DNA from: Antechinus flavipes
Lineage: Eukaryota
DNA length: 64,000 bases
Direction of reading: 5' to 3'
NCBI RefSeq assembly: GCF_016432865.1
Contig: NC_067404.1
Location: 84,692,001-84,756,000 of the forward strand
Part shown: one piece after another, positions 1-64,000 of the stretch
Position numbering within the stretch: the first letter of the stretch is position 1
How the letters are laid out: every line of letters starts with the position of its first letter
Position numbers and translations under genes: made by a program
Notes under the pieces: generated by a model
Database searches by the model: none
Told to the model about the DNA's origin: nothing
The model's input: only the letters and a program-made list of their open reading frames with translations

Positions 1-1085
1 TGCTATAATCTCAATAGATGCAGAAAAAAAGTTTTTGATAAAATGTAGCACCCATTCCAATTAAAAACATTAGAGAGCATAGGGATAAAGGAAGCTTTCC
101 TTAAAATAATAAGCAGAATCAATCTAAAACCAACAGCAAGCATTATCTGTAATGGAGAAAAGCTGGATGCATTACCAGTAAGATCAGGGGTGAAACAAGG
201 ATGCCCAATATCATCACTATTATTCAGTATTATACTAGAAATGCTGGCTTTAGCAATAAGAAAAGAAAAAGAAATGAGAGGCATTAGAATAGGCAATGAG
301 GAAATACAATGATCACTCTCTGCAGATGATGTGATGATATACTTAAAGAATCCTAGAAAATCATCCAGAAACCTACTGGAAACAATTCACAGCTGTAGCA
401 AAGTTGCAGGATACAAAGTAAACCCATACAAATCATCAGCATTTCTATATATTACTGACAAAGCCCATCAGCAAGAGATAGAAAGAAATGCCATTTAAAA
501 TTACCGTAGACAAAATAAAATACTCGGGGGTCTACCTGCCAAGACAAACCCAAGAACTATATGAACACAATTAAAAAACATTTCTCACAGAAATAAAATC
601 AGATCTAACCAATTGGAAAAATAGCTATTGTTCATGGCTAGATTGAGCTAATATAATAAAAATGACAATTCTGCCTAAATTGGTCTACTTGTTCAATGCC
701 ATACCAAACTGCCAGAACATGATTTTATAGAACTAGAAAAAATAATGACAAAATTCATCTAGAAGCACAAAAGGTCATCAAGGGAATTAATGGGAAAAAA
801 ATACCAAGAATAATGGCTTAGCAGTACCAGATCTAAAACTGTATTTATAAAGCAGCAGTCATCAAAACCATTTGGTACTGGCTAAGAAATAGAGTGATGG
901 ATCAGTGGAATAGATTAGCTACACAAGGCACAATAGTCAAGGCCTATAGCAATCTAATATTTGATAAACCCCCAAACTCCAGCTTCTGGAATAAGACAAA
1001 AATTGTTGGGAAAACTGGAAAATAATGTCAGAAACTTGGCACAGACCTACATCTCAGACCCCATACCAAAATAAGGTTAAAATGG
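1..1085 (+). mobile_element. LINE-1 ORF2 fragment (reverse transcriptase region and downstream), inactivated
   Basis: Translation gives L1 RT motifs (...SGVKQGCPISSLLFSIILEMLALAIR..., SADDVMIYL, SKVAGYKVN) with in-frame stops and frameshifts. Confidence 0.9.
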
Positions 1086-2272
1086 GATTTTTTTAAAAAG
1101 TGTTTCTAGAATTCCAAGTGAAAGTTAAGCTTGTCGGCCTCTTACTTGTTAGTGACAGTATCCCCTTTTTTTTGAAAGTTGGGACCTCTGCCCTTCTGTC
1201 TATCTATTCTACCTGCTCTTTCAAAGATCAGTGCCAGAGACTGAGGAATCACATTGGCTCAGGACAGATGGCCCCCGAGATGTAAGGCGTCTGTGCCAAA
1301 CAACTTGATTTTATCCAAGGCATCTTGACACCTTGAGTGTCCACTCCAGATTAGCTCATTTAACCCATGAAAAAGGAAGGAATAAGCAAATCAATTGAGG
1401 AAACAAAGCCTTAATGAAGGGAGAACAGAGAGAAGAAGAAGAGAAGGGCTAAATGCCACTAGGATCTATCAGAACATGGGGAGAGAATGGCAGGGCCCTG
1501 CACATTGCAGGACAGACTGTGAGGGGCAAGTGGACCTAATTCAGGCAAAGGGATCAGACATGGGAGTGAATCAGAGGCCCAGGCCCTGGGCTTGCCCTTG
1601 GGAGCCATTTTCAAGTTTTCACTAATGAGCTCTCCCGGCACCTCCTTACAGAGAAGCCACCTCTTCCCCTCGGCCTCATTACCCAACAATCCAAGGGGAG
1701 AGTGTTCAAAGTTACCTGGGGACTTGTTAGACAGATCCCATTAGTTAAGGATCATTAGGATGATGAGCCAAGAGCCCTATTCCCAGGGCAGAGCCTCCCC
1801 ATCCACTCCTGGGCCCTATCCCTATGCACCAGACCTCAGAATTAATAGTGAAACAAAACTTTTCCAGTCTTTGGGGAGACTGTTCCCTGTTGCCTGAATC
1901 AATCATCTTTCAGTCAAGGAAGCTGATGGGTCAGCTTCAGTCTCCATCTCAGCCCCTAGCTTATGTAATGACCCCAGCAAAGTCCCTTCTGTACCATCTT
2001 GAGAGGCAGCAGTTGGAGAATGGAGCCAGGAGCCCCGTCTCTGAATCCCTTAGCCTCTTGCAATTTCATTTTGCTCATCAATAAGGTTCTGTTGGAAGGC
2101 CAATGCTTTACCAACCTTGGAATGGGGATAAGTATGGCTGGATTCAGTGGTCTCTTAAGTGGCTTCCTGGCCCTAAAATTCTGAGACCTAGAAGATGATC
2201 GAAAGGATCCCTATGAAATAAGGATGAAAATGACATCAGATTTTCGATTGTCGGGCTGGAGAAACTTAGACT

Positions 2273-2459
2273 TTAACATGGGAGGAAGGAGGAAGCTGAA
2301 AATGATTCTAAAAAGGGACATGATTTTAATGGCAAGCAATAGGATGGGGAGCAGCTATATGAAGCAAAAAAGAAACAGAGAGACAGAAAGATAAGAGACA
2401 AAGACCAAGAGAGAATGGGAGAAAGACAGAAAGACATGGAGGGACGGAGGGAGGGAAGA

Positions 2460-2498
<39 letters not shown>

Positions 2499-2660
2499 GA
2501 ACAGATGGTGAGATAAAGGGGACAATAATTTGAAAGGAAGAAAGAGAGAGATGGGGAAGGAAGGGGAAAGAGAGAAGGAGGAAGAGAGTGGGAGGAGAGA
2601 GGAGGGGTGGAGACAGACAGACGCAGAGAGACAGAAAGAGTCTTGAATGCCAAAGAGAGG
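2273..2660 (+). repeat. GA-rich low-complexity tract including a (GA)n microsatellite at ~2463-2493
   Basis: Seen directly in the sequence. Confidence 0.9.
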
Positions 2661-3189
2661 CTCAGAAAGAATACTGCGAGATTTCAAAGGCTTGGGCAAA
2701 ATTATTACCCTTTGATCTATATCTTGGACAATGAATGGGGACCAGAAATAAACCAGAGGGGAAGAAAAGGACAGGTGGTCTTTGGGAATTGTAAAATTCC
2801 CTTAGTGACCCCAGACTTTTCCCTGAAGTTTTTTTTTTCCATTCTGACAGTCTACTAATTCGATGGTAATGCATTATACCTGATAGTCTCCAATGACTTA
2901 AAAATTATGATCTTATAAATGGTGATGGAGTTCCATGAGCTAGCTACAACACAGCAGTGAAGAACAAAAAGAGTAAAGAAATCCACTGGGGGGGAAATGG
3001 ATTGTTCACATGCCAAGACTGAAGTATGACTGAGGAATATATAACCCCAATAAGTTTGTGAGAGGACTTAGTCTGAGCTAGCTTGCATGGGCCAAGATAC
3101 ACCTCCTGGGGAAAATCCCTCTCAATAGCATTACATTCCCACGACAGAACATTTGAATATCTTTAAAAAGAAGCATTTAAAAGAAGTCC

Positions 3190-3925
3190 CTACTATGCTC
3201 AAAAAGTTATCAAACTGCACATCCTTTGACCCAGCAGTGTTTCTATTGGGCTTATATCCCAAAGAGATTTTAAAGACGGGAAAGGGACCCATGTATACAA
3301 AAATGTTTGTGGCAGCCCTCTCTGTAGTGGCCAGAAACTGGAAACTGAGTAGATGCTCGTCAATTGGAAAATGGCTGAATAAGTTATAGGATATGAATGT
3401 TATGGAATATTATTATTGTGTAAGAAATGAATACAGAGAGGCCTGGAGAAACTTACATGAACTGATGCTGAGTGAAGTGAACAGAACCAGGAGAACATTA
3501 TACATGGCAACAACAATACTATATGACAATCAATTCTGATGGATGTGGCTCTCATCAACAATGAGATGATTCAAACCAGTTCCAACTGTTCAGTGAAGAG
3601 AGCCATCTACCTCAAGAGAGAGGCCTGTGGGAGCTGAATATCTACAACATAACACTCTCACGTCTTTTTTTGTTGCTCGCTTGCACTTTATTTTGTTTCT
3701 CTTTTTTTTTCTTGTGCAGCACAATAAGCGTATAAATCTTTATGCATATATTGGATATAACATATATTTCTACCATGTTTAACATGTAATGGACTACTTG
3801 TTATCTAGGGGAGGGCATGGGGGAAGGCGGGGAAATCAGAACACAGGCTTTTGCCAGGGCTAATGGTGAAGAATTGTCCACGCATATGTTTTGAAAAATA
3901 AAAGGCTTTAATTTAAAAAAGAAGA
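3190..3925 (+). mobile_element. LINE-1 3' end (ORF2 C-terminus, 3'UTR, A-rich tail)
   Basis: FDPAVFLLGLYPKEILK...MFVAALSVVARNWKLSRCSSIGKWLNKL is the L1 ORF2 C-terminus. A G-rich 3'UTR, AATAAA and an A-rich tail follow. Confidence 0.9.
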
Positions 3926-4419
3926 AAATGATATATGTATATAATCAGAAAAAAGAAAACAATTAAAAAGAAATATTAAATAAATAGAATAAAATAAATA
4001 AATAAATAAAGTACCTAATGAGAGCTGACTTATTGGAGTGAGGGATAGTATGTCCAAATAAGCCAATTATTTTTTCCTGGGTATAAACTAGACAATCCTG
4101 ATTCTGAGAGAATATTTCAATATTTACTATGACTGATAGTTCATCAATGAGGATGTCTCCTCCAGTGATACAGATCTCAGCCTATTCAGGTCTGCCCATA
4201 AGCAGCCTTCCATTTTTTAATGGCATTTTATTATTGACTCCTTTGTGGGAGTCTCTTCCTCCTAGAATCCATCTTAGACAAGAGACCTTTCCCCAGTGAC
4301 TGCATGTATTTTCTTGATTTGCCTACTCAGGCACCAATCCCAGAATCTCAGCCTAACCAAAAAGCCCCTCAACAATTCATCCTGTCAGCCTTTGCTTGAA
4401 GACTGAGGTAGAACTCACT

Positions 4420-5170
4420 ATCAGTCAATCAATGGACAAGCATTTCTAAAATACTTTTTTTTTTATTGAGGCAATTGGGACTAAGTGACTTGCCCAGGGT
4501 CACACAGCTAGGAAGTATTAAGTGTCTGAGACCAGATTTGAACTTAGGTCCTCCTGACTTCAGGGCTGGTGCTCTATCCACTGTGCCACCTAGCTGCCCC
4601 TCTTAAGTACCTTTTAGATGCCAGATATAGTGTTTGGATCTGGCAATATAGAGACAAAGGTGAAACAGCCCCTGCCCTCATGAAGCTTCCATTCTACTAG
4701 TGGGATACAACAGGTTCCTAGATAAATATAAGATAAATGAAACATAAATTTGAAGTAATGGGTAGAGAGAGGTATCAACAACTTAAGAAATCAAAGAGTT
4801 ATACAGCCCTGGAGCTGCACCTTGAAGAAAGTCTAAAAGAATCAAGAAAAAGAGGTGAAGATGGAGGACATTCCAAATTTGGAGGAAAATGTGTGCAAAG
4901 GCAAGGAGGCAGGAGATAAGATGCTTGCAAAGGGAACAGCCTGCAGCATAGAGTCATTCTGGAAAGAGGCTAGAACTGGATTAGGAAAGGCCAAAGGTAG
5001 GTCTTAGAGACCAGGGAGAGCCCTTGAAGTTTCTTGAGAAAGAGTGTCATGGTCAGACCTATACTTCAGGAAGATCATTTTGACTGCTGAGTAGAGAATG
5101 GACTAGAGTAGAGAGAGACTGGAGACAAGGAAGTCAATGAGAGGCTATTGCAGCAGTGCAGGCAAGAGCC
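4420..5170 (-). mobile_element. LINE-2 3' fragment, interrupted by a WSINE1-type SINE
   Basis: L2 tail (tcagtcaatcaatggacaagcattt) and typical L2 body motifs (cctgccctcatgaagcttccattcta; gatcattttgactgctgagtagagaatgga). Confidence 0.7.
4455..4600 (-). mobile_element. WSINE1/Mar1-type tRNA-derived CORE-SINE, full length
   Basis: The minus strand reads GGGGCAGCTAGGTGGCACAGTGGATAGAGCACCAGCCCTGAAGTCAGGAGGACCTAAGTTCAAATC..., with Pol III A/B boxes, CORE and a poly(A) tail. Confidence 0.9.
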
Positions 5171-5199
5171 CAGGAGGGATTGGACATATTCAAAAATTA

Positions 5200-6200
5200 A
5201 ATTCCAGGGGCAGAGCCAAGGTGGCAAAGAAAAGGCAGAGACTCATCTGATTTCTGCCCTAAATCCTTCCAAACACCTTTTAAAAATGCCCCCAAACAAA
5301 TGCTGGAGTGGTAGAACCAAGACAACTTGGAAGGTCAGCAGGAAAGTCTGTTGCACCAGGGTAAGATGAAACACAGTCCAGAACAGGCTGTTCCACCACA
5401 GATTAAGCTCCAGCAAACCAGAAGCAGGCCTTAGGAGTGATTGAATCAGTGGTAACAATGGCAGTTTTCAGGACTCTCAACCCACAGACAAAAGAACCAA
5501 AACTTACAGCTTTCCAGAATTACTTCCGAAAATTGCTACACAGAAAACCCTGAAGCTTGGAATAGTATATTCTCCATGCCAGAAGCAGAGTCCCATGTAG
5601 CATAGAACTAAAAGTCAAGAAATAGGCTGGAAAACAAACACAGAAAAAGATCCCGATTATAGCAAGTTACTGCGGTGACATGGAAGATCAGAACACAAAC
5701 TCAGAAGACAACAAAGTCAAAACTCCTACACCCAAAGCCTCAAAAAAAAATTTATGAATTGTCCCCAGGTCATGGAAGAGCTCAAAAATTATTTTAAAAA
5801 CTAAGTAAGAGATGTAGAAGATAAATTGGGAAGAGAAATAAGAATGATGAAAGAAAATCATGAAAAAAGAATCAACAGCTTGGTAAAGGAGGCACAAAAA
5901 AATAATGAAGGAAATAACACCTTAAAAACAGAATAAGTCAAAAATCCAATGAAGAGAAGAACACCTTAAAAAGTAGAATTGGCCAAATGGAAAAGGAGGT
6001 ACAAAATCTCACTGTAGAAAATAATTCCTCAAAAATTAGAATTGAACAAGTGGAAGTTAATGACTTTGAGACACCAAGAAACAAAGAAAGTAAAAAGAAT
6101 TTTAAAAATAGAAGAAAATGTGAAATATCTCATTGGGAAAAAACTGACTTGGAAAATAGATCCAAGAGAGAGAGTTTAAGAGTTATTTGTCTTGAAAATG
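5200..6200 (+). mobile_element. LINE-1 5'UTR and ORF1 N-terminal coiled-coil fragment
   Basis: L1-like start GGCAGAGCCAAGGTGGC; ORF1-like translation MEKEVQNLTVENNSSKIRIEQVEVND. Confidence 0.75.
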
Positions 6201-7434
6201 ATATCTATATCTATAATCTATCTAACACTATATAAGAGCAAAAGAATTAGAGTTGCAGCTGAAAATATCATATCCAGAAAAGTTAAGCATAATCCTGAAT
6301 GGAAAAAAAAATATTTAACAAATTTTCAACCTTTCAGGATTTTGTTGCAAAAAGACTTGAACTTAATAGAAAATTGGACATAAAGAAGATCTGATAAAAA
6401 TATAAGGTAAACAAAGACTAATTACAAGGGCTTCAACAAGGACAAACTGTTTACTTTTCATACCCGGAAATGTAAACCATATGTATAAGACTGTCATTAA
6501 TTCAAAAAAAAGATTAAGATAGAGCTGATTATGATGTGATTCTAAGAAGCAAAATCATGTAGGAAAAGGTAAAAAGATTATTTTATACAAATGAGGGTCA
6601 AGAGGAAGAACTGACACAGAGTGAGGAGGAGGACTTATACTCATCAGGAATGGGTTAAAGAGGGAGCAATATACATGGATATGGATACAGATCTGTGTTA
6701 AAGAGAGAATAACAGACACATTTAGAAGGGAATAAAAGTCTTCTAAATTTATAAAGAAATAATAGGGTCAGGGAATAGGATATGGAGGGTGGGGTGTAGA
6801 AGGCTGTGTAGATTAATGAGAATGGGATAAAGAGGGAACAACATATATATTTGAAAGGCTATAAAAGTCTCCTAAATTCAGATAAAAAGGAGGGCAAGGG
6901 GAAAGGGAGGGGAAAGAAGGGGTGATTCTTAGGGGAGGGAGGTAAGTAAAAAGAAAGCAAGGTCATGGGTAAAAGTAAAACAAAGGAGTCAAGAGGGGTA
7001 AGAAATAAAAGAAATACATAAACATCATAGAGATCAGGAGTAGAATTTATTATGGGGAGAAAAGCTTGGGTACTAATCATGATCTCAAAGTTAAAGCTAA
7101 AATATATTTAATTAAAAGAACACTATATATGACACTATATATATGACATACATATAATACTATATGTCATCCATCGATTAATATATTTCAGTAATCAATC
7201 AATTCAAAATCAATCAGTTTTAGATTATTTCAAATAACTACACAGTACAAAGTCAAAATATTGCTGTGGTGTACGAAATAATGAGTTGATAGAGTTAGAA
7301 AAATATGAAAAGACTCAGACTTATAAAGATGTCATCCACTTTCAAAAAACAAAGGACAAAGAATAGTGTGGTCTTACATACATGTATATGAAATATATGT
7401 GTATATGGTTGTATGATTACAGATATGTATGTAG

Positions 7435-7449
7435 GTGTGTGTGTGTGTA

Positions 7450-7487
<38 letters not shown>
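7435..7487 (+). repeat. (TG)n microsatellite
   Basis: Seen directly in the sequence. Confidence 0.95.
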
Positions 7488-7488
<1 letters not shown>

Positions 7489-7739
7489 CCTCAATTGTGG
7501 ACTTCTTGGAGGAGAAGGGGAGGAAAAAGAAAAAAAGAAGAAAGTAAAAAATGCACTGCAGAAAACAAAAGAAAACTTACAAGGAAGCAAAGAAAAGATG
7601 GACAGTCGTATTTATTTAGGTTTCTTGAAATGAAAATTTATTGCTTTATAGTTTAAATCCTCTCTAATATTCTGCTGTGTATATGGCAATTTTTTCTTTT
7701 TCTATTTAATGTTTAAATAAGTAATTATTTTTAAATTTT

Positions 7740-8850
7740 TTAAAGATTTATTGGATAAACTGAAAGCCATGATCAAAAAATAAGCCTAAACCTTATTTTT
7801 AAAGAAATTATCCAAAAAACTGCCCTGATAATCTAGAACTTGGGAGTAAAATAGAAATTGGAAGAAGCAATCAATAGCCTTCTGAAAAAGATCTCAAAAT
7901 GCAAACTCCCAAAAATATTATAGCTAAATTTCAGAGCTCCCAAGTCAAGGAGAAAATAGAAGCAAAGCAGCCAAAAAAGAAACAATTCAAATATCAAGGA
8001 GCCACAGCCAAGGTAACACAAGATTTAGTAGTTTCTATATTAAAGGCTGGGAGCACTTGGAATACGATATTCTGGAGGACAAAAAAATCTAGAATTACAA
8101 TCGAAAATCACCTATCCAGCAAAACTAAGTATAATCCTTCAGGGAGAAAATGGATGTTCAATGAAATAAATGACTTTCAAGCATTCTTGATGAAAAGACC
8201 AGAGCTGAAGAGAAAATTTGAATTTCAAATACAAGACTCAAGAGAAACACAAAAAAGTAAACAAGAAAGAGAAATAAGGGATTTGATATGGTTAAAATGA
8301 AACATTCCTACATGGGAAAATAATATTTGTAACTTTTAAAATCTTTCTCATTGTTAGGGCAGGTAGAAGTACACATAAACAAAGGATACAAGTATGAGTT
8401 GAATATGATGAAATATTATCTAAAAATTAAATTAAATTAAGGGGTGAGAAAGAATAATGCACTGGGAGGAGGAAAGGAGAGGTAGAATGGGATAAATTAG
8501 CTGACAAAAGAAGGCTGAAAGAGATTTTACAGTGGGGGGAAATGGAATGAAGGTGGAGAGTAGGTAGTACATGAATCTTACTCTCAACAAAATTGGCTCA
8601 AATTGGGGATAACATACGTACATATTTGGGTGTAGAAATCTGTATTATCATACAGGAAAGTAGGAGGGGATGGAGATAAGAAAAGGGAAGGAATGATAAA
8701 AGGAAGAGAAAATTGAGGTAGGAGAAGCAAAACATTTTTAAATGGACAGGGTGAAAGGAGACAGAGAGTAGGATAAATGGGAGTGAGAGTCAGGGATTAG
8801 GATAAAGAGACAAACATAGTAATCATTAGTGTGAGAAAAAAATTACAGCA
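7740..8850 (+). mobile_element. LINE-1 ORF1 C-terminal half plus inter-ORF region
   Basis: ORF 7899-8300 (TPKNIIAKFQSSQVKEKI...VTQDL...WNTIF...FQAFLMKRPELKRKF) matches the L1 ORF1p RRM/CTD. Confidence 0.85.
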
Positions 8851-9090
8851 AATTTCTCTGATAAATACCTCATCTGTCAATAAATAGAAAACTAAGTCAA
8901 ATTTATAGAAATAAGAATACCAAAAACATTAGAGTAGAAAAGCCAACCTGTGTAGCAAATATCCTCAAAAAAACAAAAGAGAGAATTGTACCTTGGGAAT
9001 AAAAATATATGGAAGTGAAGAACAATCTGGAAGAAAAGAAGCAAAACGCAATAATGTTGAAAGAAATCTATGATGTCTCCACAAGCAAAA

Positions 9091-9329
9091 CATATTGATC
9101 TTTTTTTTTAATTTTTATTTAATAATTACTTTATATTGACAGAATCCATGCCAGGGTAATTTTTTTTACAACATTATCTCTTGCACTTGTTTCTGTTCCG
9201 ATTTTTCCCCTCCTTCCCTCCACCTCCTCCCCTAGATGGCAAGCAGTTTTATATATGTTAGATATGTTGCAGTATATCCTAGATACAATATATGTTTGCA
9301 GATCCGAACAGTTCTCCATATTGATCTTT
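9091..9329 (-). mobile_element. 5'-truncated LINE-1 insertion with 13-bp target-site duplication
   Basis: Poly(T) at ~9101 and an L1 3'UTR on the minus strand. TSD CATATTGATCTTT at 9091-9103 and 9317-9329. Confidence 0.85.
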
Positions 9330-12300
9330 AAAACAGGATATATAGAGACAATTCAAGCATTATAGGCTTTCCAAAAAAAAAAAAAAAAACATGGCAAGTT
9401 CAAAACACTGAATATCATAATGCAAAAAAAATTTAATTATACACACACACACACAATCCACAGATCACCCTCCAAAAATGGAAAAAATCATGGCTCAAAC
9501 TCCAAGATGCAGAATGGCTTAATTAAATTATTCCAGTGACAAATAACAAATTCTGAGCACAACCAAGAGAAATAAAGAATAACACATGACTGACTATTCT
9601 ACACTCACCAGATACCACTAAAGGGAATGGAATCATATATTCCAAAAAGCAAAGGAATTCAAAATGCAACTCGAAATGACACTCTACAAACCTGACCCAA
9701 AATCAATGAAAACGATAGACATTAAATAAGAGAGGTATTCCAAGCATTCCTTCAAAGAAAGAAACAGAGATGAGCAGGATTATCTATTTACCATACACCT
9801 GAAACAAGAAAGATGAATAAACATAACTGCTGAGGAAAATATAAATAACAAAAATAAATTATTCTATCTGTAGAGAGTATGTAAAGAAAAAAATTATTTT
9901 TAAGGGATCATTAAAGATTTCTTTCTAAATGTACATAAGGGATAAAGATGAAAGTAAAATGTAAAGAAATCAGATAAGTGACAGTAGAATAGCAAGTCTG
10001 AACTACCATGAACTAAATCTTGCAAACCTCCCCCCACAGATAAACTAAATTGCAAATTTTTTTGTTAATCATGGTTTCATTGCATATTTTCCTCTATCTT
10101 TCACCTTCCTTCTCCCCTTTTATGTACAATGAGATGGAATAACTTAAGGACACAGTTAAATTTCTGCCATGGGCAAGCCTTCTTTTCCCCCTCAATAATC
10201 AATACTCTAAGAGTGTAGCACAACAGATAAAAAGATCAAGGGAGAAAGATCTTATAAGACAATAACACAGAAATTAGAAGAGTAAATTCAGACAGTTCTT
10301 TAGAAGCTTTAATTTCATGAGGAATACAGAGAACAAACAAATCAATAACTATGAATCCGGGTTTAGAATAGACATAAAGAGAAGGAAATTAATGAAGTGA
10401 ATGAGGTAAAGAAATTTTTTAAAGAAGGTACAAAAAGAGAAGAAATACAAACAAACAAATCAGAGGAAAAGAGAGAGAGAGCTTTTGAATTAGCTATTTA
10501 ACTGAGAGGGGAAGAGGAAATAATAAGGGAAGAAATAGATAACTAAATAAAAGGAAGACACAAAATGGAATCGATAAGTTAAGTAAAAATCCAAAGACTA
10601 AGAAAAAAGCTAACAAAGGAACAAAAGAGGCATTTGAGGAAAAAAGAAAGAGAGCCTATAGGAATAGGGCTGTGCTAAAACAGATTCAGCAAAACCAATT
10701 AGGGGGACAAAGTACTGTCCTAAAAAAAGAAAAAGAACCAAAAAAAAAATCCAAATTCAAAAAAAAATATGTATATTTATGTATATACATATATGTATAT
10801 ATATATAATATACACATATATACACACATATATATGCATATATATTAGAGACAGAAAAGAAGGAAAATGTAAATCTTAACTTGCATAACTTTCTTAATAT
10901 TTCCAGAAAAACTAAAAGGAGATTTTTAATATGCTCCCACAATTCATAAAGGAAAAATTAATTGAGTTGCAAAAAGAAATTTTTTTAATTCAAACAAAAA
11001 TAATAGGATGCTTTAATATTCCTCTCTCAGAGCTCATCTAACAGAGAAACAATAGGAAAAGTGTAGAAATGAATAAATTGTTTAAAAAATAGAATTAAAA
11101 GATGTCATGTTTCAGGGACCCCTAAAAATATACTTTTTTTAAGCACAGAAGAGGAAATCTTGAAAATTAGAGGGGTAATAAATAAATTAGAAACAAGAAG
11201 ACTATAGAAATAATTAATTAAAAGCTGGTTCTTTGAAAAGATTAATACCAAAACTGATCAACATTTAGCCAACCCAAGGCTAAAAGAGGAAAGAAAATCA
11301 AAACAACAAAACAAAAAATCAAAAGGTAAAATCGAAATGAAACAAAAAAATTATCAGAATTTTCTGGGTACAGATATATACCAATACAACTGAGAACACA
11401 AAAGAAATATAGGAATGCCTTTAAAAATATACAAAATACTCTAACAAAACATCAGAGATCTTAAATAATCTCATCTCAGAAAAAAAGATATAAAAGTTGC
11501 TGTCAAGGAACTACCAAAAGAAACGAAAACAAAACAAACCAACCAAAAGCCTTGTGGTCCTGACAAATTTGCAATTATTCTACCAAACTTTTAAAGAACA
11601 ATGAAGAGCAACACTACAGAAATTACTTCCCAAATGGAGACAACAGCATATTTGCATGTTTGTTTTTTTGAGACAAATATAATGTGTATTAAAACCAAAT
11701 AAATTTACTTGAAAAAAAAAGAAAAAGCTACAAAAAAATTTTTAAATAGCCAAAAAAAAAAAAATCAGAAGAAAAACGGGGGAAGGTTTTTAATCAACAA
11801 CTTAACTGAGAGGGGAAAAAGGAAGGGTAAATGAAAGGGGGAGAATTCAGTAACTAAATAAAAAGGAAGAAACAAAATGTAATCAATAAGTTAAGTAAAA
11901 GTCCAAAATAAATATATTTATACAAGCTAACAGTTATCAGAAATCAAAGAAGTTATTTAGATGAGAATATACCAAATGGTACATAATGAATGAGTTCTCC
12001 CACTGGGACTGAAATATCTCAACTGAAGTAAAGAAGAGTCCTTGATCTCACCCAAGAGAAACTCCCTGAAGTCTCTAGTAATAGAGATAAAATCACCACG
12101 TGCCAGCCTTTCTATGACAGCTTCTTCCCTGAGTTTTTCTGTCCCTTCAGGTACTTAAAGAGAATCTGGAACCATGTATCTTCTTGCTTAAAACTGGAAA
12201 CTAGAAGAGTAGGATCTCTCTTCTCCCAAGCTCTCATCATTTCTACTCTTCACACAGGCATAGAGCATTGAGTAATCAATCTCTACCAGCAAGTGAGTCC

Positions 12301-12364
12301 TATGCAAATAAACTTTGGGCTGTGAGTTACAACAAAAATGTGGGTTGCTTAGGAAAATACTCCC

Positions 12365-13070
12365 TGTAATGTTCTTCTTTAAATTATAATCGTTCTCTGG
12401 GAGCAGGTTTCTTGGGGGGCTTCTGGAGGCAGCCTTTGTTTCAGTTCAGATCAATAATCACCTCAAATGCAGCCAGGAGTTAAAGTCCAAATCCTTTATT
12501 GTTTCCTTTTAAGTCTTGTCTCTTTCCTGGGGTCCGGTTAGCTTTCTTGGAGGCTTATCTCTCTCCTTAGTTCCTGCCACTAGTCCTTTGCCTCTGCCAG
12601 CTTCTGCCTCTGCTCCCTCCGAATCTCCAGCCAGCACAAAGGTGGAATATGGAATGAATCTGACTCCGCCTCCAAGAGTGGGCTTGTGTCTTAGTCAGCT
12701 TGTCCTTTAGTGGGCTCCTCCTTACATATGCTCTTTTAAATGTGTGAATCTTGTGGAACTCTAATAAGTACTAAGTATATTAGTGAACTAGAGAACTGTT
12801 AAGTACTAGGCTAAATTAGACAACTGACTTAGCACCTTGTAAGAATTCTAACATCTCCTGCTTTCTTTTGATTTTAGAACATAGGTGGTCATGACCTCCC
12901 TGACTTCTCAAGGAGGTGAGAACCCCAAAAAAGAAGGTGATCACGCCTTCCCTGACTACTCAAAAAAGAAGTGAAAACACCATAAAAAGAAGGTGGTCAC
13001 ATCCTCCCTGACATCTCAGGAAGGGAGATGAAAACACCAGAGGAAATGGGAAATCAAATCAGAACTCCCT
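12365..13070 (-). mobile_element. ERV fragment: LTR (12365-12853) with adjoining polypurine tract and ~200 bp of internal sequence
   Basis: TG...CA termini; AATAAA on the minus strand (12495-12500); purine tract AAAAGAAAGCAGGAGA directly 5' of TGTTAG on the minus strand. Confidence 0.6.
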
Positions 13071-13479
13071 ATTTGATAAGAACTTCTGAGAAAATTGGAA
13101 AACAATCTGGCAGAAATTGTTTCTAGAACAACATCTTCTACTGTATCCCACAAAAATTTAAAAATAGATGTGTGACCTGAATATTAAAGATCATACTATA
13201 AAAAGATTAGAAAAGAAGCACATTAAAAACACCTTTCACAGCTAGAGTTAAGAAGATATATTCTTAACTAAACAAGGGATAGAGGCAAATACAGACGATA
13301 AAATATGGCATTTTGATTATGTAATATCGACAAGCTTTTGCACAAATAAAATAAAATTAATGCATTTAGGACAAAAAGTGAAGCAATGAAATAGGGCAAA
13401 AATGTTTGCATCAAATGTCTTGGATAAGAGTTTGGTATCCAAGCTACACAGACAACCAACAGAAATACATATAACCAAA

Positions 13480-13985
13480 ATCCTTCTCTTTCTCCTCTTC
13501 CTCGTCTTTTTCCTCCCCCTCCTTGTCTTTTTCCTCCCCCTCCTCCTCCTTCTTCCTCAAAGAGGACCAAATTGACATCACTACATTGGAATCAAAGTAC
13601 AGCGTGTCTTCCTGTGGTCAATCAAACCAATTCAAGCTCAGAAAACTGGATCACAGGTAGGGCATAAATCATCCACATGAACATTTAGATTGGAGATATC
13701 TCTCCCCTCTAAAGTTTGCAATCTCACATTTCTTTTGAGCTACTGAAATTTGGCTTTGCTCCGAGAGTACAGGACCTTCTTGGCTGCTAGATACCCTGCT
13801 GTGTGGTCCTTTGCCAGTGTCTCCCATGTTACACAATTTATTCCAAAGTTCTTCAGAAAGAACTTGAGAGTATCCTTGTATCGCTTCTTCTGACTACCAT
13901 GTGAGTGCCTGCCCTGTGTGACTTCTCCATAAAATGATCTTTTTGGCAAGCGTACATTTGGCATTACAACAAGGTGGCCAGCCCG
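13480..13985 (-). mobile_element. RTE-clade LINE 3' end
   Basis: MPNVRLPKRSFYGEVTQGRHSHGSQKKRYKDTLK is an RTE ORF C-terminus. The RTE 3' terminus (GTGATGTCAATTTGGTCCTCTT) and a simple-repeat tail follow. Confidence 0.8.
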
Positions 13986-13999
13986 GCAGAGTTTCCACC

Positions 14000-15436
14000 C
14001 TCTGCCATAGAGTTTGACAAAATAAAAAGGGAAGTACAAAGCTGGGAAAAAATCTTTTCAGCCAGTATTTCTGATAAAGGTCTCATTTCTAAGATGTATA
14101 AAGAACTGTGTCAAATGTATAAGAATGCAAGTCATTCTCCAGTTGATAAAAGGTCAAAGGATATGGACAGACAATTTTCAGATGAGGAAATTAAAGCCAT
14201 TTCTAGTTACATGAAAAAATGCTCTAAATAATATTGATTAGAGAAATGCAAATTAAAACAACTCGAAGTCCACCTCATACCTTTCAGATTGACTAGGATG
14301 ACAGGAAAAGATAATGACAAATGTTGGAGGGGATGTAGGAAAACTGGGACACTGATGCACTTTTTTTTTGTTTTTTTTTGTTTTGTTTTTTGTTTTTTTA
14401 AATTTTTTATTTAATAATTACTTTATATTGACACTCGTTTCTGTTCCGATTTTTTTTCCCCTCCCTCCCTCCACCCCCTCCCCTAGATGGCAAGCAGTCC
14501 TTTATATGTTGGATATGTTGCAGTATATCCTAGATACAATATATGTTTGCAGAACCGAACAGTTCTCTTGTTGCTTAGGGAGAATTGGATTCAGAAGGTA
14601 TAAATAACCCGGGAAGAAAAACAAAAATGCAGATAGTTTACATTCGTTTCCCAGTGTTCTTTCTTTGGGTGTAGCTGCTTTTGTCCGTCATTTATCAATT
14701 GAAACTCAGGTCTCTTTGTCAAAGAAATCCACTTCCATCAAAATATGTCCTCATACAACATCGTTGTTGAAGTGTATAATGATCTCCTGGTTCTGCTCAT
14801 TTCACTTAGCAACTGATGCACTGTTGGTGGAGTTATGAAGTGATCCAAGCATTTTGGAGAACAATCTGGAACTATGCCCAAAAGACTATCAAAATGTGTA
14901 TACCCTTTGACTCAGCAGTGCCATTACTGGGTCTGTATCCCAAGGAAATCTAAAGGAGGGAAAAGACCCACATGTGCAAAAGTGTTTGAAGCAGCTCTTT
15001 TGGTGGTAGCAAAGAATTGGGAAATGAGTGATTCATCAATTGAGAAATGGCTGAACAAACTGTGGTACGAGAAGGTAATAGAATATTACTGTTCTATAAA
15101 AAATAATGAACAAGCTGATTTTAGAAAGGCCTGAAGAGATTTACATGAACTGAGTGAAATGAGCAGAACCATTGTATAGAGTAACAGCAAGAATATGTGA
15201 TGATCAACCATGAAAGACAAGGTTCCTCTCAGGGGTTCGGTGATCTGAAGCAATCCCGATAGATTTTGGACAGAAAATGCCATCTGCATCCAGAAAAAGA
15301 ATTAAAGAGACTGAAGGTAAATCAAGACATGCTATGTTCACTTCTTTTTTTCTGTTTTTTTTTTAAATCTCTCTCATGGTTTTTCCCTTTGGCTCTGATT
15401 TTTCTCTCCCAACAAGATTCATAAAGTAATGTGTAT
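14000..15436 (+). mobile_element. LINE-1 ORF2 3' end and 3'UTR, host to a younger L1 and a SINE
   Basis: WEKIFSASISDKGLISKMYKEL...RQFSDEEIKAI and downstream ORF2 C-terminal motifs. Confidence 0.85.
14351..14822 (-). mobile_element. Young 5'-truncated LINE-1 inserted into an older L1
   Basis: Poly(T) tail from ~14361; TSD ACTGATGCACT at 14351-14361 and 14812-14822. Confidence 0.85.
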
Positions 15437-15640
15437 GGGGCATTTGGGTGACACAGTGGATAGAGCACCAGCCCTGAAGTCAGGATGACCTGAGTTCAAG
15501 TTTGGTCTCAGACACTTAACACTTTCCTAGTTGTGTGACCCTGGGAAAGTACTTAATCCTAATTGATTGCCCCGGCAAAAAAATAAACAAATAAATAAAT
15601 GAATGAATGGATGGATGGATGGATGGATAGATAGACAAAA
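15437..15640 (+). mobile_element. WSINE1-type SINE with a microsatellite-converted tail
   Basis: tRNA head and CORE; TSD TAATGTGTAT at 15427-15436 and 15641-15650. Confidence 0.85.
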
Positions 15641-15719
15641 TAATGTGTATTCATGTGTAAAAAAAAATTAAAAACAAATAAATTTACTTCAATAGAGTTT
15701 GAATGTTCAGCACTTTAGT

Positions 15720-16900
15720 TTGAGAGAGGACCTCAGTGTCTGCTATTGTATCCTGCCAGAAGATTTTTAGAATCTTCCCAAGATAATTCAAACGGAAGCA
15801 ATTCAGTTTCCCGGCCTGGCTCCAGTACATTGTCTAGGTTTCACAGGCATACAACCATAAGATCAGCTCAATGGCTCTGTAGACCTTCAGTTTGGTGGGC
15901 CATCTAATACCTCTTCTCTCCCACACTTTCCTTCAGAATTTCCCAAATATTGACCTTGCTGTGGCAATACATGCGTCAACCTCATCATCTATATGTATGT
16001 CCCTGCAAAGAACACTGTCAAGGTAAGTGAACTTATCCACAGCATTTAAAATTTCTCTAGTTGCTATGGCTGATAGTTCCACATACAGACAGTGTGGTGC
16101 TGGCTGTTGGATAATCCCTGTATTCTCAATATCGTTAGACCAAAATGAGTCCAAGCAGCAGAGAATTGATCCATACTCTGTTGCATCTCAAGCTCAGAGG
16201 CTACAGGAAGTGTGCAATCGTCTATGAACAAAAAGTCATATACCAACTCTTCTCCACTTTGGTCTTAGCTTATAGACTTTTCAAGGTAAATGTATTGCCC
16301 ATCGGTGTGGTAAATGACCTTGGTGCCATTTTCAACCTCACTGAAAGTGTCAACAATGTGATGGAAAACATCATGCTAAAAAGCATGAGAGCATACTCAT
16401 CGCCCCGCTTCACTCCATCGGTGACCCGGAAAGCTCAAGAGCACTATCCCTCATCTGGAACCCAGGCAAGCGGGCCATTGGGAAATCAACATACAATACT
16501 TTGGAACTTCTCCCGGCACACAGATTTTGCCATAATTGTCTTAGGGCTGACAGTATCAAAGATCAACTAACATTGCGTACGGACTTCCATTGGACTCCTG
16601 GCATTTCTCCTAGAGTTGTCAAGCAATAAACACCATATTAACCATTCTCTTGGCCCTTTTGGAAGCAACAAGGGCTTTTAGGTAGATAACGATTTTCCAG
16701 ATGAACTCTGGCAAGCATCTCGGCAGCAGTGACCGAAAGAGACTACTCCGTGATTGTCACAGGACAATGGAGGTACCCTTGAACTCCTGGGGGATAACTT
16801 ACTCTTGTCATATAACCTGGAAATTTTCATTCAGCTTTTGTATGAGCAGCAGACCCTTTACCTTGTAAATCTCAGATGGAACAGTTGAGATAAGAACCAC
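15720..16900 (-). mobile_element. RTE-clade LINE reverse transcriptase fragment
   Basis: YDFLFIDDCTL...EMQQSMDQFSAAWTHFGLTI and VDKFTYLDSVL...DDEVDACIATARSIFGK are RTE RT motifs, frameshifted. Confidence 0.85.
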
Positions 16901-16939
16901 AGAAACACACACACACACACATACTTTTACAAGAGAAAG

Positions 16940-17330
16940 AGCAATTCTTCAACAATGAGATGATCCAAACCAGTTCCAGTTGTTCAGTAAAGAAGAGAAT
17001 CATCTATACCCAGAGAGAGGACTATGGGAAATGGGTGTGGACCAAAATATAGCATTTCCATTCTTTTTGTTATTGTTTGCTTGCATTTTTGTTTTCCTTC
17101 TCAGGTTATTTTTACCTTCTTTCTAGATCAGATCTTTCTCATGCAGCAAGATAACTGTATAAATATGTATACATATATTGTATTTAACATGCCCTGGACT
17201 ACCTGTCATCTAGGGGAGGGGATGGGGGGAAGGAGGGGAAAAGTTGGAACAGAAAGTTTTACAAGGATCAATGTTGAAAAATTACCCATGCATATGTTTT
17301 GTAAATTAAAAACTATAATGAAAAAGAGAG
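16940..17330 (+). mobile_element. LINE-1 3'UTR fragment
   Basis: Same 3'UTR sequence as other L1 copies in the window (e.g. 3540-3920). Confidence 0.8.
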
Positions 17331-17504
17331 ACAACGAGCAAGCAAACAACAGCAACCAAAAAAAAAAAAAAAAGATGAAAATACTATGTTGTGATACACA
17401 TTCAGTCCCTATAGTCCTTGCTCTGAGGGAGCTAAGACAAGAATCCTTGACCTTTTTCATGGCCCAGACCTCTTTTAGCAGGCTGGTGAAGTCTGTGATC
17501 TTCT

Positions 17505-17890
17505 CAGAAGGTTATTTTTTTATTTTTTTAATAACTTTTTATTGGCAGTACATATGCATGGATAATTTTTTACAACATTATCCCTTGCACTCATTTCTGT
17601 TCTGACTTTTCCCTTCCCTCCTTCCACCTTCTCCCCTAGATGGCAGGCAGTCTTATACATGTTAAATATGTTATAGTATATCTTAGATACAATATATGTG
17701 TGTGGAACCAAACAGTTCTCTTGTTGCACAGGGAGAATTGGATTCAGAAGGTAAAAATAACCTGAGAAGCAAAACAAAAAATGCAAACGGTTCACACTCA
17801 TTTCCCAGTGTTCCTTCTCTGGGTGTAGCTGCTTCTGTCCCTCATTGATCAACTGGAACTGAATTAGATCTTCAGAAGCTTATTTTTAAA
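17505..17890 (-). mobile_element. 5'-truncated LINE-1 3' end
   Basis: Same subfamily sequence as 9.1, 14.4 and 61.8 kb; imperfect TSD TCAGAAG(G/C)TTATTTTT. Confidence 0.8.
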
Positions 17891-18614
17891 TGAGTAGAAG
17901 TGCACTGAGCCTAGAGTTAGGAAGGGCTGAATTTATATCCAGTTTCAGACACTTACTAGCTCTATAACTCTAGGCAAGTCATTACACCGCCATCTGCCTC
18001 GGTTTCTTCACTTATAAAATGGGAATAGGAGCAACACCTACTCCGAAGGGTTGTTGTAAGGACTAAATTAAATGATATTTGATTTTTAAAAAAAACACTT
18101 ATGTTTTCTTGCATTTTGTTTCCTTTCTCACTTTTTTCCTTTTTGATCTGGTTTTTCTTGCAGCACAAAAATTGTAGAAACATGTATAAAAGAATTGCAC
18201 ATGTTTAACATATACTGGATTACTAGTCATCTAGAGGAGAGGTGGGGGGAAGGAGGGGAAGTCTGGAACATAAGATTCTATTATAGCTTTTTATTGACAG
18301 GAAATATGCATGGGTAATTTTTCAACATTGACAAGAAAAATCAGATTTCGAAAGAAGGTAAAAATAACCTGGGAAGAAAAACAAAAATGCAAAAATGCAA
18401 GAAAAACAAAAATTTCCCAGGAACACAAGGTTTTGCAAGGGTCAATGGTGAAAAAATTATCCATGCATATGTTTTGAAAATAAAAAACTTTAATACATTT
18501 TTAAAGTTTTTCCACACATCAAAAACAACAACCAAAAAACACTTAACATAATCCCTGACACATATATATCTTTATTCCCTACTCCATTCATTTTTATTCT
18601 CAGTATTTTGGCAG

Positions 18615-18850
18615 TTAGGGAGTACTGCAGTGAATAGAGTGGGGAGCCTGGAATCAGGGAGACCTGAGTTCAAATCGAGCCCCAGATCCTCACTAGCTGT
18701 ATGACCCTAGCCAAGTGACTTCACCCTGTTTGCTTCTGTTTCCTTATCTAGAAAATGAGGTGAGAAAGAAATGGAAAAGTGCTCCAGTATCTTTGCCCAG
18801 AAAACCAAGTGGGGTCAAGAGTTGGACACAACTGAAAATGAGTAAAGCAC
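18615..18850 (+). mobile_element. MAR1-type CORE-SINE with RTE-derived tail
   Basis: tRNA head, CORE (tttccttatctagaaaatgag) and tail (ccagtatctttgcccagaaaacc...gttggacacaactgaa). Confidence 0.8.
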
Positions 18851-19004
18851 AACATTCCCAGCCACTACATGGTAGGTACTTAACGGTGGCTTCTCTTTGT
18901 TTCTGTCTCTGTCATTGTCTTTGTCTCTCTTTTCTATCTCAGACTCAGCAGATAAACAATGATCTGGGTCTAGAATTGAAGGAGACTCTTGGAGAACTGT
19001 GTGT

Positions 19005-19008
19005 GTAT

Positions 19009-19049
<41 letters not shown>

Positions 19050-19058
19050 TGTGTGTGT
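19005..19058 (+). repeat. (TG)n microsatellite
   Basis: Seen directly in the sequence. Confidence 0.9.
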
Positions 19059-19404
19059 ATCTGTGGTTCTCATCTCAACTATTCCAGCTGAGATTTACAA
19101 GGCAAGGGGTCAGTGTTATGTTCAATTTTTTTTTAAACATCTCAAGCACTATAGAAATTTGAAGTCGTATTTTTACTGCTATTGGTAAGGATTTCTCTCT
19201 TCAACTTGGACTCATTGTTGGATCTTCTCCATGACTGTGAAAAAAACACTTTGATGAGTAGTTCAATCTCACTCTTATTCCTTTATCACTTGCTCTGCCT
19301 GAGACAGACACGAGATGGGCCCCAAATTGCCCACGTGTCTTTCTGGCTAACAGGCAATCCTTTGACCACACTTTGAAAGGCAGAAGATGGCAAAGCCCTT
19401 AAAC

Positions 19405-19551
19405 ATTTTTTTTTTGCTGAGGCAATTGGGGTTAAGTGACTTGCCCAGGGCCACACAGCCAGGAAGCGTTAAGTGTCTGAGGCCAGATTTGAACTCAGGT
19501 CCCCCTGACTTCAGGGCTGGTGCTCTATTCACTGTGCCCCCTAGCTGCCCC
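19405..19551 (-). mobile_element. WSINE1-type SINE
   Basis: Near-identical to 4455-4600. Confidence 0.9.
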
Positions 19552-19914
19552 ATTCCATTAACATTTTCAAAGGATATTTGTCAATTTCCCAAATCCCATC
19601 AGCACTCTCCTGCTTGCAAACTAGTACTCGAATATCCTCATGGGCTCTATGTGAGAAGATCCCTCAGTAGCTTTCATTGCTTGCCTTCTCTCCATCCCCT
19701 GGCCCAGTTCTCCTTCTGTGTCCAAAATTCTGAGCCAGACACTCATCTTGCCCACATGTGGATAACGGTTTTAGGCACACCTTCACTACTGGAGACAAAA
19801 GCCCTAGGAAGTAAAAGGTTTGGGCACCAAGTGGTCTAAGATGAGAAGATGACCAGAACCTAAAGGATGGACACAAAACTTTAGGATGATGAATAGCCTG
19901 AGGCAAGGGTCCCA

Positions 19915-20105
19915 CTTTGCCATCCTCTATCCCTCCTTGCCTCCATCCTCACCTCCCTCCCTCCTCGCCTATTTGCTTTCCTCCTCACTTCCATCCCTCC
20001 TTGCCTCCTTCCTCACCTCCATCCCTGTATCCCTCCCTGCTTCCATCCCTCCTAAGCTCCATGCTTGCCTCCATCTTTACCTACATCCCTCCCTGCATCC
20101 TTCTC
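19915..20105 (+). repeat. CT-rich (CCTC/CCAT) low-complexity tract
   Basis: Seen directly in the sequence. Confidence 0.8.
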
Positions 20106-21279
20106 CGTTCTGAGTGAGTCCATCACACTTTCTCAGCCGGAGTTTCTCCTTCTGCCACTTTTACAGGTGTCCCATTTGAGGTTCATTTCTCCCGGCTCTG
20201 AGGGTTGATGGGTATGAAAGCCGGTCCAAGTCACTAAGTAAGTGGATCTTCTTGGCCTTGGCTCCAGATTCTGGCAGACTAGGGTGAAGTTCCTCCATCA
20301 GCAAGAGGGCTGTTCCCATCTCTTTCTAGCTTACTCAAAATGGAATGTCTCTTATCAAGCAAGATTCATTCTTTCAACAAGCTGTTTGAGCTCAAGGTTT
20401 TCCAAGTAATTGCTTTGAAGGATAGGTCTATGTGTGGTAAAGAGGAAAGAGATTTCCCAGGGGGCATTTCCAGTTCTTTCTGCTTCCAAAAGTTCCACCC
20501 TGAGACACTGATAAGTGCCCTACGGTCCCCTTGCTAACAAGCCCTGTGGGGGGAATGGGCGTCCCTTAATTAATGAGTGCTCATTAGCAAGGCTTCTGGG
20601 AGTAATCCTAAGGAGGACAGAGCCCTGGGACAGAGATGGTCTCTTTCCATCATTTCTGTCTCTTCTACTTTATAAACACTTCAGCTGGGATGACCCCGTC
20701 CGAGAAGCCCCAATCTGGTGCCTGGAGCCTAGAACGCAGAACCTGGTGAGTACCCATCTCGCAACCTCTTCCCTTCGCTCCATAAGAACAAGCAAAACCT
20801 CAGAACTGGGAAGGATATTTCCCATTGTTTCCAAGGAAGGAAACTGAGGCACCGAGAACAAAAAAGATCTCAGGATCACAGAGTGAGTCAGAGGTAAACC
20901 TAAGATCCAAAGCCAGGTATTTTTCTCTCAATTCTACCCTAAATGTCTTTCTTTATCGGCTCATGGCAGATTATTGAGCCACAGAAGGGAGAATTGTAGA
21001 GCTGGAATGGACCTTTGAGTCAAGCTGGGGGAATCTAACCCCCTCATTTTGCAGGTGAGGAAACTGAGGTGAAGTGATTTGTTCGAGGTCATATAGTCAT
21101 TAATTGGGAAAGACAGAGGCGCTTCCCTTTTTTGAGTCATGGATCCCTTTAGCAGTTTGGTGAAACCTACAGAATAACCTGTATCTTAACCTTCCCACAA
21201 TGATAATATCTAATACCGAAAGCAAAATACATCGGATTACAAAAGAATCCAAAGGTTAATCAAAATAAAGCTATCAAAG

Positions 21280-22030
21280 ATGGTGGCTAAGGGACAGCTG
21301 AGCCCTCGCAAAATTCCCTTCCTAGCAACTTTAACATAACACCTCAAACCAAATTTGGGAGCAACAGAAGCGACAAAAGATCAGGGGAGATGGTCTTCCT
21401 GCCTAAGAGAACCGAAGAGGGAGACCTGTCAGGGTTCCACACCCAAGGCAGCACCAACAGCAGCAGCAGGGGGGATGGCAGCTCTGGGAGCTTTCAGGCC
21501 AGAGACGGGAAGGGTGAGTCAGACAACTGGTGAGAAAGAGATCCCAGGGGCCCTTTTGCTGGCACTGGGTACAACTGGCTTGCCTGTATGAAGTTCTGAG
21601 TCACGGTTCCAAGGAAAGAGGGCACTAGCAGATGCTCAGAATTGAGGTCCTTCGTGGATAACTACAGAGACCAGGAGAGCAGTGACAATACCTCTCTCCA
21701 GATCATACCACTCTGGAAGCACTGAGAGAGAACTCAGACTCCCAGAACTAGCTCTGAAAACACAAGCATGAAAAAGCCTAAAGCTTGGGACAGGGCCTTC
21801 CCACCCCTGGGTGAACAAACTTTAACTTCAACATAAAGTTCAAAAAATGTGTTTAAAATTGAAAAAAACATCAAGTTCAACTCAAACATAAAGGTCAAAG
21901 CCAAAATCATAGTCATAGGCTGGAAAACTGAGCAAGCGACAACAACAAAAGAATTTGACCATCAAAAGCTACCACATTGATAGGGAAGAGAAGATATAAA
22001 CTCAAAAGACAACAATGTGAAATCAAAAGT
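21280..22030 (+). mobile_element. LINE-1 5'UTR / start of ORF1, decayed
   Basis: GATGGTGGCTAAG-type start and similarity to the 5' region at 5.2-5.7 kb (e.g. atcatagtcataggctggaaa). Confidence 0.55.
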
Positions 22031-22799
22031 CTCACTGATTATAAAAATGTCCCTGATGGGTAACTGGGGGAGGGAGGGGAATAAAATGCTATTTAAAAAA
22101 ATTTTAAGAACAGGAACTGGGAAAGAAAAGAAAAGAAAAAATAAGATGTCTTATCCAATCTCTCCATGACCTCCCACATTGAGAATCCTTGGTTTAAGGG
22201 TTCTATTCAAACTCAGGTCTCCTGCCTCCAAGGTCAGCGCTCTAGCCATTATGCTATGGTACCTCTCAAAAGATCAGGAGAAGGCTTCAGTCTTGAAATT
22301 CCAGGTTCCCCCGGTAGAGTCCCACCGCCCAGCCTGGTCCAGCTTCGGTGAATTAGTCACTGTTTGCAGGGTCTGGGGCTGCTGGTATACAAAACTAACA
22401 AAATATTGTCCGGGAGACTAAGTAAAAAACGCAAGACTCTTGTGGGGAGAGGGGGCCTGTGCAATGGAGGAAGGGATAGAGAGAGACAGTGTGGAAAGAA
22501 TAGGAGAAAAGGGAGTTTGGTCTAGGGAGGCACCAGGAATAACCCCTTTGTGCCCTTAGTGATGGGGAAGAAACTCAGAGGCAGGAAAAGAAAAAAGGGC
22601 TAGAAAATGAAGAGAGATAAGAGAAGCGAGAGAGGAAGAAGAGAAGAGAGAGAAACAAAAGAGTGAAAAGAAGAGAGAAAAAGAGCTAAAGATAAAGGTG
22701 AGAGGGTAAGGAGAGAAGAAAAGAAGAGAGACAGACAGAGACAGAGAGAGATAAGAAAGCTAGGAGAGAGAGAGACAGAGAGAAGGGGAGGGTGATCAT

Positions 22800-23400
22800 C
22801 TAGCAGTTTCAATATACAAGACACTAAGCTGGGTGATAAGGATGGAAAGACAAAACTAAGACAGTCCCTTCCCTCAAAGAGACAACTTAGGGACAAACAA
22901 ATCAAAACAAGTTCCTTTGACTTTAGGGCAAAGACTTCCTGTTCAAGGCAGTTCATTAGCTGAGTTTTGAAGAAAGTCAAGCAATCTAGGAGATGAAGAG
23001 AAAGGAGTAGAATTCAAGGTGGAAGAGGGTGAACGTCCAGGCCGGGAAACAGGAAGTAAGCCGCTTTGGCTGTACAAGAATAGCGAAGGGGACTAATGTG
23101 AGAGAAATCTAGCAAAAATAGGAGAGCACAAGTGTGCAGGGCTGACAGCTTGTATGTTCTCCAGGCAAAGGTTGGCCAAAGATCCTTGAACCAAGGACTT
23201 ACATGATCAGACGTGTGCTTTCAGAAGCACATTTTGACAACTCTGAGGAGAAAGTACTTGGAAATTGGGGGACCAGTCAAGAGCCTGCTGCAATAGTTCA
23301 GCTGAAGGGGCGACAGGAACTTGGAAAATGGTAGCTGTGGGAGATAGAAAGGGAGACAGATTGGAGGCAGAACTGAGACGACTTGGCTAATTTAGGAACA
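22800..23400 (-). mobile_element. LINE-2 fragment
   Basis: L2 motifs (acagtcccttccctcaaagag; gattggaggcag...). Confidence 0.6.
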
Positions 23401-24059
23401 AAAAATGAGTGAAGGAAGAGGTTCTGGATTTCCAGAGTCTAGTCATAATGGGCTCTTGGCCAGGGACAGAATGCAGCTTTAAAGGGCTGGGGAAATGTTT
23501 ACCTGAAGTTTGGAAAATCTCACCAAAAGAGCTTTAAATTGAAAAGGAAAAGGAAATAAGGAAACTGGCTCTGGAGAACTACCAAGCTCAGAACCTGGCA
23601 CAGTCGCCATGGAGGAAGAGAGAAACAGAAATGCTTAAAGCGGAGAAATGAGCCAGAAAACAACAACAACTCACCTGGAGCCCGAGCCGTCGGCCCACAG
23701 ATGCACCAAGTATGGGATTTTCGTTCAAGGAGACAAACCGGGATTCCCAAAAGTGGCCGCGACTTGGCAGGAGGAGGACTCATAACTGGGGCATCTGGCT
23801 CTAGGAGGAGGTGCCTACCTTATCTAAAAGGAAGAGAAGAGATCCAAAGAGGGAGAAAGACAGTAGATTGGATATTAAAAAGATACATTTGTGTGAGGAA
23901 TTCTAGAAACCAGATAAAGGGGGGAAACCGACAGAGGGAGAACCAGAAGTCCCAGAACAAAAATGATTAACAAAGGTTAGAAGCAAGATAAGTGAGGAAA
24001 TGTTTTTTTTTTAAGTCCCTGGCCCAGAGGAACAACGTTCTAAGAGAACTGGCAGCCAT

Positions 24060-25560
24060 GACTGCCCAGCCACTGGCGGGGATCCCTGAAAGACCCTGAA
24101 AAGGGGGAGAGGTGCCATGGGACTAGAGGAGGACAAATACAGTACCAATTTCCACAAAGGAAAGGCAGTAAAGGCTGTCAGTGATAGGCTGGTGAGCTTG
24201 ACTTTGCTTCCTGGGAAGATTCTGGAACTGATCGATAAAGAGATGTTTGGTAATGGGAAGCAGTGATTATATAGGACCAGTGTTCAAGAACAGGTCATTC
24301 ATTCCTTTTTTTGGACAGGATTATTAAACGAGTGAAAGCAAACCATGGGATCGTGGGTGGAGAGTGGCCTGGGAGTCAGTAAAACCTGAATTTGAGTGCC
24401 CGATACCACTGGCTGTAGGACCCTGGACAAGTATTCCACACAATTCTCTCAGACTAGAAGTGGCAGAGAGGGTGCTGACTTGCATGAGTAGAGGAATTTT
24501 CCTCATTTAGGAGATTGATAAGTCTAGCACCTATCTCTATCTCCACATAAACAATCAGAGAAACTATATGGCTATGGTTCACTCCCAACTCTAGCAGAGC
24601 CCTAGATAAAGTATTTCATACTATTTTGATGGAGAAGATGGAGAGAGAAGGAATAGACTAACACAGCAACATGGGTTTCCAACAAGCTGTCAGGGTCCAA
24701 TGTCAGAGTGGTAAAACAGCTCCACTGACAAGTCCCAGGGATCTCTGTCTGACCCTATTTCCTAATTTTTTATCAATATCTTGGAGACAGGCTTCCGTAG
24801 TCTGCCTATCAAATGTTCAGATGATCTCCAGCTGGCTTGGGGTCCAAAAGAAGTCTATCATTGAGCCGAGTCTACTAAAGAGAAATTTAATAGGAATAAA
24901 TGTGGTTTCATACATGGGTAAAAAAAAATCAGCTTTTCTAAATATAAGATGGGAGAGGTGTGGTTGGAGAAGTTTGTGGGAAATCAATGTGTGGGTCACA
25001 GTGAATCGCAGGCTTAAGAGTCAATGGTGCGATGTGGCAGCTGCGTTCAAAAGGCACAGGGCTGCTGGGAAGAGGGAGATGGCAAAAAAAAATTAAGAAT
25101 AAAAATAAAAAATAAGTAGAAGGCGATCCCTTGGGCATCTGCCCTCGGCTGATCCCATTTAGAGACCTGGCTTCTCAGCTCCACAGTTGAAGAAGGAGAC
25201 TGATAAGCTATAAGGAGTCCAGAAGAGGGCAACCAGGATGCTGGAGGTCATTGAGTCCTAAGGGCATAAGGGTTACTTGAAGGAACAAGGGATCTTTAGT
25301 CTAGGGAAGGAAGTTCTCCTAAGAGCTATCTGCAAATGTTTGCAAGTCAGCCATGGGGATTAGAGATTGAACTTGTTCACTTTAACTCCAGAGTTGGGGG
25401 AGGGGGGAATTGCCTCAAGAGCTGGCCCACAATGGGGGAGGCTGCCTCAAGAGGGGAGCCCTCCAACTGCTGGGGAGGTTAGAGTGGAAGTTTCTTCTGT
25501 GCATATAGCAGACTAAACAGCAGCTAAAGTCACTTCCAATTCTCAAGTTCCAGGATTCTG
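24060..25560 (+). mobile_element. CR1/L3 LINE fragments (RT region to 3' end), with a MIR inserted at ~24350-24530
   Basis: Degenerate RPVSLTS-PGKI-like (24190-24230) and TSGVPQGSVLGP-like (24725-24755) codons; L3 motif gagtccagaagagggcaaccaggatg. Confidence 0.65.
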
Positions 25561-25740
25561 AATCTTCACTCTAGGTTTCCTGGACAGAAGGAAGATGAGG
25601 GAGGAAAGGTGACAGACATTGATTAAGTACCTCCTACAGTGCCAGGCCCTGTGCTAAGTGCTGGACAAATATGATTTCCTTTGATTCTCCCCCACCCCTG
25701 GTATGATTATGATTGCTATATTGTTGTCTTAAGCTGTGAA

Positions 25741-27602
25741 CATTCCTATTTTTTATCATAGCTTTTTATTTACGATATATGCATGGGTAATTTTTCAACA
25801 TTGACCCTTGCAAAAACTTCTTTTCCAACTTTTCCCCTCCTTCCCCTCACCCCTTCCCCCAGATGGCAGGCAGTCTAATACATGTTAAATATGTTAAAGT
25901 CTATGTTAAATACAATATATGTGTACATATTTGTACAGTTCTCTTGCTGCACAAAAAAGATCAGATTTAGAAAGAAGGTAAAAATAACCTGGGAAGGAAA
26001 ACAAAAATGCAAGCAAACAGTAACAGAAAGAGTGGAAACGCTCTGTTGTTGTCCACATTCATTTCCCATAGTTCTCTCTCTGGGTGTAGCTGATTATCTT
26101 CATTACTAAACAATTGGAACTGATTTGGTTCCTCTCATTGCCAAAGAGAACCACGTCCATCAGAATTGATCCTCTAAAGGCCTCATTTCCCAAATATATA
26201 GAGAATTGACTCTAATTTAGAAGAAATCAAGCCATTCTCCAATGGATAAATGGTAAAAGGATATGAATAGACAATTCTCAGATGAAGAAATTGAAACTAT
26301 TTCTAGCCATATGAAAAGATGTTCCGAGTCATTATTGATCAGACAAATGCCAATTAAGGCAACTCTGAGATACCACTAGTCACCTGTCAGACTGGCTAGA
26401 ATGACAGGGAAAGATAATGCGGAATGTTGGAGGGGATGTGGAAAAACAGAGACACTGATACATTGTGGGTGGAATTGTGGATACATCCAGCCATTCTGGA
26501 GAGCGATTTGGAACTATGCTCAAAAAGTTATCAAACTTTGCTTACCCTTTGATCCAGCGGTGCTACTACTGGGCTTCTATCCCAAAGAGATTTTAAAGGA
26601 GGGAAAGGGACCTGTATGTGCCAGAATGTTTGGGGCAGCCCTCTTTGGAGTGGCCAGAAACTGGAAACTGAATGGATGCCCATCCATTGGAGAATGGCTG
26701 AATAAAGTGTGGTCTATGAATGTTATAGAATATTCTTGTTCTGTAAGAAATGACCAGCAGGAGGATTTCAGAAAGGCCTGGGGAGACTCACAGGAACTGA
26801 TGCTGAGGGAAGTGAGCAGGGCCAGGAGATCACTATATACTTCAACAACAATGCTATATGATCAATTCTGATGAACGTGGCCCTCTTCAACAATGAGATG
26901 AACCAAATCAGTTCCAATAGAGCAGTAATGAACTGAACCAGCTACACCCAGGAAAGGAACTCTGGGGGATGACTATGATCCACTACATAGAATTCCCAAT
27001 CCCTCTATTTTTGCCCATCTGCATTTTGGATTTCCTTCCCAGGCTAATTGGACACTATTTCAGAGTCCGATTCTTTTTGTGCAGCAAAATAACTGTTTGG
27101 ACATGTACACATATATTGTATTTAACCTGACATCTGGGGGAGGGGGAAGGAGGGGAAAAGTTGGAACAAAAGGTCTTGCAATTGTCAATACTGAAAAATT
27201 ACCCATGCAAATAACTTGTAAATAAAAAGCTATAATTAAAAAAAAAAGAATTGATCCTCATATAGTATTGTTGTCTCTGTGTACAATGATCTCCTGGTCC
27301 TGCTCACTTCCCTCAGCATCAGTTCCTGTCAGTCTCTCCCAGCCTCTCTGTATTCCTCCTGCTGGTCATTTCTTACAGAACAATAATATTCCATAACATT
27401 CATAGACCACAATTTATTCAGCCATTCTCCAATGGATGGGTATCCATTCAGTTTCCAGTTTCTGGCCACTACAAACAGGGCCGCCCCAAACATTCTTGCA
27501 CTTTCCCTTTCTTTAGGATCCTTTTCCCTTCTTTAGGATCTCTTTGGGATAGAAGCCCAGTAGTAACACTGCTGGATCAAAGGGTATGATCATTCCTATT
27601 TT
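25741..27602 (-). mobile_element. LINE-1 3' fragment (outer element of a nest) with 12-bp TSD
   Basis: TSD CATTCCTATTTT at 25741-25752 and 27591-27602. Minus-strand L1 sequence continues seamlessly across the inner insertion. Confidence 0.8.
26175..27246 (+). mobile_element. LINE-1 3' end (ORF2 C-terminus, 3'UTR, polyA) inserted into another L1
   Basis: ORF 26401-26871 (CWRGCGKTETLIHC...FDPAVLLLGFYPKEI); TSD AGAATTGATCCTC at 26162-26174 and 27247-27259. Confidence 0.9.
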
Positions 27603-29519
27603 AAAGTTGGAGGAACTAAGGTAAGTTACCCAGGTCATACAGTTAGTTAAGTGTATGAGGTCACATTTGAACTCAGCTCTTTATGACCACAGGCCCAGGG
27701 CTCTAGCCACTGCACACTCCTAACTATGTCAATAACAGGGAAGATGAAGTGACTTCTCACCAGAACCTTAAAGGGAACCAAGGATCCTAAGAAGCTAAAG
27801 GAAGAATGGAGTCCCCTGCCAACACAAAGGAGACAAGGCAGGGGGTGGAACGTCAATGCAGCCAGCGGAGATGGAGCGAGAGGAAAGCCGACGTGATGGC
27901 AGGCAAAACCAGCTGGAGCCAGATTCGCCAAGGCTTGACATGCCAGGCTGAGGCGTTCAGTCCTTGAGGCAGGAGGCAGCGGTAGCGCCGGGGGGAGTCG
28001 CTTTGGGCTGCAGGAAGAATACATGGGGAGGGGAGGAAACAGTGAAGAAGCTGGAGTGCTCACAAGCAGAAAATGGTGGCGAAATGACACAGAGAAGACC
28101 TCTGGGTCTGGGAGCTCAGAGAGGAAAGAAGGGAGGCCTTCCAAGCATTGATTTACCTTTGGGGCAAACGATTTCTTTGGGAGATGCAAAGTCTGACACG
28201 CCAGCTGAGCCACCTGCCTGCCAATGGCCAGCGGGAAGCCAGAGGCCAGATCGGGGAGCCGAAGGTCGGACCGGGGAGTTGGCCAAGAAGGCCTGAATGT
28301 CAGGAATTGGGACTGAAGAGGAAGAAAGGCCTGGCTGGCCCTGGCACCTATTCTCTTGAGAATGGGGGCACTGGGCAGAGCCAGGCAATCTGAAGAAGAT
28401 GCCATGGGACAGCTAAGCGGGTATGACCACAGCCAGCCAGCAATTGGGGACCAAGGAGTGGGGCTGAAGATGATGTGCAGAGACAACTGGACCCATGGCA
28501 GCTAGGGGGTGCTGCAGCCAAGAGAGACCTGGGCCTGCTGTCCCCGAGATGTGGGTTCAAATGGGACCTCAACTACTGACTGGCTGTGTGATCCTGGGCA
28601 AGTCACCTCACCTGTGTGCCTCAGTATCCTCAATTGTAAATGAGGATAATAAAATAAGTACCTATCTCCCAGGGTTCTTGTTTAACCAATGAGATGATAT
28701 TCCTAGAGTACTTAGTAGGTACCTGGCTCATAGTGGGCTACATAAATGTTTATTCCCTTCTTGCATCCCTCTCCTGGAAGCTGATGAATCTTGAGAAAGG
28801 GAGAGGGCCCAGACCAAAGCCCCCCCGAGCCAGGGGGACAAGGCACAGAGTTCTACACAGGGGACTCGGAAGTGGGTGACACACCAGGAGAAGGTTGATC
28901 ATTAAGGAGTAGCCTGGAGAGGCAGCAGGATGAGAAAAGTGAAGAAGCGAATGGGACATCCAGTGGTGGAGGAGGCAACTGAGGCTGACTCCTTCTAGGA
29001 GTTGGAGTGAGAGGACAACAAGAGGGATGGACGGGATTCAAACAGAAGAACCTGAGCAAGCTTCAGCCTTCTTGGGGCCTCCCTCCTGAACTTACTCCTA
29101 CCCCTCTCTTCACTGACCTTTTCCCCTGGGCATCCTGTCCCAGGAGCCCTCTCTCCGGCCCTCCCACACCAGTTGTGTTACTCCTTCATTCCTCTCTCAG
29201 CTCTGTCCTTGACTCTCCCCCAGGCTCTGGGCCAGGACTTTCTCCCCCTTTCCCCCCACCTCCGCTTTTCAGCTTCCTTCAAAGTGTAATCTCCCCTGGC
29301 AGAATTTAAGGAAGCTCGGGCAGAGCCCAGACCCTTTGGACTCATGTTCGCACCTCCTTCACTTGTGGCCCTTAACGGGGGAAGCTGGAATCGATGGCTC
29401 CCGGCCGGCCTTTGCGGCCTTGGGGACAGCGGGAAAGGAGCGGCAGATGGATAGAGGAGAGAGCTGCCCAATGGGATTTGGGCTCTTCCCCTCTGGCTCT
29501 GGGGCTCACTCTATGTCTC

Positions 29520-29790
29520 TCTTATACACACACACATACACATACACACAATCCCACATATATCACATACACACATTATCACACATATATCACATGCACA
29601 CGTGTGCATCACACACATCATTGTACATGTGTCATACACATACATGTACATTCCATGCATTATCACACTGCCACACGAACACATTATTACATATCACACG
29701 CATGTGTGTATATCGCATGCGTGGTCACACATGTGTCACATACACACGTGCATATCTCACACATGTGCACACGCACGCACGCACACTTCT
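29520..29790 (+). repeat. Degenerate (CA/TG)-type alternating purine-pyrimidine tract
   Basis: Seen directly in the sequence. Confidence 0.8.
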
Positions 29791-29794
29791 CCAG

Positions 29795-30250
29795 ATTCTC
29801 CAGTGGCTCCATCTGACCTTTAAGATAAAGTCTCAACTTTTGCCTGGCTTTCAAAGCCCTTCGGAATTCACTTCCTTCCCGTCTTGCCCTCCTCCCCCAC
29901 ATGACCCGGGCAGTGTGGCCATCATTGTTGCCCACATCCCCCCCCCAGCCTCCTCTGTATGGTGTCCCTCCTCTTCGGAATGCTGTTCTTCCTACCCACA
30001 GGGACTTTTTAAATCCTGAGTTTCCTCCAGATTCCATTCAAACTTCTATCTGATATCTCCCCAGATCCCCCCGCTGCTAGTACCCTTCCTCCCATAGTCA
30101 CCCTGTACTCATTTTCTATTTATGCGGCGTGTATTTCTGGGAAGACAAATGAACAAACGGAAGCTCCTTGAGGGCCAGGCCCATTTCCCCTTTGCCTTTC
30201 CATCTCCTGAATTCTGCCTAAAGTAAGCATTTGGGAAATACTTGCTGGTC
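29795..30250 (+). mobile_element. LINE-2 3' fragment
   Basis: ctccagtggctcc...taagataaagtctcaactt...gctttcaaagccctt; ends with the L2 tail (taaagtaagcatttgggaaatacttgctg). Confidence 0.65.
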
Positions 30251-30806
30251 ATTGCCTGAATGGTCAACAAGATGGGATCCCAAAGCACAAGGAAGGGAAG
30301 GAGATCAAGAGCAGAAGTACAGGTTGGACTTTAACCAGAACAAAAAATGAGGGCCCAGCTGACCTCTGTGAGCATCCTGGCTCCGTAGGGCAAGGGCCCA
30401 ACAGCCTCGGGGCCTACATGTGCATCACTGGCTGCAGTTCTCCACTTCAGAGAGAGGGAACATCCATAGTATCAGTCCTACCCATAGACATAAGCTGTGA
30501 ATGGCCAGATTGGTAGATATTTGTGTTCATGAGCAAATGACTATCTGGGCTCAGGTAAGTTCATGAAGGGAGCTAGGGCTCTGCAAGGTCTGCTTGATTC
30601 ATTTTCCAAGACCATACATTGGTGGGGACAGTTAGATAGATGATAGAGCACCAGCCCCGGAGTCAGGAGGACCCTAGTTTAAATCCGGCCCAAGCTTGTG
30701 GGGCAGAGTGACAATGGGGCCCCAAGTCTGAGCTAACAACTCTACTGTCTCCCTCAGCCGTCTCCCTCAGCCAGCTTCTGCCAGTGGCCCAGGAGGGAGC
30801 CCGCCC

Positions 30807-31754
30807 ATGGACCTACAACCTAGTTACAATGTGACATCGGTGACAGAGTTCATCTTGCTGGGGCTGACAGAGAGGTGGGAACTGCAGCCAGTCCTTTTTG
30901 CCATCTTTCTCTTGGCCTATGCAGCCACAGTCGGTGGCAACATGGGCATCTTGGCTGCCATTTTGGTGGAGCCCAAGCTACATACACCCATGTACTTCTT
31001 CCTGGGGAATCTGTCGCTGTTAGATATCGGGTGTGTCAGTGTCACGGTGCCCCCAATGCTGGTGCGACTACTATCCCAGGAGCAGGCTGTCCCCTTTGCC
31101 GCCTGCCTCTCCCAACTCTTCTTCTTTCACCTGCTCGCGGGAGTTGACTGCTTCCTACTGACCGCCATGGCCTACGACCGCTTCCTAGCCATCTGCCGCC
31201 CTCTCACCTATACAACTCGCATGGGCCGAGGAGTCCAGGGAGCACTTGTGGCTGCATCTTGGGCCTGCTCGCTTGGAAACGCGTTGACCCATACGGTGGC
31301 ACTATCTACGCTGGACTTCTGCGGCCCCAATGTGGTGAACCACTTCTACTGCGACCTCCCCCCTCTCTTTCACCTGGCCTGCTCCAGCACTCGCCTCAAT
31401 GAGCTGCTGCTCTTCGCTCTGGGCGTCATCATGGCCGGAGCCCCCACGGTCCTCATCGTCACTTCCTACCTGCATGTGGCAGCTGCCGTGCTGAGGATCC
31501 GCTCGGCAGAGGGCCGCAAAAAGGCCTTCTCCACCTGCAGCTCCCACCTGGCTGTTGTGGGCATCTTCTATGGGGCTGGCATCTTTAGCTACATGCGCCT
31601 AGGTTCTGTTGAGGCTTCAGACCAGAGCAAAGGGGTTGGAATCCTCAACACTGTCCTCAGTCCCATGCTCAACCCACTCATTTACAGCCTCCGGAACCCA
31701 GATGTGCAGGGAGCCCTGCGCCGGGTTTTCACAGGCCGGAGAGTCTCAGCATGA
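30807..31754 (+). CDS. Intact single-exon class II olfactory receptor, OR3A-like, 315 aa
   Basis: Motifs NVT (N-glycan), [77 protein letters not shown] and the GRR tail resemble human OR3A1 as I recall it. Confidence 0.95.
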
Positions 31755-32759
31755 GATGACCAGTGGTCCAGGCCCTTGCCTCCAGGATTACTAAGGTCTT
31801 TCCAAGATCCTCAGTGGTCTCTCAGCTCTCTCCATAACAACAGGGGGCCATCTGTTGCCCCTCAGCCCCCAGCAACCTAGGCTGCTAGCCCAAGTCTTTA
31901 GAGGGAAGCAGGAGTCTCCTGAGTCTTTTTGTAGCCCGAACATTATAGGAATGAGTAGTGTTCCCTGGCCTGGGGTAGCCCTGAGCCTAAGGGTCCCTTC
32001 CTCAGCAGTCCCTCCTCCCACAGTCAACCCCCCCCCCTTTTCTCCTCTCTTTGGCCGTGAGCTGATGGGGCTAGCTCTCAGCCCGAGGTGATCAGGGCCT
32101 TAGACTTTTTTCCCCTCGCTGGTTTTCAAGGTTTCTCCTAGAGTTGCAGCCATTCTCTCGCTTTCCTTGGCAGGACCACAACGAAAGGCAAAGGCCGGCC
32201 CAGCCCGAGGTGTCCACCATTAGGGAGCCCTTTCTGCTCCGTGCTTAGGTGGTTACCTCAGATAATTTCTCGGTAGGCATGGCAGGGACAGAAAGAAGCA
32301 ACCCCGTCCCCGTCCCCCCCTCCCCCATCTAAAGCGTTAGCCGCTTGAGGCTTCTTCCCTTGGACCTCTCCCCCCATTTCTCTCCTCAAACCAAAGCTAA
32401 CAAGAATGGGTGACAGCCAGAGTTTGACCACGTGTCCCCGAGGAAAGAGAGAGAGGAGTGAAAGAAGAGAAAGGGGGACAGAGGGGGACAGAAATGGGCA
32501 AAGGCGCTGGGAATGATGGAAAGAGGTAGGATGCCTCTATTTGTTCTAGGATCCTTCCTAGGACAGTCAGCTCACTCGAAGGCACTCATCCCGCCACATC
32601 CTTCACCTCTCTGGCGGGCTGCAGCCTCGTGCCCTCACCCCCCACCTCTCTCAACTTTTCCCCCAACTTTGTCCCGATCCGCTTAAAGAGCCACAACCCG
32701 AAGCGAGACTTAGGAGAGACAATAAGAGCCCACCGCGGAGTGGGAGGAGGAAGAGGAGC

Positions 32760-33273
32760 AAGGACCCTGGCCAATCATTGCGGGCATAGAAGGGGTGGGG
32801 GGAGAAATAGCCAATGATCACTCGACAGAGGTGGGGCTCCCGGGATTGAGAAGGTGGAGAAAAGAAAGTAGCCGGGACAGGGGACTGGGGGTAAGGGGAA
32901 CCCTCCCTGACAGCCAGTGAGCTGAGGAAAAACTGCGGCAGAAATAGCCAATGTGCACCCGGGGGAGGCGGGGCTCCAGGAGAGTGAGGGATTGAGAGTA
33001 AAGGGGTAAATCCCGCAGTGACCAATCAACGCCGTAAGCCTAAAAAGGAGGAAGCGTTCGCCAATGAGCAGGGAATTCTGGAGGAGCGGCGGCTCCTGCG
33101 ATCAATAAGATTGTGGGTAGGGGCTTGGGCGGAGCTGAAACGGCCAATGGGATCTCGACGGGGGCAGACCTGACGGAATAGGGGCCTTGGGGCGGCCGTG
33201 GCCGGTTCCACCCTCCGGGAGAGGAAAGACGGGCCCCAAGATGGAGGAAGCTTCTGTGGCAGCACCGTGACAG
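32760..33273 (+). promoter_or_regulatory. ARAF: ARAF CpG-island promoter and non-coding exon 1 (donor after 33273)
   Basis: CpG-rich; CCAAT at 32771, 32811, 32948, 33022, 33061 and 33144; GC box GGGCGG at 33127-33132; exon end GTGACAG|gtaaga. Confidence 0.8.
33241..33270 (+). other. Upstream ORF in ARAF exon 1 (MEEASVAAP*)
   Basis: caagATGG strong Kozak context; stop TGA at 33268-33270, 3 nt before the splice donor. Confidence 0.65.
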
Positions 33274-34832
33274 GTAAGACGACGCCAGGCCGAAGCCACG
33301 GTGACCGTTCTGTATTACTTCCTGTCTTGTCCCGAGGACCCCCCACCCCCTTCACGGAAAAAGAATGGAATCTCCCGTCGCTAGGAGGGGGTAGCTGGGC
33401 GCAACGCGCAGGCGCGAATGGAAGGGGGAGGGGCACGAAGTTTGGTTCCTTTAAATTGTCTAGCTGCTGGAGCCTGTGCACGGGGCCCATCCTGGGGTGG
33501 GGCTGTTTCCCACCTATCCTAACTCAGTTTCTCCCCTTCTTCTTCCCCCCCCCCCCATTTTTCGATCTGTTTTCCATACTCATCTTCCTACTCCCCCCCT
33601 TTCTGGAGCTTAGAAATTCCCAGCCAGTTCGAGGGGCTTCGATTTCCCTAGTGATGAGAGCTTCCTGGTAATGGTTCTTGGAGATGTCTGACTAACCCCA
33701 ACATCAAAGTCCTGCGAAGGGTTTTCCGAGATCTTCAGCCCCACCCCCCAACATTCTTAACGCCAGCTGCACCCCACCAAGTCTTTTCGAAAGGAAGGCT
33801 CAAGGATTCTGGGAACACCTCTTGTCTCACTCGTTATCCCCACCCACCTGGAGTCTGAGAACCACTTGAGTAGCCACTGGCTCCCCTTATAAGTGTTCAA
33901 GCTCACAAGGCTGACGGTAGAATCCTACGAAGGCATGGGCACACACGCACACCAGTGCATAGGCACATACTCCCCATCCCAAAAACCCTGATTTACAATA
34001 CACCCCTGGGTGGGGCTCCAGCTTGGGCTAATGCCAAGATTTGCTCTTGCTAATGGTTCTGATTTGTTCTTGCTAATCGCTCTGATTTTTGCCTCCTGTA
34101 GCTCTGCTCAGCAGGTGGTGGTGGTGGTTTTTCCAAGATCTACTCACTGTCCACCTCTGTGTTCCTTTATTGATGGCCACAGTTCTGCCATTTTACATCA
34201 GATAGCACTCTTTTGCCTTCCCCAGGGGCCCAGCTTTAAACACTGATCCATATGAAGTGACCACTCTGAAATTCCTGCTTTGTCCTATGTTTACAACTGA
34301 AAGCATATGTGAAGAACTGGAGGGGCCACCATTCCCCTGTACCTTTGAAAAATCTTTTTTGTATTCTTGGATCCCATAACCCCTGCTTGCCCCAACAAAA
34401 GGGCTCTTAGGGTGCTGTGGAAATGTATCCCCCTTGCATTGATCAAACATGTCTCTATCTACAACCCCATACCAGGTTCTGGTGACTCAGTATTGTTTGC
34501 TTTCTTTCCTCTCCAGCACCTAGACAGTGCCTCTTCTGCTTCTTCCTGTGTCGGCCCCACTCCTACCTCAGTTTTCCCCGGAACCTGGGCTCCTTAACAA
34601 AAGATCCCTAAGGATTAGAATTAGAGTTAGAATTAGAGGGACGATTGATGGAACCAGCTGTTTGGGGCAGGGCTTTCCCAAGAGAAAAGGTTCATAGTTC
34701 TGCTTCCAGTGTGTAGAAAGTTCCACTCTCCTATCCCATCATCCTTGGCCCTCTGGCCATGCTTAGAAATCCACTATTCCCACTTCCATCAACCTCCTTT
34801 ATAGTAACTAAAGATTTTGCGCCCCCCCCCAA

Positions 34833-34950
34833 GAATTTAAGATCTTCTCAGAAACTTAACACTCCCTAGCAGTGTGACTCTGGGCAATTTAACTGGGCAA
34901 CTCAACCCCAATTGCCTCAGCAAAAAAAAAAAAAAAGGAATTTAAGATCT
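34833..34950 (+). mobile_element. 5'-truncated WSINE1 in ARAF intron 1
   Basis: SINE 3' half with poly(A); TSD GAATTTAAGATCT at 34833-34845 and 34938-34950. Confidence 0.8.
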
Positions 34951-35294
34951 CCAAATCTTTCCCATCCCAAATATTCTTAACTCCATAAATGGTAATGCAA
35001 GATCTTGAGCCATCCCAACATCATAGTGCTTGGACATCATAAGGATCTAGAACTGGGGGGAGGGGGAATCTAATTTCATCATTGACAAAAGAAATAGAGG
35101 CAAGAAGAGGTGAAGTGACTTGCCCAAATTCACCCAGAGCCAGGATTTGAACCCAAGGCTTCCAACTGCAAAGCCATCCCCCTTTCCACTTGTCCTCCCA
35201 GTAACGTATGGAGATCTACAGCCTTCCCCATCATCTTTGTCCCCCAACAGCATCTATCCCTGCCTTTTGGGTCACTTGAGTTTGGGGGGACAAG

Positions 35295-37105
35295 ATGAGA
35301 CGAGGCCCAACCGCCACCCCCGTAGGATCCTCCAGGAGCCTAACCACAGCAGAAGATCCTGCTGCGACCCCTTCGAGCAGCAGTCGAGTAGGGGGCACTG
35401 TGAAGGTCTATCTGCCCAACCAGCAGCGCACAGTGGTGAGCAATCCGGCAGGGAAGCAATATCAGGGATCCTGCCCAGGGAAGGGAGAGATTCCTAATCT
35501 GGGGAGCTGAACAAGGAGGGAGACTTGGGGAAGAAAATCAATTACGACCATCTCGGGGAATCGGGGGGGCCTGTTAGGTAACCGCCCGGGATGGAATGAC
35601 TGTCTCCGACTCATTGGACAAGGCACTGAAGGTGCGGGGACTGAACCAAGATTGCTGTGCCGTCTATCATCTTGTACAGGGGTGAGCTCCCTATCCGGCC
35701 CCCCTTCTCTCAGCCCCCCCAGCCTCTGTCTCCTCCTCAGCCATCACTGATCCTTCCCTTTCCCTATGTCTCATCCCCTCGGGTCCTGTAGCCGGAAGAC
35801 AGCAACAGCCTGGGACGCAGCCATTGCTCCTTTGCATGGGGAAGAACTGACGGTCGAGGTCCGGGCTGATGTTCCACTCGCAGCTGCCCACAACTTTGCC
35901 CGGAAGACATTCCTGGCTCCCACCTTCTGCGACTTCTGCCGCCGCTTCCTCTTTCATGGCTTCCGCTGCCAGACGTGTGGCTACAAGTTCCACCAACACT
36001 GCAGTGCCCGGGTCCCCACCGTCTGTGTTGACATGGCTACCGCCCGCCAACCGTGAGGCCTATGGTCCTTTCCCAGTCCCCAGGATCTCCCCAAGAATCC
36101 CCAGTGGCCTGGTTGCCTTTGTCTGTTAGCCTGCCCTCACCTGGGTTGGGGTGGGATCTCCCTCATCCCAGCTGGTCCTTCCTGAGGACTGCACCCTCCC
36201 TAAGGTCTCTAATTTTCTGCTTCAGTTGCTACCGCAGTGTCCAGGACTTGACTGGAAGCCCTGGTGCTCCTGAGCCCCAGTCTGGAAGCCAGGCCCTGTG
36301 TGAGTCCCACACCCCAAAGAGTCCCAGGTAAGGCCAGCAGATGGTCTGTGGAGGGAGGAACCTGATCCAGAGGCTTCCTCCTCCTCCTCCTCCTCCACTT
36401 CCCTTCCCCTCCAGGACGCAAACACCAGCCTCCCATGGGGAGACTTTTGCTTTCCCTGGGTCTGGAGGCCCACCCCTCCAGAGGATCCGCTCCACATCCA
36501 CACCCAATGTGCACATGATCAGCACCACGATGCCTGTGGACAGCAGGCTCGTACAGGTAGGGCATTCACTTGTGAGGGCAATCGATGCCTGTCAGTGGAC
36601 ACTCAGTGACGACTGTCCCTGGAACGCCTCCCAATAAGAACTCACCGAGGAGGTGGTCTGGGGGAGCTAGGCTTGGAGGGTCGGGGACCTGGGATGGGGG
36701 AGAGGGTCAAGTGGCCTGAGAGAACTCAGAAGCCTTTAGGGCAAAAGAAGGCCCAGGGTTCAAAGAAAAGGCTGACCTGTGCTCCCCCCGGTTTGCTCCC
36801 ACAGCAGGCAGCCCAGGCCTTCACTGCTGAAGGTGAGCATCCAAATCCCTTGATCCCAGCCCTTGCTGTCCCCGCTCCCCTCATCCTCTGGCCCAGGCCT
36901 TCCTTACTTCCATCTCTCTCTGGTTTCTTATCTGTGTCCTTGCCTCTCCCAGGAACAGGTGGGGAAAGGACCCCCCAAAGCAGTCCTAGCCCCAGCCTTG
37001 TGTCCCCCCCTGGAAGGAAATCCCCACACCCCAAGTTTTCATCAGAGCCCCTTGAGCGCAAGTCCTCAGCTTCAGCTGATGATAAGAAGAAAGTGGTAAG
37101 CTGGG

Positions 37106-37150
<45 letters not shown>

Positions 37151-38951
37151 TCTGAGAGCTCTCAAGGAGGGAAAATGGGGGAAATACTGAGAGAACGGGA
37201 AGCTCACTGCCCCCCTGTCCTATCCATGCCTCCCAGAAGTCCCTGGGTTACCGAGACTCAGGTTACTACTGGGAGGTGGCCCCAGGGGAGGTGCAGCTGC
37301 TGAAGAGGATCGGGACAGGCTCCTTTGGGACCGTGTTCCGTGGGCGATGGCACGGAGACGTGGCTGTGAAGGTGCTAAAGGTGGCACAGCCCACGGCTGA
37401 GCAAGCACAGGCCTTCAAGAACGAGATGCAGGTCCTCAGGTGAGCATGTGCACGGCAGCCAGCAGGGAGCACGAGCTGGCTTTGGGCAAGCAGGGGCTAA
37501 CCATCCCCCTCCCTCCCGTCGGCAGGAAGACGCGCCACGTAAACATCCTTTTGTTCATGGGCTTCATGACAAGGCCTGACTTTGCCATCATCACCCAGTG
37601 GTGTGAGGGTTCCAGCCTCTACCACCACCTCCACGTGGCTGACACTCACTTCGACATGGTACAGCTCATTGATGTGGCGCGGCAGACGGCTCAGGGCATG
37701 GAGTGAGTTCCTCCGAACCGGCCCTTGGCACGCGACGTTCACACGTGGCGCAGCTCAGAGCCGTTCCATAAATCTTCCCCCCATCCCCCGGGCATAGACA
37801 CGTATGTGTGTGTATGTGTGTTCGCACGCCCCAGACAGCTCTTCCTCATAATCTGTGTCCTTCTACAGTTACCTCCATGCCAAGAACATCATTCACCGAG
37901 ATCTCAAGTCCAACAGTATCCACCCGTGCTCCCTTAGAGGGCTGCTACAAAAGGGATGGGGAGGTCTGCCGAGGCAGGCTGGGAAAGGCAGTAGGTCCTG
38001 GGGGGTTGGAGGCAGGAAGATGGAGGGAGGGGTAGGGTGCCCAGAGAATACTGTCTGTGGCCTTTGACAAGGATGTAGATATCTTCCTGCACGAGGGGCT
38101 GACTGTCAAGATCGGAGACTTTGGGCTGGCCACTGTCAAGACCAGGTGGAGTGGCGCCCAGCAAGTGGAACAGCCCACTGGCTCTGTGCTCTGGATGGTG
38201 AGGCTGGGGGCTGGGAGGAGAGGGAGCGGCCACAGAGAGGGCAGGCCAGGCCAACCAGCTCACCCAGGCCTTCTCCCGGACTCCACAGGCCTCTGAGGTG
38301 ATCCGCATGCAGGACAAGAACCCCTACAGCTTCCAGTCTGACGTCTACGCCTATGGGGTCGTTCTCTATGAGCTCATGAGTGGCAGTCTTCCCTATAGCC
38401 ACATCAACAACAGAGATCAGGTGGACACTCCCTCCCCTTCCTTCCTCCCGCTCTCCCGGGACCCTCGTCCTGGCCCTGCCTGACCCTCACTCATGCAGCT
38501 CTTCCTTGGCTGGAGAACTTCCTTCTGGCACCTGCCAGGGTAGGACCGCCCCTAGTGATCCGATGCCCACTCCCTGCTCTGGTTGCAGATCATCTTCATG
38601 GTCGGCCGAGGTTATCTGTCACCAGACCTCACCAAAGTGTCCAACAACTGCCCTAAAGCCATGAAGAGGCTGCTGGCCGACTGTCTGCGCTTCCAGCGGG
38701 AAGAGCGGCCCCTCTTCCCCGAGGTCAGAAGCCACCTCCGGGTGGGCTTTGGGCTGGGCCAGGCCACCTGAAAGCTGGGGCCTCAAGCCTTGCCCGTTTC
38801 CTTCCCCACCCAGATCCTGGTCACCATAGAGCTGCTGCAGCGGGTGCTGCCTAAGATCGAGCGCAGCGCATCGGAACCGTCACTGCACCGGGCTCAGACT
38901 GAGGAGCTGCCTTCGTCCCTGCTGGGAGCCCTGCGCCTCTTTGGGCCGTAG
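35295..38951 (+). CDS. ARAF: A-Raf serine/threonine kinase, 623 aa; join(35295-35435,35578-35681,35792-36052,36226-36327,36415-36556,36805-36832,36953-37095,37237-37439,37526-37702,37869-37915,38079-38197,38289-38420,38589-38723,38814-38951)
   Basis: All introns are GT-AG and phases are consistent (1872 nt). RBD (TVKVYLPN), C1 zinc finger, CR2 RSTSTP, N-region SGYY, GTGSFG, HRDLK, DFG, C-terminal RSASEP. Synteny with SYN1/TIMP1. Confidence 0.97.
37107..37148 (+). repeat. (CA)n microsatellite just downstream of an ARAF splice donor
   Basis: Seen directly in the sequence. Confidence 0.95.
37916..38078 (+). other. ARAF: Putative U12-type (minor spliceosome) GT-AG intron of ARAF
   Basis: Donor GTATCC, branch-like CCTTTGAC 11 nt from the AG, no polypyrimidine tract. 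Position N|IFLH matches the RAF-family minor intron. Confidence 0.7.
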
Positions 38952-39537
38952 GGGCCCTGGCCAGCCCTGAGGCGGAATCCAGGGGTCCCAGGTTTCGTTC
39001 TCCTACTTCCCGGACCTGGCAGTGATGGCTGCAGTTTGCCCAGCTCCGGGCGGCCTTGGGAGGAGGGGGTGAAGCCGAGGTTCAAAGGCCAGAGGGGAGG
39101 AAGGGAATCCCCGCACCCCCTCTCCTGTGCCTGCTTTCCTACCACCCCCTCCCCCCCAAGAAGCACAGGAGGCTGCCCAGCTCTCGCTTTGATCACTTAA
39201 TCACGTTTCTTGACTCTTCTGTGGTCAGAGTAACAGATGGGGGGGCAGGGGGCGGGCGGGAGGGGTGGGCCACTACAGCGTCACTGCGCGCATCACAGGC
39301 TTCACGAGAAACTCCAACACACGCCAAGCGGCGGCACGAGGGTCACGGGCAGGCACACGGACGGCACACTGACACGCACGCGCACAAGGGGGAGAGAGGA
39401 AGGAGCGCCCGGCCGAGGGTACTGGGAGTGCTCGGTGATTTGCATATTTAAAGACACAGCCATCCCGGGTGCTGAGGAGGCCTTGGAGGCCTGGGGGGGA
39501 TCACACCTCGGGGGGGAAGGGGGAAAGGAGTGGGGAA

Positions 39538-57652
<18,115 letters not shown>

Positions 57653-58257
57653 GGCGCCGGTCGGGGGACCGACGGCCGCCGGAGACAGCAGCGCCCGCCT
57701 CACTGACCGACAGCGGGAGGCAGTGATGGAGACGGAGAGAGAAGCCGGGAGGGACGCGGGCGAGGATGGAGGCGAGCAGGGATGGAGGCGAGCTCGCGGC
57801 TCGCCAGCGCCGAGGCTCCGAGGCTGAAGCAGGCGGTTCTCCGACTCTCTGCCTGGCGCAAGGGGCGAGCCAGCGTCGGGGACTCCAGCTCAGCAGCGAG
57901 TGCGGCGGCTCCTGCCGAGCCCTGGAGCCGACTGAGCGCAGCGCCGCAACATCGACGCACTGCCCGCCCGCCCGCCCGCTCCCTCCTTCCCTCCCTCCGA
58001 CGCCAGCGCCCCCCCCTCCCTCCCGTCCGCAGCTCCAAGCGTGTGGTTCCGCCCAGCGCAACCCAGTCAAGGCTCCCCCTTCTCAGCGCTTGGCTCGCGC
58101 CATCCTGGCCCTAGGCTGCTCGGAGCGGTCCATTTAGGCTGGGACTGGGGGGGGGGGAGAGGCGGAGAGGAAAAGGGGGGCGTGTTCCTCTCTTCTCTCC
58201 CCCCCACCCCTTCCCCGAGCCTAGGCGATGATTCCGACGGGCGGGGGCTGCGGGGGT

Positions 58258-58278
58258 GGCGCTGGCCCTGGTGCTGAC
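58258..58278 (-). promoter_or_regulatory. SYN1: RE1/NRSE (REST-binding) silencer in the SYN1 promoter
   Basis: The minus strand GTCAGCACCAGGGCCAGCGCC fits the RE1 consensus NTYAGMRCCNNRGMSAG. It lies ~600 bp upstream of the ATG within the CpG island. Confidence 0.85.
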
Positions 58279-58389
58279 GAGGTCGCCGCCGACGCTTGCT
58301 GGGCTGCGCTGGGACCGGGGAAGAAGGGCGCGGCTCGGCCCAGCCCAACCCAGTGCCGCAGCCCCGAGCCTCAACCTCACCCCCACCAT

Positions 58390-59050
58390 GTCCTTCCATG
58401 TCTCCCGTTGTCTGTGGTGCTTTCTCTCTACATCTCTGTGTCTATCGGTCCCTTTCTTTGTCTCTTTCTATTAATCTGTCTCTGTCTGTCTCCTTTCTGT
58501 CTCTACCCCCCTCCCCACCTCTGTCCCTGTCTCTCTCCCCCCCTCCCCTGTCTGTCTGTCTGTCTGTGTCTGTCTGTGTCTGTCTCTCCCTTCTCACCTC
58601 TTTTTCTCTCTCCCCTTGTCTGTCTGTCTCTCTGTCTGTCTGTCTCCTCTCTGTGTGTGTCTCTATTTCTCTGTCTCTGTCTCTCTCCCCATCTGTCCGT
58701 CTCAGTCTGTCTGTCTCTGTCTCTCTCTGTTTCTGTCTCTCTACTCTTTTTTTCTCTCTCTCCCCAGCTCTCTGTCTCTCTGTCTCTCTGTCTCTCTCTC
58801 TCTCTGTATCTGTGTCTCCTCTCTCTCTTGGTCTCTGGTGTTTCTTTCTGTCTCTGTCTCTCTCCCCCATCTCTGTCTCTGTCTCCTCTTTTTCTCTCTC
58901 TCTCTCTCTCTGTCTATCTGTCTCTGTGTCTCTGTCTGTCACTCTGTCTTTCACAAATGTCTCTGTCTCTCTTCCCCATCTCTGTCTCTGTCTCCTCTTT
59001 TTCTCTCTCTCTCCCTGTCTGTCTCTGTGTCTCTGTCGCTCTCTCTTTCA

Positions 59051-59101
<51 letters not shown>
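58390..59101 (+). repeat. (TCTCTG)n CT-rich tract followed by (CA)n at ~59054-59101
   Basis: Seen directly in the sequence. Confidence 0.9.
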
Positions 59102-59103
<2 letters not shown>

Positions 59104-59119
59104 CCCCGACTCGATTTTA

Positions 59120-60530
59120 TCTAATTATTCATAAGCATTTACTCAGTCAAACATGGTGCTGGGGCCCAGGATAGAGAGACAAAAGGGAAACATCTCCTGC
59201 CCTTGAGAAGCTAACATTCTACTGGAGGAGAACACATTCACAGATAAAGAAATACCAAATAGATACTGAATAAATCCAAATTATCCCCACAGAAGGAGAG
59301 CAGTAGTAACAGTGGGGTAAGCATCAAGATGAGTCTCCAGTAGGAGATTGTATTGAGTCGAACCTTGAAGCAAGCTAATTATGAAGTCCAACAGGCCCAG
59401 GTCAGGAAAGAGAGAATCCCTGGCTGGTCAAACAGCCTGTGTTTTAAAGGCCAAGAAAGAAAATTGGAAAGTCACCAGAATGTGACAGTGCAGGAATCCA
59501 AATTTTAGCCAAGTGCCAAAAGGGAGCCATTAGAGTTTCTTGAGCAGGGGAGTTCTTCGGCAGCTGGGAGGAAGATAGATCAAAGAGGAAAGAGTAGAGG
59601 CAGAGAGACCCATTAGACTTAGGACTCTTCTGATAGTTCAGGTGAGAAGTTAAAAAGGGCCTGAATTAGGTGGTGTCTGTGTGAATGGAGAGAACACCAC
59701 ACAGATTTGAGTTACGCGATAGAAAGAGAACTACAAGTTTGGATGTAGAAGATGAGGGACAGAGAAGAGTCAAGGATGACAGTGAGTTTGTATAAGGACA
59801 TTGGGAGCCTTGACAAGAATCAGAGATTTTGTGAAGGATGAAATTATAAGATTGAGGATGCGGGGGGGGGGAAGGTGAGCTCTAGAGCAGACAAGGATGA
59901 CATCAAATTGCCAACCTGGGTGACATGACAATAATAGAGCAGTTGGGAAAAGGGGAAGGTTTGGGAAGATTTTAGATGTGTTGAATTTGAGATGTCTAGT
60001 GGATAATGCTTAACGAGCAGATGTCCGTTCAAAACGAGAGCTCAGGACAGACAGGCCGACAAAGTGATAGTTGAGTTCTTGAAAGCTGAAGAGGTGAGCA
60101 AGAGCGTGTGTGAAGAAAGGATCATTGAGGACTGAGGAAAGACCCATGGGACAGCTACAGAAAGGTGGATGATAATCCAGCAAAGGAAACTGAGAAAGAG
60201 TGGCCAGACAAGTAGAAGAACCAAGGGAGAGCAGTGTACAGAGCATCCAGGAGAAAGAGATGGGCAACGGCGTTCGCCACCGCAGGGGAGAGAGGCCGAA
60301 GAGAGGGAAGACTTGAGAAAAAAACCATCAGATCTGTCAGCAGCTTATCACAGTATAACTTTGGGGAGACCAGTCTCAATGGAGGACCGAGGTTATAAAT
60401 TAGATTGTAAATGTGGAGAAGCAAGAGAAGAGATGGGGACAACGAAGAGAGAGCTTCTCGAAGAGAAGTTCGGAAAAGGTGGAGAGAGATAGAATGATAG
60501 CCTGAGGGGGTGTCAGGATCAAGTGGAAAG
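59120..60530 (-). mobile_element. LINE-2 fragment
   Basis: L2 tail (ttattcataagcatttactcagtc) and body motifs (ctcctgcccttgagaagctaacattcta; gagccattagagtttcttgagcaggg). Confidence 0.75.
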
Positions 60531-61282
60531 TCTTAACTGTGACCTAGGCACATTTGCAGAGGCAGGATGGAAGGAACTGGCAGAAGGGTGGTAAAATGAC
60601 AAATCATAAAGTAGAAGGAAGATGAGAGGGGATGGGATCAAGGACGTGAGTGGAAGAGCTGGCCACGGCCTAACGGATGCAATGGAGGAGAGGAGGGAAA
60701 CCGAGGGGTTTTGAGATGAAACTAATAATGAGCCACAAAGCACTTTACAGACATTGCCTCACTGGATCCTCACGGCAACCGGGTCAAGTCATTTTTAGAA
60801 TGATCTCCATGTTACAACGAGGAAATGGAAAGTGAAGGAGTGCTTTTGCCCTGGTCGCACAGCAAAAAAGCATCTGAGGCGGGATTCGAATTCAAGGTTT
60901 CCTGACTCTAGATCCAGAGTGCTGTCCACTACACCAACCATATAGAACAGAGAAACAATTCCACTTTCTGTTTTAAAATGGTCGTTGCTATCTTGTTTTC
61001 CATCCCTTTTATTTCTGACCACTATACCACTTCCCTCTCGCTTATAACAAAGAATAAAAAAATAGACACAGGGTGAAAACCGGTTCAGAAAAACAAACCC
61101 ATGAAACAATCAAGTCTGATGGTTTCCACGATGTTCCACTGCTCTAGTCTCCCATCTGTTTCTCTTGAACTCATGCGCATCACTACTGGCTCAGCAATAT
61201 TCCATTATATTTCTGTAGCATATTTCTTTCAGCCATTCTTTAATCAGTGGGTACCTATTTTGTTTCCAGTTCTATGAGGCCT

Positions 61283-61428
61283 TCTTTTCTTTTCTTTTTT
61301 TCTTTGCTGAAGCAATTTGGGTTAAATGACTTACGCAGGGTCACACAGCCAGAAGTGTGGTCACATTTGAACTTAGGTCCTCCTGACTTCAGGGCCAGTG
61401 CTCTGTCCACTGCGCCACCTAGCTGCCC
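61283..61428 (-). mobile_element. WSINE1-type SINE
   Basis: Similar to 4455-4600 and 19405-19551. Confidence 0.85.
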
Positions 61429-61818
61429 AAGCGAGGGCTTCTTTTCAAGACCTCTTTGAGCCTATGACTAGCACAGTGATTTCTTCATTAAAGGAGAGGC
61501 TCAGCCTTTTCGTTTTTTCAGTGTAATTCTAGCTTGCTCTCCAAAACGGTTCTCCTAGCCCTGACGAGTCTCAACTTTTGCCATCTTTGCCACTGTGCAG
61601 TAGGATCTTAGGGCTGGTTGGATTCACCTCTTTCTTACGATTAGGGATTTGGATCATTCACCGCTCTGCTTATTAAGTTTGTAATTTGTCTTTTGAGAAC
61701 TTTGGGTTCATATCTTGGAGCGCTCATTGAACGGCTCTGCTTGGTGGGCATTTTGCTTTACGTCCCTTGACCTCCAGCCACTGGACCACTTCCTATCACC
61801 ACCTTTCCATGATCCCCA

Positions 61819-62495
61819 CCATCTTCTTTTTTTTGTATATATTTTATTTATTTGATTTGATTTGATAATAACTTTATATTGACAGACCCCATGCCAGGGT
61901 AATTTTTTTACAACATTCACCCTTGCACTCGTTTCTGTTCCGATTTTTCCCCTCCCTCCCTCCACCCCCTCCCCTAGATGGCCAGCAGTCCTATATATGT
62001 TAGATATGTCGCAGTATATCCTAGATACAATCTATGTTTGCAGAACCGAGCAGTTCTCTTGTTGCACAGGGAGAATTGGATTCAGAAGGGAAAAATAACC
62101 CGGGAAGAAAAACAAAAATGCAGATAGTTCACATTCGTTTCCCAGTGTTCTTTCTTTGGGTGTAGCTGCTTCTGTCCATCATTTATCAATTGAAACTCAG
62201 ATCTCTTTGTCAAAGAAATCCACTTCCATCAGAATACATCCTCATACAATATCGTTGTCGAAGTGTATAATGATCTCCTGGTTCTGCTCATTTCACAGCA
62301 TCAGTTCCTGTAAGTCTCGCCAGTCCTCTCTGTATTCATCCTGCTGGTCATTTCTTACAGAACAATAATATTCCATAACATTCATATACCACAATTTACC
62401 CAGCCATTCTCCAATGGATGGGCATCCACTCAATTTCCAGTTTCTAGCCACTACAAACAGAGCTGCCACAAATATTTTGCCCCGCCATCTTCTTT
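61819..62495 (-). mobile_element. 5'-truncated LINE-1 with 11-bp TSD
   Basis: TSD CCATCTTCTTT at 61819-61829 and 62485-62495; same subfamily as 9.1 and 14.4 kb. Confidence 0.85.
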
Positions 62496-62641
62496 GTCCA
62501 AAACATCCCTCCCTGGCCACCACTGGCCCGTCTATTTTGTCTTCTTCTACCAAAATGGAAGCTTTTGAAGAACAGAAGAAGAAGAATCTTTCTGGCTTGT
62601 ATTTGTGTCCCTGGCATTTAACTTAGGGCCTGGCACAGAGC

Positions 62642-62892
62642 AGGGCAGCGAGGTGGCACTGAAGTAAATAGAACACCAGTGCTAGAGACAAGAAGACTCA
62701 GCTTCCTGAGTTCAAATCTGGCCTCTGACACTTCCTAGATGTGTGGCCCTGTCACTTCACCCTGTTTGTCTCAGTTTCCTCATCTATAAAATGAGCAGGA
62801 GGAGGAAATGGCCAACCACTTCAGTATCTTTGCCAAGAAAACCCCCAGTGGGGTCGCAAAAAATCAGACACGACTGAAGTGACCGAACAAGA
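62642..62892 (+). mobile_element. MAR1-type CORE-SINE
   Basis: tRNA head, CORE (cagtttcctcatctataaaatgag) and RTE-like tail (cagtatctttgccaagaaaacccc...gacacgactgaa). Confidence 0.8.
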
Positions 62893-63489
62893 ACCGGGAT
62901 AAACGAAAAGCCCGATGGTTCGGAAAAGCAACGGTATGATAGGTAGCCCGAAGAGATGTCGAGACTTTTGCTGGACAGAAAACCATAAGGGAGTCATGTG
63001 ACACATGATTTGTGTGATTTGGCATTGGCCAGATGAACTTGCCCAGATCCCACTGCTGCCAGCTGCAATCCTTTGAGGAGCTGGCAGATGGTCTCCTGGA
63101 GCTGCTGTGGCCAACAAGTTCGTCTCCCTGCAGGGATCTAGGGAGGAGGTTCTGGGGGCATTGCCAAGTTGGGCCTTGAATCATCGGGTCTAGTCTTCTC
63201 ACCTTGGTTAGCAGGGTCAGGGCTGTAACTCTGCCAGACTAAACCTCACTAACCCAGGGTCTGACCAGTCTCCTGAAGGTCTTGGGGAAGGGCTGGGGGG
63301 GAACCTCTGTCTGGCCTTAATAGAACCAGGGCCTGAAATACGTTAGAAATAGGGTCCAAACGGGGCAAGTTAGAGTAACATCCCACTCTTCCCTTGGGCT
63401 GGAGTAGATATGGCATGCTAGGCCCAGTTGGGGGGGCCCACTTTAGGAAAGACATCGGGGAAGGAAAGGAGAGGCCAGGAATAAGTATA

Positions 63490-63705
63490 AGCTCCTCCTG
63501 ATCGTGGTAGGCACTGTGCTGAGTGCTTTACAGATATTTCATTTGATCCTCACAATAATCTTGAAGAGCAGGTGCTATTCCGATCCCCGTTTTACCGTTG
63601 AGGAAACAGAGGCAAACAGGGGTTTGTCTTGTCCAGGGTCACGCAGGCAGAAAGTGTCTGAGGCTGGATTTGAACTCAGGCCTTTCTGACTTCAAGCCTG
63701 GGGCT
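63490..63705 (-). mobile_element. MIR-type SINE
   Basis: CORE motif (ccccgttttaccgttgaggaaacagaggc) and head (ggatttgaactcagg). Confidence 0.75.
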
Positions 63706-64000
63706 ATCTCTAACTAACACTAACCCATTTCTCTACCCACTATACCACCTTGTGGTATACCTAGTGATAAACTGGAGGATGCCAAAAGGCAAAATGGACC
63801 GCCTGAGGGGGGGGGGAGTGGAGGCGGGGAGGTCTTCCAAAGGAGGACAATCCCATAACTGTGGTCCAACTCCCATCTATCCCAGGCGGTTTCCAAATCA
63901 TGGGAGGGGGGTAAGGGAAAGAGAAGAGGGCTCCCATAAAACTGCTGAAGTGGGGGCTGGGGGAAAGAGCAGGCAAGATCTGGAAAGGAAAGAACGTTCT

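Follow-up and report, generated by a model that had tools for sequence, protein, structure and literature searches.

The loss of an intron is a rare event in mammals, as the preliminary description of this locus had stated, yet there is good documentation of it; 87 cases were verified in a single screen, whose authors regard such losses as phylogenetic markers (PMC7605268). The catalogued mammalian cases (Coulombe-Huntington and Majewski 2007, as reported in PMC7605268; Churakov et al. 2020, PMC7605268; Zhu and Niu 2013, PMC3652778) come from screens focused on placentals, in which the opossum was used as a target or an outgroup and contributed eight candidate loci only. The loss described here, which affects ARAF, resembles the catalogued ones in that a single very short intron was removed exactly, with the exons intact, the reading frame kept and the change common to related species, but it is older, dating to the marsupial stem, and its place is within the 5′ third of the gene. 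The introns of ARAF have a known functional side, as their retention gives rise to dominant-negative isoforms in placentals: mouse DA-Raf1 and DA-Raf2 are produced by the retention of introns 6 and 5, respectively (PMC2064279), and human A-Raf short by the retention of introns 2 and 4, according to PMC3775402, which cites Rauch et al. 2011. In mouse ARAF, residue 153 marks the end of exon 5 and residue 186 that of exon 6 (PMC2064279). By this numbering, the 103-nt exon that precedes the lost intron in monotremes, placentals, and sauropsids is exon 4, the 155-nt exon that follows it is exon 5, and the intron between them, now lost, is ‘intron 4’.

We conclude, with a probability of about 0.93, that this short phase-0 intron was lost exactly and only once, on the marsupial stem, and that the gene in the window (the whole 64-kb stretch of Antechinus flavipes DNA that was analyzed) is an orthologous and expressed ARAF. 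The case is an ordinary precise intron loss and, as far as we found, an unpublished one, although public gene models already show the 14-exon structure; ARAF is unmentioned in the texts of the intron-loss papers that were examined. It provides a clean marker for all the marsupials sampled, a rare genomic change free of homoplasy, and a well-polarised addition, old and situated near the 5′ end of its gene, to the short list of mammalian intron losses. It also defines which of the isoforms made by intron retention marsupials can and cannot produce.

The RefSeq ARAF isoform X1 (P0285, 623 aa) matched the window residue for residue and mapped onto exactly 14 coding exons with AG/GT borders, as had been claimed for this gene beforehand. 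The exon lengths are 141, 104, 261, 102, 142, 28, 143, 203, 177, 47, 119, 132, 135, and 135 nt, and the coordinates are collected in the table. Pfam placed the Ras-binding domain (RBD) at residues 35–104, the C1 domain at 115–161, and the kinase domain at 327–580 of the antechinus protein. The nine marsupial ARAF proteins formed one cluster at 90%, and their next-best matches were the ARAF proteins of placentals and monotremes. With respect to orthology, the 13 other introns are kept one-to-one, the match to RefSeq ARAF is exact, and a synapsin gene adjoins ARAF downstream on the opposite strand in the opossum (L003), Dromiciops (L005), and Trichosurus (L006) loci. With an RBD, a C1 domain, and a Ser/Thr kinase domain, and with closest relatives that are named ARAF, the encoded protein is a RAF-family kinase and the orthologue of ARAF.

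Features of the ARAF locus of Antechinus flavipes and supporting open reading frames (positions are those of the window)
Feature	Position	Strand	Basis or remark
ARAF coding region, ATG to stop, 14 coding exons	35295..38951	+	exact mapping of RefSeq proteins P0285 and P0290
Coding exons 1–5	35295-35435, 35578-35681, 35792-36052, 36226-36327, 36415-36556	+	
Coding exons 6–10	36805-36832, 36953-37095, 37237-37439, 37526-37702, 37869-37915	+	
Coding exons 11–14	38079-38197, 38289-38420, 38589-38723, 38814-38948, then stop codon	+	
Fused coding exon 3, 261 nt	35792..36052	+	equals exons 4 + 5 in mouse/human numbering
Extra codon: GCA GCT GCC (Ala-Ala-Ala) for outgroup ACC ATG (Thr-Met)	35880..35888	+	261 = 103 + 155 + 3
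Former position of the intron, CAC AAC TTT / GCC (H N F / A)	35889..35900	+	exon-by-exon alignment with platypus, turtle, and placental contig
Intron kept upstream of the fused exon, 110 nt, phase 2	35682..35791	+	GT..AG joint in RNA contig skips 110 nt
Intron kept downstream of the fused exon, 173 nt, phase 2	36053..36225	+	RNA-contig joint 36052->36226
Read-through open reading frames			teleost araf P0007, P0009, P0154-P0156; RAF1 P0022, P0036; BRAF P0032, P0158, P0159

The third coding exon is a single exon, with the acceptor AG at 35790-91 and the donor GT at 36053-54. Its in-frame part, 35793-36050, ends with ATARQ and contains neither a stop codon nor a GT..AG interruption nor an N; the only runs of N in the window, 46549-46703 and 52547-52678, lie far from it. 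The claim of the preliminary description that one 261-nt exon reads through HNF|ARK without an intron is borne out by this open stretch and its AG/GT borders. The exon codes for the final portion of the RBD, followed by the linker and the complete C1 domain. When its translation was compared with solved structures of RAF1 and BRAF, it matched them from end to end, over the last part of the RBD and all of C1 (E ~1e-30); in this alignment antechinus ARAF has one extra residue, and RAF1 reads HNFARKTFL. The old junction sits between positions 35897 and 35898, i.e. at F117|A118, which is three codons into the C1 domain as delimited by Pfam and just past the His that is conserved in the HNF motif. 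The former exons on its two sides are both intact and in frame, and at HNF|ARK the codons are collinear with those of the exons in the outgroups. The junction had earlier been assigned to the linker between the RBD and the cysteine-rich domain (CRD), an assignment that the Pfam limits do not uphold, as they put F117|A118 inside C1 and leave only the extra codon in the linker.

The relatives needed for the comparison were collected in steps. Five exon cores, entered as separate rows together with a full-length sponge RAF, were used for a profile search that retrieved opossum ARAF (P0168), and a search with this protein then retrieved the ARAF proteins of monotremes, placentals, reptiles, amphibians, and fish; a search with the 86-aa exon alone returned fragments only, full-length proteins being outside the length window of so short a query.

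The results showed 15 coding exons in both platypus (P0413, locus L007) and leatherback turtle (P0364, locus L008). The marsupial 261 nt is represented there by 103 + 155 nt, and a phase-0 GT..AG intron exactly at HNF|VRK, which measures 102 nt in platypus and 600 nt in turtle, separates the two exons. The exon lengths of platypus are 186, 104, 103, 155, 102, 139, 28, 161, 203, 177, 47, 119, 132, 135, and 132 nt. A Logan contig from a non-human placental (L001), the protein of which differs only slightly from the mouse cDNA product P0151, carries a 90-nt GTAAGT...CAG intron at the same position. The ancestral structure was examined in this way without human DNA, and the placental evidence consists of non-human contigs and not of a complete gene. 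In addition, unspliced contigs of fish araf, RAF1, and BRAF contain open reading frames that run from HNF into an intron beginning ‘VS...’ and leave it as ‘...Q VRKTF’ (listed in the table). Since the same intron is present in fish araf, RAF1, and BRAF, it predates the vertebrate RAF paralogues, and its absence in marsupials is a loss.

Apart from this one site, the boundaries and phases of the remaining antechinus exons correspond one-to-one with those of platypus and turtle. The ARAF genes of monotremes, placentals, and sauropsids are like those of marsupials in the gene itself and in its neighbours, with 13 of the 14 coding introns at identical position and phase and with identical lengths of the 104-, 102-, 28-, 203-, 177-, 47-, 119-, 132-, and 135-nt exons; the difference is that marsupials have one 261-nt exon with the linker PLAAAHNF, whereas the other groups have 103 + 155 nt and PLTMHNF. 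What the preliminary description had stated on this point agrees with these data: the ancestral 103 + 155 nt arrangement with a phase-0 intron at HNF|VRK, the same in BRAF, was seen in platypus, turtle, the placental contig, and the read-through frames, and the exon maps of platypus and turtle show that the other junctions correspond one-to-one and that 261 is 258 plus one codon. That description had also named an outgroup ARAF devoid of this intron as an observation that would speak against a loss; the intron was found in all three of platypus, turtle, and the placental contig.

One amphibian sequence is noted separately. The 1,345-bp contig with GDO81_029273 of the frog Engystomops pustulosus encodes a protein, P0001, that has an intron-like start (...LTPCLLLSSHR) and then continues unbroken through RKTLTDW...HNFVRKTHF...KLPK. 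It may represent either a spliced model of two exons or an independent loss of the same intron in that frog.

The 261-nt exon was found in the opossum (L003:3454-3714), in Dromiciops, the monito del monte (L005:3573-3833), and in Trichosurus, the brushtail possum (L006:1548-1808), and in all three it is bordered on both sides by short introns that have been kept. With Antechinus, the fused exon is thus present in four assemblies that represent four orders (Dasyuromorphia, Didelphimorphia, Microbiotheria, and Diprotodontia), and both sides of the basal split of marsupials are sampled. The screen of PMC7605268 accepts the absence of an intron when it is seen in at least two related species; here it is seen in Antechinus, Monodelphis, Dromiciops, and Trichosurus. 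At the protein level, PLAAAHNF|ARKTFL is common to all nine marsupial ARAF proteins. The sample comprises nine marsupials, five of them as proteins alone, with Paucituberculata, Peramelemorphia, and Notoryctemorphia outside it. The loss is dated to the interval between the separation of marsupials from placentals and the divergence of the living marsupial orders, and it is not specific to antechinus or dasyurids. The earlier claim of a lineage-specific intron loss therefore holds as regards the loss itself, but the lineage in question is that of all sampled marsupials and not that of antechinus or the dasyurids alone.

In the outgroups, the upstream exon ends with ...CACAACTTT, the intron runs GT(G/A)AGT...CAG, and the downstream exon starts with GT(G/C/A)CG, so that the codons at the junction are CTC ACC ATG CAC AAC TTT | intron | GT(G/C/A) CGN AAG. 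In marsupials the same stretch reads CT(C/T) GCN GCN GCC CAC AAC TT(T/C) GCC CGG AAG, with the intron removed exactly. The extra codon lies 9 nt upstream of the old junction, in the 10-residue linker between RBD and C1, and is common to all nine marsupial proteins (9/9). It is a change separate from the intron loss and would most simply be explained by a pair of substitutions to Ala and a subsequent slippage by one GCN unit. The first downstream codon has changed from Val to Ala, which is one transition away from the GTC of turtle, and Ala is also found at this position in RAF1 and in coelacanth ARAF. This Val-to-Ala change had been pointed out before; the change is real, but it has no special meaning, since RAF1 and coelacanth ARAF share the Ala. 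The extra Ala codon and the Val-to-Ala replacement are best read as separate events of slippage and substitution on the same long branch.

Nucleotide changes that are fixed in marsupials were no denser within 30 nt of the junction than elsewhere; they affect 23 of 197 informative sites and extend across the entire exon. A local substitution scar, such as would be left by conversion from a diverged retrocopy, was considered and is unsupported, as the changes are not clustered at the junction. GC-biased conversion was considered as well; there were 13 W>S and 7 S>W changes (and 3 S>S), which is too weak for a claim.

With regard to the course of events, a short phase-0 intron, of ~100 nt in the mammalian ancestor, was deleted exactly in the germ line of the marsupial stem, thereby fusing the 103-nt and 155-nt exons. 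As such, the deletion did not alter the protein, and the 261-nt exon was then passed on to all sampled marsupial orders. The exact deletion of a single very short intron fits a reverse-transcript model and microhomology repair alike. As the most likely route, at about even odds, we infer the one that is standard for mammals, namely recombination between a small stretch of ARAF and a reverse-transcribed copy of its spliced mRNA. The signature expected of a reverse transcript, i.e. a 3′ bias or the loss of adjacent introns, was not found, as the lost intron ranks third among the 14 coding introns counted from the 5′ end, and the neighbours of 110 and 173 nt have been kept. The next most likely route, which we put forward tentatively, is that a double-strand break was repaired by microhomology-mediated end joining of the GTR at the 5′ end of the intron with the GTR of the next exon, without an RNA intermediate. 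In the outgroups the intron starts with GTGAGT or GTAAGT and the next exon with GTGCGG, GTACGC, or GTCCGT, which makes a direct repeat of 2–3 nt, although a GT-start repeat of this length is common and has little power to discriminate. The loss of one short intron alone, with the adjacent short introns intact, would suit such a repair, and descriptions of the model exist for other animals, with birds as a group for which it was invoked (PMC7605268), whereas intron losses in therians are usually ascribed to the L1 reverse transcriptase (PMC7605268, PMC3652778).

It is also conceivable, but highly improbable, that the same intron was lost in parallel in several marsupial lineages. Recurrent loss is known in mammals, where 21 introns have been lost more than once (PMC7605268), but here the length of the exon, the extra codon of the Ala-Ala-Ala run, the Ala codon, and the flanking changes are common to all marsupials, and the four orders that have the fused exon sample both sides of the basal split. 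Still less credence can be given to an artefact of assembly or annotation, in the form of a collapsed intron or of cDNA or retrocopy sequence that was taken into the assembly. Over 35200-36412, contigs from the DNA-like runs X1, X3, and X10 were nearly absent, some records being removed by a filter, and the junction was covered by none; the guard against assembly error is thus the concordance of different species’ assemblies. Since four independently assembled genomes are concordant, a collapsed intron is excluded, and since 13 introns are kept around the fused exon, the gene is not a retrocopy; moreover, ordinary AG/GT introns flank the exon on both sides, and the locus is syntenic with SYN1. 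The reverse polarity, in which marsupials would be ancestrally intron-less and the intron gained in the other lineages, draws on the bare pattern of presence and absence among therians, but is already refuted by the outgroups and paralogues, as platypus, turtle, placentals, teleost araf, RAF1, and BRAF all have the intron, with no difference in codon or phase. A single exact loss on the marsupial stem is therefore the reading that we retain.

Expression was examined in RNA-seq data from a related species. A contig of run X15 consists of segments corresponding to 35253-35434, 35577-35680, and 35791-36052, and its GT..AG joints skip 142 and 110 nt. It has no joint within the fused exon, and the joint 36052->36226 is also present. 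This contig supports the exon borders and the expression of the gene, and says nothing on the genomic structure of that species at the site. Among marsupials, the fused exon shows 10–25 nucleotide differences vs 0–2 amino-acid differences, and this small number of amino-acid differences in relation to the nucleotide differences indicates that the exon is under purifying selection.

Another contig of a related species, 2,163 nt long, matched 35818-35899 and 36435-36473 with ~85% identity, the differences being mostly C>T and G>A. Between these two pieces it has 530 unrelated letters, as compared with 535 in the window, and its depth was twice that of the true ARAF contig. The same loose end past 36473 was seen in run X1. 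The contig looks like a decayed, unprocessed duplicate that was derived from ARAF and is located elsewhere in dasyurid genomes.

The intron loss bears on the isoforms that are made by intron retention. Intron 4 is one of the two introns retained in human A-Raf short, whereas marsupial ARAF has no intron 4, and a product of the A-Raf short type is therefore impossible in marsupials by that route. The introns concerned in the DA-Raf isoforms are kept. When the antechinus sequence is read on in frame past the exon ends, stop codons begin at the second base of the intron both after the fused exon (TGA, 36054-36056) and after the 102-nt exon (TAA, 36329-36331), which is where mouse DA-Raf2 and DA-Raf1, respectively, have theirs (PMC2064279). 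By retaining these introns, marsupials could make truncated isoforms that resemble DA-Raf2 and DA-Raf1.

As a separate observation, the 90-nt intron 4 of several non-human placentals (L001, L002; P0152, P0153, P0157) is open and a multiple of three in length. Retention of intron 4 in those placentals would add 30 residues between HNF and VRK and would not truncate the protein. In a sloth model (P0320) the junction reads HNFQ|VRK, and the additional Q is suggestive of an alternative acceptor at this site.

The amino-acid changes that are fixed in marsupials were compared between the parts of the protein. The RBD/C1 exons (2 and 3) have 18 such changes in 107 sites, whereas the kinase exons (8–14) have 10 in 241 (Fisher p = 1.6e-4), the count being confined to sites at which two monotremes and five placentals all have one and the same residue. 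Many of the fixed changes in the RBD/C1 exons (35578-36052) are to Ala or Arg, and all are then conserved across marsupials. The pattern is that of a burst of change in the Ras-binding module on the stem lineage, which, as far as can be discerned, was independent of the intron loss. The preliminary description had tied the loss of the intron to Ras engagement; we found no support for this, because the intron loss leaves the protein as before, and the one-residue longer RBD–C1 linker is the sole part of the idea that could have an effect. A broader scenario, in which A-Raf short is an old therian regulator of Ras–ERK signalling, marsupials are its natural knock-out, and the RBD/C1 changes together with the longer linker are a compensatory retuning of Ras binding, must be regarded as improbable.

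Some minor features of the locus are also recorded. A pair of acceptors at 36953 and 36959, 6 nt apart (CAG GAACAG|G), gives rise to the isoforms X1 (623 aa) and X2 (621 aa; P0290). An unspliced RNA contig covers 36023-36255. From ATG to stop, ARAF measures 3.5–3.7 kb in marsupials, where most introns are 80–400 nt long, vs 5.0 kb in platypus and 9.0 kb in turtle. The intron 37096-37236 contains a (CA)n microsatellite of roughly 30–40 nt just 3′ of the donor, which appears as a THTHTH... run in the frame translation.
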